Source: Vicinamibacteria bacterium (GTDB lineage Bacteria; Acidobacteriota; Vicinamibacteria; Marinacidobacterales; Marinacidobacteraceae). From it: DNA of 64,000 bases. The notes below the pieces were generated by a model, which saw only the letters and a list, made by a program, of their open reading frames with translations, was not told where the DNA came from and ran no database searches. The DNA lies in assembly GCA_963555995.3 (NCBI GenBank), contig OY821641.1, forward strand, positions 544,001-608,000. The letters are read 5' to 3'. How positions within the stretch are numbered: the stretch's first letter is position 1; every line of letters starts with the position of its first letter. Of this stretch, positions 1 to 64,000 are shown one piece after another. The position numbers and the translations under genes were made by a program.

Positions 1-234
1 CAGCAACCTGGTCCGGGCATCGAGGCCCGCGGACGTCGTCTCGCTCTTCGGGCTGATGAACCGAGAGCAGTGCGCCATCGCGCGGATCAGCGTCGTGCGG
101 TGCGCTGCGCTGTCGCGCAGCGCGTGCCGGCTGAAGCCGGCGTTCCCGGCCGGCGGTGCCTCTTCCGCCGGTTGACGTTCCACCGGAGCTGGATTTTCAC
201 GGCAAGTGGCGGCGGTCCGGGACAGCAGTGTCAT
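1..234 (-). CDS. hypothetical protein, 5' part (runs off window start)
   Basis: ATG at 234 opens a stop-free frame to position 1 (MTLLSRTAATCREN...); no family recognised. Confidence 0.35.
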   Translation of the reverse strand, partial: MTLLSRTAATCRENPAPVERQPAEEAPPAGNAGFSRHALRDSAAHRTTLIRAMAHCSRFISPKSETTSAGLDARTRLL

Positions 235-320
235 GGGTGCTGGTGCGTTTACCTGTGCTCAACGGAGGGTAGTTCCGGGGTGTGACAGCGATCGTCACGG
301 GGTCTTGGGTTCCATCCCTT

Positions 321-812
321 TCACGCCAGCTCGCGGGGGCGGACGAATGCCTCTACCGTGGCCCTCGCCGGATCGAGCCCGGCCCAGTCGGGGGCCGGGA
401 CCCGCGCCACCAGGAGGGCGGCGGTGGGGAAATGCTCGTGGCGGCCCAGGAAGCGGGCCGCGAGGTCTTCCATGCCGGGGTTGTGGGCCACCACCAGCAG
501 GGGAGACGCGTTCCCGCCCTCCTCGGCCACGATCTCCACGATCCGGTCCGGACTCGATCCGTAGAGTCGCGGGACCAGCCGCAAGGTGTCCGGCGCGGCG
601 CCAGCGGCTTCCAGCGCGAGCTCGGCGGTGGTCCGCGCCCGGACCGCTGTGGAAACGAGCGCCGCCGCCGGGGTGAACTTGTGGTGCCGCAGATAGCGGC
701 CCATCCGGGGCGCGTCACGGAGGCCGCGCGGTGCGAGCGGGCGGTCGTGGTCCCGGAGGCCGGGATGGTTCCACGCGGACTTGGCGTGACGGAGGAGGAG
801 CAGGCGGAGCAT
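321..812 (-). CDS. sixA: SixA-like histidine phosphatase
   Basis: N-terminal LLRHAKS motif, DHDRPL, SxAxRA and VAHNPG motifs; 163 aa. Confidence 0.9.
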   Translation of the reverse strand: MLRLLLLRHAKSAWNHPGLRDHDRPLAPRGLRDAPRMGRYLRHHKFTPAAALVSTAVRARTTAELALEAAGAAPDTLRLVPRLYGSSPDRIVEIVAEEGGNASPLLVVAHNPGMEDLAARFLGRHEHFPTAALLVARVPAPDWAGLDPARATVEAFVRPRELA

Positions 813-862
813 GTCTAGCTCGCGCGGTCCGCGCCGTGAGCAGGTAGAGCGACGGGCCCACC

Positions 863-1203
863 GCGGACCTCAAGTCCGCTACGCCGACCGGACAGTCGTA
901 GTGGCGCACCGGCTTGGAACGCCGGTCCCCAGACCGGCACCCGCTGGCCGGAGGCCAGCGGAACCGCACGACGCTGAACCCGCCTGAAGGACGCGCCGGC
1001 TTGGAACGCCGGTCTCCAGACCGGCACAGCGGCCCGTAGGGCCGCGGATTGCGTGTCGCTGAATGCCGTCGCGGGATTCCGGTACGGGACCTCCCAACAT
1101 GTCGAGATACGCACCGGGAAGAGCAACATCGGGCAGGTCAAGGCCCCGCCATGCGCGGCGCGGAGCGCCGCGCGTGCCGGTCTGGAGACCGGCGTTCCAA
1201 GCC
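863..1203. repeat. REP-like palindrome cluster
   Basis: GGCTTGGAACGCCGGTC(T/C)CCAGACCGGCAC at 911-940 and 998-1027, inverted copy at 1174-1203; GTAG-type hairpin GTAGCGGACTTGAGGTCCGC on the - strand at 863-882. Confidence 0.85.
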
Positions 1204-1262
1204 GTTTTCGCAATCAGGCGGATCAGCAATCATGGTCCTGTGCTACCAAACCGTCTGGAATC

Positions 1263-2246
1263 TCAGTTCGCGTAGGCCTCCGCGACCGAGTTCGCGCCGG
1301 CGAGGATCCGCGAGTACACCGCCGGGTCCACGTTGCCTCCGGTGACCACCACGAAGATCTCCCGGTCCTCGAACCGTTCGGGGCTGGTAAGCAGCGCCCC
1401 GATCCCGAGCGCCCCGGTGGGCTCCGCCTTCAGGTTGGCCTGGGCGAAGAGCGCGCGAACGCCCCCGGCGATCTCCGGCTCGGGCACTTCGACGACGTCC
1501 CGCAGGCCCCTGCGGAGGATGTTCCAGTTGTTCTCGCCGAGTCGGGGCAGCCGGGCCCCGTCGGCGAGCGAGAGCGCCTCCCCGGCGTGGCTCACGAGTT
1601 CGCCCCGGCGGAGGGACTCGGCGGCGTCGTTCGCGAGCAGCGGCTCGGCGCCCACCACCGGGACCTCGGCAAGCCCCGCCGCCTCGAGGCCGGTGAGGAT
1701 TCCGGAACTGATTCCCCCGCCGCCGATGGGAACCACGACCACCGCCTTCCGCCGCCGGGCCGGCGAGAAGCGGCTCAGCCGGGCGGCGATCTCGACCCCC
1801 AGCGTCGCGTTGCCCGCGATGACCGCCGGATCGTCGTAGGCGCTCGCGACCTCGGCCCCGGGGAAGCGCGCGAGGACCCGCTCCACGCCTTCCTCGCGCG
1901 ACTCCTTCTCCACGTCCGTCAGTTCCACCGCGGCCCCGTGGCTCCGGACCGCCTCGATCTTCACCCGGGCCGAGATGGACGGCATCACGATGGTGGCTTC
2001 TTTCCGAAGCAGGCGGCAGGCGAGCGCCAGCGCCTGCCCGAAGTTGCCGGACGAAGCGGCGACCAGGTGCCGGGCCGATGACGTCCGCGCCCGGTGGAAG
2101 GCGGCGCGGAACTTGAAGCTCCCGGTGCGCTGGAAGGTCTCGCTCACCAGGGTGATGCGGAGGCCGAGCGCCGCCCGCAGCTTCTCCGGCTCGATCCAGG
2201 TTGTCGGCCGCACCGCGAAGGGCCGGTCGGGGACGGTCAGGTTCAT
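1263..2246 (-). CDS. PLP-dependent threonine/serine dehydratase family protein
   Basis: QRTGSFKFR PLP-lysine motif, ASSGNFG, PIGGGG, EPTGA, TGGN. Confidence 0.9.
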   Translation of the reverse strand: MNLTVPDRPFAVRPTTWIEPEKLRAALGLRITLVSETFQRTGSFKFRAAFHRARTSSARHLVAASSGNFGQALALACRLLRKEATIVMPSISARVKIEAVRSHGAAVELTDVEKESREEGVERVLARFPGAEVASAYDDPAVIAGNATLGVEIAARLSRFSPARRRKAVVVVPIGGGGISSGILTGLEAAGLAEVPVVGAEPLLANDAAESLRRGELVSHAGEALSLADGARLPRLGENNWNILRRGLRDVVEVPEPEIAGGVRALFAQANLKAEPTGALGIGALLTSPERFEDREIFVVVTGGNVDPAVYSRILAGANSVAEAYAN

Positions 2247-3694
2247 GCTTTCTCCTCGCTGATGACCCGGTCGAGGATCCTGTCCGGGTCGGTTTCCCCG
2301 CTCTCGTCCTGCACTTCGCGGCTGCGGTCGAGGATGCGTCCGACCGCCCTGCCCGGCGCGATGTCCCGCGCCAGCACGTGCCGTCCGCTGACCGCGTCCT
2401 CCGGCGGGCCGCGGAACACTCCGGCGGCCTCCGCCCGCTCCCGGAACACCGCGCCTTCGGGGAACCGTCCGGCCCGTGCGTTCTCCGTGGTGCGCCCGAG
2501 CTGATCCGCGGTGGCGACCCGCAGGAGGGCCTCGAGGGTGGTCCCGGCGGCGGCCATCTCGCGGGCCAGCCGGCGGTAGGCGGCGCGCTTCGCGCCCTGC
2601 CGGGGGTAGAAGGCCGGCGCCAGGTGCCGGCGGGTCAGGGCTTCGACCGCGTCCACCAGCGCGCGCGGCGCGCGCAGCCCTTCGAGGAAGCGGCGGGCGA
2701 GGGGCGCTCCGGCGGCGTCGTGGGCATAGGCGGTGATGCGTCCGCGCCGCTCGCGGGTGGTGGCCGGCTTGCCGAAGTCGTGGCAGAGGGTGGCGAAGAG
2801 CAGGACCCGCCGGGCGTCGGCATCATCGGGGGCCAGCTCCGCCGCCCGGTCCAGCGAAAGCAGGGTGTGCTCGAAGACATCGCCCTCCGGATGCCACTCG
2901 GGGTCCTGAGGAACGCCGCGCAGGGCGTCCACCTCCGGCAGGAAACGGAGGAGCCCGGTGGCCGCGAGAAAGCGGAGGCCGCGCGACGGTTCCCGGCCGT
3001 GGAGTAGCTTCGCGAGCTCGTCCAGGATCCGTTCGGGGCTGAGCTCGGAGAGATCCAGTTCGGAAGCGAGACGGTGCAGTTCCCCGTCGGCCGTGAACCC
3101 GAAGCGGGACGCGAACGCGGCCACCCGCAGGCCGCGGAGCGGGTCCTCCGGGAACTTCCCCGCGTCGGTGGCCCGCATCACCCCCCGGGCGAGATCGCGC
3201 GCCCCGCCGTAGGGATCGAACAGGTCGCCGGTCAGCGGGTCGAGTCCCATGGCGTTCAGGGTGAGGTCGCGGCGCCGGGCCGCTTCCGCGAAACCCATGT
3301 CCGGGTCCACCGCGACCTCGAAACCCAGGTGGCCCGGTCCGGTCTTCGATTCCCGGCGCGGCAGGGCGACTTCCAGGGAGAGACCCCCGATGCGGAGCAC
3401 CGGAAAGGCTCTGCCGATCCGGCGGACCTTGCCGAGCGGCCGGAGCGCCCGTTCGAGTTTCCCGAGCGGCAGGCCGAACACCTCGAGGTCCGGTTCGCCC
3501 GTGGGACGGCCGAGCATGCCGTCCCGGACGAAGCCCCCGACCACCAGGACGCGCCCGCCGGCCCGCCGGACGGTGACCGCGACCCGGCGCGCGTCGCCCG
3601 CGGGGCCGGCGGCGTCCTCCGGGATCGGGCCTACCGGCAGCAACCGGAACCGGGCCGATTCAGGACGGCCGGCGTCCTGGTCTCGGCCCGTCAA
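2243..3694 (-). CDS. cca: CCA tRNA nucleotidyltransferase (class II) with HD domain
   Basis: VGGFVRD..G, RRDLTLNAM, EDPLRGLR, ERI..E, WHPEGDVFEHT, HDFGK. Confidence 0.85.
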   Translation of the reverse strand: MTGRDQDAGRPESARFRLLPVGPIPEDAAGPAGDARRVAVTVRRAGGRVLVVGGFVRDGMLGRPTGEPDLEVFGLPLGKLERALRPLGKVRRIGRAFPVLRIGGLSLEVALPRRESKTGPGHLGFEVAVDPDMGFAEAARRRDLTLNAMGLDPLTGDLFDPYGGARDLARGVMRATDAGKFPEDPLRGLRVAAFASRFGFTADGELHRLASELDLSELSPERILDELAKLLHGREPSRGLRFLAATGLLRFLPEVDALRGVPQDPEWHPEGDVFEHTLLSLDRAAELAPDDADARRVLLFATLCHDFGKPATTRERRGRITAYAHDAAGAPLARRFLEGLRAPRALVDAVEALTRRHLAPAFYPRQGAKRAAYRRLAREMAAAGTTLEALLRVATADQLGRTTENARAGRFPEGAVFRERAEAAGVFRGPPEDAVSGRHVLARDIAPGRAVGRILDRSREVQDESGETDPDRILDRVISEEKA

Positions 3695-4176
3695 GAACCC
3701 GATAGTCCGCTGGCTTCCGCCCAGGCGACCGGATCGCCGATCCGGATTCTTCCGCCGCTCACCACCTCGCCGAACGCCCCTCCGCGCCAGTCGGGCGCCA
3801 GCGCGTCGCGCATCCGCAACGCGGCGCCGTCCATCCGTTCACAGGGCTTGGTTTCCCCGTGGATCAGGATCCGGGTTTCGCCCACCGCGAGCGTGCGCCC
3901 GATGGTCTGCCGGAAGTCCACCCCGGTCACGAGCAGGTTCGCCCGCCGGAGGGCCGGGTCCGCGTCGGGTTGACCGGCTTCGTCCGCCGCGCGCTCCCAG
4001 GCTTCCTGCGAGAGGACGGTCACCTGGCGCTTCCCCCGGGCGGGCGCCGAGTCTCGAAGCCCCTCGCCGGCGATCAGTTCTCCGTCGGACCGGGACATCA
4101 TGGGTTCCCCGCGCGCTCCCTTGGCCCAGATGGCGAGGAGGCTGCCGCCGTGGTGGTTGGTGGTTGGTTCTGCCAT
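3691..4176 (-). CDS. MOSC domain protein
   Basis: RQVTVLS, RRANLLV, ETKPCERMD, GGRIRIGD. Confidence 0.85.
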   Translation of the reverse strand: MAEPTTNHHGGSLLAIWAKGARGEPMMSRSDGELIAGEGLRDSAPARGKRQVTVLSQEAWERAADEAGQPDADPALRRANLLVTGVDFRQTIGRTLAVGETRILIHGETKPCERMDGAALRMRDALAPDWRGGAFGEVVSGGRIRIGDPVAWAEASGLSGS

Positions 4177-4272
4177 GGATGGTCCGGGAAGCGCGGCGGG
4201 ACGCCGCGCGAGCCCGGCGGAATCCTACCGCCGTTCCGCGCGTCATGATTCCGAACGGGAATCGCATCGGAA

Positions 4273-5361
4273 ATGCGCATCGCCGTGCTCGCGTCGGGGG
4301 GGGTGGACAGTTCCGTCGCGCTCGCCACGCTGGCGCAGGCGGGTCACGACGTGCACGCCTTCTACCTGAAGGTCTGGCTCGAGGACGAACTCGAACACCT
4401 CGGCGAGTGCCCCTGGGAGGAGGACCTCCGCTACGCCCGCGCCGTCGCCGGACAGTTCGGGGTGCCGCTCACGGTGATCCCGCTGCAGCGCGCCTACCGG
4501 GAGGGCGTCGTCGCCTACCTGCTCGACGAACTCGAGCGCGGCGGCACCCCGAGCCCCGATCTCTTCTGCAACTCCCGGATCAAGTTCGGGGCCTTCAGCG
4601 ACTGGGTGGACGCCGAGATCCCCGGCGGCCGGTTCGAGAGGGCGGCGACCGGACACTACGCGCGGCGGGTCGAGACGGCGGACGGCATCGAGCTGCACCG
4701 CGCCCCCGACCCGGTGAAGGACCAGACCTACTTCCTCTCCCGGATCAGCGCGGGCCAGCTCGACCGCGCGCTGTTTCCGGTCGGGGACCTTCACAAGTCC
4801 GAGGTCCGGCGGCTCGCCGCCCGGCTCGGGCTCGCCTCGCAGGACCGCCGCGACAGTCAGGGCATCTGCTTCCTCGGGGGCGTGCGGTACCGCGACTTCG
4901 TCACCGCCCACCTCGGCGACCGGCCGGGGCCGGTGGTGGACGAGGCGACGGGCGAGGAGATCGGAACCCACCGCGGGCACTGGTTGTTCACCATCGGCCA
5001 GCGGCGCGGCCTCGGCCTGTCGGGCGGGCCGTGGTTCGTTGCCGGCAAGGACCCGCGGGCGAACCGGGTCCTCGTGCGCCGGGGCGCCGGCCGGCCCGCG
5101 AACCGCTGCCGCATCGGGGACCTCCACTGGATCGGGGGCGGCCCGCCGTCCGGCTCCGAACGCCTCCACGTCCGGGTGCGGCACGGACCGGACCTCGCCC
5201 CGGCGCAGGTGTCGTGGGACGAGGCCGGGGAAGGGGAGGTCGTGCTCGACGAGCCGGACGCGGGTCTCGCCCCGGGCCAGTTCGCGGTCCTCTACCGGGG
5301 CGCCCGCTGCCTTGGATCGGGACGCATCCGGACCGCGACGCCCGGCGAGCCCCGCCTCTGA
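4273..5361 (+). CDS. mnmA: tRNA 2-thiouridine(34) synthase
   Basis: SGGVDSS, TPSPDLFCN.IKF, ATGHYAR, KDQTYFL, DSQGICF, TIGQRRGL, PGQFAVLY. Confidence 0.97.
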   Translation: MRIAVLASGGVDSSVALATLAQAGHDVHAFYLKVWLEDELEHLGECPWEEDLRYARAVAGQFGVPLTVIPLQRAYREGVVAYLLDELERGGTPSPDLFCNSRIKFGAFSDWVDAEIPGGRFERAATGHYARRVETADGIELHRAPDPVKDQTYFLSRISAGQLDRALFPVGDLHKSEVRRLAARLGLASQDRRDSQGICFLGGVRYRDFVTAHLGDRPGPVVDEATGEEIGTHRGHWLFTIGQRRGLGLSGGPWFVAGKDPRANRVLVRRGAGRPANRCRIGDLHWIGGGPPSGSERLHVRVRHGPDLAPAQVSWDEAGEGEVVLDEPDAGLAPGQFAVLYRGARCLGSGRIRTATPGEPRL

Positions 5362-5365
5362 CCAC

Positions 5366-5455
5366 AAACACACCCCTGTTTCATCACCATATCTGCTAAA
5401 ACAGACCCCTGTTTCAGCACAGAACCTGCTAAAACAGACCCCTGTTTGTTACCAT
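5366..5455 (+). promoter_or_regulatory. three palindromic boxes at an exact 33-bp period plus an extended -10
   Basis: AAACA(C/G)ACCCCTGTTT at 5366, 5399 and 5432; TG-n-TACCAT at 5447-5455; AT-rich relative to flanks. Confidence 0.75.
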
Positions 5456-5489
5456 GCCGTTGGGCTGGCCTTCGGCCGTCCTCTCCGGA

Positions 5490-6869
5490 ATGGACCGCAA
5501 GCAACTCCCGCTGCTCGACGACTGGCTGGCGCGGCCACTGCGGAAACCGGTGATCCTGCGGGGCGCCCGCCAGGTGGGCAAGTCCACCCTGGTGCGCCTC
5601 TTCGCCGAACGCTGCCGCCGTCCGCTGGCCGAGGTCAACCTCGAACGCCACCCCGACCTCGCGTCCGTCTTCGCCCGCAACGACCCCGTTCACCTGCTGG
5701 GCGTCCTGGAGACGTTGCCGGGCGTCGGGACCGTGGGGCCTGACGGTCTCCTCTTTCTCGACGAGATCCAGGCCGTGCCGGAAGCGATCCCCGCGCTGCG
5801 CTACCTGCGCGAGGAGAAGGCGGACCTGCCGGTCCTGGCGGCGGGCTCCCTCCTTGACTTCGCACTCGCGAACCACCGGCTTTCGATTCCAGTGGGCCGC
5901 GTGTCCTACCTGCACATGGGGCCCATGACCTTCACCGAGTTCCTGAGGGCCGTCGGCGTGGAACCGCTCGCTTCCCGCATCGCCGCGTTCGAGATGGAAC
6001 GAGGGCTGGACTCCGTGATCCACCGGCGGCTTCTCGACCTGCTGCGCACCTATCTGTTCACCGGCGGGATGCCGGAAGCCGTCGAGGCGTTCGCGCGTTC
6101 CGGCCGCTACCGGGAGGTGAGCGAAGTCCATCACTCGATCATCGAGACCTATCGCGAGGATTTCCCCCGCTACCTCGGTTCCCGGAGCCTTCCGCGCATC
6201 GCGGGGGTTTTCGACCTGGCCGCCCGGCAGGTGGGCAGAAAGGTCCGGTACGTCCACTTCTCCCGGGAGAAGAGGCCGGGGACGATCCGAACGGACATCG
6301 AACGGCTGTGCTTGGCGCGGGTGTTGTCGAAGGTCGTCCGCAGCCACGCGAACGGACTGCCGCTCGGCGCCGACGCCGATCCGCAGACCTACAAGCTCCT
6401 GTTCCTGGACGTCGGCCTCATGAACGCGGTGTGCGGCCTCGGCTGGACCGCGATCGGGAACCTCGAGGAAACGCGGCTGGTGAACGAGGGCGCGGTGGCG
6501 GAACAGTTCATCGGACAGCACCTCCAGGAGTTGCTCGCGGCTTCCCCCACCCGCGAGCTGAGCTACTGGCTGCGGGAGGGCCGGGCCACGAACGCCGAGG
6601 TGGACTACGTGATGGCGTTCGATGGGCGCGTCGTGCCGATCGAGGTCAAGGCCGGCGCCAGCGGCAGCCTCAAGTCCCTGCACCAGTTCGCCGCCGAGAA
6701 GCGCACCGGCCTCGCGGTCCGATTCGATACCGCCCCGCCCTCGGTGCAGACGGTCAGGACCACCGTGCGGCGCAACGGTGCGCCGGCGGAGGTCGAGTAC
6801 CGGCTGCTGTCGCTGCCGCTGTACCTGGTCGAACGCCTCCCATCTCTGCTCCGCACCCTGCCTGCGTAA
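5490..6869 (+). CDS. AAA_14 ATPase + DUF4143 (PD-(D/E)xK-like) protein
   Basis: GARQVGKS Walker A, LFLDEIQ Walker B, GGMPEAV, KLLFLDVGL, EVDYV..PIEVK; start placed at MDRKQ. Confidence 0.9.
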   Translation: MDRKQLPLLDDWLARPLRKPVILRGARQVGKSTLVRLFAERCRRPLAEVNLERHPDLASVFARNDPVHLLGVLETLPGVGTVGPDGLLFLDEIQAVPEAIPALRYLREEKADLPVLAAGSLLDFALANHRLSIPVGRVSYLHMGPMTFTEFLRAVGVEPLASRIAAFEMERGLDSVIHRRLLDLLRTYLFTGGMPEAVEAFARSGRYREVSEVHHSIIETYREDFPRYLGSRSLPRIAGVFDLAARQVGRKVRYVHFSREKRPGTIRTDIERLCLARVLSKVVRSHANGLPLGADADPQTYKLLFLDVGLMNAVCGLGWTAIGNLEETRLVNEGAVAEQFIGQHLQELLAASPTRELSYWLREGRATNAEVDYVMAFDGRVVPIEVKAGASGSLKSLHQFAAEKRTGLAVRFDTAPPSVQTVRTTVRRNGAPAEVEYRLLSLPLYLVERLPSLLRTLPA

Positions 6870-6926
6870 CTGACCTCACGGGACTGGCGCCGTGAGCGCG
6901 GTTACGCGAACGCCGAGTCGGATCGC

Positions 6927-7148
6927 CTACCGGAGCAAGCGATCGAGGGCTGTCGCGACTGCGAGGAGACCGCCGACAATGAGGAAAACCCGCCAGGTGA
7001 GGGCCTCCTTGAGTTCCGCGAGGTCGGCCTTCGTCGCAGCATTCTGATCCACTGCGGCACGGATCGTTTCGGTGACGGCTTCGGCCTGCGCGGCGTCCAT
7101 GCCGGCGTTCTCCAGCGTGCGTGCCGCAGCCAGCGTATCGAACGACAT
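6927..7148 (-). CDS. small DUF1640/CCDC90-like coiled-coil membrane protein
   Basis: MSFDTL..ARTLE.AGM...QAEA, ATKADL, C-terminal TM helix. Confidence 0.75.
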   Translation of the reverse strand: MSFDTLAAARTLENAGMDAAQAEAVTETIRAAVDQNAATKADLAELKEALTWRVFLIVGGLLAVATALDRLLR

Positions 7149-7205
7149 GGGTCGCATTGTAGCGGGTAGCCGGCGACCCGAACGCCCCGGCAAAACCTCC
7201 CCCGC

Positions 7206-7811
7206 CTACCGGATTTCCCGGCAGGAGAAGACGACCGCCGGGGGCACGTTCTTCCAGACGACGGATCCGTGTTCGATGGTCTGGAAGCTCTCGTGGAGCC
7301 GCCTGGCGAACGGGGAACGGCGCCAGAACGGCAGCGCCTGGACGTAGATGTAGAAGAGCAACTGCCCGTCGGGAGCGAGCGTTTCGAGGATCGCTTCCAG
7401 CATGTTGGTCTGCTTTTCTTCCGGGACGACCGACCAGGGCAGCGTCGCGACGACCGCGCCCACCTCACCCACCTGCTCGTTGGTGCAGATGGCGCAAAGG
7501 TTGGCGAGGTCGTCCACGACGACCTTGACGTTGGGGAGGCGGCGCGCGAGTTCGTGAGCGCACGTCCGGTTGAGCTCGACCGCGAGGAACGGAGTCTCGG
7601 GGGGTTTCGCCGCGAGCAGGTGTTCGGTGATGGCGCCGTCACCGGCTCCGGCTTCGACCACGGCGGCTTTCTTCGGCCAGTGGACCGCCTCCGCCATCGC
7701 GATGCCGAGCGCCGGTGAACTGCGCCAGACGGCGCCGACCTCGCGGGGCCGCGTGACGAACTGCCGGAGGATGGTGGAGTCGGCGGGCGCCGCTCCGCTC
7801 TTCTTCGGCAT
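7206..7811 (-). CDS. SAM-dependent methyltransferase, phospholipid N-methyltransferase (PmtA-like)
   Basis: VGAV..SS..L, VVEAGAGDGAIT, VVATLPW, VWKNVPPA. Confidence 0.8.
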   Translation of the reverse strand: MPKKSGAAPADSTILRQFVTRPREVGAVWRSSPALGIAMAEAVHWPKKAAVVEAGAGDGAITEHLLAAKPPETPFLAVELNRTCAHELARRLPNVKVVVDDLANLCAICTNEQVGEVGAVVATLPWSVVPEEKQTNMLEAILETLAPDGQLLFYIYVQALPFWRRSPFARRLHESFQTIEHGSVVWKNVPPAVVFSCREIR

Positions 7812-7840
7812 GGACACGCGGCGAACCGTCAGGGAGTCGC

Positions 7841-8181
7841 TAACTGCCTGTCGTGAAACCCACGTGAGCGCCGAGGCCCCCACTGGGAGAAACCGTCATG
7901 ATCGCGTCCTCCGGCTCGGAGCGCCGGCCTCTGGCCGGCATCGCGGCCACAGGCCGCGAAACCCACGCCTCAGCCGGTGTCCACGGCGCGATCCCAACCG
8001 GGAACGGCAGGGCACCGCCCGAGAAGAGCCGAACGTAGGCCCCACGTTCACGGGGAGGCGCGCCATCAGCGCAGGTTTCGCGCTCCCGCGCGATGCCAGC
8101 CGGAGGCTGGCGCTCCGAGGCGGGCCGGCAGGGCCGCGTTTTCACAGCAACCGGGCGGTGTGGGTTTTGCCACAGCGGCTA
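7841..8181. mobile_element. MITE-like element with imperfect terminal inverted repeats and internal REP hairpins
   Basis: left end TAACTGCCTGTCGTGAAACCCAC; right end read on the - strand TAGCCGCTGTGGCAAAACCCAC; inverted REP variants near 7918-7945 and 8092-8117; left part recurs at 33651. Confidence 0.55.
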
Positions 8182-8703
8182 ACCCCTTCTCGCCGTGATG
8201 CGGCGGGTGGTGAAGCCGAGCCAGTGGAGCCGTCCCAGGTGCCGGGCGTGCTCCACCTTCATGCAGCGGTCCATGACCACCTCGATCCCGAGTTCGCGGG
8301 CCCGTTCGGCCGCCTCGGGATGGATGACTCCGTACTGCAGCCAGATCGCCTTCGCGCGGCCGGCGCACTCCTCGACGATGGCGGGGACCGCCGCCGGGGC
8401 GCGGAACACGTTCACGATGTCCACGGGCTCCTCGATCGCCGCGACGCTCGGGTAGCACTTCTCTCCCAGGATCTCCTGCTCCCGCGGGTTTACGGGGACC
8501 ACCCGGTATCCGTTCCGCTGGAGGTAGAAGCCGACGAAGTAGCTGGCGCGCAGTTCCTTCGGCGAGAGGCCGACGACCGCCACCGTGCGGGCGGACGTCA
8601 GCAGCCGGCGGATGGTCCCGGCGTCCTGGTACCGGCCGAGATCCGGCCCCGAACCGTCCGCGGGCAGAGGCGGCGGGAGTTCGCACGCGATTACAGAGGA
8701 CAT
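8179..8703 (-). CDS. CoA-binding protein (YccU-like)
   Basis: VAVVGLS, GYRVVPVNP, VDIVNVFR, IWLQYG, VMDRCMKVEH. Confidence 0.9.
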   Translation of the reverse strand: MSSVIACELPPPLPADGSGPDLGRYQDAGTIRRLLTSARTVAVVGLSPKELRASYFVGFYLQRNGYRVVPVNPREQEILGEKCYPSVAAIEEPVDIVNVFRAPAAVPAIVEECAGRAKAIWLQYGVIHPEAAERARELGIEVVMDRCMKVEHARHLGRLHWLGFTTRRITARRG

Positions 8704-10052
8704 GCCATGGCCTCCCCGGCTGGGGCTTCGTCGTCTTCGGACGGGATCGCGGGGGCCGCTTCGAGGCCGCGGGTCAGGTCCCAGATCAGGTCCCGCGGGT
8801 CTTCGATGCCGACCGAGAGGCGGATCGTGCCCGGCGAGATGCCGGCGCCCCGGAGTTCCTCGTCGTCGAGCTGCCGGTGGGTGGTGCTCGCCGGATGGAT
8901 CACCAGGCTCTTCGCATCGCCGACGTTCGCGAGATGGGAAAAGAGATTGAGTTCGCGGATGAACCGGGCGCCCGCCTGCCGCCCCCCTTTCAGGTCGAAC
9001 GAGAACACCGCGCCCGCTCCCCGCGGCAGGTACTTCGCGACCAGCGGGGCGTAGCGGCTCCCGGGGAGTCCCGGGTGCGCCACCGCCTCGACCTCGGGCC
9101 GGCCCGTCAGGAAGGTCGCGATCTCGAGGGCGTTCGCCGTGTGCCGCTCCATCCGGAGCGGCAGCGTCTCGGCGCCGAGCCCGAAGAGGAAGGCGTTGAA
9201 CGGGGACATGCAGGCCCCGAGGTCCCGCAGCGTCTCGGCGCGCAGCTTCATCAGGAATCCGTACTCGCCGAAGGTCGCCTGGAACGCGAGGCCGTGGTAC
9301 GCCGGGGACGGGTCCGCGATCCCCGGGAACTTGCCGTTGTCCCAGGGGAACCGCCCCGACTCGACCACCACTCCGCCGATGCTGTTCCCGTGGCCGCCGA
9401 TGAACTTCGTCGTCGAATGGACCACGATGTCGGCGCCCCATTCGAGAGGCCGGCAGAGCCAGGGGGTGGCGAACGTGCTATCCACCATGAGGGGCACGCC
9501 GTGGCGGTGGGCGATCTCCGCTACGGCCTCGATGTCGAGGACGTTGCCGCCGGGGTTGCCGATCGTTTCGCCGAAGAACAGCTTCGTTTCGGGACGGACG
9601 GCTTCCTTCCAGTTGTCCGGCTCGTCCGGATCCACGAACGTGACCGCGAACCCCAGCTTGCGCTCGAGATGCTTGATCTGGGTGAGGGTGCCGCCGTAGA
9701 GGGCGCGGGAGGCGACCACGTGGTCGCCGGGCTTCAGCGCGGTGAAGAACGCGCCCGCCTGGGCGGCGAGTCCCGAGGCGAAGGCGACCGCGCCCACCCC
9801 GCCCTCGAGGTTCGCGATGCGTTCCTCGAACGCGGCCACGGTCGGGTTCATGATCCGCGAGTACGTGTTCCCGTATTCCTGGAGGTTGAAATAGGCCGCC
9901 GCCGCCTCCGGGTCCTCGAACACGTAACTGGTGGTCTGGAAGATGGGGGTGGCGCGCGCCCCGCTGTGCGGCTCGGGCCGGGCGCCGGCATGCACCGCCC
10001 GGGTGGCGAAGCCGAACTCGCGGGTCTCGGCTCCTACTTCTCTTTCGCTCAT
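8691..10052 (-). CDS. metY: O-acetylhomoserine sulfhydrylase
   Basis: PIFQTTSY, YSRIMNPT, HSTTKFIGGHG, HLANVGDAKSLVIHPASTTH. Confidence 0.95.
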   Translation of the reverse strand: MSEREVGAETREFGFATRAVHAGARPEPHSGARATPIFQTTSYVFEDPEAAAAYFNLQEYGNTYSRIMNPTVAAFEERIANLEGGVGAVAFASGLAAQAGAFFTALKPGDHVVASRALYGGTLTQIKHLERKLGFAVTFVDPDEPDNWKEAVRPETKLFFGETIGNPGGNVLDIEAVAEIAHRHGVPLMVDSTFATPWLCRPLEWGADIVVHSTTKFIGGHGNSIGGVVVESGRFPWDNGKFPGIADPSPAYHGLAFQATFGEYGFLMKLRAETLRDLGACMSPFNAFLFGLGAETLPLRMERHTANALEIATFLTGRPEVEAVAHPGLPGSRYAPLVAKYLPRGAGAVFSFDLKGGRQAGARFIRELNLFSHLANVGDAKSLVIHPASTTHRQLDDEELRGAGISPGTIRLSVGIEDPRDLIWDLTRGLEAAPAIPSEDDEAPAGEAMACPL

Positions 10053-10065
10053 GGGATGTCTACCT

Positions 10066-11283
10066 CTACTGGCCCAGAAACCCGCGAACGAGCGGCGTCA
10101 TCCGGCCCGCTTCCAACAGGAACGAGTCGTGCCCGTAGGTCGTCTCGATCTCGTGATGGACCACGCTCTTCCGGCGGGCCTCCAGCGCGGCCGCGAGTCT
10201 TCGGGAATCGCCGGAAGGGTATAGCCAATCCGAGGAGAAGGAGAGGAGCAGGGTGCGGCAGCGGAACCGCTCCACGGCCGCCTCGAGATCGCCGCCGCCG
10301 TAGCGCTTCGCAAGGTCGAACCGCGTGAGCGCGTAGGAGAGGAAGAGGTAGGCGTTGGCGTCGAAGCGCCGGTTGAACTTCGCGGCCTGGTGGACGAGGT
10401 AGGACTCGACCTGGAAGTCCGCGGCTTCGAGGTCGCCGGCGAAGTCCCGCCTTTCCTGGAGGCGGCGTCCGAACTTCGTCTCCATGCCGGGCGCCGACAG
10501 GTAGGTCAGGTGCCCCACCATGCGGGCGGTGGCGAGGCCGTGGACCGGCCGGGTCCCCTCCTCTGCGTAGCGGCCCCCGCGCCAGGCCGGGTCTCCGGTG
10601 ATGGCGCTCCTCGCGACCCAGTTCCAGCCGATGCCCTGGGCCGAGAGCCCGGGGGTGCTCGCGACGGCGACGACGGCGTCCACCTCGTCCGGAAACGCCG
10701 CCGCCCATTCGAGCGCCTGCATTCCGCCGAGGGAGCCGCCGGAGATTCCCCGCAGCCGGCGGACCCCGAGTTCGTGGAGCCCGGCGCGGGAAGCGCGGAC
10801 GATGTCGCCCACCGTGATCGCCGGGAAATCGGCTCCGTAGGGACGCCCGGTGTCCGGATTGAGGCTGAGCGGGCCGGTCGTGCCGCCGCACCCGCCCAGC
10901 AGGCTCATGCAGACCACGTGGAACCGGCCGGTGTCGAAGGCCTTGCCGGGTCCGATCATGGGGTCCCACCAGCCGAGTCCCTCGTTCCCGGCGGCGCGCT
11001 CGGCCCCGAACCCGTCCACCGCCGGCTCCGCCCCCCCGCCGCGCCCGGCCGCGTGCGCGTCGGCGGAGAGCGCCGGAGCGATCAGGACGGTGTTCCCGCC
11101 GCCGGGATCGGGTTCGCCCCAGGTTTCGCAGGCGATCTCCAGCTCGGGCAGAACGGCGCCGCTCTCGAGCGCGAAGGAACCGGGCGGGGTCAGCCGCAGC
11201 CGGCGATGGGGAGCGGCGTTGGCCGGGACGTGCCACGGGTCCCGCCGCGGACGCCCCGCGGCCGGGCTCAGGTCCTGAGCCAC
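10066..11283 (-). CDS. metX: homoserine O-acetyltransferase
   Basis: GWWDPMIGPGK, GGSLGGMQALEW, RFDANAY, SSDWLYP, YGHDSFL; GTG start at 11283 is tentative. Confidence 0.92.
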   Translation of the reverse strand: MAQDLSPAAGRPRRDPWHVPANAAPHRRLRLTPPGSFALESGAVLPELEIACETWGEPDPGGGNTVLIAPALSADAHAAGRGGGAEPAVDGFGAERAAGNEGLGWWDPMIGPGKAFDTGRFHVVCMSLLGGCGGTTGPLSLNPDTGRPYGADFPAITVGDIVRASRAGLHELGVRRLRGISGGSLGGMQALEWAAAFPDEVDAVVAVASTPGLSAQGIGWNWVARSAITGDPAWRGGRYAEEGTRPVHGLATARMVGHLTYLSAPGMETKFGRRLQERRDFAGDLEAADFQVESYLVHQAAKFNRRFDANAYLFLSYALTRFDLAKRYGGGDLEAAVERFRCRTLLLSFSSDWLYPSGDSRRLAAALEARRKSVVHHEIETTYGHDSFLLEAGRMTPLVRGFLGQ

Positions 11284-12029
11284 AGGGCCACCGCAAAGGC
11301 GAGGGTCGCCGCCGCCACGACGAACCGCAGGATCCGGTCGCCGGCCTTGAGCGTCAGCCGGGCGCCGACGAGGGCGCCGGCGAAGGCGCCGATGCCGAGC
11401 GCCAGGCCCACCCCCCAGTCCACCACCCCGTTCGCGGCGAAGACCGACAGGGACACGATGGAGAAGAGGAAGATGCACGCCACCTTGATCGCGTTCCCGG
11501 CCACCAGCCCGTAGCCGGCCCAGTTCGTGGCCCCGAGGGCCAGGAAGCCGACCCCCGCCTGCACGAACCCGCCGTAGAACCCGACCGCGACGAACGCCGC
11601 CATCAGTCCGGCGCCCACGCGCGGTGCGCCGGGCCGCACGTCCTCTCCCGCCGCCCCGCGCTGGAGCAGCGGAAAGAGCGTGAACAGGACCATCACGATG
11701 GACAGGAACCGCAGGAAGACCGTCTCCCCCACGTGCACCGCCAGGGTGCTGCCGAGGCCCGCCCCGAGGATCGCCGCGAGGCCGAGCCGGACCAGCACGC
11801 CCACCGGCATCACGTCGGCGCGGCGGAAGGCGGCGGTGGCGCCGGCGCTCTGGATCAGGATCGCGAGCCGGTTCGTGCCGTTGGCGACGGTATGGGGCAG
11901 TCCCAGCAGGATCAGCAGGGGCAGCGTGAGGAACGACCCGCCGCCGGCGACCGTGTTGAGCGCACCCGCGACGAAGCCTGCCGGAATGAGCAGCAGGGCG
12001 GCGACGAATGGATCAGCGATCGTCGCCAC
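11268..12029 (-). CDS. TauE/SafE sulfite exporter family membrane protein
   Basis: NTVAGGGS, ANGTNR, GFYGGFVQAGVG; multiple TM helices. Confidence 0.9.
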   Translation of the reverse strand: MATIADPFVAALLLIPAGFVAGALNTVAGGGSFLTLPLLILLGLPHTVANGTNRLAILIQSAGATAAFRRADVMPVGVLVRLGLAAILGAGLGSTLAVHVGETVFLRFLSIVMVLFTLFPLLQRGAAGEDVRPGAPRVGAGLMAAFVAVGFYGGFVQAGVGFLALGATNWAGYGLVAGNAIKVACIFLFSIVSLSVFAANGVVDWGVGLALGIGAFAGALVGARLTLKAGDRILRFVVAAATLAFAVALWLRT

Positions 12030-12435
12030 CTGCCGAAGCGCGGAAGTCGAGCGCCGCGGAGTTGATGCACCAGCGCTCTCCGGTCGCCTGGCGCGGGCCG
12101 TCCGGGAACACGTGGCCGAGGTGCGCGTCGCAGCGCGCACAGCTCGCTTCGGTGCGCACCATGCCGAGACTGCGGTCCACCGCGGTCGCCGTCGCCTCGC
12201 AGTCCGCGGGCCGCGTGAAGCTCGGCCAGCCGCTCCCGGAGTCGTACTTGTCCTCCGAGGAGAAGAGGACCGCTCCGCAGCAGACGCAGCGGTACTCCCC
12301 GTCGGCGTGGTTTCGGTTGTGGACCCCGCTGAACGGCGGTTCGGTGGCGCCGCGGCGGGTGACGGCGAACTGTTCCGGGGTCAGTTGGGCGCGCCATTCC
12401 GCGCTCGTCTTCTCGATCCTTCCGGGCTTGGTCAT
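12013..12435 (-). CDS. msrB: peptide-methionine (R)-S-oxide reductase
   Basis: TEPPFSG, CxxC pairs, KYDSGSGWPSF, HLGHVFPDGP, RWCINS. Confidence 0.97.
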   Translation of the reverse strand: MTKPGRIEKTSAEWRAQLTPEQFAVTRRGATEPPFSGVHNRNHADGEYRCVCCGAVLFSSEDKYDSGSGWPSFTRPADCEATATAVDRSLGMVRTEASCARCDAHLGHVFPDGPRQATGERWCINSAALDFRASAGGDDR

Positions 12436-12571
12436 GGTGTCTTCAGGTGGGGGCGGGGCGTCCGCGTCGATTTCGGGATTTCTGGCGGTCTCGCCGTGTT
12501 GTTGTGCTCGGCAGCCTGCGGTGGGAATCGCCTGGCGTCGAATCGCGGCGCAAAGCGCCGTGGGGGTGGGG

Positions 12572-12628
12572 TGTGGGGAGGGGTTTCCCCTCCCCACAGA
12601 AAAGGGCGGGTGAAGCGCGTAGCGCTTC
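12572..12628. repeat. intergenic hairpin pair (second REP/MITE-like type)
   Basis: TGTGGGGAGGGG-TTT-CCCCTCCCCACA (12572-12598) and GAAGCGC-GTA-GCGCTTC (12612-12628). Confidence 0.6.
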
Positions 12629-12730
12629 GCGCCGCCACCCGTGGACAGAGCGCACCGCAGCTCGGAACCACGACCGACTCGGTGATCTGTTCCCAATCTG
12701 CATTCTGCGGGGCGCTGTGTCCACGGGTTG

Positions 12731-12910
12731 TCAGTTGGCGAAGTAGGCGCGGCCGAGGATGAGCAGCCAGTAGAGGATGAGCGAGAGCACCAGGGCTCGC
12801 CCGAACTCCCGGAGCTTGTCGAGGAACCGCGCCTTCCGGGCGGCCGGAATCAGGGCGTAGATCACCGTCGCGAGCACCGCGACGATAGCGAGGTTGCGGA
12901 ACCGGATCAT
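12731..12910 (-). CDS. small two-TM membrane protein (59 aa)
   Basis: MIRFRNLAIVAVLATVIYALIP...LVLSLILYWLLILGRAYFAN; GC-rich codon usage. Confidence 0.7.
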   Translation of the reverse strand: MIRFRNLAIVAVLATVIYALIPAARKARFLDKLREFGRALVLSLILYWLLILGRAYFAN

Positions 12911-13154
12911 CGTCCGGGAGTCTCTTGGAACACGAACCGTGAGCGCCGGCCGCCTTCCATGATAGTCCGCGGCGACGGTACGGGACCCGAGACCCGGCCC
13001 CCGCCATCGAGCCCGCCGCCGGGGCGCCGCCCGCCCGGAGAGCCCGTCCGGCGCCGGGAGATCCGGGGTTCGCGGCGCCGCCTTGCGGGTATGATCCATC
13101 GGCTCGCAGCGGCTTGATTCGGGCGCTGGGAACCGCTGATTCCGGGGGTAAGCG

Positions 13155-14024
13155 ATGGCACACGACGAAGTGCGGACCGACGAAATCGAGGAGGACGACG
13201 ACTGGGGCGGGGAGCCCGACGACGGGGGGCCGGCGGAACCGGACGCGTCCGGCTCCGCGGCGGACGCCAGGAAGCGCAACGCGATGCTCGCGCTCGCGGC
13301 GGCGGTGCTGATCGCTGCCGGAGCCGGTTGGTATTTCGTCTATGGTCCGGGCAATCCGCCCCCTCCGCCGCCACCGGTCGTCGAGGCCGAACCCGAACCG
13401 GTTGTCGAACCGGAACCCGAGCCGGAGCTTCCCGCTCTCGACGCGAGCGATCCGTTCCTCCGGTCGCTGTTCGCGGCGATCACCGCGAATCCCGACGCCT
13501 TGGCGTGGCTGCTGGGCGACGATCTGGCGCGGCGGATCGCCGTGGCCACGGACAACGTCGCCGACGGGATGTCTCCCCGCCGGGCGCTTGCCCCGCTGTC
13601 ACCGGAGGGCGGGTTCCGCGCCGCCGGTGAAGGAGCGGAACTCCACGCCCATCCGGCCGCCTTCGCCCGCTACGACGCGGTCGCGGCGGCGCTGGAGGGC
13701 GCCGACAGCCCCGGAATGGCCCGGGTGATCCGGGAGGCGCTGCCGATCCTCGACGCCGCCTACGCCGAGCTGGGACGTCCCGACCGTTCCTTCGCGGGGG
13801 CCCTGCTCGAGGCGCTCGACCGGCTCGCGGGGGTCCCGACGCCCGAATCGCCCGTTCTGCTCGACGAGCAGATCATGCGCTACGAATACCGCGACCCCGC
13901 GCTCGAAGGGCTGGACGACGCGAGCAAGCACCTGCTCCGGTTCGGGCCGGAGAACCAGGCGAAGGTCCAGGAAGCCGCGCGCGGACTGGCCGAACGGCTT
14001 CGGGCGGGGGGCGCACCGTTCTAG
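13155..14024 (+). CDS. DUF3014-like membrane-anchored protein
   Basis: TM, then Pro/Glu linker, LPALDASD, RYD, AYAELG, DPALEGL..A.K.LLR.GP.N. Confidence 0.8.
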   Translation: MAHDEVRTDEIEEDDDWGGEPDDGGPAEPDASGSAADARKRNAMLALAAAVLIAAGAGWYFVYGPGNPPPPPPPVVEAEPEPVVEPEPEPELPALDASDPFLRSLFAAITANPDALAWLLGDDLARRIAVATDNVADGMSPRRALAPLSPEGGFRAAGEGAELHAHPAAFARYDAVAAALEGADSPGMARVIREALPILDAAYAELGRPDRSFAGALLEALDRLAGVPTPESPVLLDEQIMRYEYRDPALEGLDDASKHLLRFGPENQAKVQEAARGLAERLRAGGAPF

Positions 14025-14073
14025 CGGCCGCGCGCCGTCCCTTCGCCAGCTCACGCCGCCCCGGTTCCGCTGC

Positions 14074-14343
14074 GTGCCGTCCGTTCATTTCACACCGAAC
14101 CTTCGCCGGCACCTGCTCGTAGAGAGCACCGAGGTCGAGGGCCAGACGGTGTCGGACGCGCTATCCCGGGTGTTTCGCGACAACCCCGGCCTGCGCTCCT
14201 ACGTCCTCGACGATCAGGGACGCCTCCGCACCCACGTGGTGATCTACGTGGACGGCCGTCCGGTCCGGGACCGGACGGCGCTCGGCGACGCCGTTGGCGA
14301 GGGCGCGGAGATCCACGTCATGCAGGCGCTGTCGGGGGGGTAG
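14074..14343 (+). CDS. MoaD/ThiS ubiquitin-like protein
   Basis: 89 aa, YVLDDQGRLR.HV, C-terminal ALSGG. Confidence 0.9.
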   Translation: MPSVHFTPNLRRHLLVESTEVEGQTVSDALSRVFRDNPGLRSYVLDDQGRLRTHVVIYVDGRPVRDRTALGDAVGEGAEIHVMQALSGG

Positions 14344-14352
14344 CCTCCGGAC

Positions 14353-15429
14353 ATGCTCCTGCACCTCGGAACCCGCAAGGGGTACCTCGCGCTTCGCCGC
14401 TTCGGGAAGGGTGACTGGCGCTCGGAACGCACCGCCTTCATCGGGGATCCGGTCTCCCAGTTGCTGCCCGACCCCCGCGACGGGCGGCTCTACGCGGCGC
14501 TCAACCTCGGGCACTTCGGCGTCAAGCTCCGGGTCTCGGAAGACCGCGGCGCCTCCTTCACCGAGCTGCCGGCGCCGGCGTATGCGAAGGACGAGACCTC
14601 GTCGGAGGAGGCGCCGTCGGTGGATCTCCTCTGGTGCCTCGAACCCGCCGGTCCCGATCCCGGGTCGCTCTGGTGCGGAACCATCCCGGGCGGACTCTTC
14701 CGGTCGGACGACGGGGGCCGTTCCTGGGCCCTGAACGAGGCGCTCTGGAACCAGCCGAGCCGCGAGCGGTGGTTCGGCGGGGGTTATCCGCATCCCGGAA
14801 TCCACTCGGTGCTGGTGGCGCCGGACGGCGAGCGGGTCGTCGCCGGGGTTTCCTGCGGCGGCGTCTGGATCAGCGAGGATGGCGGGGAATCCTGGCGGGT
14901 GCGGACCGAGGGCATGTTCGCGGAGTACATGCCTCCCGAGCAACGAGAAGACCCGGCCATCCAGGACCCGCACCGGCTCGCGTGGTGCGAGGCGGACCGC
15001 CGCCGGATCTGGTGCCAGCACCACAACGGCTTCTTCCGTTCCGACGACGGGGGCGAGACCTGGACCAGCCTCGACGTGCCGCCCTCGTCCTTCGGGTTTG
15101 CGGTCGCCGCCCACCCGGGCGACCCGCAGGTCGCCTGGAGCGTTCCGCTGGTCAAGGACGAGTGCCGCGTCCCGGTCGGCCGCCGGATGGTGGTGGCGCG
15201 CACCCGCGACGGCGGAGCGAGCTGGGAGACGGTGGGCCGCGGACTGCCCGAGGGCGATTCCTTCGCGGTGGTGTACCGCCACGGTCTCGACGTCCATCCT
15301 GGCGAAGCGGTCCTGGCGATGGCCACCACCACGGGAGCGCTCTGGATCTCCGAGGACCTCGGCGACTCGTGGGATCTCGTAACCGCGGAACTCGCCCCGG
15401 TCTACTGCGTCCGCTTCGACCCGCCGTAG
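14353..15429 (+). CDS. BNR/Asp-box beta-propeller (sialidase-like) protein
   Basis: repeated SxDxGxSW boxes; GTRKG, WFGGG, QDPH, QHHNG. Confidence 0.85.
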   Translation: MLLHLGTRKGYLALRRFGKGDWRSERTAFIGDPVSQLLPDPRDGRLYAALNLGHFGVKLRVSEDRGASFTELPAPAYAKDETSSEEAPSVDLLWCLEPAGPDPGSLWCGTIPGGLFRSDDGGRSWALNEALWNQPSRERWFGGGYPHPGIHSVLVAPDGERVVAGVSCGGVWISEDGGESWRVRTEGMFAEYMPPEQREDPAIQDPHRLAWCEADRRRIWCQHHNGFFRSDDGGETWTSLDVPPSSFGFAVAAHPGDPQVAWSVPLVKDECRVPVGRRMVVARTRDGGASWETVGRGLPEGDSFAVVYRHGLDVHPGEAVLAMATTTGALWISEDLGDSWDLVTAELAPVYCVRFDPP

Positions 15430-15529
15430 GCCGGGAGCCCCTCCCGGTGCGGGAGTGGCGGCGGGTATTCGCGAGCGAATACACTCCGCAAATTCTGTCC
15501 GCTGGGGGGTCCGGCGGGCGGGTGATCCC

Positions 15530-17067
15530 TTGAACGATTCTCTGCAACTTCCCTTCCACGATCTCGTCCGGCGCCTCGACCTCCGGCTGCGGGTGCTGGG
15601 ACTGGTGCGGGAGTTCGCCTTCGTGGCGGGGGCGGTCGCGCTCGCGCTGCTTCTCCCGCGGCTCGTGGGGGACGGCATCTCCTGGCTCCCGGCGCTGGTG
15701 GCGGCCGTCGGGGTCGCCGCCCTTCTCTACCGCGGTCTGGCCGGCCTCCGGGCCGGCGCCGGGCTCGGGAGGGCGGCCGCCGCCGGGGACCGCGCGGGGG
15801 GGCTGCACGACGAGCTCGCATCGGCGCAGTGGTTCTCCGCCGCGTCGTCGCCGACCGCCTGGGAGGTCCACCAGATCGAGCGCGCCCGGACGCGCGCCGA
15901 CGAACTCGACGCCGCCGAACTCCTCCCCTTCCAGGTCCCCCGGGCGAGCCTCCTGGCGACCGCCGCGCTGGCCGTTCTCGCGGTAGTCCTCCCCTTCACC
16001 CACGGGCCGCTGGTCTCGGAAGCGCTGCGGGCGCGCATCGCCGCCGGACTCGGCAGCCTGGGCGGCGATCCCGCGGGCGAGGATCCGGCGGCGGGGCCGG
16101 ACGCGTTCGAGGATGCCGCCGACGCCCGGGTGGAGGCCCGGTCGCCCGAGGAGATCCTGGCCGAGCTGCGCGCCGGCGAGTTGCGGCTGCCCGAGGACTC
16201 GACCGACGACCTGGACGCGCTCCAGGCGGCGCTGACGGCGGCGATGGAGGAGCGGGCCCTGCAGGAGACCAGCGAGGAGGTCTCCGCCGCGCTCGCCGGA
16301 CTCGCGGAGGCCATGGACGCGGACTCGCTCACCGCCGCCGAATGGCTGGACAGCCTCTCCGAGGCCATGCGCTCCGCGAACACCCCGGAAGAACTCCAGG
16401 CGCTACTCGAATCGCTCGAGCAGGGCGCGGACGGCGACGCGCTGAGCGCGGCCGCCGCGGAGATGATGGAGCTGATGGAGGGGGGGTTGAGCGCCGACGA
16501 GGCCCTCCAGCAACTCGCCGAGAACATGCAGGCGATGGACGGCGAGGCGATGAACGGCCAGGGCGGGGGAGAAGCGCAGCAGATGCCGTTCCCGGGCGAC
16601 GGCGAGGGTGGACAGCCCCAGGCGGGGGAGGGCGGTGAACCGGCGGCGGGGATGCCGCAGGGCGCGGCCGGCCTCTCGGGGCAGGTGCAGATGATGGCCG
16701 CCGAGGGCCAGATGGGGGCGCCGATCCCCATGGACGCCGGTCCGGCGGGGAACATGACCGGGCCCGGCGGGGGCGGCGAGTCCGAGGTGTTCGGCGCCGC
16801 CACCAGTCTCGAAGTGCAATTGGAAATGGAGGCGATCCCGGCGCCCCTCGACGAGGAGCCGGTTCCCGAGCAGATGATCGAGCGGCAGAGCCGCCGCGAG
16901 GACGCGACCGTCGCCTACGACTCGGTGGGCTCGCTCTCCGACTACGCCGACGAGACGGTCTCCCGCACCCGGCCGATCCCCGCCGGGCTCCGGCCCCTGG
17001 TCCGCGCCTACTTCCTCATGATCCGCGAGACGGCCAAGGTGGACGCCGCCGAAGGAGAACAAGAAGA

Positions 17068-17071
<4 letters not shown>
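15530..17071 (+). CDS. membrane protein with acidic coiled-coil/low-complexity tail (MoxR-locus associated)
   Basis: N-terminal TMs, DEL.SA, E/Q/G-rich C-terminus ending IP...R.LVRAYF; start uncertain. Confidence 0.7.
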
Positions 17072-18090
<1,019 letters not shown>

Positions 18091-18134
18091 CCGCCGGCTG
18101 ACACGGTCGATTCCCGGGGGCGGAACTGGCTGGC

Positions 18135-19022
18135 ATGAGCAATTCGCAGACGCTCTTCGACAACGACTTCATGGAGCGGCTCGAGTACCTGAAGCTCATG
18201 GCCACCCGGATGCTCCCGAGCCGGCACCGCGGGGAACACCGCGCTCGGAAGCGCGGGTCCGGCATCGAACTCGCCGACTACCGGCCCTACGTGGACGGGG
18301 ACGACACGCGCGACGTGGACTGGAAGGCGTTCCTCCGGCTCGACAAGCTGGTGCTGCGGATCTTCGACGAGGAGGCGGACCTGCCGGTCTACCTGTTTGT
18401 GGACCGCAGCGCTTCCATGGCGTTCGGGAGCCCCCCCAAGTTCGACTTCGCCCGCAAGATGGCCGGGGCGCTGTCCTACATCGGCCTGATGAACCACGAC
18501 CTCATCTCGATCGTCTGGTACGGCCGGAAGATTGACGGGTGGATGGCGCCGAAGCGGGGACGGAACCAGATCTTCCGGGCCTTCCGGTTCCTCGACGCGG
18601 GAGACACCGGCGGCGCCACCTCGCTCGCGGCGTGTTTCCGGACCTTCTTCGGCTCGCGCCGCAAGCGCGGCCTGGCGGTGGTGCTCTCGGACCTCATGGA
18701 CGAGGAGGACCTGCTGGGGGCGTTCGACGCCTGCCGCTACCAGAAGCACGACATGTTCGTAGTGCAGGTGCTCACCCCCGAGGAACTCGACCCGGCGCTT
18801 CCCGACGAGGCGCTGCTGACCGACAGCGAGGACGGCTCCGAGCGCCGGGTCCGGGTCACCCCGAGACTGCTGGACCGCTACCAGACGGCGCTCGCCGAGC
18901 ACCAGCAGAAGGTCGAGGAGTACTGCTCCCGCTACGGGTTCGGCTTCTGCGTCGCGAACAGCGGGGAGCCCTTCGAGGACGCCGTCATGGCGATCTTCAA
19001 GACGGACCGGTTCATCCGGTAG
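18135..19022 (+). CDS. DUF58 (vWA-like) protein
   Basis: GSGIELADYRPY..GDD.R.VDWK, DRSASM, VVLSD. Confidence 0.92.
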   Translation: MSNSQTLFDNDFMERLEYLKLMATRMLPSRHRGEHRARKRGSGIELADYRPYVDGDDTRDVDWKAFLRLDKLVLRIFDEEADLPVYLFVDRSASMAFGSPPKFDFARKMAGALSYIGLMNHDLISIVWYGRKIDGWMAPKRGRNQIFRAFRFLDAGDTGGATSLAACFRTFFGSRRKRGLAVVLSDLMDEEDLLGAFDACRYQKHDMFVVQVLTPEELDPALPDEALLTDSEDGSERRVRVTPRLLDRYQTALAEHQQKVEEYCSRYGFGFCVANSGEPFEDAVMAIFKTDRFIR

Positions 19023-19034
19023 CCGGGAACCGCG

Positions 19035-20891
19035 ATGGGCTTCGGCGCCGCCCCGCTGCTGATCGCGCTCGGGGTCCTGCTGACCGCCGGGATCATCGTG
19101 GTGCTCTACTGGGTGCGGCCGGAGCCGCAGCCGGTCGTGGTGCCCTCGAACCTCATCTGGCGCCGGGTCCTCGACGAACGCCGGCGCCGCGAGGACTTCT
19201 GGCGCTGGCTCGTTTCGCTGGTGATCGCGCTCCTGGCCGGACTTGCCGTGATCCTGGCGGTGGCGCAGCCGCTTCCCGAGGGCGCCGCGCGGGGCGGCCG
19301 CATCGTGGTGGTGATGGACACCGCGCCGAGCATGGCGGCGGCGCTCCCCGGAGGGGGGACGCGCTGGGACCAGGCGGCCGAGCAGGTGCGGCGCATCCTG
19401 ACCGGCAGCAGCGAGACGAGCGAGTTCCTCCTGCTCGACACCGCCGGCGACCGCGGCGGCCGTTCCTTCATCGGCCGGCGGGAGGCGCTCGAGGCCCTTG
19501 ACGGGTTGGGTCCGGTCCACGGCCGGGAACACCGCTTTCCCGACGTGGCGGATCTGCTCGGGTCGGGGTCCGGCGCCGCCCCGGCCGCCGAGGTGATCTT
19601 CGTCGGGGACGGGGTGTACGTGCCGGAAGCGCCCGAGGGCGTGGAGCGCCTCTCGGTCTTCGAGTCGGCGCCGAACGCCGGGATCACGGCGTTCGACGTC
19701 CGTCCGCTGCCGTCCGATCCGGGCCGCTTCGAGGCGTTCATCGAGGTCGTCCGGTACCCGGCCGGCGACGATGACGCGGGGGTCGTGGTCCTCCAGATTG
19801 ACGGGGCGGGCGGCGCCTCCGCGCGCCGGACGCTCCGGCCCGATCCCGGAACGCCGCTGGGCGAGACGGTGCCGCTGACCGGATTCGTTGCCGGACCGGT
19901 GCGCGCGGTGATCGCGATCTCCGGGGAGGACGGCTTGCCGGCCGACGACGTGGCGCATGCCTACATCCCGGCCCGGAACCGCCTCCGGGTGCTCCTCGTC
20001 GGCGGCCCGAACCCCTTCTGGGAGGCGGCCCTGCGCCTCGATCCGCGGGTCAGCCTTTCCGTGGCGGCCCCGGGTCCGGACGCGTTCGCCGATCTCGATT
20101 CCGGCTCGCTCGACCTCGTGGTCGTTGACGGTCCGCCTCCCGAGGCGATGCCGGCAGTGCCGGTGCTCTTCGCCGGTTCGGGAAGCGCGGCGTGGCTCCC
20201 CTCGCGCCTCGGGGGCGAGGCGGCCGGTCCGGGGGATGAGGAGGGGACGGCGGTCATGCTCCCCGTGGTGCGGGGGCAGGCGGAACACCCGCTCCTCCGG
20301 GACCTCAACCTTGAGGATGCGATGGCCCGGGACGTGGCGGCGTTCGACGCCGCGTCGCTCGGGGACCGCAGCCCGTGGACGCTGCTGCTCGGCGACTCCC
20401 GGCTCGGGTTGCTCGCGGCGCGCGAGAGCCCCCTGCGCAGCCTGGCGTTCGCCTTTCCGATCGCCCGGTCCAACCTGCCGCTCCAGGCGGACTTCCCGCT
20501 GCTGCTCTCCCGCGCGCTGAGCTGGCTGACGGACGTCGAGGTCCGCCGGGTCGGGCTGGGGCAGGCCCGGGTGGCGATGGCCGCCGGCGCCGTCTTCGAC
20601 GCCGATGGCCGGGAAGTGCCGTCGCGCCGCCTGGGCTCCGAGATCTCCTTCGACGCCAGCGAGCCTTCCCTCTACTACGCCGCCGGCGGCGGGCGTGAGG
20701 TCGTGGTGGCGGCCAGCCTGCTCGACCGGCGCGCCTCCGACCTGAACCAGTCGGCGTGGGCCGGGGAACCTCCGGCGTCGCTGGCGCCGGCAGGAACCGT
20801 CGCGAGCGCCCTCTGGCCGATCCTGGCGCTGTTCGCGCTGCTGCTGATCGTCGCCGAGTGGGTCGCCTTCCACCGCCACGCGACGGTGTGA
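19035..20891 (+). CDS. BatA-like N-terminus + vWA domain membrane protein
   Basis: N-terminal TM/VPS..W, AVAQP, VVMDTAPSM, FVGDG, C-terminal TM ending AEW. Confidence 0.8.
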   Translation: MGFGAAPLLIALGVLLTAGIIVVLYWVRPEPQPVVVPSNLIWRRVLDERRRREDFWRWLVSLVIALLAGLAVILAVAQPLPEGAARGGRIVVVMDTAPSMAAALPGGGTRWDQAAEQVRRILTGSSETSEFLLLDTAGDRGGRSFIGRREALEALDGLGPVHGREHRFPDVADLLGSGSGAAPAAEVIFVGDGVYVPEAPEGVERLSVFESAPNAGITAFDVRPLPSDPGRFEAFIEVVRYPAGDDDAGVVVLQIDGAGGASARRTLRPDPGTPLGETVPLTGFVAGPVRAVIAISGEDGLPADDVAHAYIPARNRLRVLLVGGPNPFWEAALRLDPRVSLSVAAPGPDAFADLDSGSLDLVVVDGPPPEAMPAVPVLFAGSGSAAWLPSRLGGEAAGPGDEEGTAVMLPVVRGQAEHPLLRDLNLEDAMARDVAAFDAASLGDRSPWTLLLGDSRLGLLAARESPLRSLAFAFPIARSNLPLQADFPLLLSRALSWLTDVEVRRVGLGQARVAMAAGAVFDADGREVPSRRLGSEISFDASEPSLYYAAGGGREVVVAASLLDRRASDLNQSAWAGEPPASLAPAGTVASALWPILALFALLLIVAEWVAFHRHATV

Positions 20892-22348
20892 GCGGGGGGA
20901 GCGCCGGTCCTCAGACCGGCACCGCCGCCGCAGGCGGCGAAACGCGCAGCGTCCGGACCCGGATCGCTCCCTCGCCGACCGGCGATCCGCACGTCGGGAC
21001 GGCGTACCAGGCGCTCCTCAACTACGCCCACGCCAGGAAGCACGGGGGCGCCTTTGTGCTCCGGGTCGAGGACACCGACCAGGCGCGTTCCACCCGGGCC
21101 TCCGAGGCCGCGATCCTCGGTTCGCTGCGCTGGCTCGGGCTCGCGTGGGACGAGGGCCCCGACGTTGGCGGCCCCTTCGCGCCCTACCGCCAGAGCGAGC
21201 GGGTCGAGGCGTGCCGGGAGGTGGCCGAACGGCTCCTCGGCGACGGCAAGGCGTATCGGGACTACGGGGAGGACGCCGGCGGGGCCTACGCCATCCGGCT
21301 CCGCACCCCGGAGACCGGCCGGATCGCGCTTCCCGACCGGCTGCGGCGGGGCCTGTCCAAGGACTGGGAGTCGGTGGACGATCCGGTGCTGCTCAAGTCC
21401 GACGGTTTCCCGACCTACCACCTCGCGAACGTGGTGGACGACCACCTGATGGAGATCACCGACGTGATCCGCGGGGAGGAATGGATCGCATCGCTCCCCA
21501 AGCACCTCCTGCTCTACGACACCCTCGGGTGGGAGCCGCCTTCCTTCTGGCACGTTCCGCTGCTCCGGAACAACGACAAGAACCGCACCAAGCTGAGCAA
21601 GCGGAGGAGTCCGACCTCGATCGCCTTCTACCGGCAGGCGGGTTTCCTGCCCGAAGCGCTCCTCAACTTCCTGGGAATGCTGGCCTGGACCCGGGCGGAG
21701 GGGGAGGAGAAGTTCACCCTGGACGCCTTCGTCGAGCACTTCGAGCTCGGATCGCTCTCGCTGGCGGGCGCGGTCTTCGACACCGAGAAGCTGGCGTGGC
21801 TCAACGGCCGCTACCTGCGGGAGGACTACGCCCCAGCGGAACTCGCCGCGCTGCTCCGCACCTGGCGTTTCGACGACCACACCCTTGAAGCCGCCGCCGG
21901 GCTGGCGCAGCCCCGAATGCGCACCCTCGGAGACTTCGGACCGCTCGCGTCGCTCTTCTTCACCGACGAGACGTCCTGCGATCTGGACACGCTCGCCGGG
22001 GGTCTCGAGCGATCCGAGGTCGCGGAATGGCTCCTGCTCGCGGAATGGGCGCTGGAGGATCTGCCCGAGTTCACGACCGACACGGTCCACCAGGCGCTCC
22101 GGGCGCTCTCCGAGTCGCTCGGAGTGAAACTCAGGAAGTTCACCCGTCCGCTCTACGTCGCCCTCAGCGGTTCTCCGTCCTCCACCCCGCTCTTCGGATC
22201 CATGGTCCTCCTCGGCAGCGCGATGACCCGCATGCGCCTCCGCCGCGCCCGCACCGCCCTCGGAGGCGTCCCCCGCCGCCGCGAGAAGGAACTGGAAACA
22301 ATCCATCGCCAGGGAGCGCCGGTCTTCAGACCGGCATCGCCCGCGTAG
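20888..22348 (+). CDS. gltX: glutamate--tRNA ligase
   Basis: RTRIAPSPTG.PHVG, RVEDTD, YRQSER, PTYHLANVVDD, RGEEW, KLSKR; GTG overlaps the upstream stop. Confidence 0.95.
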   Translation: MSGGSAGPQTGTAAAGGETRSVRTRIAPSPTGDPHVGTAYQALLNYAHARKHGGAFVLRVEDTDQARSTRASEAAILGSLRWLGLAWDEGPDVGGPFAPYRQSERVEACREVAERLLGDGKAYRDYGEDAGGAYAIRLRTPETGRIALPDRLRRGLSKDWESVDDPVLLKSDGFPTYHLANVVDDHLMEITDVIRGEEWIASLPKHLLLYDTLGWEPPSFWHVPLLRNNDKNRTKLSKRRSPTSIAFYRQAGFLPEALLNFLGMLAWTRAEGEEKFTLDAFVEHFELGSLSLAGAVFDTEKLAWLNGRYLREDYAPAELAALLRTWRFDDHTLEAAAGLAQPRMRTLGDFGPLASLFFTDETSCDLDTLAGGLERSEVAEWLLLAEWALEDLPEFTTDTVHQALRALSESLGVKLRKFTRPLYVALSGSPSSTPLFGSMVLLGSAMTRMRLRRARTALGGVPRRREKELETIHRQGAPVFRPASPA

Positions 22349-22408
22349 CGGGCGTGGTTGCGTCCGGTCAACCTACCTGGAGCGCGACGCCAGCGCGACC
22401 GCCCCGCC

Positions 22409-23626
22409 TCAGCGGATGTCCCAGCGGTGCAGCCGGGACACGTCCTTCACGTAGATCCGGTCGCCCGCCACCGTGGGCTGGGTCCAGGTCTCGCTGTCCG
22501 CGACCTCGTAGCGCGTGATTTCGCTGAGCCCGGCGCGGCCCGCCTCGAAGATCACCAGCTCGGCGTCCTCCTCCAGCGAGAACACGATGTTCCCCGCCCG
22601 CACCAGCGCGGCGTTCTCGGCCTGCCGCGGGGTGCTCTCCCAGAGCGACTCCCCGGAATCCAGATCGAGCGCGAAGTACTGGCCCCGGTTCCGGTGCGAG
22701 AGGCCGAACATCACCCCGTCCCGGACCACCGGGTTCGCCATGTGGAGGGAGTATTCGCGCGTCCGCCAGACGTCCTCGGTGGCCCAGCCGTCGCCGCCCC
22801 GGGCGACGCGGAAGGCCGTCACCCCGTTCCCCCTGCCGTTCTCGATCACCAGGTCCCGGTAGCGGACGGGCGTCTGTGAGGTCGTGTCGGACTGGGTGGT
22901 GAAGGGCCGGCTCCAGAGCAGGGAGCCGTCGGCGGCGGAGACCCCCACGAAGTGTTCCTGGGTGAAGGTCACCACCTGCTCCACGCCGTCGAACTCGAAC
23001 AGCATCGCGGAGCCGTAGGCCGGCCCGTCGCCGTCCCAGGACCAGCGGACGTCGCCGGTCTCCGCATCGAACGCCGTCAGCGCCCCGTCGTCGTGCCCCC
23101 CGACGTGGACGATGACGAGTCCGCCGTGAACGAGCGGCGAGGCGCTCGTGTGGTAGAGCGGCTCGACCCCGGTGCCCGGGACGTGCCAGAGCTGCTCGCC
23201 GCCGGCCGCGTCGAAGGCGGACACCGATCCGGTCATGCCGTGGACGAACAGCCGCCCGCCGGCGTAGGCGGGGGTGGACTTCGGGCCGGGACCGTGCCGC
23301 TGGGTCGCGGGGCTCATTTCGAACGGAGCCGCGTACCCCGAACGCCAGCGGATCTCGCCGGTTTCGGGATCCATGGAGTAGAGGACCTCGTCCTCGCCCC
23401 AGCGGGCGAACTGGAAGAGATTCCCGTCCACCAGGAGCGGGGTGGCGTAGCCCGTGCCGACATCGGCGGTCCACACCGGGGTCAATGCTTCGGGCCATGC
23501 GGCGGGCGCCTCGAACCCCGACACCGCGCCGTCGCGTGCGGGGCCCCGCCACTGCGGCCAGTCCTGCGCGCCGGCGCCGGCAGCAGAAAAGAGCGCGAAC
23601 GCCACCAGACAGTTCCTCATGCGCAT
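22409..23626 (-). CDS. secreted PQQ-like beta-propeller protein
   Basis: signal peptide, DWPQWRGP, repeated D..TG...W motifs. Confidence 0.85.
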   Translation of the reverse strand: MRMRNCLVAFALFSAAGAGAQDWPQWRGPARDGAVSGFEAPAAWPEALTPVWTADVGTGYATPLLVDGNLFQFARWGEDEVLYSMDPETGEIRWRSGYAAPFEMSPATQRHGPGPKSTPAYAGGRLFVHGMTGSVSAFDAAGGEQLWHVPGTGVEPLYHTSASPLVHGGLVIVHVGGHDDGALTAFDAETGDVRWSWDGDGPAYGSAMLFEFDGVEQVVTFTQEHFVGVSAADGSLLWSRPFTTQSDTTSQTPVRYRDLVIENGRGNGVTAFRVARGGDGWATEDVWRTREYSLHMANPVVRDGVMFGLSHRNRGQYFALDLDSGESLWESTPRQAENAALVRAGNIVFSLEEDAELVIFEAGRAGLSEITRYEVADSETWTQPTVAGDRIYVKDVSRLHRWDIR

Positions 23627-23691
23627 CCTCGATTCCGACGCTCTCCCGCGCCGGGCGGTATTGTCGCACCCGGCCGGAGGATGAAACCCCC

Positions 23692-25278
23692 ATGTCCGTC
23701 CTGAAACACCGGAACGCGCTTTTGCTGCTTGCCGTCCTGGCCGCCGCGTGTGGTCAGGAACCGCACGGCGTCCTCATCCGCGGCGGCCTCGTATACGACG
23801 GTGGCGGTGGTGATCCCGTCACCGCCGACGTCGCGGTCACCGGCGACCGCATCACTTTCATCGGCGACGCCGGCGCCGACGGGGTGACCGCCCACGAGTC
23901 CGTGGATGCCTCCGGCCTCATCGTGGCCCCCGGGTTCATCGACATGCACGCCCATTCGCAGATCGGCGAGGACTGGGCGAAGGAGGCGCTGCCGTTCCTC
24001 TACCAGGGGATCACGACGGTGGTCCTCGGGGTGGACGGCGGCGGCTCGCCGGACGTGGCCAACACCCTGGCGGGCTGGGAAGCGAGCGGCATCGGGGTGA
24101 ACGCGCTCACCTACGTGGGTCACGGGGCGGTGCGGCGGCTCGTGCTCGGCGAGGAGAACCGGGCGCCGACCGACGAGGAACTGGACCGCATGCGGGCGCT
24201 CGTCCGGAAGGGCCTCGAGGAGGGCGCCTTCGGGCTTTCGAGCGGGCTCTTCTACATCCCGGGCAACTACGCGACCACCGAGGAGGTCATCGAGCTGGCG
24301 CGGGTGGCCGCCGAGTACCGGCCGGCCATCTATGACACCCACGACCGCGACCTCGGAGCCGCCTATCCGAGCTTCGGCTACCTGGCGTCCATCGAGGAAG
24401 CCATCCGGATCGGCGAGGAGTCCGGCACCAAGGTCATCTTCAGCCACTTCAACGCGCAGGGCGCGGCCAACTACGGCCGCGCGCCCGAAGGCGCCGCGCT
24501 GATCAACGAAGCCCGCGCCCGGGGCGTCACGGTCGCCGGCGCCCAGCACGTCTACACCGCCACCCAGTCCAGTCTCCGGGCCTACACCGTGCCCCGCTGG
24601 GCCTCCGCCGGGGGACGGGATGCCATGCTCGAACGCTTCGATGACCCGGACACCGCGCGGGTCCTCGACGAGGCCACCGCCGAGATGCTGGCCATCCGCG
24701 GCGGGGCGGACAAGATCCGGTTTTCCGATCGGCGTCCCCATCTGAACGGGCGGACGCTGGCGGATGTGGCCGAGGAGTGGGGTGTTCCGGCTCCCGAGGC
24801 GGCCCGCCGCATCCTCGCCGAGGGGAACGCGTCGGTGATGAACATCGGTCTCTACGACCCCGTGAACACCGGCTTCCTCGCCGAGCAGGACTGGATGATG
24901 ACCTGCACCGACGGCCGCGACATCGAGCCCGGCACTCCCGTGGGGCACCCGCGGGTCTACGGCGCCTTCACCAAGAAGCTGCGCGACTACGTGCTCGACG
25001 AGGGACGGATCTCGATGGCATTCGCGATCCGCAGCATGACCGGCCTCGCCGCCGAGTTCCTCGAACTCGACGACCGGGGGTTCCTGCGGGAGGGCCTGAA
25101 GGCGGATCTCGCCATCCTCGATCCGGAGCGGATCCGGGACCGGGCCACCTACGACCAGCCGCACCAGTACTCCGAGGGAACCGTGCACGTCCTGGTCAAC
25201 GGGGAGTTTGCGATCCGCGACGGCGCGCACACCGGGGCCCTGGCTGGTCGGGGTCTGCGGCCGCGCTCGGCGGAATAG
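23692..25278 (+). CDS. N-acyl-D-amino-acid deacylase-like amidohydrolase, lipoprotein
   Basis: LAAAC lipobox, PGFIDMHAHS, QGITT, GAFGLSSGLFY.PG, HPRVYGAF. Confidence 0.88.
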   Translation: MSVLKHRNALLLLAVLAAACGQEPHGVLIRGGLVYDGGGGDPVTADVAVTGDRITFIGDAGADGVTAHESVDASGLIVAPGFIDMHAHSQIGEDWAKEALPFLYQGITTVVLGVDGGGSPDVANTLAGWEASGIGVNALTYVGHGAVRRLVLGEENRAPTDEELDRMRALVRKGLEEGAFGLSSGLFYIPGNYATTEEVIELARVAAEYRPAIYDTHDRDLGAAYPSFGYLASIEEAIRIGEESGTKVIFSHFNAQGAANYGRAPEGAALINEARARGVTVAGAQHVYTATQSSLRAYTVPRWASAGGRDAMLERFDDPDTARVLDEATAEMLAIRGGADKIRFSDRRPHLNGRTLADVAEEWGVPAPEAARRILAEGNASVMNIGLYDPVNTGFLAEQDWMMTCTDGRDIEPGTPVGHPRVYGAFTKKLRDYVLDEGRISMAFAIRSMTGLAAEFLELDDRGFLREGLKADLAILDPERIRDRATYDQPHQYSEGTVHVLVNGEFAIRDGAHTGALAGRGLRPRSAE

Positions 25279-25378
25279 CGGCCCGGCGCTAACTCCCAGG
25301 CGCTGAGCCGGTACCCACTCGTCACGAATACGGCGCACCGCCGCATTCGGGTGGATGAACGTTGTGTCGGCGCGGCTC

Positions 25379-25408
25379 TTGACGGAGATTTACATATACG
25401 TAAATAAT
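25379..25408 (+). promoter_or_regulatory. sigma70-like promoter with overlapping palindromic operator
   Basis: TTGACG (25379)-N18-AATAAT (25403); near-palindrome ATTTACATATACGTAAAT at 25388-25405. Confidence 0.7.
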
Positions 25409-25547
25409 TCACGCATCAATGGGCGAACGACGAGACCCTCCGGTTGAGCCGTCGCCCGGACTTGGCTGGCCTTGCACCCGACACCCCGGCTGGCGTGTAT
25501 TGGCGCGCCCCGAGTGAGTGCATGGCGAGCCGCCGACAGGAGAACAC

Positions 25548-25994
25548 ATGATGATGACGACTTTGCCGCCCGAGAAGCGTGGCGAGGACTACAAACGTCT
25601 GGTGCGCCAAGAGGAACTGATTCTGGACGTTACTGAGGGCTTGACGGAGGCGCTGGACCGAGGCGGGGTTACGAAGGCTGAACTGGCCCGGCGCCTCGGC
25701 CGGACTCCTGGCTTCGTGTCCCAGGTGCTGCGGGGAGGGAGGAATCTGACCCTCCGGACGATTGCGGACATCGCGGGGGCACTGTCCCTTCGACCGTCGC
25801 TTCGGTTGGCCCGCGAGGCGGACGTCGTCCGCCGCGTGGACAAGCCGAGGCGGTCATGGACGCTCGATACGGCTCTGTTTGGGGTCGCCGGTGGAGGCCC
25901 AGTTCAATTCACTCAGATCCCTGCCAACGACGCCCGTGGCTGGCCAACTGCTGATCGCCTGTCGTGGGTGGATGGCTGTCGTCTGAGCGCGTGA
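25548..25994 (+). CDS. XRE HTH antitoxin (HigA-like) with C-terminal ChAD-like extension
   Basis: AGGAG RBS; TKAELARRLG.TPGFVSQVL.G.RNLTLRTIA; about 60-aa tail rich in W/F, ending CRLSA. Confidence 0.8.
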   Translation: MMMTTLPPEKRGEDYKRLVRQEELILDVTEGLTEALDRGGVTKAELARRLGRTPGFVSQVLRGGRNLTLRTIADIAGALSLRPSLRLAREADVVRRVDKPRRSWTLDTALFGVAGGGPVQFTQIPANDARGWPTADRLSWVDGCRLSA

Positions 25995-26389
25995 ACAACC
26001 CGAATCGTGCGCAAGGTGAACCTGCCGCACGAGGTGAATGGGGGACCGTCGAATGGGCCGTGGATGATTCGGGCAAGGCTCCGGCTCGCGAGTTCTTTGC
26101 CGACCTGGGGGATCCTGATGCCGCCAAGGTACAGGCGCTGTTCAACCTCCTGGCGAATACAGGGCAAATCCGGAACAGGGAGAAGTTCAAGAAGCTATGC
26201 GACATGCACGGCCAAGCGCTCTGGGAGTTCAAGAGCTTCCAGTTGAGGTTGCTGGGCGCTTTTGCTCCCGGCGGACGCTTCTTGGTAGCTCATGGCCTCC
26301 GCAAGAAGAAAAAAGCCCACTCCAGACAGGATCTTGAACGGACGGCGCGGATCCTGAACGAGCATCTGGCTCGCAACAACCAGACCTAG
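25991..26389 (+). CDS. RelE/ParE-superfamily toxin (Gp49/HigB-like)
   Basis: G.APAREF..L, KFKKL, LWEFK...R, HG.RKK; GTGA overlap with the antitoxin stop. Confidence 0.8.
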   Translation: MNNPNRAQGEPAARGEWGTVEWAVDDSGKAPAREFFADLGDPDAAKVQALFNLLANTGQIRNREKFKKLCDMHGQALWEFKSFQLRLLGAFAPGGRFLVAHGLRKKKKAHSRQDLERTARILNEHLARNNQT

Positions 26390-26399
26390 GGAACACACT

Positions 26400-26930
26400 G
26401 TGACAGCAAACGACCAGCCTTCTGGCGAACCTCAGGGGACCGGGAACACCGACGGTGGAGACGGCGTCGTGGTGAATCTCACGAGAATCATCTCCCTCGT
26501 TCAAATCACGGACATCAGGCTTCGCGAAGGGTCTTGCCGATCTTCCGTCCACCCTTCCCAGGTGGCGGAGACCATCCGGACGAAGACGGAGTCACAAACC
26601 GAAGTGCTGAAGGAACCGTCTGACGATGGATCGCTGCTGATCGGCGCGACCTTTGCGATGCGGGTGTGCAGTAACGATGAGGCGGAAGTGCTCCAGGCGG
26701 AGATCCGGGGAGCGTTCGAACTGACGTACGCTGTCCCGACTGACGAGAGCTTCTCGACCGACGAACTGAGGGGATTTGCGGAGGTCAACGCCGTGTTCAA
26801 CGCGTGGCCGTACTGGCGCGAATTGGTGCAAGCGTCGCTTGCCCGAATGTCGTTGCCTACCTTGACGGTCCCGGTGTTCCGCCTGGGGCAGGCGGACACC
26901 GCCGATCGTCTTGCGCCGGATGAGGGGTGA
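26400..26930 (+). CDS. SecB-like chaperone
   Basis: beta-rich body, then FAEVNAVFNAWPYWRELVQ..LARMSLPTLTVP, matching the SecB C-terminal PY.RE...R...P.L..P signature. Confidence 0.8.
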   Translation: MTANDQPSGEPQGTGNTDGGDGVVVNLTRIISLVQITDIRLREGSCRSSVHPSQVAETIRTKTESQTEVLKEPSDDGSLLIGATFAMRVCSNDEAEVLQAEIRGAFELTYAVPTDESFSTDELRGFAEVNAVFNAWPYWRELVQASLARMSLPTLTVPVFRLGQADTADRLAPDEG

Positions 26931-27019
26931 AGTTCCTCAGCCGATATTCTCTGGGTGTCCCCCCGACCGCGCTGCGTTGGCCTCGTGGGAAGGAACGCGT
27001 GAGACAAGTGACGCCATGA
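26927..27019 (+). pseudogene. 30-codon ORF, possible remnant of a toxin 3' end
   Basis: VKFLSRYSLGVPPTALRWPRGKERVRQVTP; overlaps the SecB stop (GTGA) and the next ATG (ATGA). Confidence 0.35.
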
Positions 27020-27327
27020 CGAAATTGAAGGACCTCAAGAAGCGCCTGATGGAGGATCCCGAATTCCGGGAGGAGTACGCGCGGGCCGATGACGAGTTCA
27101 AGCTGATCGAGGCATTGGTACGAGCCCGCACGGCCGCCAGCCTGACGCAGTCCGAACTTGCCCGGCGTCTGGGGACGACTCAGTCCGCGATCGCGCGGTT
27201 GGAGGGTGGCCGGGTGTCGCCGTCCTTCGCCACGTTGCGCCGCTATGCCGAAGCGACCGGGACACGACTGGTGGTGGGCTTGGCGTCCGCCGACGACACA
27301 CGAAGCGCGACCGCGCCGGCCCCGTAG
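27016..27327 (+). CDS. XRE HTH antitoxin-like regulator
   Basis: LMEDPEFREEY, LTQSELARRLGTTQSAIARLEGG..SPSFATL. Confidence 0.9.
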   Translation: MTKLKDLKKRLMEDPEFREEYARADDEFKLIEALVRARTAASLTQSELARRLGTTQSAIARLEGGRVSPSFATLRRYAEATGTRLVVGLASADDTRSATAPAP

Positions 27328-27416
27328 TGCTCGACCGTATCGAATCGGCGCGGGGTGCCCAGGATTGGTGCTTCCGGGTCTGACAAAATCCCGCCTCCCG
27401 TCAGGAGGATTCCTTC

Positions 27417-27902
27417 ATGCGTAATCTGCGGTTCCCGGCCATTTTGGCCATGCTGGCGCTCGGACTCGCGCTCGCCGCCCAAGCCCACGCCCAAGGCGGC
27501 GCCAACGCCACCGAGCGCTACGGGGTCTGGCGGCTCCAGTCGGACAACCCGCCGCCCTACAAGAACGTCATGACCTACGCCCCCCACGGCGACGGGGGCA
27601 TGAGCATCGAGGTCGCCACCACGAACGCCGAAGGGAACACCTCGGTGTGGAGCTACGTCACGATGTTCGACGGCGTCTTCCGCCCGGTCGAGGGGATCGA
27701 GAATTCCGAGACGGCGGTCGAGATCGTGAGCGAGCGGAGCACGCGCATTCTGAACGCCCGGAACGGCGCGGTGTACCAGGTGATCATCAACACCCTCTCC
27801 GAGGATGGCAACCGGATCGACAACGACTACGTCCGGGTGGATGCCGACGGGAAGATCACCCGGGTGACGCGGGCCACCTACGACCGCGTGCAGGAGGAGT
27901 AG
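27417..27902 (+). CDS. secreted hypothetical protein (lipocalin-like)
   Basis: AGGAGG RBS, signal peptide AQAHA, G.W.L, LSEDGN, terminal YDR. Confidence 0.7.
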   Translation: MRNLRFPAILAMLALGLALAAQAHAQGGANATERYGVWRLQSDNPPPYKNVMTYAPHGDGGMSIEVATTNAEGNTSVWSYVTMFDGVFRPVEGIENSETAVEIVSERSTRILNARNGAVYQVIINTLSEDGNRIDNDYVRVDADGKITRVTRATYDRVQEE

Positions 27903-27904
27903 CC

Positions 27905-28291
27905 GTGGCCGGCGGGAACCTCACCTGGCGGTACCACCGCCCCGGTTGAATGAGTTGCAAGAAGACGCAGGAGTTTCTTGCGGCGAACGGCATTGGGGAC
28001 GGGGAAATCCAGAACGCGAACAAGGCCCCGATTGAGGGCGACGCGGCGCTCGCGCTGCTGGAAGGCGTGAGCGAACTGCTGGTCGCGAAGGGCCGGAAGG
28101 TGGAGCGGTTCGACCTCACCGGCGACCGCCCGGACGACGTGACCCTGAGCGGGGCCATGGTCGGCAGCTACACGAACCTGACGGACCTGCTGCTCGGCCG
28201 CTCGGGCAAGCTCCGGGCCCCGACCATGCGGGTCGGCGACCGGTTGGTGGTCGGCTACAACCAGGAGTTGCTCGAGTCCGTCTTCGGGTAG
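27905..28291 (+). CDS. ArsC/thioredoxin-fold selenoprotein (UxxC)
   Basis: GGAGGAG RBS and GTG at 27905; YHRPG-UGA(27947)-MSC-KK in frame; LLGRSGKLRAPT.RVG..LVVGYN; downstream SECIS-like hairpin. Confidence 0.85.
27950..27981 (+). promoter_or_regulatory. bacterial SECIS-like stem-loop
   Basis: GCAAGAA(G)AC-GCAGGA-GTTTCTTGC; G-first loop begins 17 nt after the UGA. Confidence 0.65.
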
Positions 28292-28357
28292 GGAGCCGTC
28301 GGGCTCAAGCGCCTGGTGAATGCCCTCGGCGGGCAGCGGGACGAGCCCCGTCCCGCG

Positions 28358-28744
28358 TCAGGAGAGCGGCTGCCAGAGACCGAGGACGCTCCCCTCCGGA
28401 TCCTTGAACTGGGCGTAGATGCCCATGTTCGGGATCTCCGTGGGGTTCACCAGGATGGTCCCGCCGGCGGCTTCGACCTCGCGCACCCGCTGCTCGCACG
28501 AGGAAACCTCGATCACCAGTACCGGAGACTGGGCGCCCCCTCCGTCCTCCCGAGGAAAAAACCCACCGTTGATGCCACCCGGCGTCGCCGGAATCCCCTG
28601 CTCGTCCGCCGGGGTCGTGACCGCGAAGGTGTAGGGTGCGTCGCCGGAAACCTCCGTGAACTGCCATCCGAACACCTTCTTGTAGAAGGTGGTGGCGCGG
28701 GATTTGTCGCTGAACGGGATCTCGAAGTGGCAGACGCGGTCCAT
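28358..28744 (-). CDS. VOC/glyoxalase family protein
   Basis: VCHFEIP, FY..VFGW, GGINGG, AAGG, FKDPEG..LGLWQ. Confidence 0.92.
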   Translation of the reverse strand: MDRVCHFEIPFSDKSRATTFYKKVFGWQFTEVSGDAPYTFAVTTPADEQGIPATPGGINGGFFPREDGGGAQSPVLVIEVSSCEQRVREVEAAGGTILVNPTEIPNMGIYAQFKDPEGSVLGLWQPLS

Positions 28745-28982
28745 GAAAGCTCCTCCTTGGGAGTTGGAAAGGATGTCGGATCAGCCGAACGACTCGGCGG
28801 CGGATCTTGTTCCATCCTGCTGTCCACCGCCTGGCAGGGCGCGGGGCGCTGACAGAGAGGAAGGCACGTACGGCTGGGAACGCCGGCGCTCCAAGCCGGG
28901 TGCGCCACCGGACACAGGCGGTCGCCGGGGTTGTGAACCGGGCCGGGAAACTCCACACTAGGCCGGCTCGGGAGGAACCCCC

Positions 28983-31043
28983 ATGAAGAATGCCTTGATC
29001 GCACTGGCCGTGCTGCTCGTTGCCGGCGCCGCCGTCGCGCAGGAGACCGCCGGCGACGGACGGCTGACCGCCTCGCACATCCTCGATTGGGAACGCGTGA
29101 GCGGCCCCGCCATCGCGCCCGACGGCTCCGTCGTGATCTACACCCGCAGCCACGTGGACCGGACGAAGGACCGCTGGGCCTCGGAACTGTGGATGGTGAA
29201 CGCGGACGGCAGCCGCAACCGCTTCCTGACCAGGGGGTCGGGTCCGGCGTGGTCGCCGGACGGGACCCGCATCGCCTACCTCGCGGACGCCGGGGACGAC
29301 GGGAGCCAGATCTTCGTCCGCTGGATGGACGCCGAGGGCGCCACCTCGCAGATCACCCGGGACGGTCCGACCCCGCGCGACATCCACTGGTCCCCGGACT
29401 CGCAGCACATCGCCTTCACCCGAATGGTCGCCGCCCCGGAGACCTGGGATCTCCCTTCGTTGCCGGCTCCGCCGGAGGGCGCCACTTGGACGAAGACCCC
29501 GCGGATCGTCCGGAAGATGCACTTCCGCCAGGACCGGGTGGGGTTCCTCGAGGAGGGCTACCGCCATCTCTTCGTGGTTCCCGCTGACGGCGGGGCGGCG
29601 CGCCAGCTCACCCAGGGTGGCTGGCACGTGGGCTCGCGCGGCGCGGTGGGCCTCGACTACGGGGCGGGGCTCGACTGGACCCCGGACGGCAAGGGGCTGG
29701 TCTTCGACGCCTCCCGGGCGGAGGACGCGGACCTCCGCTACCGCGAGTCGCACATCCACTTCGTGGACGTCGCGACCGGGGCCATCCGCCAGATCACCGA
29801 CAAGCGCGGCCCGTGGGCGGGTCCGGTGGTATCGCCCGACGGCGAACACGTCGCCTTCAGCGGCTACGACTGGACCGAACAGACCTACAAGGTGAGTGAC
29901 CTCCAGGTGATCGGCTTCGACGGCTCGGCGATGCGCTCCCTGTCGGTGAGCTTCGACCGGGACGCCAACAATCCGATCTGGGGGCCCGACAGCGACCGGA
30001 TCTACTTCACCGCCGACGACCGCGGCTCTCGGAACCTGCACGTGGCCTCGCTGGACGGCGGGACCAGCCCGGTGACCGAGGGCGCCCACCTGCTCACCGT
30101 GAACACCATCTCGGCCACCGGAGTGGCGGCGGCGATCCGCACCTCCTTCCACGAGCCGGCGGACGTGGTGGTGTTCCCGGTTTCCGATCCGTCGCAGCGG
30201 ACGCGCATCACCGCCGTGAACGACGACGTGCTCGCCGGAATCGAGCTCGGCGAGGTGGAGGAGCTCTGGTACGACTCGACGGACGGAACCCGGGCGCAGG
30301 GCTGGGTCATCAAGCCGCCCGGATTCGACCCTGGCCGGCAGTACCCGATGGTCCTCCACATCCACGGCGGGCCCCACGCCATGTACAACGTGGGCTTCAA
30401 CAACGCCTTCCAGAACTTCGCCGCCAACGACTACCTCCTGCTCTACACGAACCCCCGCGGCAGCACCGGCTACGGGACCGACTTCGGGAACGCCATTGAC
30501 AACGGCTACCCGAGCGTGGACTACGACGACCTCATGGCGGGCGTGGACGCCACCATCGCGCGCGGCTACGTGGACGAGACCCGGATGTACGTGACCGGAT
30601 GCAGCGGCGGCGGGGTGCTGTCCTCCTGGGTGATCGGCCAGACCAACCGCTTCGCGGCCGCTTCCGTCCGTTGCCCCGTGGTCAACTGGATGAGCTTCGC
30701 CGGCACCGCGGACATTCCCCGCTGGGGTTACAGCCGCTACCACGGCTTCCCCTGGGACAACGCCGAGAAGTACCTGGAGCACTCCCCGCTCATGTACGTG
30801 GACCGGGTCACCACCCCGACCCTGCTGATGACCGGCGAGCTGGACCTGCGGACGCCGATGAGCCAGACCGAGGAGTACTACCAGGCGCTCAAGGCCGTCG
30901 GCGTCCCCACCGAGCTGGTGCGCTTTTACGACGAGTACCACGGGACGAGTTCGCAGCCCTCGAACTTCATCCGCACCCAGCTCTACATGCTGGACTGGTT
31001 CGCGCGCTACACCCGTGATCCGGCCGGGGAGACCGACCGATGA
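28983..31043 (+). CDS. S9 family peptidase (secreted, with propeller domain)
   Basis: signal peptide, WSPDG repeats, IHGGPH, NPRGSTGYG, GCSGGG nucleophile, D and H of the triad. Confidence 0.93.
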   Translation: MKNALIALAVLLVAGAAVAQETAGDGRLTASHILDWERVSGPAIAPDGSVVIYTRSHVDRTKDRWASELWMVNADGSRNRFLTRGSGPAWSPDGTRIAYLADAGDDGSQIFVRWMDAEGATSQITRDGPTPRDIHWSPDSQHIAFTRMVAAPETWDLPSLPAPPEGATWTKTPRIVRKMHFRQDRVGFLEEGYRHLFVVPADGGAARQLTQGGWHVGSRGAVGLDYGAGLDWTPDGKGLVFDASRAEDADLRYRESHIHFVDVATGAIRQITDKRGPWAGPVVSPDGEHVAFSGYDWTEQTYKVSDLQVIGFDGSAMRSLSVSFDRDANNPIWGPDSDRIYFTADDRGSRNLHVASLDGGTSPVTEGAHLLTVNTISATGVAAAIRTSFHEPADVVVFPVSDPSQRTRITAVNDDVLAGIELGEVEELWYDSTDGTRAQGWVIKPPGFDPGRQYPMVLHIHGGPHAMYNVGFNNAFQNFAANDYLLLYTNPRGSTGYGTDFGNAIDNGYPSVDYDDLMAGVDATIARGYVDETRMYVTGCSGGGVLSSWVIGQTNRFAAASVRCPVVNWMSFAGTADIPRWGYSRYHGFPWDNAEKYLEHSPLMYVDRVTTPTLLMTGELDLRTPMSQTEEYYQALKAVGVPTELVRFYDEYHGTSSQPSNFIRTQLYMLDWFARYTRDPAGETDR

Positions 31044-31492
31044 CCCGCCGCGTCAACCTTGCGCTCGCGCTGGCTGCGGGTCTCGGCCTCGCCGCCGGGT
31101 TCGCGGCAGGGCGCTCTTCAGCGGGGGTTCAGGCCAGCGATCTGGGGCGCTTCGTCAGCGCCAGCGGCGCCGAGATCGAGCTCCTGCTCTCGGAATCCAA
31201 CCTCGGGGGCAACGAGGTCCAGATCGGGGAGATCACCTGGCCGCCCGGCGCCAACTCCGGGAACCACCCGCACGGCGCCACCGAGGTCTTCTACGTGCTC
31301 GAAGGCGAACTCGAGCACGTGGTGGACGGGGTCTCCGAAATCCTCGGACCGGGGGACCTCGGCTTCGTGCGCCCGCCCTCCGAGGTGAACCACATCACTT
31401 CGCCCGACGGGGGTCCGGTCCGCGCGCTGGTGATCTGGGCTCCCGGCGGCGAGGGGACCCGGATCGTCGGGAACTGGCGGCGGGCGGAATAG
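31040..31492 (+). CDS. cupin domain protein
   Basis: HPHGATEVFYVLEG...PGD....P...H; N-terminal signal/TM. Confidence 0.88.
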   Translation: MTRRVNLALALAAGLGLAAGFAAGRSSAGVQASDLGRFVSASGAEIELLLSESNLGGNEVQIGEITWPPGANSGNHPHGATEVFYVLEGELEHVVDGVSEILGPGDLGFVRPPSEVNHITSPDGGPVRALVIWAPGGEGTRIVGNWRRAE

Positions 31493-31498
31493 CTCTCG

Positions 31499-33637
31499 CT
31501 ACCGCGAAAACCCGAAGCGATAGGCGGCGGAAACCCGCAGACTCCGGCCCGGCTGAGGCACCACCGCCGGGAAGACCGCGTAGTACTCGTCCGTCAGGTT
31601 GTTGAGCGCCACCGTCCAGTCCACTCCGGCGAGCGGGCCGCGGTCCGGAGTGAAGCGGAGAAACAGGTCCAGGATCCGGTAGCCCGGCGCCTCCCCGTCG
31701 GCGTCGGCCGTCCGGCTCGCCGCCAGTCCCCGGGTCCGGCTGCCCGCGAGCGTCGCCCGGCCGCCGACTTCGAGGTCGAAACGTGGCAGGCGGCCGCTCG
31801 CCGTCAGGTGGAGCGCGTTTGCCGGCGCTCGTCCCAGCGGATCTCCGGTAGTCACCTCTTCGGTGTCCAGCAGCGAGCCGCTCGCCCGGAGCCGGAACCG
31901 GGGCCGTTCGAACAGCCCCGCCGCTTCGCATCCGCGGAGACGGGCGTCGAGCGACGTGTTGTAGGTGAATCCCCGGATGATCGTCCTCCCGGTGACCGGG
32001 TCCACCTCCAGTTCAAGGGTCGGGTCCGCCACCACGACGATCTGGTCCACGTAGTCCGCGACGTTCTGGTCGAAGCAGGTCGTCTCGAACGAGAGCGATC
32101 CCCGGCCGCCCCGGAATCCGGCCTCCCAGGAGGCGCCCCGTTCGGCGGCCAGCGTCGGGTCCGGCCGGAACCGGTTCAGGACATCAACCCCGGATCCCAC
32201 CGGAAACTGGAAGTGGAGCCCGTCCGCGTAGAGCTCGGTGAGGCTCGGGACCCGGAACCCCCGCGAAGCCCCGACCCAGACGAACGCGGCATCGCCGAGG
32301 CGGTAGCCGGCGGTGGCCCGCGGCGAGACCTGGCCCTCGTCGCGGGCGGGAAAGCGGTCTGCCCGGATCCGCCAGTGGTCGCGCCGGAGGCCGAGCGCGA
32401 GCTGCAGCCGGTCCCGGACCTCCGCCTCCCCGTAAACGAAGGCGCCGAAGTAGCGGGCGTCCGCATCCGGGAACTGGAGGCGCGGCGCTCCGTCCCTTGT
32501 TCCCGACTGCGTGTCGCGGTACGCCTCGCCGCCGAGATTCAGGGTGAAGCGGACGGCGTCGCCCCACCGGAAGCGGGAACTGTTGTGCGCCTCCAGTCCC
32601 ACGGTCTCGAACGCGGTGTCGTCCCGGCGGGTGCGGATCCGCATGTCCTCTCCGACCTCCACCGCGTTGCGGTAGCCGAGGACGGACAGGTCCAGCCAGT
32701 CGGACGCCTGCGAACGGGTCCGGAAACCGGCGCGCAGCGCCTCGAAGCGGGTGTCGCGGTCCACCAGCGTCCCGGTCAGGTCGTTCGCGTTCGTGGGCTC
32801 CGCCGCCCGGTTGTCGAACCCCTGCCAGGAGACCTCCCAGCGCGTCGCGTCGCTCGGCGTCCAGCCCAGCTTCACCAGCCCGTTCCGCAGCTCGTCCTCG
32901 GTGTTGGGAATGGCGTTCCCGTTCCCGTCGCGGATCGGGGCGCGGGTTCCCCCGAGGCCGAAGTTCACGAGGGCGTCGAACGCCTCCCCCGCGGCGAACC
33001 CCGAAAAGGACTGGGTCAGGTCACCCCCGTTCGACTGGTAGCCGACCCGGTAGCGCCCCCCGAACTCCTCGCCGGCCTCCAGCAGGTTCCGGGCGCTCCG
33101 GGTGGTGAGCGACACCACCCCGCCCAGCGCCCCGCTCCCGAACACCGCCGAGTTCGCGCCCCGCAGGACCTCGACGCGCTGGAGGAGGTCCGGGTCGGTG
33201 AAGAACCGGCCGCCGTGCGCCGCGTTGAAGTTCTGCCGGCCCCCGTCCTGCCGGACCACCACCTGCTGGTCGGCGAAGCCGCGGATGTTCGGGGCCTCGG
33301 TGATCCGGCGGGCGTTCCCCTGGATGGAGACCCCCGGAATGCCCTCGAAGAGATCGGTGAAGGTCCGCGCCGCTTCCGAGGCCAGTTCCTCTTCGGTGCG
33401 CACCGCAATGGCCGCGGGGGCCGTCAGCAGCGGCGTCTCGGCGCGGGACGCAGTGACCACCACGGTCTCCGAGACTACCGGGAGGGTCCGTTCGTCCGGT
33501 TCGACGGGAGGCTCCTCTGCCGCGCGGGCCTCCTCCGCTTCCCCGGAGGTCTGCGCCCCCGCCGGGAGGGCCAGCGCCAGCATTCCCACCAGCATCCAGT
33601 TCGGTCCGCCGACCACCGCCCACCGCCGCAGATTCAT
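31499..33637 (-). CDS. TonB-dependent receptor (heme/hemoglobin-receptor-like)
   Basis: ETVVVTASR TonB box, PNIRG, RVEVLRGANS..FGSGALGGVV, FRVPS..ELY, NNLTD..Y, PGR. Confidence 0.9.
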   Translation of the reverse strand: MNLRRWAVVGGPNWMLVGMLALALPAGAQTSGEAEEARAAEEPPVEPDERTLPVVSETVVVTASRAETPLLTAPAAIAVRTEEELASEAARTFTDLFEGIPGVSIQGNARRITEAPNIRGFADQQVVVRQDGGRQNFNAAHGGRFFTDPDLLQRVEVLRGANSAVFGSGALGGVVSLTTRSARNLLEAGEEFGGRYRVGYQSNGGDLTQSFSGFAAGEAFDALVNFGLGGTRAPIRDGNGNAIPNTEDELRNGLVKLGWTPSDATRWEVSWQGFDNRAAEPTNANDLTGTLVDRDTRFEALRAGFRTRSQASDWLDLSVLGYRNAVEVGEDMRIRTRRDDTAFETVGLEAHNSSRFRWGDAVRFTLNLGGEAYRDTQSGTRDGAPRLQFPDADARYFGAFVYGEAEVRDRLQLALGLRRDHWRIRADRFPARDEGQVSPRATAGYRLGDAAFVWVGASRGFRVPSLTELYADGLHFQFPVGSGVDVLNRFRPDPTLAAERGASWEAGFRGGRGSLSFETTCFDQNVADYVDQIVVVADPTLELEVDPVTGRTIIRGFTYNTSLDARLRGCEAAGLFERPRFRLRASGSLLDTEEVTTGDPLGRAPANALHLTASGRLPRFDLEVGGRATLAGSRTRGLAASRTADADGEAPGYRILDLFLRFTPDRGPLAGVDWTVALNNLTDEYYAVFPAVVPQPGRSLRVSAAYRFGFSR

Positions 33638-33650
33638 CCGGCGGAAAGGC

Positions 33651-33740
33651 TAGCAGCCGGTGGTGAAACCCACGTGAGCGCGAAGACGCTGGGAGCGCCG
33701 GTCTTCAGACCGGCATCGCGGCCGAAGGCCGCGAAACTCC
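33651..33740. repeat. left portion of the MITE/REP family seen at 7841
   Basis: TAGCAGCCGGTGGTGAAACCCACGTGAGCG...GGAGCGCCGGTCTTCAGACCGGCATCGCGGCCGAAGGCCGCGAAAC. Confidence 0.65.
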
Positions 33741-33840
33741 CGCGGCCATTCTTCCGCATGACGTAGCGCCATCCTGTGTGAAGTTGCGCCATGCGGCAAC
33801 GGATCACGATGGGCGTCGCGCCACCCCCGAAGCATCTATT

Positions 33841-33889
33841 GCCTGTTAATCTCAGCACGTCATACCGAAATATGCTGTAAAATCCAGCA
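33841..33889 (+). promoter_or_regulatory. two palindromic boxes 32 bp apart over a probable leaderless promoter
   Basis: GCCTGTTAATCTCAGCA (33841) and TGCTGTAAAATCCAGCA (33873); TAAAAT -10 ends 8 nt before the ATG. Confidence 0.55.
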
Positions 33890-33891
33890 CA

Positions 33892-35145
33892 ATGAACCCG
33901 GATCAGCAGAAATTTCGGTGGCTTTCCACACGCCTCCCGTCTTCCGGCACGCGGCGGCTCGTCGTCCTCACCGGAGCGCGGCAGACGGGCAAGACCACGC
34001 TCGCCCAGCGTTCGTACCCCGGGCTTCGTTACGTCAACCTCGACTCGCTGGAAGACCGCGAGGCGATGCGCCGGCTCCCGACCGCGCTCTGGAGCCGGGA
34101 GGTCGGCCCGGCGGTACTTGACGAAGCGCAGAAGGAACCCCGGGTGTTCGACAAGGTGAAGTTCGCCTACGACGCGCGATCGGTGTCTTTCTCGGTTCTT
34201 CTGGGCTCGTCACGCATCCTCCTGCTCGACCGGGTTCGGGAATCGCTTGCCGGCCGCGCTTTCCTCTACGAGCTGTGGCCCCTGATGGCGTCCGAGATCC
34301 GCACCCCGGTCGGGGCGCGCCCGGATCCCCCGCTGTTCGACGACCTGCTCACGGCACCCGGATCGTTGGCCGACATTCTTCGGCGACAACCTCCGAGACT
34401 GCTCGGCGATGCCGAGGCGGACCGCCTTGGGGCGCTCGACCACCTGGCCCGCTGGGGCGGGATGCCGGAACTCGTCTACCTGGACGACACCGCCCGGCGC
34501 GATTGGCTTCGTTCCTACCAGCAGAGCTGGCTGGAGCGCGATCTCGCCGACCTGACCCGGCTGCGCGACCTGCTCCCCTTCCGCACCTTGCAGCGTCTCG
34601 CGATGCTGCGCTCGGGCGGGCTCCTCAATTCATCGGAACTCGGGCGCGACGCGGGCGTGGACGGGAGCACCGCCCGGCGTTATCTCCGGTTCCTGGAGCT
34701 GTCCTATCAGGTCGTGCTGCTGCCGCCCTACCGGCGAAACCTCACGAGCGCCGCGGTGAAGACCCCGAAGCTCTACTGGATGGACCTCGGACTCCTGCGG
34801 CAGGGCGCCGGAACCTGGGGCGACCTCACCGGAGAGATGTTCGAGACGCTTGTCGTCGCCGAGGCGCACAAGTGGATCGAGACGATGGGACGCGACGCGC
34901 GGCTCTCGTTCTGGCGCACCCGGTCGGGACGCGAGGTGGACCTCGTGGTGACCACGCCGGGCGGCGTCCTCGGTCTGGAGGTCAAGGGACGGGCGCGCGT
35001 CGGACGGCGGGACACCGCCAGTCTGCGAGCGCTCGGGGAGGCCCTCGGCGACGAGTGGGCGGGCGGCCTCGTCGTCCACCGGGGAAGCGATCTTCAGGAA
35101 CTGGGCCCGAACCTCTGGGCGGTTCCCGCCCACCGCCTTTTCTGA
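33892..35145 (+). CDS. AAA_14 ATPase + DUF4143 protein
   Basis: GARQTGKTT, LDEAQ, ESLAGR, GGMPE, ERDL, HTH-like segment, KTPKLYWMDLGL, FWRT..G.EVD, LEVK. Confidence 0.92.
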   Translation: MNPDQQKFRWLSTRLPSSGTRRLVVLTGARQTGKTTLAQRSYPGLRYVNLDSLEDREAMRRLPTALWSREVGPAVLDEAQKEPRVFDKVKFAYDARSVSFSVLLGSSRILLLDRVRESLAGRAFLYELWPLMASEIRTPVGARPDPPLFDDLLTAPGSLADILRRQPPRLLGDAEADRLGALDHLARWGGMPELVYLDDTARRDWLRSYQQSWLERDLADLTRLRDLLPFRTLQRLAMLRSGGLLNSSELGRDAGVDGSTARRYLRFLELSYQVVLLPPYRRNLTSAAVKTPKLYWMDLGLLRQGAGTWGDLTGEMFETLVVAEAHKWIETMGRDARLSFWRTRSGREVDLVVTTPGGVLGLEVKGRARVGRRDTASLRALGEALGDEWAGGLVVHRGSDLQELGPNLWAVPAHRLF

Positions 35146-35191
35146 TCCACCATCGCCCCCCAGTGGCCTCGGATGCCCGATAATCCACCTC

Positions 35192-35416
35192 ATGCTGACG
35201 ACGAGAGCGGACGAGAAGCGGCGGGTGACCCTGCCCGAGGTCGAACCGGGTGATTTGTTCGAGATTCGACGCCCCGGGAACGGAGACTTCATCCTGGTAC
35301 GGCGACCGTCACAGCCGCGAATGAGCCGTGCCGAGCGGCTCGAGGCGATGGCGAGGACGCCGTTCAAGATGCGCATGTCGTGGGAGGAACTCCGCCGCCT
35401 CACGCGCGAGCCATGA
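35192..35416 (+). CDS. AbrB/MazE-like antitoxin (VapB-like)
   Basis: 74 aa, DEKRRVTLP...PGD.FEI; ATGA overlap with the PIN gene. Confidence 0.7.
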   Translation: MLTTRADEKRRVTLPEVEPGDLFEIRRPGNGDFILVRRPSQPRMSRAERLEAMARTPFKMRMSWEELRRLTREP

Positions 35417-35829
35417 CGCTGTTGGACACGAATGTTCTGATCTATGCGTCTGACGCCGGTACCGACCATCACTCATGGGCAGGCGACATCATCACGAACG
35501 CCGCCGATTCGGCGGGGGCCGGCCTCAATCCCGTCAGCCTCGCTGAACTCTGCGTAGGCGTCGAGGCCCCCGATCCGATGCTCGCCTGGATACAGGTGTC
35601 CGGGATCATCCTGCTCGACATGCCGTCCCATGCTGCGTTCCAGGCCGCGCATGCTTATCGGACCTACCGGGAGCGAAGGCAGCGCCAGTCGGGGAAGCTC
35701 GCTCCCATGACTCCGCTGCCCGACTTCTTCATCGGCGCCCACGCCGAGGTGATGGGGTACTCGCTCGCGACGGCGGATGCGTCCCGGTTCCGGACCTACT
35801 TTCCGAGCGTACGGCTGATCACGCCGTGA
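35413..35829 (+). CDS. vapC: PIN domain toxin (VapC-like)
   Basis: LLDTNVLI, SLAEL, LPDFFIGAHA, LAT.D..RF..YFP. Confidence 0.9.
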   Translation: MTLLDTNVLIYASDAGTDHHSWAGDIITNAADSAGAGLNPVSLAELCVGVEAPDPMLAWIQVSGIILLDMPSHAAFQAAHAYRTYRERRQRQSGKLAPMTPLPDFFIGAHAEVMGYSLATADASRFRTYFPSVRLITP

Positions 35830-35850
35830 CACCGGCCGGACGGGTGCGCC

Positions 35851-37527
35851 TCAATACCCCATCGCGGCGCCGTCTTTCCGCGGGTCGGAACCGCCGAGCA
35901 GCACCCCGTTCTCCCAGTCGATCATGATGGCCTGGTAGCCCCCGTAGGCGCCGAACCGGGTCACCACGTTGTGTCCCATGCGGGAGAGAGCGGCGAGGTC
36001 GTCCGGGTCCACCCCGGACTCGATCCCGACTCCCGAGGCGCCGTGGCGGAACCGCGGCATCTCGCCGGCCTTCTGGACGTGCATGCCGAAATCAATCATG
36101 TTGAGGAGGACCTGGGTGTGGCCCTGGGGCTGCATGTCGCCGCCCATGACCCCGTAGGTGAGCCACGGCCTGCCGTCCCGGAAGGCCATCCCGGGCATGT
36201 TGGTGTGGAGCGCCCGCTTCCCGGGTTCGAGTTCGTTGGGGTGCCCCTCTTCCAGCGAGAAGCCGGTGCCCCGGTTCTGGAGGGCGATGCCGGTGCCCGG
36301 CACCACCAGCCCCGAGCCGAAGCTGCCGAAGATGCTGTAGATGAGGGAGATGGCGTTCCGGTCCTGGTCCACCACCGTGAGGTAGATCGTGTCGCCGTCG
36401 TCGGTCATGCCGGGCGCGACTTCGCGGGCGGCCCGCTCCGGCTCGATGGCGGCGCGGCGGGTGGCCGCGTATTTCTTGGAGATCAGCGTCTCGACCGGAA
36501 CGCGCATGTGCTCGGGATCGCCGAGGTAGGCGTCCCGGTCGGCGAAGGCCAGCTTCTTGGCCTCGATGAGCCGGTGGAGGTACGCCGCCGAGTTGTGGCC
36601 GAGTTCCGTCAGGTCGTCGTAGCCCTCGAGGATGTTCAGCATCTCGAGCGCCACGAAACCCTGCGAGTTGGGGGGGACCTGGAAGACCTCGACGCCCCGG
36701 TAGGTGGTGCTGATCGGGTCCACCCAGGTCGAGTCGTGCGCCGCCAGGTCGTCCCGGGTGACGTGCCCGCCCTCTGCCTCCATGAAGTCGTGGATGGCCT
36801 CGGCGATCTCGCCGCGGTAGAAGACGTCCGGTCCCTGGTCGGCGATCTTGCGGAGGGTCTTCGCGAAGTCCGGCGAGCGGAACACCTCGCCGTGTTCGGG
36901 AGCGCGCTTGCCGTCCACGAGGTAGGCGGCGGCGGTCGCGGGATGGCGGGCGAGCCGGGACTCCGCCTGCTTCCACTGGACGGAGATGACCTCCGACACC
37001 GGGAATCCCTCCTCGGCGTGCTGGATGGCGGGCTGCAGCAGATCGCCGAGTGGCCGGGTCCCGAAACGGCTCACCAGTTCCTCCCAGCCGTCGAGGGCGC
37101 CGGGCACGGTGACCGCCAGCGGCCCGTTCCCCGGCATCCGGGTGAGGCCCTCGGCGCGGAGCTTCGCGGCGTCCGCCCGTGCGCCGGCGCGGCCGGTGGC
37201 GTTCAGGCCGTGGAGCGTCCCGGTCGCCGCCTCGTAGTAGAGCGCGAAGAGGTCGCCGCCGATGCCGCACATCATCGGCTCCACCACGTTGAGCACCGCC
37301 GCCGCGGTGATCGCCGCATCCACGGCGTTCCCGCCCTCCATGAGCACCCGGAGCCCCGCCGCTGAGGCCAGCGGCTGGCTGGTGGCGATCATCCCGTTCC
37401 GGGCGAGCACCGGGGAGCGGCCGAGCTTCGTGTCCTTGGCGGGCCGGTCGCCCGGCGCGGCTTCGGCGTCCGGGGCGGGCGCGGCGGTCAGGAGAAGGGA
37501 CATGGCGAGCAGCACAGGAAAACGCAT
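35851..37527 (-). CDS. ggt: gamma-glutamyltransferase
   Basis: signal peptide, GGNAVDAA, EPMMCGIGGD, VPG, PPNSQG, DTIYL nucleophile Thr, GVMGG.MQPQGH, SDPRKDG. Confidence 0.95.
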   Translation of the reverse strand: MRFPVLLAMSLLLTAAPAPDAEAAPGDRPAKDTKLGRSPVLARNGMIATSQPLASAAGLRVLMEGGNAVDAAITAAAVLNVVEPMMCGIGGDLFALYYEAATGTLHGLNATGRAGARADAAKLRAEGLTRMPGNGPLAVTVPGALDGWEELVSRFGTRPLGDLLQPAIQHAEEGFPVSEVISVQWKQAESRLARHPATAAAYLVDGKRAPEHGEVFRSPDFAKTLRKIADQGPDVFYRGEIAEAIHDFMEAEGGHVTRDDLAAHDSTWVDPISTTYRGVEVFQVPPNSQGFVALEMLNILEGYDDLTELGHNSAAYLHRLIEAKKLAFADRDAYLGDPEHMRVPVETLISKKYAATRRAAIEPERAAREVAPGMTDDGDTIYLTVVDQDRNAISLIYSIFGSFGSGLVVPGTGIALQNRGTGFSLEEGHPNELEPGKRALHTNMPGMAFRDGRPWLTYGVMGGDMQPQGHTQVLLNMIDFGMHVQKAGEMPRFRHGASGVGIESGVDPDDLAALSRMGHNVVTRFGAYGGYQAIMIDWENGVLLGGSDPRKDGAAMGY

Positions 37528-37670
37528 CGGGCGATCCTCCGTCAAGGAATCGTAAGTGGCGGCTTCGGGGGTTCGGCGGCCGTGCGGGCCGCGGCGCCGT
37601 GTGGATGGGGAGCGTTGCAGCGCCGTGGGGATGGGTAGCGTCACGACGTGTGCGGAGCGGAGCGCCGCGC

Positions 37671-39424
<1,754 letters not shown>

Positions 39425-39428
<4 letters not shown>

Positions 39429-40168
39429 CGCACCTCCGGCCCCCCGCGCCGGTCGTCCCGGACGAAACGGTCGCGGGCGGGCATCCGGATCCGGGGCAGC
39501 GACGCGGCGTCGAGCGAGTCTCCCGACTCGAGGAGCCCGTTCAACTGGAGGATGAACGCGGTCAGGGCGTACACGTCGTCGGGGGGCAGACTGCCGGGCG
39601 CCGCCTGCGGCATCGCCCGCCGGATGTAGTCGAAGAGCGTGGTCGCGTACGGCCAGTAGCTGCCCACCGTGATCGGATACCGCCGGTCCTCGGAGAAGGG
39701 AAAGCGGTCGCCGGGGACGCGGCCGGCGAGGGCCTCGAACTGCGAGCCCTCGCCGCGCGCGCCGTGACACTGGACGCACTGCAGCCGGTAGAGCGTTTCG
39801 CCCCGTTCCACCGAACCGCTTCCCGCAGGCAGGCCCTCGCCGTCGGGTCCGATATCAATGTCCCAGGCGGCGATCCGTTCCGGGCTGGCCGTTTCTCCGA
39901 ACCCGAACTCGGGGAGGTGGCCGATGTCCGCGAGGCCGTCTGCGCGCGCCGCCGCGAGCGCTTCGAGCTCCGCGTCGTTCAGCAGGCCCGGCATTCCCGG
40001 GTGGAGTTCGGGCCGGGGCAGCGACGGCGCCGCCTCGGACGGAACCGGCGTGGGGCGATCGTCCTCCGCCGCGACCACCGGGGAACCGGTCTCCGATTCC
40101 GCGCCGCAGGCCGAGAGCAGCAGGAGCAGGGCGGCTGCGCGGCTAACCGGCAAAGAAGACCCGCCCAT
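39425..40168 (-). CDS. soxD: SoxD-like cytochrome c, probable lipoprotein
   Basis: LSAC lipobox, [41 protein letters not shown]. Confidence 0.88.
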
Positions 40169-41402
40169 CGGACTCCACGCGCCAGGACCGGATCTGGTTG
40201 TAGTGGTAGCGCGTATAGGACCCGCGGGCCTCGAGGAGTGCGTCCCGGGTCGGCTGGACGTATCCCGTCTCGTCCGTCGCCCGGCTCATCAGGGTGGCGT
40301 CGCGCCCGTCCCAGTTCCAGAGCTTGCGGAAACGGACGTGGCACTTCGGGAGCACGGGGTCCTGGAGTTCGGCGTCTTCCCAGGTGCCGCCGCCGTCGGT
40401 CGAGATCTCCACGCGGGTGATGCGCCCCCGGCCCGTCCAGGCGATGCCGCGGACCTCCCACCAGCCCGGCCCGCCGAGCCGCTCCGGGAAGGTCGGAAAG
40501 GTGATCAGCGACTTCGCGTCCATCCCGAAGCTGAACATCCGCGCCTTGCCGCCGGGGAGGGGATCGGTGTACTTGGAGGTCTCCTCCCGGGTCATGAACG
40601 GCCGGTCGGACAGGTCGAGCCGCCGCAGCCACTTCACGCTGGCGTTGCCTTCCCAGCCCGGAAGGAAGAGCCGGACGGGATAACCCTGCTCGGGCCGCAG
40701 GGGTTCGCCGTTCTGGGCGTAGGCGACGATGGCGTCGTCCCAGGCCTTTTCCATGGGGACCGAGCGCGTCATCACCGCGGCGTCCATCCCCTCGGCGAGG
40801 AACCAGGTGGCTTCGGGGCGCGCGCCGACCTCTCGGAACAGGAGCTTGAGGGGCACTCCCGTCCACTCGCTGGTGCTCGTCAGGCCGTCCATCTCCTGGG
40901 GGCTCATGTTCGGGAAGCGCCCCCGGTTCTGGAAGGCCGTCCCCCCGTTCCCGGAGCACTCCAGGAAGCGCAGCTTCGATTCCGCCGGGAATCGCTTCAG
41001 ATCGGCCAGCGTGAACGTCTGCGGGCGTTCCACCATCCCGTGGATGAGCAGTTCGTAACGCTCGGGATCAATGTTGGGAATGCCCCCGTGGTGCCGCTCG
41101 AAGTGCAGGTCGGCCGGGGTGACGATCCCCTGCAGATACTGGAGCGGAGTGCGCGACGACGAGGAGGGTTCCAGCACCCGGACCAGCCGCCGCGGGGTCT
41201 CGAATGCCGAGCGCTCCCCCAGCGGGCGAGGCACGAGGCCCTGCATCTTGGTGGGGTCCTCGGGCGCCCGGGGCCTGGGCTTCGGGGTGTCCGCCTGCTG
41301 GGCGCCCGCGACCGCTCCGGCGCCGACCGCGGCGGTGCCGACCACGCCCGCGAGCAGCTCGCGGCGCGAGGGGAGCCCGCCGTTCTCCCGGTTCTTGGCC
41401 AT
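40143..41402 (-). CDS. soxC: SoxC-type sulfite dehydrogenase molybdoprotein
   Basis: Tat signal SRRELL, TPLQ...GIVTP..LHFERHHGG, FLECSGN, RPEQGYPVRL, VKWLRR, ETSKYTD. Confidence 0.92.
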   Translation of the reverse strand: MAKNRENGGLPSRRELLAGVVGTAAVGAGAVAGAQQADTPKPRPRAPEDPTKMQGLVPRPLGERSAFETPRRLVRVLEPSSSSRTPLQYLQGIVTPADLHFERHHGGIPNIDPERYELLIHGMVERPQTFTLADLKRFPAESKLRFLECSGNGGTAFQNRGRFPNMSPQEMDGLTSTSEWTGVPLKLLFREVGARPEATWFLAEGMDAAVMTRSVPMEKAWDDAIVAYAQNGEPLRPEQGYPVRLFLPGWEGNASVKWLRRLDLSDRPFMTREETSKYTDPLPGGKARMFSFGMDAKSLITFPTFPERLGGPGWWEVRGIAWTGRGRITRVEISTDGGGTWEDAELQDPVLPKCHVRFRKLWNWDGRDATLMSRATDETGYVQPTRDALLEARGSYTRYHYNQIRSWRVESDGRVFFAG

Positions 41403-41546
41403 GGCCCGGATTATGGCGGATTCGGGTGGTGTGCGACGGACCGCCGGCAACGCCCATTGCTAGAATCGTTCGCCCTCCGCCCCGGCTTTGCGTCTCCGCC
41501 CGAGCCGTGCCGATCCGGTCGGGGCGGCCCAGGAGGGAATCTGATC

Positions 41547-42503
41547 GTGCACAGTCTTGATTTGGCCCGTACCCGGAAGGGCGGCCTGCTGGCGCTCGCC
41601 GCCGCGCTGCTGGTTCTTGCCGCGGCCCCGGCGCTCGCCCAGCGGGGCGCGATTCGCGGCAAGATCGTTGATCCGGACGGCAATCCGGTATCGGACGTCC
41701 AGGTCTCGATCGTGCTGCTCGACGGCGGCGGACGGCCCATCCGGGTCACGACCAACGACAAGGGAGAGTTCCTCCGGGCCGGGATTCCGGTGCAGATGTA
41801 CCGGGTGTCCTTCGAGCTTGAGGGCTGGGAGCCGCTGCAGGCGATGGTGACCGTCTCGAACGGGGGCCAGAGCGTCATCAACGAGACCCTGCATCCCCTC
41901 CCGGAGGGAGTGCTGAGCCAGGCGCAGGCCGACCGGGCGAACGGGCACCAGCAGGCGGCCCAGGACGCCTTTCAGGACGGTGACTTCGGCCGGGCGGTGA
42001 CCGAGTGGCAAGGCTTCCTGGAACTCCTCCCCAACGAGGCCCCCGCCCACTTCAACCTGGCCGCGGCCTACGAGCGGCTGCAGGATTTCCCTGCCGCCAT
42101 CGAGGCGTACGAAGCGGCGTACGCGCTCGATGACTCGATGCTCGAGGCGATCATGGCGGTCGGGGACCTGCACGGCAGGCAGCGGGAGTGGGAGCAGGCG
42201 CTTCACGCGTTCGACCGGGCGATGGAGCTCGTCGAAGGGAACGCGGTGAACCTGTTCAACTACGCCGTCTACGCGAGCAACGCGGGCAAGGTCGAACTGG
42301 CTGACGAGTTCTACGGGAAGGCGGCGGAGGCCGATCCCGATTTCGCCCCGGCGCACCTGCAGATCGGGATGGCGCGAGCGCGGGAGGAAGATCGCGAGGG
42401 GGCCATCGCCGCCTTCGAGCGGTTCCTCGAGTTGGACCCCGACGGAGCACAGGCGGTCATGGTCCAGGAGATCCTCGACCAGCTCCGCAATCCCGGCTCC
42501 TAG
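41547..42503 (+). CDS. secreted carboxypeptidase-regulatory-like domain + TPR protein
   Basis: AGGAGG RBS, signal peptide, IRGKIVD.DG.P, TNDKGEF, C-terminal TPR repeats. Confidence 0.85.
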   Translation: MHSLDLARTRKGGLLALAAALLVLAAAPALAQRGAIRGKIVDPDGNPVSDVQVSIVLLDGGGRPIRVTTNDKGEFLRAGIPVQMYRVSFELEGWEPLQAMVTVSNGGQSVINETLHPLPEGVLSQAQADRANGHQQAAQDAFQDGDFGRAVTEWQGFLELLPNEAPAHFNLAAAYERLQDFPAAIEAYEAAYALDDSMLEAIMAVGDLHGRQREWEQALHAFDRAMELVEGNAVNLFNYAVYASNAGKVELADEFYGKAAEADPDFAPAHLQIGMARAREEDREGAIAAFERFLELDPDGAQAVMVQEILDQLRNPGS

Positions 42504-42506
42504 TCC

Positions 42507-43400
42507 ATGCACCTGCGCGCCGGACGCCGCATCGTCGTCTGTCTCGTCGCGCTCTGGGCAGCCACCGGGTCCGCCCAGGACGACGGGCTGCGCGTCTTCA
42601 TTTCCGCGGACATGGAGGGCCTCAGCGGCATCGCCCATTCGGAGATGACGTCGGCTTCCGGCGCCGAGTACGGCCGCGGCCGCGACCTGATGATGAGCGA
42701 CGTGAACGCGGCCATCCAGGGGGCGCTCGACGCCGGAGCCACCGAGATCCTGGTGAACGACAGCCACGGCAGCATGCGGAACATCCGGGTGGAGCAGCTG
42801 CTGCCGCCGGCGCGGCTGATCAGCCACAACTCGAAGCCGTTCGGGATGATGCAGGGGATCTCCGCGGACTTCGACGCGGTCTTCTTCATCGGCTACCACG
42901 CCCGCGCCGGCAATCCCGACGGGCTCATGGCCCACACCGGATCGGGCGCGTCCATCCGCGAGATCCGGGTGGACGGCCGCCCGGCCGGCGAGGGAGACAT
43001 GAACGCCCTGCTGGCGGCGCACCACGGGGTTCCGGTGGCGCTCGCCACCGGCGACGCGGCGTTCGCCGAGGAACTGGGCCAGCTCCTTCCGGATACCGAA
43101 TTCGTGGCCGTGAAGCGGGCCATCCGGCGGACCACCGCCGAACTGATCCACCCGCAGGAAACCGCCCGCATGATCCGGGAAGCGGCTGTCCGCGCCCTGC
43201 GGGCGATCCCCGAGCCGCTTCCGGCGCCCGCTTCCCCCGTAGCCATCGAGATCCAGTACACCCGCCCCGATTTGGCGGAGATCGCGTCCCTGCTGCCGCA
43301 GATCGAACGTACCGCCCCGGACACGGTGCGTTTCGAGGCCGGGGACATGAGGGAGGGCTACGCGATAATTCGCGTGCTCTACCGCAATCTGTCCGAATAG
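42507..43400 (+). CDS. M55 family D-aminopeptidase (DppA-like), secreted
   Basis: FISADMEG, VNDSHG, MMQG, FIGYHA.AG, AHT, GE. Confidence 0.92.
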   Translation: MHLRAGRRIVVCLVALWAATGSAQDDGLRVFISADMEGLSGIAHSEMTSASGAEYGRGRDLMMSDVNAAIQGALDAGATEILVNDSHGSMRNIRVEQLLPPARLISHNSKPFGMMQGISADFDAVFFIGYHARAGNPDGLMAHTGSGASIREIRVDGRPAGEGDMNALLAAHHGVPVALATGDAAFAEELGQLLPDTEFVAVKRAIRRTTAELIHPQETARMIREAAVRALRAIPEPLPAPASPVAIEIQYTRPDLAEIASLLPQIERTAPDTVRFEAGDMREGYAIIRVLYRNLSE

Positions 43401-43409
43401 AGGAGACCC

Positions 43410-45077
43410 GTGATGTCCCGAACCCGCCGATGTACCACCCTGTTGGCCGTCCTGGCCCTGCTGTTCGCCGCCGCGGCGCCCGCCCTGGAAGAGGAGACCA
43501 ACACCACCGACCTGGCGGTGCCTCTCCACGCCAAGCTCGGCACCGTCAGCTACCCGGTGAGCGGAGCCTCGGAGCTCGGCCAGCGGTACTTCGATCAGGG
43601 CCTCCGGCTGGTGTACGCGTTCTGGATGGCCGAAGCCCGCCGCTCCTTCGACGAGGCGGCGCGCCTCGACGACAACGCGATGTCGCACTGGGGACGGGCG
43701 CTCGCCTACGGTCCCTACCTGAACCAGGGATCCCCGCCCGAAGACCAGCTCGAGACCGCCTGGGAGGCCATCAGCCGCGCCCGCGAGCTGTCCGGCTCGG
43801 CCACCGAGAAGGAGCGGGCGATGATCGAGGCGCTCGCCGTCCGCTACGCGGAAGATCCGGCCTCGGATCGCGAGCCCCTCGATCAGGCGTACCACGAGAA
43901 GGCCCGGGCGCTGGCCGAAACGTACCCGGATGACATCGAACTCCAGGTGCTCGCCGCCGCGTCCTACATGAACACCACCCGCTGGAACTACTGGGACGAT
44001 GACGGGAAGCCGCTGAACGACGGCACCCTCTGGCTGGTGGAGCAGATCGAGCGCGCCCTCGACATGGACCCGAACCATCCCGGCGCCATCCACTACTACA
44101 TCCACGGGGTCGAGGCGTCCGACGACCTCGCGCGCGCGGTCCCCCACGCCCGCAACCTGCCCCGGACCATGCCGGGCGCCGCCCACCTCGTCCACATGGG
44201 CGCGCACATCCTGATCCAGACCGGCAACTACGACGAGGCGGCCGACTTCAACCTCGACGCCGCCGCGGTGGACGAGCTCTATATCGGGATGCCCGACCAG
44301 GAGGGCCGTTACCCGGTCGGTTCCTATCAGCACAACGTCCACTTCGCCTGGTCCGCGGCGCAGTTCGAGGGCCGGAGCGCGGTGGCGCTGCAGCAGGCCT
44401 ACAAGCTGCGCGACAAGGTGCGGGTCCAGGTCGGCCCCAACCGGATCGAGGAGTCCTCGCGGCCGCAGCTCTTCCTCTCGATTCCCCTGTTCGCGCAGGC
44501 CCGCTTCGGCCGCTGGAACGACATCATGAGCGAGCCGCAGCCGCGCGCCGAATACCTCTTCGAGACGGCCATCTGGCACTACGTGCGGGGACTCGCCCAC
44601 TCGGCCACCGGCAACGTGGAGCAGGCCCGGGACCACCAGAAGCAGGTCGCCGGCATCGCGGCTGACGAGAACCTCCCCGGAATGGGGCGGGTCTCGGCCA
44701 AGGACATGCTGCGGCTCGCCGCCACCGCGCTCGAGGCGGACATCGTTTCACGCCACGACGCGCCGGCGAAGGCGATCCCGCTGCTCGAGGAAGCGATCAA
44801 CATCCAGGACAACCTCGCCTACACCGAGCCGCCGCCCTGGTACGTGCCGATGCGGCAGACCCTCGGCGCGGTGCTGCTGGAGGCCGGTCAGCCCGACCAC
44901 GCCGAAGTGGCGTTCCGCGAGGATCTCCGCCACTGGCCCGAGAACGGCTGGTCGCTCTTCGGGCTGCTCGAATCGCTCCGCGCCCAGGGCAAGACCGACG
45001 AGGCCAACCGGGTGCAGCGCCGCTTCCTCAGGGCCTGGAGCCGCGCCGACATCGTCCTCACCGCCGCGAGGTTCTGA
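43410..45077 (+). CDS. secreted TPR-containing hypothetical protein
   Basis: FDQGL, WG.A.A.GP, HPGAIHYYIH, HLVHM, YTEPPPWY, ENGWSLFGL. Confidence 0.8.
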   Translation: MMSRTRRCTTLLAVLALLFAAAAPALEEETNTTDLAVPLHAKLGTVSYPVSGASELGQRYFDQGLRLVYAFWMAEARRSFDEAARLDDNAMSHWGRALAYGPYLNQGSPPEDQLETAWEAISRARELSGSATEKERAMIEALAVRYAEDPASDREPLDQAYHEKARALAETYPDDIELQVLAAASYMNTTRWNYWDDDGKPLNDGTLWLVEQIERALDMDPNHPGAIHYYIHGVEASDDLARAVPHARNLPRTMPGAAHLVHMGAHILIQTGNYDEAADFNLDAAAVDELYIGMPDQEGRYPVGSYQHNVHFAWSAAQFEGRSAVALQQAYKLRDKVRVQVGPNRIEESSRPQLFLSIPLFAQARFGRWNDIMSEPQPRAEYLFETAIWHYVRGLAHSATGNVEQARDHQKQVAGIAADENLPGMGRVSAKDMLRLAATALEADIVSRHDAPAKAIPLLEEAINIQDNLAYTEPPPWYVPMRQTLGAVLLEAGQPDHAEVAFREDLRHWPENGWSLFGLLESLRAQGKTDEANRVQRRFLRAWSRADIVLTAARF

Positions 45078-45112
45078 CCCCTCCGCCGACGGACGTAACG
45101 GCGCGCCGCCTA

Positions 45113-45432
45113 CCTGGACCGCCGGTCTCCAGACCGCCACGTGTGGCGCAGCCCCACCCACCCGCACGGCGCTGCCGGCCTGGAACGCCGGTCTCCAGAC
45201 CGGCACGCGCGGTGCTCCGCACCGCACACGTCACAACCCCACCCGGAAAGACGGCTCCCACCTCGGCGCGGCGCTCAATAGCGCAGGTGACGCACCGGCC
45301 TGGAACGCCGGTCTCCAGACCGGCACGCGCGGTGCTCCGCACCGCGCCCGGCGCAACCCCACGCGGCAAGGGTGACTCCCGCCCCGGCGTGGAGCTCAAG
45401 CGCGGAGGTCGCACCCACGGCGTTCCAGGCCG
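45113..45432. repeat. REP-like array between convergent genes
   Basis: REP copies at about 45113, 45177 and 45297; 45175-45225 repeated at 45295-45345. Confidence 0.85.
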
Positions 45433-45486
45433 CCTCCGCCACTTCCCTGACGGGCGGCGTGCGCTCGTATCCCCGGCGCTTCGGCT

Positions 45487-47925
45487 TCAGGCCTGCCCCG
45501 CTTCCGAACCACTCGGCGCGGCCGACGCGGTTGGCAGGGTGATGACGAATTCGGCGCCGTCCCCGACCTCGGAGTGCACCGCCAGGGTACCCCCGTGGCC
45601 CCGGACGATGTCGTGGCAGAGGGAAAGGCCGAGACCGGTGCCCTTGTCCGTGTCCTTCGTGGTGAAGAAGGGCTCGAAGATCTTCTTCAGGTTGCTCTCC
45701 GGAATGCCCGGTCCGTTGTCCTTGATCCGTACCTCGACCTGACCGTTCTCCTTGCGGCTGCGGACCTGCAGTTCGGGCTGGTAGTTCGGATCCGAGTCCT
45801 CGGCGAGCTGCTTGTCGAACGTTGCCTGGCAGGCGTTGGTGACGATGTTCAGGAACACGCGGCTGAGATCCTGCGGCACCGCCTCGATCGCGCCGACGTC
45901 ATCCCCGAAGTCCTTCTGGATGGTCATCTGGAACCGGCTGTCCACGGCGCGCATCGAATGGAAGGCGAGCGCGATGTATTCCTCGAGCATCGCATTGACC
46001 TCGGTCGGCCGCCGTTCGCCGCCTTCCTTCCGTGCGTGTTCCAGCATCCCGTAGACGATCGAGCTGGCCCGCTTCCCGTGGTGGACGATCCGTTCGAGGT
46101 TGCCTGACAGATCGCCGCTGATGTCCTCGATTTCCGCCCTGGACTCGTCGGGAATGTTCTCCTTGACGGTCTCCAGCTCTTCCTTCAGATCCTCCAGCAG
46201 TTCGCTCGAAACGTCGGCGAAGTTGTTGACGAAGTTCAGCGGGTTCTTGATCTCGTGCGCGATGCCCGCGGTCAGTTGGCCGAGGGAGGCCAGTTTCTCC
46301 TGCATCACCATCTGGTCCTGCGCCTTCTCCAGGTCGTCGAGGGTCTTCGCCAGTTCCTCGTTCTGGGCCTCCACCCGGGTCGCCAGTTCCTCGACCAGGT
46401 TGAGGCGCTGCACCTCGAGGGCGTGTTGCCGGAAGACTTCGAGCGCCTGCGCCATCTCCCCGACCTCGTCCTGGCCTCGGACTTCGATGCGCGTCTCCAG
46501 GTCGCCGCCGGCCATCCGGCGCATGGCCCGTGACAGCGCGGTGAGCCGGGCGATCAGGAATCGGCCGACGAAGAGCCACAGAATCAGCGCGGCGCTGCTG
46601 ATCCCCAGGACGTTCAGGGCGACCAGCAGCGATCGCCCGAGGTTCAGGGCCGCCTCCGACTGATCGGTGGCGGCCAGCGCCTCCTGCTCCAGGCCGACCG
46701 TGAGGTTGCCCACGGCCACCTCGAGCGAGTCGGTGATGGACTCGTTGCGGGCGAGGTAGCCGAGTTGGTTCCGGAGTTCGGCCAGATACTCCCGCCGGAC
46801 CGGGAAAGCGCCGTCCTCGGCCAGGCCCAGCTCATGGATGGCGTCCAGGGTCTGCCGCAGTTGTCGGGGCGCCCGGTCCCCGATCGTGTCAAGCGCCCGG
46901 AAGGTGCCGGCGGTGGCCGCCCGGAACCTTTCCTCCAGCGTCTCCACCAGTTCCAGGTCGTCCTGCACGACGACGTCGGCGATCAGGCTGCCCGCCAGGT
47001 TCCCGCGCGCGTCCACGGCGCTCAGCGCCTGCTGATACATGACTTCCACTTCCGCGCCGCGCACCTCCACCGGCGCCGGATCGTCGTCGAGTTCCCGGAG
47101 ACCGGTCGCCATGTAGAAGACCTGGTCATCCAGCAGGGGAACAATCAGTTCGTTGAGTTCGCGGCTCCGGACCACGGTCGCTTCCTGGAGCTGGCTCAGC
47201 CGCTCCTGCAGCACGACGCCGCCTTCGACCGAGACCTGGATGTCCCGCAGGTTGCCGGCGAGGGCCTCGGAGAACTCCCGGAGTCCCTCCGTCCGCTCGC
47301 CGGCCCCCAGTTCGGAGGACAGCTCGATGATGCGCGCGGCGGCCTCCAGGAGGTCGAGACGGGGCGCGGAGTCGTCCGGCGCGCCCTCCGCCTCCGGGTC
47401 GGCCGCGAGCTGCCGATTGCGGGCCTCCGCCACCAGCCGGGGCGCGGCGGCGGCGAGGCTGGTGGCGAGCTGTCCGATCTGGACGGCGTTGGTCAGCGCC
47501 GGCACGTGCTCCGTGTTGATCTCGCGCTGGATCCGGCCGACCTGGAAGAACGCGACGAGCGCGATGATGCTGGCGATGAGGGTGAAGACGATGGCCGCGC
47601 CGAGGCCGGCCGCGATCTGGACGCGCAGGCTCTGGCGCAGCGCGAACTTCCGCCGCAGCCAGCCACCCTTTTCCGTGACCGCGGGCTCGGCCGCGGCCGC
47701 CGGCGGGTCTGACGGCCCTCCGTCGGCTCCTTCCGGTTCCGCGTTGCCCTCGTCGGCCGAAAGGGGCGTCTTCCCCGACAACGCTTCGCGGAGAGCTCCG
47801 ACGATCGAGAGTCCGTCCGGCGCTTCCGGTCTTTTCTCCGACTCCGGCGGCGATTCCGCGGCGGCGGGACTCCCCTCGGAATCCGGAACGCCGTCCTGCC
47901 GGTCTTCGGAGTCTTTCTCGGCCAT
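45487..47925 (-). CDS. membrane sensor histidine kinase (large periplasmic domain + HAMP)
   Basis: two TMs, HAMP DEVGEMA, EKLASLGQLTAGIAHEIKNPL, N box, DNGPG, FFTTK, GTGLGLS. Confidence 0.93.
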   Translation of the reverse strand: MAEKDSEDRQDGVPDSEGSPAAAESPPESEKRPEAPDGLSIVGALREALSGKTPLSADEGNAEPEGADGGPSDPPAAAAEPAVTEKGGWLRRKFALRQSLRVQIAAGLGAAIVFTLIASIIALVAFFQVGRIQREINTEHVPALTNAVQIGQLATSLAAAAPRLVAEARNRQLAADPEAEGAPDDSAPRLDLLEAAARIIELSSELGAGERTEGLREFSEALAGNLRDIQVSVEGGVVLQERLSQLQEATVVRSRELNELIVPLLDDQVFYMATGLRELDDDPAPVEVRGAEVEVMYQQALSAVDARGNLAGSLIADVVVQDDLELVETLEERFRAATAGTFRALDTIGDRAPRQLRQTLDAIHELGLAEDGAFPVRREYLAELRNQLGYLARNESITDSLEVAVGNLTVGLEQEALAATDQSEAALNLGRSLLVALNVLGISSAALILWLFVGRFLIARLTALSRAMRRMAGGDLETRIEVRGQDEVGEMAQALEVFRQHALEVQRLNLVEELATRVEAQNEELAKTLDDLEKAQDQMVMQEKLASLGQLTAGIAHEIKNPLNFVNNFADVSSELLEDLKEELETVKENIPDESRAEIEDISGDLSGNLERIVHHGKRASSIVYGMLEHARKEGGERRPTEVNAMLEEYIALAFHSMRAVDSRFQMTIQKDFGDDVGAIEAVPQDLSRVFLNIVTNACQATFDKQLAEDSDPNYQPELQVRSRKENGQVEVRIKDNGPGIPESNLKKIFEPFFTTKDTDKGTGLGLSLCHDIVRGHGGTLAVHSEVGDGAEFVITLPTASAAPSGSEAGQA

Positions 47926-47929
47926 CCCG

Positions 47930-49132
47930 CTACCTCAGCGAGGTGAGGGGGCGCAACCTGCCGTTCGCTTCGATTCGGGTCAGGAAGACGCGGTCGGAGC
48001 CCTGCGTGTCACCGGGTCCGTAGGTCAGCGAGAAGCCGCCGAAGTCCAGGTTCCGGATCGTGGTGAGCGCCTCGAGGAAGCCGGCGCGGGTGGGATCGGG
48101 ACCGGCCCGGTCGAGAACCTCGCCCGTCAGCCGGCCCGCGATGTATCCCTCGAGGGAGACGAAGCTCGGCGGGGCTCCCCGCTCCTGCCGCCGGAGCGCG
48201 TCGCGGTAGTTCCGCACCACCCGGAGGGAGTCGTCTTCGGGGAAGGGGACGACCTGGGTGATCAGCACCCCTTCGCCGGCCGGTCCGAGGTCGGCGGCGA
48301 GCGCTTCGCTCCCCACGAAGGAGATGTTCATCAGGATGGGGTTGAAATCAACGCGCCTGGCCCAGCGCACGAACTCCGCCACCGGGCGGTAGGCGCCGAT
48401 GATGATCACCGCTTCGGGGTTCGCCCGGCGCAGTTCGAGCACGGCGATCTTGATGGCCGTCGTGTTCCGTTGGTACGCGGCCAGTCCGCCCAGCTCCCGC
48501 CGCCGGGCGGCGAGCGCCATCCGGACCCCCGTCAACCCCGCGTTCCCGTAGGAGTCGTCCTGATAGAGGACGGCGATCCGGGAGACCCCGAGGTCCTCAA
48601 TCAGCCGTTCGACCATCTCGTCGGTTTCCTGGAAGTAGGAAGCGCGGATGTTGACCGCGGTCGGCGCCTCCTCCGGCTCCCGGAGGAACTCCGCGCCCGT
48701 GAACGGGCCGATGTAGGGCGCGCCGGCCTGGGCCGCGACCGGCTCGACCGCCCGTGAAGTCGGCGTTCCGACCGGGCCGATCAGCGCGAAGACGTTCTCC
48801 TCCTGCAGCAGCCGGCGGGTGTTCGCGAGCGCCGCCTCGGGCTCGTAGCCGTCGTCGAGCGAAACGAGTTCGAGCCGGCGGCCGTGGATTCCTCCCCGGC
48901 GGTTGATCTCGGCGAACGCGGCCTGGATGCCGAGCCGCATGCCCTGCCCGAGGGCGGCTGCCGGACCGCTCAGCGCCGCCGACTGTCCGAAGACGACGCG
49001 CTCCGGAGTGACTCCGGGAGTCGGTTCCCCGTCCTGGGCCGATGCGGGAACCAGGCCTCCCGAGGCCAGGGCGCCGGCCAGGGCGGGAATGGAGATCCAG
49101 CGGGGCCGGGACCGGCCGCTAGAACCGCGCAT
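47930..49132 (-). CDS. periplasmic binding protein type 1 (Leu/Ile/Val-binding-like)
   Basis: GQSAALSGP, GGIHGR, DDGYEP, VGTPT, RASY..E, YQDD.YG, EGYIA. Confidence 0.9.
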   Translation of the reverse strand: MRGSSGRSRPRWISIPALAGALASGGLVPASAQDGEPTPGVTPERVVFGQSAALSGPAAALGQGMRLGIQAAFAEINRRGGIHGRRLELVSLDDGYEPEAALANTRRLLQEENVFALIGPVGTPTSRAVEPVAAQAGAPYIGPFTGAEFLREPEEAPTAVNIRASYFQETDEMVERLIEDLGVSRIAVLYQDDSYGNAGLTGVRMALAARRRELGGLAAYQRNTTAIKIAVLELRRANPEAVIIIGAYRPVAEFVRWARRVDFNPILMNISFVGSEALAADLGPAGEGVLITQVVPFPEDDSLRVVRNYRDALRRQERGAPPSFVSLEGYIAGRLTGEVLDRAGPDPTRAGFLEALTTIRNLDFGGFSLTYGPGDTQGSDRVFLTRIEANGRLRPLTSLR

Positions 49133-49137
49133 GGGCT

Positions 49138-50298
49138 TCAGTTCCCGAGATAGGCGAGCGTCAGGCAGGTGATGTCGTCGGATTGATGTTCACCGCCCGA
49201 GAAGACCCGCACCGCCTCGATGACGGCGCGGTTGATCTCCTCGGGGGACCGGTCGGCGACGCCCTCCAGCGTCTCTTCGAGGCGGTGGTTCTCGAACAAC
49301 TCCTTGTCGGGAGCCTCGGCCTCGGGCACGCCGTCCGTGTAGAGGAAAACCCGGTCTCCCGGTTCGAGTTGCACCTTGTCCTCGGTGTAGGGGAAATCCG
49401 GTATGACCCCGAGCGCGATGCCCTGGGTGAGGGGGAGTTCCTGCGGTTTCCGGCCGGCGCGGACCAGGTACGGGGCGCAGTGCCCGGCATTCGCATAGAT
49501 GAACGTGCCGTTCTCCGTGTCGAGGACCCCGAACAGCAGGGTCACGAACATGGCCCGCTCGTTGTCCTCCCCGAGCAGGTTGTTCACCTGGGTCAGCGCC
49601 TCCCCGGGAGAGAGGGCGCTCACCGCGTTCCCCTTGACGAGGGTCCGGCTGACCATCATGAAGAGGGCGGCCGGTACGCCCTTGCCCGAAACGTCCGCCA
49701 TCACCACCCCCAGCTTTTCTCCGGGGAGGTGGAACACGTCGTAGAAGTCCCCGCCCACGTCCTGCGCCGGAGTCATGATCGCGTGCGTCTCGGCGCTCGA
49801 GGTGCATGGGAACCGCTGCGGCAGGATGGACATCTGCATGTCGCGGGCAACGCGCAGTTCCTGGTGGAGCGCCAGCAGTTGGGCCCGGTGCTTGAGCGCC
49901 TCGCGCATCATGGCGAGGTGGGTCATGGTCTTCTCGATGGTGAGTTCGAGATCCTTGAAGTCGATCGGCTTGGTGACGAAGTCGAACGCGCCGCGGTTCA
50001 TGGCGGTACGGATGTTCGCCATGTCGCCGTACGCGGAGACCACCACCGCGCGGCACTTCGGGCGGACCGTCCGCAGCTCGTTCAGCAGCGTCAGACCGTC
50101 CATCCGGGGCATGTTGATGTCCGTCATGATGAGCTCGATTTCCGGGTGGTCTTCGAGGGCCTCGAGCGCCTGAACCCCGTCGTGCGCGAACACGAAACGC
50201 ATTTCGTCCTTGCGGATGCGGCGGCGGAACCGCTGGCGGATCAACGTCTCGAGATCTGGTTCGTCGTCGACCACCAGGATCGTGCAGGGCTCATTCAT
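49138..50298 (-). CDS. response regulator receiver + SpoIIE/RsbU phosphatase
   Basis: ILVVDDE, TDINMP, FVTKP; VGGDFYD, ADVSGKG, MFVT, YTDG, QSDDIT. Confidence 0.93.
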   Translation of the reverse strand: MNEPCTILVVDDEPDLETLIRQRFRRRIRKDEMRFVFAHDGVQALEALEDHPEIELIMTDINMPRMDGLTLLNELRTVRPKCRAVVVSAYGDMANIRTAMNRGAFDFVTKPIDFKDLELTIEKTMTHLAMMREALKHRAQLLALHQELRVARDMQMSILPQRFPCTSSAETHAIMTPAQDVGGDFYDVFHLPGEKLGVVMADVSGKGVPAALFMMVSRTLVKGNAVSALSPGEALTQVNNLLGEDNERAMFVTLLFGVLDTENGTFIYANAGHCAPYLVRAGRKPQELPLTQGIALGVIPDFPYTEDKVQLEPGDRVFLYTDGVPEAEAPDKELFENHRLEETLEGVADRSPEEINRAVIEAVRVFSGGEHQSDDITCLTLAYLGN

Positions 50299-50493
50299 GA
50301 ACTTGAAATTATCTCACGCCCGGACCGAACCTCCCGGCGAACGGGCGGGAGGGACGGGACCTCCACGCGGTGCGGGCCTCCACCCGCCTCTACAACGTGC
50401 CGCACGAGGTGGACCGCCGGCTCGCGAGCGGCCGCCAAATCGCCGCCAACCCGGCGGACTACACGTAGCGAAACGCCGGCCCTCGGAGCGCGA

Positions 50494-50534
50494 GGAGCGC
50501 CGGTCTGAAGACCAGGTCTGAAGACCGGCGCTCC
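50494..50534. repeat. REP palindrome with internally duplicated core
   Basis: GGAGCGCC-GGTCTGAAGACC-A-GGTCTGAAGACC-GGCGCTCC. Confidence 0.75.
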
Positions 50535-50546
50535 AAGGTCCTCCGC

Positions 50547-52313
50547 TCAGCCTCCCACCGGGGGCTTCCTCAGATGGAAGTCGGTGACCTGCTGGTAGGC
50601 GTGCGCCAGGGTCAGGATCTCGGTGTCCCCGTAGAGCTTCCCGGTCATCCGCAGACTGGTCGGGGACCCCTCGTGGTAGCCGTTCGGCATGCAGACCTCG
50701 GGGTGTCCGGTCAGGTTCGTGAGGCCCAGATTCGACCCGATGAAGAGGTCCAGGTCTCCGAACGCCTCGTCGAACTCCCGCATGATCCGGGTGCGTACCC
50801 GCATCGCCTGGATGTATTCCACCGCAGGGACGAACCGGTTGGTGCGGAAGGTGTCCGGCCAGCGGCTCTCCTCCGGGGGTTCCTTCATGGCGAGGTCGGC
50901 GCCGCTCCGGGCCAGCGCGTCGTGCGCGGCGGCGGACTCGGCGGACAGGACGAAGGAGAGGTCGTTCCAGTCGAGTTCCGGGAGGTCGAACGGCGTGATG
51001 GTGATTCCCGCCCCGCGCAGCGCCTCGATGGCCGCGCGCGTGTTCTCCTGCGCCGTGCGGCGGGCCGCCGCCTGGTCCGGGTTCTCCGGGTCGTCCTCGA
51101 TCTCGTCCTCGACCGCCGCCCGGTCGTAGCCCACCCGGAGCGCCGTCGGGTCGGCGGACGCGTCCCAGGCGAAGGGCGGGTCCTGGACCGCCCGGTCGAG
51201 GTCGTCGGCGCCCCGGATGGCCTCGAACACCAGCGCGCAGTCCTCGGCGCTCCGGCACATGGGACCGATCTTGTCCATGGTCCACGAGAGCGCCATGGCG
51301 CCCGCCCGGCTGACCCGGCCGAAGGTCGGACGGTGCCCGGTGATGCCGTTGCGGGTGGACGGCGAGATGATGGAACCGCGCGTCTCGGTGCCGATGGAGA
51401 ACCCCACCAGCCCGGCCGCGGTCGCCGACCCCGGCCCGGCGGAGGAGCCGCTCGACCCCTGTTCGGTGTTCCAGGGGTTCCGGGTCCGGCCCCCGAACCA
51501 GCGGTCGCCCGACGCCAGCGCGCCCATGGTCAGCTTGGCGACGAGGACCGCGCCCGCTTCGGTCAGCTTCGTATAGACGGTGGCGTCCTCGTTGATCTCC
51601 TGGTCGCGGTAGGGAGAGGCGCCCCAGGTGGTCTTCGTCCCCCTGACCGCCAGCAGGTCCTTCGCGCCCCACGGGATGCCGTGGAGCGGTCCGCGGTAGT
51701 TGCCGGCGGCGATCTCCTCGTCGGCCCGGGCCGCCTGCTCGCGGGCGAGGTCCTCGGTCAGGTTCACCACGCACAGCAGCACCGGATCGAATTCCCGGAG
51801 CCGCGCCAGGTAGAGCTCGGTGAGTTCGGTCGAGGTGACCTGGCGGGTCTCCACGAGCCGCGCGAGGTGGGTGACCGGCAGGAAGGCGAGGTCGGTGTCC
51901 GACTCGGGACGGGAGACCTCGGGCCGGGAAGCCCGTACGCCGCCCGCGGTTTCGGGCATCGGCTTCCCGGGCGGCAGCGGATGGAAGACGAACGACGGCG
52001 GCAGGTGGTTGTGGATCTCCGGATCCCGGATGCCCTGGTAGGCGTCCAGCGGACTCCGCTCGCCGTTCAGCCGCTCGGCCACCAGCGCGAGTTCGTCGTC
52101 GGAGAACTCCAGTCCGGCGAGCTGCTGGGCGGTGCGCAGCATGCCGATCGACACGGTGTCCGCGTCTCCGGCGCAGGCGGTGAGCGCCCCGGGGAGCAGG
52201 GTGGAACCGAGCCCCAGCCCGGAGAGTCCGGCAACGAACCGGCGGCGGTTCCAGTCGAGGCGCTCCGGTCCGGACGGCGGTGCGGAAACGGGAGGAGAGG
52301 GTTGGTCGGCCAT
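50547..52313 (-). CDS. amidase signature family protein, Tat-exported
   Basis: NRRRFVAG, GPLHGIPWGAKD, GSSGSSAG, GTETRGSI.SP. Confidence 0.92.
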   Translation of the reverse strand: MADQPSPPVSAPPSGPERLDWNRRRFVAGLSGLGLGSTLLPGALTACAGDADTVSIGMLRTAQQLAGLEFSDDELALVAERLNGERSPLDAYQGIRDPEIHNHLPPSFVFHPLPPGKPMPETAGGVRASRPEVSRPESDTDLAFLPVTHLARLVETRQVTSTELTELYLARLREFDPVLLCVVNLTEDLAREQAARADEEIAAGNYRGPLHGIPWGAKDLLAVRGTKTTWGASPYRDQEINEDATVYTKLTEAGAVLVAKLTMGALASGDRWFGGRTRNPWNTEQGSSGSSAGPGSATAAGLVGFSIGTETRGSIISPSTRNGITGHRPTFGRVSRAGAMALSWTMDKIGPMCRSAEDCALVFEAIRGADDLDRAVQDPPFAWDASADPTALRVGYDRAAVEDEIEDDPENPDQAAARRTAQENTRAAIEALRGAGITITPFDLPELDWNDLSFVLSAESAAAHDALARSGADLAMKEPPEESRWPDTFRTNRFVPAVEYIQAMRVRTRIMREFDEAFGDLDLFIGSNLGLTNLTGHPEVCMPNGYHEGSPTSLRMTGKLYGDTEILTLAHAYQQVTDFHLRKPPVGG

Positions 52314-52366
52314 GAGGCGATTGTGCTCGCTTAGGCTTCTCGCCGCCAGCGCCCCAAGGAAGTCCC

Positions 52367-53365
52367 ATGAGCATTCCCGAAACTCTCCGCGTTCATCTGG
52401 CGACCGACCCGAGCGAGTCCGGCCATTACCGGCTGGACCGCGAGCGCTTCGAGAGCGCGGGAAAGGCCTTTCCCGACGCCTTCCGCCGCCTCCGTCCCAG
52501 CTATTCGGACGACGAGGCCGGCTTCGTCCGGGGGGTCCGCGACGCCGACGTGCTCATCGGCTGGAAGTTCCCGCGGCCGCGTCTCGCCGAGCGCGCTCCG
52601 AAGCTCCGCTGGGTGCAGCTCATCGGCGCCGGGGTGGATCACCTCTATCCGCTGGACTGGCTTCCGGCCGGCGTCAAGCTGATCACGGCGAGCGGGGTCC
52701 ACACGAAGAAGTCCTTCGAGTACGTCCTGATGGGCCTCATCGCCCTCCACACGCGGCTGCCCCGGCTCGCCGAGCACCAGCGGGCGCGGACCTGGAAGAA
52801 GATCCAGACGGGGACGCTGCCCGGGAAGACGGCGCTCGTGATCGGGCTGGGCGCGGTGGGTACGGGCGCGGCGGAGGCGGCGCGGACGCTCGGCATGCGG
52901 GTGCTCGGTGTCCGCCGCACCGGGCGTCCGCACCGGTTCGTGGATGAACTCTTCGGCCCGGACGAGCTGCCGAAGGCGCTGCCGCGCGCCGACTACGTGG
53001 TGCTCGCCGCGCCGCTGACGTCCGACACGAAGGAGATCCTCGGGGAACGGGAACTCGCGCTCCTGCCGGAGGGAGCGGGGATCGTGAACCTGGGCCGGGG
53101 CCGGCTGATCCACCAGGCGGCTCTCGACGCCGGGCTCCGCAGCGGTCGGCTCGGGGGCGCCTTCCTCGACGTGGTCTGGCCCGAGCCGCATCCCCCCGAG
53201 AGCACCCTCTGGGACGCTCCCAACCTCTTCATCACCCCCCACGTCGGGGCGGACGACATCGAGAACTACATACCGCTGGTGTTCTCGATCGCCCTCGACA
53301 ACCTGGCCCGCTTCTTCGCGGGCCGCCGCCTCCGGAACGTGGTGAACCGGCGCCGGGGCTACTGA
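52367..53365 (+). CDS. D-2-hydroxyacid dehydrogenase
   Basis: GAGVDH, GLGAVG, PLT, NLGRG, LDV...EP, TPH. Confidence 0.92.
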   Translation: MSIPETLRVHLATDPSESGHYRLDRERFESAGKAFPDAFRRLRPSYSDDEAGFVRGVRDADVLIGWKFPRPRLAERAPKLRWVQLIGAGVDHLYPLDWLPAGVKLITASGVHTKKSFEYVLMGLIALHTRLPRLAEHQRARTWKKIQTGTLPGKTALVIGLGAVGTGAAEAARTLGMRVLGVRRTGRPHRFVDELFGPDELPKALPRADYVVLAAPLTSDTKEILGERELALLPEGAGIVNLGRGRLIHQAALDAGLRSGRLGGAFLDVVWPEPHPPESTLWDAPNLFITPHVGADDIENYIPLVFSIALDNLARFFAGRRLRNVVNRRRGY

Positions 53366-53372
53366 CGGACCG

Positions 53373-54215
53373 TCAGTCGGCGTCCGCCTCGTCCACCACG
53401 CCGTTCCGGAGGGTCCCGACCCCGCCGATCTCCACTTCGACCACGTCGCCGGGCTTCATGAAGAGCTGCGGATCGCGGGCGAAGCCCACGCCGGACGGTG
53501 TGCCGGTGGCGATCACGTCCCCGGGATGCAGGGGATGGATCCGGGACAGGTAGGCGATCAGTTCGCGCACCGGATAGGTCATCTGCGAGGTGTGGCTCGC
53601 CTGCACCACCTCGCCGTTCAGCCGGGTCCCGATGGGAAGGTCCTGCGGATCGGGCACTTCGTCCGGGGTGACGAGGAAGGGGCCGAATCCGCCGGTCCGC
53701 CAGAAGTTCTTGCCGGGTCCGAACTGGCTGCTGTGTCCCTGGTAGTCGCGCACCGAGGCGTCGTTGAAGCAGGCGTAGCCCGCCACGTGGTCGAGGGCGG
53801 ACGCTTCGGCGACGTGCCGCGCGGTGCGGCCGATCACCACCGCGAGTTCGGCCTCGTAGTCGAGCTGGTGGGAGACCGCCGGGCGCACCAGCGCCTCTCC
53901 GTGCCCGAGCAGGCTGGCCGGAAACCGGGTGAAGAGGGTGGGGTAGTCGGCCTTCGCCCGTCCCGTTTCGAGCCGGTGGTCCTCGTAGTTGAGGCCCACG
54001 CACCAGAGCGCCCCGGGGCGGGGGATCGGAGGCAGGAACCGGACGTCGGCGACGCGGGGCGCGGTCGCCCAGTCAGCGTCCACCCCGGGCAGGGGAGCGG
54101 CCAACCGCTCGGCCAGGGTTCCGGCCCCGTCGAGCGGCAGGTAGCGGGCCCCGTCCGGAGAGACGGCGGCGACGGTTTCACCCCTTCCGGGGACGAGCAG
54201 GGTGGCATAGCGCAT
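53373..54215 (-). CDS. fumarylacetoacetate hydrolase family protein
   Basis: CVGLNY..H, DYEAEL, NDASVRD.Q, GKNF, PGDVIATGTPSGVG; start at MRYAT. Confidence 0.93.
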   Translation of the reverse strand: MRYATLLVPGRGETVAAVSPDGARYLPLDGAGTLAERLAAPLPGVDADWATAPRVADVRFLPPIPRPGALWCVGLNYEDHRLETGRAKADYPTLFTRFPASLLGHGEALVRPAVSHQLDYEAELAVVIGRTARHVAEASALDHVAGYACFNDASVRDYQGHSSQFGPGKNFWRTGGFGPFLVTPDEVPDPQDLPIGTRLNGEVVQASHTSQMTYPVRELIAYLSRIHPLHPGDVIATGTPSGVGFARDPQLFMKPGDVVEVEIGGVGTLRNGVVDEADAD

Positions 54216-54266
54216 AGCGCGGGGGATGCTACCGATGTCGGCTGCAAACCCGCTACGCGGCCCGCC

Positions 54267-54851
54267 GGCCTGGACCGCCGGTCTCCAGACCGGCACACGC
54301 AGCGCTCCGCGCTGCGCCCGTCCCAGCCCCACCCGGCAAAGGCGGCCCCCACCCCGGCCTGGAACGCCGGTCTCCAGACCGGCACAGCGGTGCTCCGCAC
54401 CGCGCCCGTCGCAACCCCACCCGGAAGAGACGGCCCCCGCCCCGGCTTGGACCGCCGGTCTCCAGACCGGCACACGCAGCGCTCCGCGCTGCGCCCGTCC
54501 CCACGCCATACGCGACCACCAGTGTGCAAGAGTTGGTGTCTCCCGACTGCGGAAGGAGAGGGTGTCTCTTGACCGGAGTAGCTGGTCGTCCGGGAGGAAC
54601 ATGTCGCCGTAGCCGATTCCCGGGAGGAACCTGCAGCAGTAGCGCGGTCCGCATACGCGTCGTGAGGAGGGGTGGAGTTACGACGTGCGCGGCGCGGAGC
54701 GCCGCTGTGCCGGTCTGGAGACCGGCGTTCCCAGCCGGCGCGCCACCCGGGTGGTCTGGAGGTCCACGGTGCCAGCCGTAGGCGTCGCGAGGGTTGGTGA
54801 GGTTGGGACGTGCGCGACGCGGAGCGCCGCTGTGCCCCGGCGTTCCAGGCC
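54267..54851. repeat. REP-like array (three units of about 89 bp plus two inverted copies)
   Basis: units at 54267, 54356 and 54444; inverted copy at 54707-54736; core-deleted copy at 54811-54851. Confidence 0.88.
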
Positions 54852-54878
54852 GTTGCGTCAGGCGGGGTGGGCGGGGTC

Positions 54879-55304
54879 CTACCGGTCTGCGTTCTGCACC
54901 CGGGCCAGGGCGCCCGCGAAGGCCGCCGGTTCCCCGTTCCATTCGCCGCCGGGAGCGGGGACGAAATCGGGCGGCGGCGGCCCCGGGTGGACATAGAACG
55001 CGACCGGCTCGGTCTCGCCCTCCGGCACCACTTCCACCCGCCGGTAGCCGAACTGCCCTTCGAAGGCGTCGAGCTCTGACACCGTGTCCGCGTCCACCCG
55101 GTAGGTCTCCACGACGACCGGGTTGACCTCCCGGGCGGAGACCAGCATCGGGTACTCCTCGTTGCCGAAGAGCCGAAAGGGGATCCGGACCGCGCCTGCC
55201 CGGACGAACTCGGCGCCGTCGAGGAACGCGGCGTGGTTCGCGTGCCCGCGCTTCAACGTGCCGTAAACGGCGACGAGAGCGCGGTTCGAAGTCGGCCCCA
55301 TCAC
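54879..55304 (-). CDS. gamma-glutamylcyclotransferase family protein
   Basis: VYGTLKRG..NH, YP, LD.FEG...Y.R. Confidence 0.88.
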   Translation of the reverse strand: MMGPTSNRALVAVYGTLKRGHANHAAFLDGAEFVRAGAVRIPFRLFGNEEYPMLVSAREVNPVVVETYRVDADTVSELDAFEGQFGYRRVEVVPEGETEPVAFYVHPGPPPPDFVPAPGGEWNGEPAAFAGALARVQNADR

Positions 55305-57031
55305 TCCCCGGCGCGGTACGCCACTTCGCCGCCCACGATCGTGATCGCCACCTTCGCATCCAGGATCTCGTCGTCCGGCACCGTGAGGATGTCCCCGGTG
55401 AGGACGACGATGTCCGCGTACTTCCCCGGCGTCAGGCTGCCCTTCACGTCCTCCTCGAAGGCTGCCCAGGCGTTCGCCATCGTGTAGGAATAGAGCGCTT
55501 CCTCGCGGGTGAGGACTTCTTCCGGGTAGAACCGGGTCCCGTCCGCCAGTTCGCGGGTCACCGTCGCGAAGTAGCTGGGAATGGGATCGAGGTCCTCCAC
55601 CGGGGCGTCGGTCCCGTTGGTCACCACCGCCCCGCTGTCGAGGAGCGACCGCCAGACGTAGGCGCCGGAGCGCGCCCGCTCGTCGCCGAGCTTCTCGGGC
55701 ACCCAGGGGCCGTCCGAGGTGGCGTGCACGGCCTGCATCGAGGCGATCACTCCCAGTTCACCGAACCGCGGGATGTCGTCCGGGTGGATGTGCTGCGAGT
55801 GTTCGATGCGGAACCGCAGGTCCGCACCGCTCACTCCGGCCGCCCCGAAGGCCCGTTCGTAGGCGTCGAGGATCTCCCGGTTGCCCCGGTCGCCGATCGC
55901 GTGGGTGTTCACCTGGAAGCCGTGCCCGATCGCGATCCGGGCGGTCTCTTCGATGTCGGCGACCTCGTCAATGACCAGTCCGACGCTCGACGGCATGTCG
56001 TCGTAGGGCTCGAGGAGCCAGGCGCCGTGCGCGCCGAGCGCCCCGTCCACCACCCGCTTGATGGACCGCACGGTGAGGAACCCGCCGGCGTGGTTCGTCA
56101 TCAGGTAGTCCGGAAGCCGGGCGTCCATCTCTCCGTTCGACTGGCCGCGGACCATCACGTAGAGGCGCACCGGAAGCTCTCCGGCTTCCGCCATCTCCCG
56201 AAAGAAATCAATCATCGCGAACGAAGAACCCGCATCCTGGAAGGACGTGACCCCCTTCCGCAGGGATTCCTCGGCGGCCAACCGGAGCTGCAGCTCCAGT
56301 TCGGCCCGGATCTCTTCGTCGCTCCGCTCCGCCATGGCCCGGTCGCGGGCGCGGGCGACGAGGCGTTGGGCCGTCTCCCGCAGCGCGCCGGTGGCGTTGC
56401 CCTCGGCGTCGCGCACGATGGCGCCTCCCGGCGGGTCGGGGGTGTTCCGGTCAATCCCGGCCAGTTCCATCGCGAGCGCGTTCGCGAAGGCGGCGTGGCC
56501 GCTCGCGTGGCGGAGCAGCACCGGGTTCTCGGGGGAGATCTCGGAGAGGCCGAGGTGGTGCGGCAGGTCCTCGACCGCGCCTCCCGGGACCTCGTCCCAC
56601 TTCTCCTGGTGCCAGCCGCGGCCTTCGATCCAGCCTCCGGGAGCGGCCTCGGCGACCGCCTCGGCCACCATGTCCACGATCCGGTTCCAGTTGGCGGCTT
56701 CCCCCAGCTTCAGGATCATCTGGGCGTTCCCGACGCCCATGAAGTGGCCGTGGCCCTCGATGAACCCGGGGATCGCGAGACGGCCGTCGAGCTGGATCAC
56801 CTCGGTGTCCGGGCCGGCGGTCGCCTCGATCTCCGCGGTGGTGCCCAGGGCCGCGATCTTTCCGTTCCGGACGGCCACCGCTTCCGCTTCGGGATGGTCG
56901 GGGTCCACGGTGACCACCCGGCCGTCCAGCAACACCAGGTCGGCGGGCCCGCCGATGTCGGGGGCCTGCGGACCACAGCCGGAGGAAAGGAGAAGCGAGG
57001 CGGGAAGAACGAGAAAGGACAGGAAACGCAT
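55301..57031 (-). CDS. YtcJ-like amidohydrolase, lipoprotein
   Basis: SSGC lipobox, PGFIEGHGH, DGALG.HGA, HAIGD, RIEH, GTDAP, PGK.AD. Confidence 0.9.
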   Translation of the reverse strand: MRFLSFLVLPASLLLSSGCGPQAPDIGGPADLVLLDGRVVTVDPDHPEAEAVAVRNGKIAALGTTAEIEATAGPDTEVIQLDGRLAIPGFIEGHGHFMGVGNAQMILKLGEAANWNRIVDMVAEAVAEAAPGGWIEGRGWHQEKWDEVPGGAVEDLPHHLGLSEISPENPVLLRHASGHAAFANALAMELAGIDRNTPDPPGGAIVRDAEGNATGALRETAQRLVARARDRAMAERSDEEIRAELELQLRLAAEESLRKGVTSFQDAGSSFAMIDFFREMAEAGELPVRLYVMVRGQSNGEMDARLPDYLMTNHAGGFLTVRSIKRVVDGALGAHGAWLLEPYDDMPSSVGLVIDEVADIEETARIAIGHGFQVNTHAIGDRGNREILDAYERAFGAAGVSGADLRFRIEHSQHIHPDDIPRFGELGVIASMQAVHATSDGPWVPEKLGDERARSGAYVWRSLLDSGAVVTNGTDAPVEDLDPIPSYFATVTRELADGTRFYPEEVLTREEALYSYTMANAWAAFEEDVKGSLTPGKYADIVVLTGDILTVPDDEILDAKVAITIVGGEVAYRAGE

Positions 57032-57094
57032 GCGAGACCTCCGCGGGACCGGAAAGGGTAGCGAGGTCGCGGTTCTTCGTTAGAGTGGCGCTCC

Positions 57095-58924
57095 ATGCGC
57101 ACGCTCCGCTCCCTCTACGCCTGCCTTTTGCTCCTCCTGGCGCCCGCGACCGCCGCCGCCCAGTGGTACCCCGAGCCCGACCTCGTGCTCACCGGCGCCG
57201 AGGTGCGGACCGTGGACGCGGAGGACTCGCTGGCCGAGGCCCTCGCCATCAAGGACGGCCGGGTGGTGGCGGTGGGGTCGGCCGCCGGAGTCGCCGCCGT
57301 CTCCGGCCCCAACACCCGCACGGTGGACCTCTCCGGGAAGACGGTGATCCCCGGCATCCAGGACTCGCACATCCACTTCCTCTCGCTGGGCCGCGACATC
57401 ACGACCGGGGTGGAACTGAGTTACGCGGAGTCGGCCGAAGACATCGTCGCCGGGGTGCGCGCCCGGATTGCCGAGAGCCGGATCCCCGCCGGCGAATGGG
57501 TGGTCGGCCGGCGCTGGGACCAGTTCAAGTACCCGCGGATGGTTACCCGCTGGCAACTCGACGAGGCCGCTCCCGAGAACCCGGTGGCGCTCTACCGCGT
57601 CTATCGGGGCGTCGCGGTCAACACCGAGGTCTTCCGGCGGATGGGGATCGAGGACGGCGACTCCTCCACCTGGCCGTCGTGGTGGCTCGAGAATCCCGAC
57701 AACTTCACCTTCGAGGACCAGATCCTGCGCGAGTCGCGCGAGCTCACGGTGGACGGCGAGACCGTCACCCGGGAGGTCCCCACCGGCGTGTTCCTCGGGT
57801 CGCGGGCTTCGCGCCTCGTGACCGAGCGGCCCCCGCCCGACGACTTCGAGGACGACGTGGAGAGCGTCCGCCTGGGGGTCGAGGAACTGCTGTCACTGGG
57901 AATCACCTCCATCGTGGACCCCTCGTCCCGGATGGGCCACAACATGCGGGTCTACCAGGAGGCCTTCAACCGCGGGTACCTGCGGCTGCGCATCGCCGCC
58001 GTGTACGAAGGGACCTTCAACACCCACGCCCCCGAGGCGATCTCCACCCACCTCGACGGGATCAAGGTCAACAACCTCGGCGACCGCTTCCTCCGCTGGC
58101 GCGGGGTCAAGGTGTACGGCGACGGGGGGGTGGGGACCCGGAGCGCCTGGATGTCCGAGCCCTTCCACATGTGGGACGAGCTCGAAGGCGAGCGCAACCT
58201 CGGCAACCCGGTGGTCGAGAGCTATCCGGAGCGGGAGGCGCAGTACCGCGCCATCCGCAGCCACGGCTGGGACCTCCACACCCACAGTTGCGGGGACCAG
58301 GCGATGCGGCAGACCGTGGACCTCTACATGAAGCTGCTCGACGAGATGCAGGAAGAAAGCGGGGAACTCCCGGACCTCCGCTGGAGCGTGATCCACGCCT
58401 ACTTCCCCATCGAGCCCAAGACGCGGGTCCTCGACGACATGGCCCGCTACGGCATCGTGGCCGCCACGAACCCGGTCTTCAACTGGCAGCAGGGTTTCTC
58501 GTTCGCCGCGAACTCGGGTCCCGAACGGATGGCCCGCCTCCAGCCCTTCCGCAGCTACCTGCGGGGCGGTGTCATCATGGCCTCCGGCTCCGACTACGGC
58601 GTGACCACCCACAACCCCTGGATGGGGTTCTACGCGCTGCTGACCCGGAAGGACCAGAAGACCGGGGTGGCGCACGGCGAGGACGAGACGGTCACCATCG
58701 CGGAGGCGCTCCGTTCCTACACCTGGAACGGCGCCTTCCTGACCCACGACGACGAGGAACGGGGCAGCCTGGAGCCGGGCAAGCTGGCGGACCTCGTGGT
58801 TCTCGACCTGCCCGGGCTGGATGCGCTCGAGGAAGACCCCGAGCTCCTCTTCTCCATGCGCGACCGCATCGTCGCGACGATGGTGGAGGGGGAGGTCGTG
58901 TTCGGGGACCTGTGGTCGCAGTAG
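57095..58924 (+). CDS. YtcJ-like amidohydrolase, secreted
   Basis: signal peptide, PGIQDSHIH, DGG.G..SA, HSCGD, GSD, GSLEPGKLADLVVL. Confidence 0.9.
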   Translation: MRTLRSLYACLLLLLAPATAAAQWYPEPDLVLTGAEVRTVDAEDSLAEALAIKDGRVVAVGSAAGVAAVSGPNTRTVDLSGKTVIPGIQDSHIHFLSLGRDITTGVELSYAESAEDIVAGVRARIAESRIPAGEWVVGRRWDQFKYPRMVTRWQLDEAAPENPVALYRVYRGVAVNTEVFRRMGIEDGDSSTWPSWWLENPDNFTFEDQILRESRELTVDGETVTREVPTGVFLGSRASRLVTERPPPDDFEDDVESVRLGVEELLSLGITSIVDPSSRMGHNMRVYQEAFNRGYLRLRIAAVYEGTFNTHAPEAISTHLDGIKVNNLGDRFLRWRGVKVYGDGGVGTRSAWMSEPFHMWDELEGERNLGNPVVESYPEREAQYRAIRSHGWDLHTHSCGDQAMRQTVDLYMKLLDEMQEESGELPDLRWSVIHAYFPIEPKTRVLDDMARYGIVAATNPVFNWQQGFSFAANSGPERMARLQPFRSYLRGGVIMASGSDYGVTTHNPWMGFYALLTRKDQKTGVAHGEDETVTIAEALRSYTWNGAFLTHDDEERGSLEPGKLADLVVLDLPGLDALEEDPELLFSMRDRIVATMVEGEVVFGDLWSQ

Positions 58925-58938
58925 CGGGCAATTGCGGG

Positions 58939-58967
58939 TTGACATGCCGCCCGGGCGGCGGTACAAA
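58939..58967 (+). promoter_or_regulatory. sigma70-like promoter
   Basis: TTGACA-N17-TACAAA. Confidence 0.6.
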
Positions 58968-58973
58968 CCGGAA

Positions 58974-59145
58974 CAGAGAAACGGCAATGACCCATTCTCG
59001 GAAAGGGGGTCGGAAATGACCGCACCGCCGGACGACTTTGCGCTCCGGGCCCCGACGGGGGTTCCGGGAGGGTCTGAAGAGGACTTCCCGAGCCGCACCG
59101 GGGCCCGGAACTCACGGGACGAGTTCCCGGGGTCCTGACCACTGA
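58974..59145 (+). ncRNA. candidate structured RNA or leader (family not recognised)
   Basis: 11-bp stem 59044-59054/59099-59109 enclosing a second helix with a TGAAGAG loop; extra hairpin GGAACTC/GAGTTCC; lies downstream of the promoter. Confidence 0.4.
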
Positions 59146-59218
59146 CGACGGCAGAAGCGGGGCCGACGGTCCGGGGCAGGAGCGCAGACAGCGCCCGCCC
59201 CGACCGCTCCGCACTGCG

Positions 59219-60355
59219 ATGAGGCCCAGCGCCTTCCGAGGGACCCCGGGGCTCTTTTCTGTACGCGGCGGCAATTTCCTGGCGCTCGCGGTCCTGCTGG
59301 GGGCCGTCGCCGGCCTCTCCTGCGACGCCCGCCTCTACCTCTACATCCACGGGGGGCGCGAGACGCTCCTCCCGGGACGCGTCTACGGCGACGCGCTGGT
59401 CACGCAGGGTTTCCTGGCGTCCGTCCCGCCGGGCCGGGGACTGCCGCCCGGCGAGCCGCCGCGCCGCTTCGTCCTCCGGCATCCGCTGCGCCCGCCCGAC
59501 TGGAACGGCACCCTGGTCATCGGGGCGCATCGCGGCCTCGGGGGGATCCGGCGCGGCCTCGACGGCGCCGACCTCGGGAGCGGCGAGACCGAGCTCGACG
59601 ACCTGATCGGCTGGTGGGCGCTCGACCGGGGGTTCGCCTGGGCGAGTTTCGACCGGGCCGGGGTCGGCGCGGGCCCCGACGGCTACCGGCTCACCGAGGC
59701 GTTCGCCCGGTTGATGTTCGACCAGATCCGGCCGCGCCTCGCGATGGACCCCGACCGGACGATCCTCCTCGGCTACGGGGAAGGGGGCGGGCTGGCGCGC
59801 TACGGCGCGGCGGCGACGGACGAGACCTTCGCCGGGGTGGTGCTGGTGGCCGCGACGCTCGGTGATCCGGAGGGAGCGTCCCGCCGGCGGAGCGCCCGCC
59901 TCGCCCTCGCCGCGGATCGGAACACATCCGACGCGGGCCTCGCCGCCTACGCTTCGGCTGCCGGGATCGGTGTCGAGGGAAGCCGGTTCTGGCCCTTCTA
60001 CGACGCCGTCGCCGCCGCGCCGAGCCCGGTGCTGCCCGCGCCGCCCGCCGCCCTCGAGCGCCCGGTCATCGAGGTCGTCGGGACCCTCGACGATTTCGTG
60101 CTGCCGGAAGTGCTCGCCTACCGCGACCGCATCCAGGCGGCCGGGATGGCCGGGGCCCACGAACTGCGCCTCGTCCCGGGAGCCTGGGGCGTCGGCCCCG
60201 GGGACGACGCGGTCGAGGAGCTGCAGGCCTGGGCGGCGGAACTCGGCCTGTCCGAAGCGGACCGCGCGGCGCTTGCCTCCGGGCGGAGCCTCGCGCCCGA
60301 GGTCCAGCGAGCCCTGACGGACCTGGACGCGCGCCTGCGGGATCCCCCCGGATAG
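59219..60355 (+). CDS. alpha/beta-hydrolase-like protein, probable lipoprotein
   Basis: GLSC lipobox, P.DWNGTLVIG.H, RGFAWAS, LGYGEGG, V.GT.DD; start uncertain. Confidence 0.65.
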   Translation: MRPSAFRGTPGLFSVRGGNFLALAVLLGAVAGLSCDARLYLYIHGGRETLLPGRVYGDALVTQGFLASVPPGRGLPPGEPPRRFVLRHPLRPPDWNGTLVIGAHRGLGGIRRGLDGADLGSGETELDDLIGWWALDRGFAWASFDRAGVGAGPDGYRLTEAFARLMFDQIRPRLAMDPDRTILLGYGEGGGLARYGAAATDETFAGVVLVAATLGDPEGASRRRSARLALAADRNTSDAGLAAYASAAGIGVEGSRFWPFYDAVAAAPSPVLPAPPAALERPVIEVVGTLDDFVLPEVLAYRDRIQAAGMAGAHELRLVPGAWGVGPGDDAVEELQAWAAELGLSEADRAALASGRSLAPEVQRALTDLDARLRDPPG

Positions 60356-60361
60356 TCCTCG

Positions 60362-61615
60362 GTGGCGGCGAGGAAGCGTCCGGCGCGGGCCTTCGGCGTC
60401 CTGCTCGCCGGAGCGATGTTCGCTTCGACGGCCTATCTGCTGGTGCTGTCCATCACGCCGCTCCTCTCCCGGCGATACCTCCCGGACTCCGCCTGGATCG
60501 GCCTCCCGAACGCCGCCCTGATCCTCGGGGTGGCGGCGGGGACCCCGATCCTCACCTGGCTCTTCTCGCGGCGCGGCCGGCCTCTCGCCCTGGGGCTCGG
60601 CCTCGGCTTCGCCGGTTGCGCCGCGGTGGGCCTCGCGCTCTCGGCGTGGTGGGAGGCGGGCTTCGCCGTCCACTTCGGTGCGAGCCTGATGCTCGGGTGC
60701 GGCTACGCCGCCTATCACCTCACCCGCTATACGGCGGCCCTCCTGGTCCCCCCGAGCAAGAGCGGGCGGGCGATCGGGCTGGTGGTCTGGATGGCGGTCG
60801 CCGGCGCGTTCATCGCCCCGCTCATCTTCGGATGGATCGAACGGATCGTCGGAGTCGGCGAGGACGAGGCGTTCCCGCTGGCCTACCTGTGTGCGGCGGG
60901 CTTCTACGGCCTCGGCGGGATCCTCTTCCTCAGGAGCCGGTCCCTCCGGGCGCGGCCTTCGTTGGGAGTCCAGCGCATCGAGCCGATGGCCGCTCCCGCG
61001 GCTCTGATCTCCAGGACATCACCTCTCGGGCGGACGTTCGGGCTCGCCATCGTCTCGCTGGCCGCGGCGCAGGCCTCGATGATGATCGTCATGACCATGG
61101 CCCCACTCCAGATGATGGGCAGCGGGGGTTCCCTGGCCGGTCTCGGAGCCATGATGGGCGCCCACAACCTGGGCATGTTCGCCCTGTCCCCGGTGGTCGG
61201 CCTGCTTTGCGACCGCTTCGGGGAGCGTCCCATCATTGCCCTCGGCGGCGCGACGCTGGTGGCGGGGGGCCTGCTCGCCGCGTTCGGTCCCGGCGGTGGT
61301 CTGGAACTCGGGATCGCGCTCTACCTCGTGGGTCTCGGCTGGTCCCTCGCTTTCGTGGCGGCGAGCACGCTGATTTCCGAGGGTCCGGATTCACCGGCCA
61401 AGGTCCGCCGGCAGGGGCTCGCCGATTCGCTGAACTGGCTGGGCGCCGGCGTGGCGTGCGTGGTCTCCGGGGTCCTGATGACCCAGCTCGGGTTCCAGGC
61501 GGTGGCCTTCGCGGGGGTGGCGATGGGGGCCGTCTCGCTGGTGGCCGCGGGGGCCGCGCGGGGACATCCGAGCCCCGAAAGACACTCCCGCACGGCCGAT
61601 CAGGGCGGCGGGTAA
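60362..61615 (+). CDS. MFS transporter
   Basis: about 12 TMs, RRGR, H.LGMFA.SP..G.L.DRFGER. Confidence 0.88.
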   Translation: MAARKRPARAFGVLLAGAMFASTAYLLVLSITPLLSRRYLPDSAWIGLPNAALILGVAAGTPILTWLFSRRGRPLALGLGLGFAGCAAVGLALSAWWEAGFAVHFGASLMLGCGYAAYHLTRYTAALLVPPSKSGRAIGLVVWMAVAGAFIAPLIFGWIERIVGVGEDEAFPLAYLCAAGFYGLGGILFLRSRSLRARPSLGVQRIEPMAAPAALISRTSPLGRTFGLAIVSLAAAQASMMIVMTMAPLQMMGSGGSLAGLGAMMGAHNLGMFALSPVVGLLCDRFGERPIIALGGATLVAGGLLAAFGPGGGLELGIALYLVGLGWSLAFVAASTLISEGPDSPAKVRRQGLADSLNWLGAGVACVVSGVLMTQLGFQAVAFAGVAMGAVSLVAAGAARGHPSPERHSRTADQGGG

Positions 61616-62280
61616 CCCAGGACGCGGTAGTCGCCGTCCGTGATGAGGCGGACGGAGACGTACACCCCGAGCAGTCCGCCCGCCATCCAGGGGGAGTTCG
61701 GCGCCAGGATCCAGGTGTACAGCTCCCGCCGGCTGATCCGCTCTTGCCGTCCCGCCACGAAGAAGCTGACCAGATAGACCGACGCCCCGTACATCACCTG
61801 CCAGAACAGGATGACGCCGACGACGCCGGTCAGGACGGCGGGGAGGACCTGGAAGGTGCAGGCGACGTACACGATGAGCGTGGGGACCGGAGTGAGAAAC
61901 CCGTTGACGATGTCCACGTTGAATCCGAACGTGCGGCGGTCCGCGTAGGAACTGTCGTACTGGGCGTAAGCCGCCCAGACGTCGGCCCACACCGTCGGCG
62001 AAAGCATCCGGACCAGCGGGACCCTCGCCCGGAGGAATTCGATGGCCGGAGTCCGGCCCGTCCTCTTCCTCCACTCGCGCCAGTGCGCGGTGCGCATCTC
62101 GACGAGGTCCCGCCGGAGGAAGAGACAGATCTCCCAGTAGCAGATCAGCAGATTGATGGAGAGGAACAGGCTGAGGACGGAATGAAGGGCGTTCAGGTCC
62201 CCGTATGCCTGGTGGCGGGCCCCGATGCCGACAACGGTCAGGGTCGCGACAACCAGCGCCGCGAACAGGCCCGGCGGCAT
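61600..62280 (-). CDS. EBP/EXPERA-like membrane protein
   Basis: WEI, W..YAQYDSSY, DIVNG, Q..YG..VY, N.PW in a multi-TM protein. Confidence 0.6.
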   Translation of the reverse strand: MPPGLFAALVVATLTVVGIGARHQAYGDLNALHSVLSLFLSINLLICYWEICLFLRRDLVEMRTAHWREWRKRTGRTPAIEFLRARVPLVRMLSPTVWADVWAAYAQYDSSYADRRTFGFNVDIVNGFLTPVPTLIVYVACTFQVLPAVLTGVVGVILFWQVMYGASVYLVSFFVAGRQERISRRELYTWILAPNSPWMAGGLLGVYVSVRLITDGDYRVLGYPPP

Positions 62281-62282
62281 CG

Positions 62283-62813
62283 TCAGGCCGCCAGATAGCG
62301 CTCTTCCAGCACCCGCCGGTGATGGACGGCGTGCCCCACCGTGAGGAAGCAGATCGCCCGCACGGTGGCGCGGGCGCCGCTCGCCTCCCCGCTCCGCTCG
62401 AGCGCGGTCGCGTCGAACGACCGCATGAGGCTCACGGTGGCGTGGCGGATCGTCTCCAGTTCGTCGAGCAGGGATCCCAGGGAGCGTTCCCGGTGGTTGG
62501 ACGCGGCCACGTAGGGATCCTGTTCCATACCCGGCAGCGGCGTGTCGTCACCCCGGGCGAAGCGGAGCGCCCGCACCGACATGATGCGCTCGACATCGGC
62601 GATGTGTCCCACGACCTCGCGGATGGACCATTTCCCCGGCGCGTATCCCCGGGCTGACGCCTCTTCGGAAACGCCGGCCAGGCGGGAGCGGAGCGCCTCC
62701 ATTTCCTGAAGCGCCGCCTGCGGGAGATCGTCGCCGTCCGGTACCTGGCGCACATAGCCGTGGTAGTAGTCGGCGCACTCGTCGGGTTGGGGTCTGGTCC
62801 ACATCCGCGGCAT
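62283..62813 (-). CDS. DinB family protein
   Basis: YAPGKWSIREVVGH..D.ER, GH..HH. Confidence 0.9.
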   Translation of the reverse strand: MPRMWTRPQPDECADYYHGYVRQVPDGDDLPQAALQEMEALRSRLAGVSEEASARGYAPGKWSIREVVGHIADVERIMSVRALRFARGDDTPLPGMEQDPYVAASNHRERSLGSLLDELETIRHATVSLMRSFDATALERSGEASGARATVRAICFLTVGHAVHHRRVLEERYLAA

Positions 62814-62865
62814 CGTAATCGAGGTGCGCCGGTACTATCCGGGGCTATCTCCGGAGGCTCTGTCC

Positions 62866-63348
62866 ATGCGCTCTTCTACTCTCCGTCTCGCTCTCGGCGG
62901 CGCCCTGCTGTCGCTCCTGGCCCTTTCCTGTGCCGGGCCGGTGAACGTCGAGGTCGAACCACCGGAACCCGAGAAGTCCCGCCTCAGCGGCCGCATCCCT
63001 CCGGTCGGCCCCTACTCCGCGGGAATCGAGTCCGGGAGCCTGGTGTTCCTGGCGGGTCAGATCGCGCTCGACCACGAGGGCGGCGGACTCGTCGAGGGCG
63101 GTATCGCGGAGCAGACCCATCAGGTCATGCAGAACCTGCAGGCCGTTCTCGAAGAGGCCGGTCTCGGTTTCGGGGACGTGGTCCGGAGCGGCGTGTTTCT
63201 CGCGGACGTGAACGATTTCGGAGCGATGAACGAGGTGTACGCCTCCTATTTCCCCGAGGGGGCGATCCCGCCGGTGCGCACCACGGTGGCGGTGGCCGGC
63301 ATCCCGCTCGGCGCGCTCCTCGAAATCGACATGATCGCGGTCCGCTGA
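62866..63348 (+). CDS. RidA/YjgF family protein with lipoprotein signal
   Basis: GGAGG RBS, LALSC lipobox, GPYS, AGQI, F.AMNEVY..YF, P.RTTV, P..ALLEID. Confidence 0.9.
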   Translation: MRSSTLRLALGGALLSLLALSCAGPVNVEVEPPEPEKSRLSGRIPPVGPYSAGIESGSLVFLAGQIALDHEGGGLVEGGIAEQTHQVMQNLQAVLEEAGLGFGDVVRSGVFLADVNDFGAMNEVYASYFPEGAIPPVRTTVAVAGIPLGALLEIDMIAVR

Positions 63349-63394
63349 CCGGACGCTTCGTCCGCCGTAACCCCGGCTCGAGCGCGGCTGGAGC

Positions 63395-64000
63395 GTGACC
63401 AGCGGCAACCGCGGCGCCGGCCTCGGTCTGTCCCTGTGGACCGGCGGTCTGTTCGTGGTGGCGAACATGATCGGGACGGGGGTCTTCACGAGCCTCGGCT
63501 TCCAGGTCGCGGCGGTTCCCTCGGCCTTCCCGGCGCTCCTGCTCTGGGTCGTCGGCGGGTTGGTCGCGCTCGCCGGAGCGCTCGTCTACGGCGAACTGGG
63601 CGCGGCGCTGCCCCGTTCCGGGGGCGAATACAACCTGCTCCGGCGGAGCTTCCACCCGGCGGCGGGATTCGCCGCCGGCTGCGTTTCCGCGACCATGGGC
63701 TTCGCGGCGCCCACCGCGCTCGCGGCGGTGGCGATGGCCACCTACCTGCGGCCGCTGTTTCCCGGCATCGAGCCGGTCCACTTCGCGGCGGGGACGGTGA
63801 TCGCCTTCACCGCCGTGCACTCCCTCCCGGTCGGCTGGGGCAGCGGGATCAACAACGCCCTCACCGCCGCCAAGATCCTGCTGGTCATCGCCTTCTGCTG
63901 CCTGGGGTTCTGGGCTGGCGGGGTCTCGACGCCGCTCATTCCGAAGCCGGGGGACTTCGGACTGCTGCTGAGCCCGGGGTTCGCGGTCTCGCTGGTGTTC
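63395..64000 (+). CDS. APC family amino acid permease, 5' part (runs off window end)
   Basis: VVANMIGTGVFTSLGFQ, YGELGAALPRSGGEY; frame open to the window end. Confidence 0.9.
   Translation, partial: MTSGNRGAGLGLSLWTGGLFVVANMIGTGVFTSLGFQVAAVPSAFPALLLWVVGGLVALAGALVYGELGAALPRSGGEYNLLRRSFHPAAGFAAGCVSATMGFAAPTALAAVAMATYLRPLFPGIEPVHFAAGTVIAFTAVHSLPVGWGSGINNALTAAKILLVIAFCCLGFWAGGVSTPLIPKPGDFGLLLSPGFAVSLVF

Follow-up and report, generated by a model that had tools for sequence, protein, structure and literature searches.

Gene-order differences are common among two-gene toxin-antitoxin pairs of the RelE type. For three-gene toxin-antitoxin-chaperone (TAC) systems, Sala et al. reported that the antitoxin was located downstream of the toxin in all TACs then known (2013); their search required the order toxin-antitoxin-chaperone, and they suggested that the chaperone offsets the toxin-first arrangement (PMC3581621). 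In the accessible parts of PMC4257090, PMC11980606, and PMC6504116, no TAC order besides toxin-antitoxin-chaperone is described. The HigBAC system of E. coli NT1F31 is an anti-phage TAC, and in the model of Mets et al. the TAC complex assembles co-translationally (Mets et al., 2024, 10.1101/2024.02.24.581848). We did not find an antitoxin-first TAC in the literature searched; a case might still be contained in the supplementary material (Dataset S1 or Fig. S1A in Mets et al., Table S1 in Sala et al.) or in subscription papers.

The locus described here lies in a window of 64 kb (the whole stretch of DNA that was analyzed). Its four forward-strand open reading frames were confirmed at the positions claimed in the initial annotation, and together with the control region the following elements can be distinguished:

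25379-25408, forward strand, sigma-70-like promoter (TTGACG, 18 nt, AATAAT)
25388-25405, no strand assigned, putative palindromic operator, ATTTAC-N6-GTAAAT between the -35 and -10 elements
25538-25542, forward strand, Shine-Dalgarno-like AGGAG, seen in the sequence, preceding three tandem XRE-1 ATG codons
25548-25994, forward strand, XRE-1, HigA-type antitoxin of 148 aa with ATG start; N-terminal helix and XRE helix-turn-helix (HTH) in residues 1-88
25812-25994, forward strand, ChAD-like tail of XRE-1, residues 89-148, ending in RLSA
25991-26389, forward strand, HigB toxin (Gp49/RelE-fold) of 132 aa with GTG start
26400-26930, forward strand, SecB-like TAC chaperone, 176 aa from GTG 26400 or 153 aa from GTG 26469
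26992-27019, forward strand, remnant of a Gp49 toxin, last codons ..ERVRQVTP-stop, ATGA-coupled to XRE-2
27016-27327, forward strand, XRE-2, HigA-type orphan antitoxin of 103 aa with ATG start

For the chaperone, GTG 26469 is the start used by most SecB-like homologues. According to our preferred reading, to which we assign a probability of roughly 65%, the region 25548-26930 encodes a HigA-type antitoxin, a HigB-type toxin, and a predicted SecB-fold chaperone, which likely form a chaperone-addicted HigBAC switch, and XRE-2 is likely a stranded antitoxin of another pair. The folds, the intact catalytic and tail-binding positions, the tail, the shared promoter-operator, and the gene order are evident from the sequence or from the models.

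The locus had been described as an A/T-rich island with its own promoter that includes XRE-2. This description holds for 25379-26930, where the G+C content is 0.617 compared with a genome mean of 0.702 (sd 0.031); this value falls within the lowest 1.8% of 2446 genome windows, and the flanks have 0.713 and 0.695. It does not hold for XRE-2. The third-position G+C of this gene is host-like (0.83, compared with 0.70-0.74 in XRE-1, toxin, and chaperone), which places the true end of the island at 26930. Convincing terminal repeats were not found in a repeat search. In each of three public runs, a contig of about 1860 nt spans 25233-27090 with zero differences; these runs may include the source sample and serve as a check of assembly only, but because their contigs match exactly, the gene order is not an assembly error. 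Two sponge-metagenome runs contained a small share only, and in one of them (X5) coverage was limited to the flanks and XRE-2; we therefore derive no habitat from these runs. The host genome (G000; 3.8 Mb, 93% complete) belongs to the same genus as G014 and to the same family as G011. The G014 locus is identical to one in the record 'Acidobacteria bacterium bin61', which we take to be a bin of a sponge symbiont, and the G011 locus to one in a 'Vicinamibacteria bacterium' record.

The second gene had been annotated as a RelE/Gp49-like toxin and our data agree with this assignment. Its product exceeds the Pfam cut-off for Gp49 (PF05973; 25.5 bits, cut-off 23.9), and its AlphaFold2 model (pLDDT 95.7) had S. 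pneumoniae HigB as top Foldseek match (6af4, E 2e-7, TM 0.76), with M. tuberculosis HigB1 at a TM of 0.66. Profile matches were obtained with 6af3 (E 2.2e-12) and with M. tuberculosis HigB1 (7nbu, E 2.8e-4); a single-sequence PDB search yielded nothing useful. The catalytic positions K58, E66, R68, R77, F93, and K95 of HigB1 (PMC9098466) have K68, E79, K81, R86, L103, and K105 as counterparts, with a leucine at the F93 position. Of the 55 family toxins, all have R86 and 54 have K105. The modeled fold and these residues indicate a HigB-type enzyme that likely cuts mRNA.

A SecB-like protein had been proposed for the third gene, and structure prediction supports this proposal. The AlphaFold2 model (pLDDT 88.2, pTM 0.80) retrieved Rv1957, the TAC chaperone of M. 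tuberculosis, as top match in Foldseek (5mtw, E 1.8e-10), followed by SecB. When it was compared with 48,161 chains in VIA-align, Rv1957 again ranked first (Z 16.0, rmsd 2.1 over 136 residues, about 21% identity; SecB Z 11.1). The profile matched 5mtw with an E of 3.5e-8. In the profile alignment, the Rv1957 tail-binding residues D27, R29, L154, P155, and L157 (PMC6377645) correspond to D15, R17, L129, P130, and L132 (153-aa numbering), and a threonine occupies the P156 position. R17 and P130 are invariant in 95 of 95 aligned homologues. Taken together, the third protein is predicted to adopt a SecB fold of the TAC-chaperone-like type. Housekeeping SecB was rejected as its identity, since neither the chaperone nor any of the 95 aligned homologues matched Pfam SecB (PF02556) at E 0.01 and the gene lies inside a toxin-antitoxin operon. 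A profile search of the genome (93% complete) gave no housekeeping SecB match to PF02556.

The claim that the locus has its own promoter and operator was borne out. One promoter-like site was found compared with 0.2 expected from shuffles. All 10 aligned loci, which had been chosen by the palindrome/promoter motif itself, have the palindrome in the same position after TTGAC, and in these loci, which represent both gene orders, TTGA of the -35 element is invariant. The operator consensus TTTACATATATGTAAA is common to antitoxin-first and toxin-first loci, so that the same promoter-palindrome heads loci of both orders. We infer that XRE-1 is the likely binder of the palindrome at 25388-25405.

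For quantification of the gene order, chaperone loci were gathered from genome contigs (at least 23), the host family, a 401-genome class sample, and metagenomes (best 80 of 108). The 128 loci were scanned with profiles of the three module genes; 67 carried all three, and 60 complete loci remained when identical chaperones were removed. Among the matches listed, 57 of these follow the order toxin-antitoxin-chaperone and three the order antitoxin-toxin-chaperone; since near-copies remain, the 57 loci are not independent counts. In a 401-genome phylum sample, ten new loci were examined and the six complete ones were all toxin-first. In total, the antitoxin-first order was found in 3 of 66 complete loci among the matches listed (G000, G014, G011), all from the host's family. 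Hence, the departure from the published TAC order to which the initial annotation had pointed is conserved, though rare. By construction of the count, XRE-1 is present in every complete locus of the toxin-chaperone family. Within the host order, the chaperone was detected in 3 of 55 genomes (the same three) and the antitoxin alone in three, so that the module is patchy and decays often. The fourth copy (G016) has the promoter, the operator, and the leader followed directly by XRE-1, and toxin and chaperone are gone. Its leader is homologous to that of G014 (score 66, reached by 0 of 300 shuffles), and it is a decayed antitoxin-first copy. When chaperones of the same clade accompany MqsRA-like, HicAB-like, killer-type HigBA, or nucleotidyltransferase-like pairs, the translations read show a toxin-first order too. 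The window proteins share 46-78% identity with those of the 12 nearest toxin-first loci. All three have close kin in ordinary toxin-first HigBAC loci (63 of 66), so that the novelty is limited to the order, and the locus is a gene-order variant of HigBAC.

A tree of 21 loci, calculated from concatenated sequences, did not resolve the three antitoxin-first loci, which sit at the base of a clade of 15 (support 100). The tree implies two order changes, but a topology holding the three loci together was not rejected (p-AU 0.238), and the single-gene trees disagree on their grouping. Since all outgroups are toxin-first, this tree suggests that the antitoxin-first order is probably derived, once or a few times. 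To this extent, the earlier description as a rearranged 'ATC' variant stands; the second antitoxin that it included as a member does not (see below). For the window genes, dN/dS values of 0.13-0.30 were calculated versus G014 and G011, with dS near saturation, and by this measure the three antitoxin-first loci are under purifying selection. The modules of G000 and G014 share their site, but their dS (1.5-2.1) far exceeds that of the downstream host gene (0.62) and there is no relationship between their leaders. Both findings suggest that the modules arrived separately or that one was replaced. All three antitoxin-first loci have a purine-rich stretch and a start codon where toxin-first loci begin the antitoxin, and the post-toxin start in the window reads VTANDQPSG compared with MTANALSERRG in locus L032. 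We did not use the idea of a scar of the old antitoxin start as evidence, because the DNA at this position resembled the antitoxin 5' ends of the respective loci no better than shuffles did (20, 81, and 126 of 300).

XRE-1 exceeds the Pfam cut-off for HTH_3 (residues 34-81, 26.3 bits, cut-off 23), and its family profile matches HipB and HigA structures. The 60-residue tail contains five aromatics (W104, F111, F121, W132, W140), three of them in a polar-aromatic-small context (SWT, QFT, SWV). In the 60 complete loci, the family tails vary between 33 and 92 aa (median 51) and are unalignable; 52 of them end in Ala and 47 in AA or VA. A separate protein search gave such AA/VA ends for 72 of 94 homologues of at least 120 aa and for 0 of 26 shorter ones, with a background of 39 in 1234 long ORFs of the genome. 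The Ala end is lost in the orphan XRE-1 copies of G016, G005, and G010, for which toxin and chaperone matches are absent. clpX is present in the genome. The ClpX degron is VA in HigA1 (PMC8165232) and LAA in CmdA (PMC11618068). XRE-1 itself ends in LSA, and its SA end is the only one among the 60 loci; the antitoxins of G014 and G011 end in LAFAA and LTTAA. From its sequence, the XRE-1 tail appears to resemble chaperone-addiction tails in being aromatic and ending in Ala. The toxin GTG overlaps the XRE-1 stop as GTGA, and this coupling, which had also been annotated, is present in the window but not in G014 and G011. Since their antitoxins end about 180-200 nt before the conserved toxin part, whereas the window tail reaches the toxin start, the coupling is particular to the window copy; part of its tail may stem from read-through, and as a degron the tail may be weaker.

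Alternatively, the TAC might have relaxed to a plain antitoxin-first pair. As the antitoxin would be made first and the toxin coupled to it, the chaperone would be dispensable or decaying, and the window tail would be read-through that does not act as a degron. The atypical SA end and the longer tail up to the toxin start fit this alternative; moreover, the chaperone gene has lost its place next to the antitoxin gene, and the three antitoxin-first loci have unrelated intergenic regions. The suggestion of Sala et al. that the chaperone offsets an unfavourable toxin-first order (PMC3581621) points in the same direction. However, all three loci retain an intact chaperone that has kept its tail-binding residues and is under purifying selection, the antitoxins of G014 and G011 keep AA ends, and the window tail has its five aromatics, including SWT, QFT, and SWV. 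On balance, we consider this alternative unlikely, although it survives better than the others. Since chaperone and tail were kept after the order switch in three selected loci, we argue that the chaperone was kept for sensing rather than to fix the gene order.

By analogy with HigBA1-Rv1957 and E. coli HigBAC, the preferred chaperone-addicted HigBAC switch would work as follows. XRE-1 would bind the palindrome to shut down the operon and would also bind the toxin, while its aromatic tail would be held by a chaperone tetramer, so that ClpXP could not reach the C-terminal Ala. The chaperone would be drawn away by an unfolded protein that competes for it; we favor newly made phage structural protein, although a host stress signal has about even odds. 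The freed antitoxin would be lost via ClpXP or by aggregation, and HigB would then cleave mRNA in the A site of the ribosome, which would bring the cell to a halt. As to its origin, the order likely arose in the host family when the antitoxin gene of a toxin-first ancestor moved behind the promoter, and the module would then have entered a toxin-antitoxin hotspot between an amidohydrolase and a secreted-protein gene.

This hotspot lies between the end of the amidohydrolase gene (25278) and the start of the secreted-protein gene (27417). Among 16 genomes of the genus, it is empty or shorter than about 100 nt in 11 and filled by two unrelated toxin-antitoxin types in five. In G014 it is occupied by the three-gene module but not by XRE-2, in G016 by XRE-1 only, in G013 by a lone XRE-2 homologue (94%), and in G025 by an XRE-2 homologue (86%) behind its own, interrupted Gp49 toxin. 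In addition, a contig of run X2 joins 25262 to 27026 and represents an allele with XRE-2 but without the module. From these data we conclude that two unrelated types use the site and that the host genome has one of them intact and the other as a remnant.

Such a site would also suit a spreading addiction module, and the second alternative keeps the molecular mechanism of the preferred reading but gives it a different role: a working chaperone-addicted module that is either triggered by host proteotoxic or export stress or simply spreads, without any phage role. The genomic context is in line with this idea, since no prophage or defence-island context was found in the window. No tRNA genes were detected in the 64 kb, no integrase or phage families among 53 neighbor ORFs of 11 related loci, and housekeeping genes flank the module. 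Among viral contigs, there were 86 pattern matches, but none was a relative. PADLOC gave HTH matches and a weak PD-T4-9_C (CmdC) match (E 0.063) and nothing else, and no match exceeded the cut-off in an NCBIfam search. Likewise, the lack of a housekeeping SecB match in the genome parallels the non-proteobacterial TAC chaperones, for which an export-sentinel role has been proposed (PMC4257090). In contrast, E. coli HigBAC and CmdTAC are described as sensing phage tail and capsid proteins via the chaperone, and MqsRAC of E. coli likewise counts as an anti-phage TAC. Moreover, phage records contain two distant relatives, one of which, a SecB-like homologue, is part of a toxin-first MqsA module in a lambdoid phage, where it lies between cI and kil. 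Of 11 related loci, 6 have further toxin-antitoxin genes or genes for a nuclease or methylase within about 2 kb, and patchy presence also fits defence genes. As a complete account of the locus, a phage-independent module ranks behind the relaxed pair and is improbable. For the preferred switch, phage defence and a stress or addiction role are about equally likely. The previous label of best candidate for an undescribed defence system was an overstatement, since the proteins are near kin of toxin-first HigBAC (63 of 66) and their context provides no phage link.

XRE-2 (Pfam HTH_3, 46.2 bits) ends in TAPAP and has no tail. Besides G025, its homologues are found behind Gp49-type toxins in G011, G010, and G003, in these three elsewhere in the genome; the G011 toxin was read from the translation only and appears frameshifted. 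The 28 or so bases at 26992-27019 of the window align with the 3' ends of the Gp49 toxins, intact or split, in all four of these relatives. Judging from these sequences, XRE-2 is likely the stranded antitoxin of a separate, decayed Gp49-XRE pair. Among the matches listed, a close XRE-2 homologue was found behind the chaperone in 0 of 23 first loci, and the window is the only one of the 128 scanned loci with a second XRE match. XRE-2 may be co-transcribed with the chaperone, since it follows 85 nt behind on the same strand and no terminator-like site was found between them, and XRE-1 and XRE-2 are both HigA-type XRE proteins, but a four-gene system in which a chaperone-addicted and an independent antitoxin act on the same toxin is very improbable, because XRE-2 is tail-less, occupies the site without the module (G013, G025, the X2 allele), has its own Gp49 toxin in four relatives with a toxin remnant left in the window, and does not recur behind the chaperone, so that the two-antitoxin proposal has to be abandoned.

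For searches, our data imply that strategies requiring the toxin-antitoxin-chaperone order or a Pfam SecB match (0 of 95 homologues) miss antitoxin-first loci. The parts of the locus are known, the variant is limited to three genomes, all of them uncultured, and its claim to two antitoxins fails. We tentatively raise the possibility, which we rate well below even odds, that this is the first functional antitoxin-first TAC. One family would then have rewired a chaperone-addicted phage sensor, perhaps repeatedly, so that the labile antitoxin is made first, and here toxin translation would be coupled to the degron codons. Antitoxin-first loci and their toxin-first sisters form matched pairs for testing why the chaperone is kept. 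If the above reading is true, these sisters (55-78% identical, same operator) would represent a natural experiment on whether gene order determines co-translational assembly and the firing threshold.

Among the known systems, HigB1-HigA1-Rv1957 of M. tuberculosis shares with the locus a Gp49-type HigB, an XRE antitoxin with an extension ending in Ala, and a SecB-fold chaperone, and its chaperone tail-binding and toxin catalytic positions match those of the window. It differs in that the window has the order antitoxin-toxin-chaperone, an unrelated tail with SA instead of VA, and an Acidobacteriota host. HigBAC of E. coli NT1F31, which was compared by description, similarly combines a HigB RNase, a HigA with a long aromatic tail, and a SecB-like sensor chaperone. 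However, it is toxin-first, prophage-borne, and ClpX-independent with a 96-aa tail, whereas the window tail has 60 aa and the module occupies a chromosomal site between housekeeping genes. Two-gene Gp49-XRE (HigBA) pairs such as S. pneumoniae HigBA (6af3/6af4) provide the best toxin fold match and resemble XRE-2 with its lost toxin, but they have neither tail nor chaperone. The toxin-first HigBAC-like loci of Vicinamibacterales, Binatia, and others have the same three genes, promoter, and palindrome, but there the toxin directly follows the promoter and the antitoxin adjoins the chaperone. Since the window module does not follow the toxin-antitoxin-chaperone order, we classify it as a variant, non-canonical TAC.

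In the related toxin-first loci L001-L010, L028, L031 and L032, only about 10-25 nt separate the -10 region from the toxin start, and no Shine-Dalgarno sequence is evident before the toxin. Because of both features, the sequence suggests that translation of the toxin is weak or leaderless at these loci. By contrast, the antitoxin-first loci of the host genome (G000) and of the related genomes G014 and G016 have gained a leader, about 140-160 nt long, that contains a Shine-Dalgarno sequence.

An insertion hotspot for toxin-antitoxin modules spans window 25279-27416, flanked by genes for an amidohydrolase and a secreted protein, and the orthologous gaps lie in L159-L171, L050 and L007. No integrase, tRNA or terminal repeat was seen. 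XRE-1 also occurs as an orphan, without toxin or chaperone, in G005 (L174), G010 (L176) and G016 (L159), and all of these orphan genes lack the C-terminal Ala. The G010 orphan precedes an M20 peptidase gene, and the same gene flanks the module of G011. As to XRE-2, the Gp49 toxin before it is interrupted in G025 by an insert of about 200 nt. The host genome encodes two further Gp49 toxins, the first one listed being followed by an XRE gene, and XRE-2 might act in trans on a Gp49 toxin such as these two copies.

L174:1498-1730 (G005), minus strand, orphan XRE-1
L051:1791-2382 (G025), minus strand, split Gp49 toxin before XRE-2
G000:C1:1087426-1087710, further Gp49 toxin gene
G000:C1:329755-330015, further Gp49 toxin gene

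At L003:3992-4876, an additional domain of about 140 residues extends the SecB-like chaperone at its C-terminus in a fusion protein (291-294 aa in total); no Pfam match was obtained for this domain at E 1e-5. The same fusion was found in P0071, P0072, P0095 and P0104; L031 likewise has a long open frame, and the operon of the fused chaperone is toxin-first.

In another toxin-first group, the chaperone gene is preceded by one for an MqsA-like zinc-finger HTH antitoxin, with an unassigned ORF of 115-140 aa upstream (L038-L042, L044, L047, L048, L110, L125, L156, L193). Such modules are frequent in one Vicinamibacterales family. Escherichia phage PhiR70_1 (L200:967-2489) bears a toxin-first toxin-antitoxin-chaperone (TAC) system with an MqsA antitoxin, its three genes being annotated as hypothetical and located between cI and kil.

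In four further loci, a nucleotidyltransferase-like ORF with a YIDGSF motif, presumably of a DUF6932-like family, is followed by an XRE protein, whose tail terminates in Ala-Ala or Ala-Ser, and by a chaperone of the same clade.

L015:1158-1568 and 3785-4198, predicted TAC with nucleotidyltransferase-like ORF (two chaperone copies in L015)
L101, L109 and L128, the same arrangement

This arrangement is a predicted TAC, and its toxin type is outside those described in the cited TAC papers.
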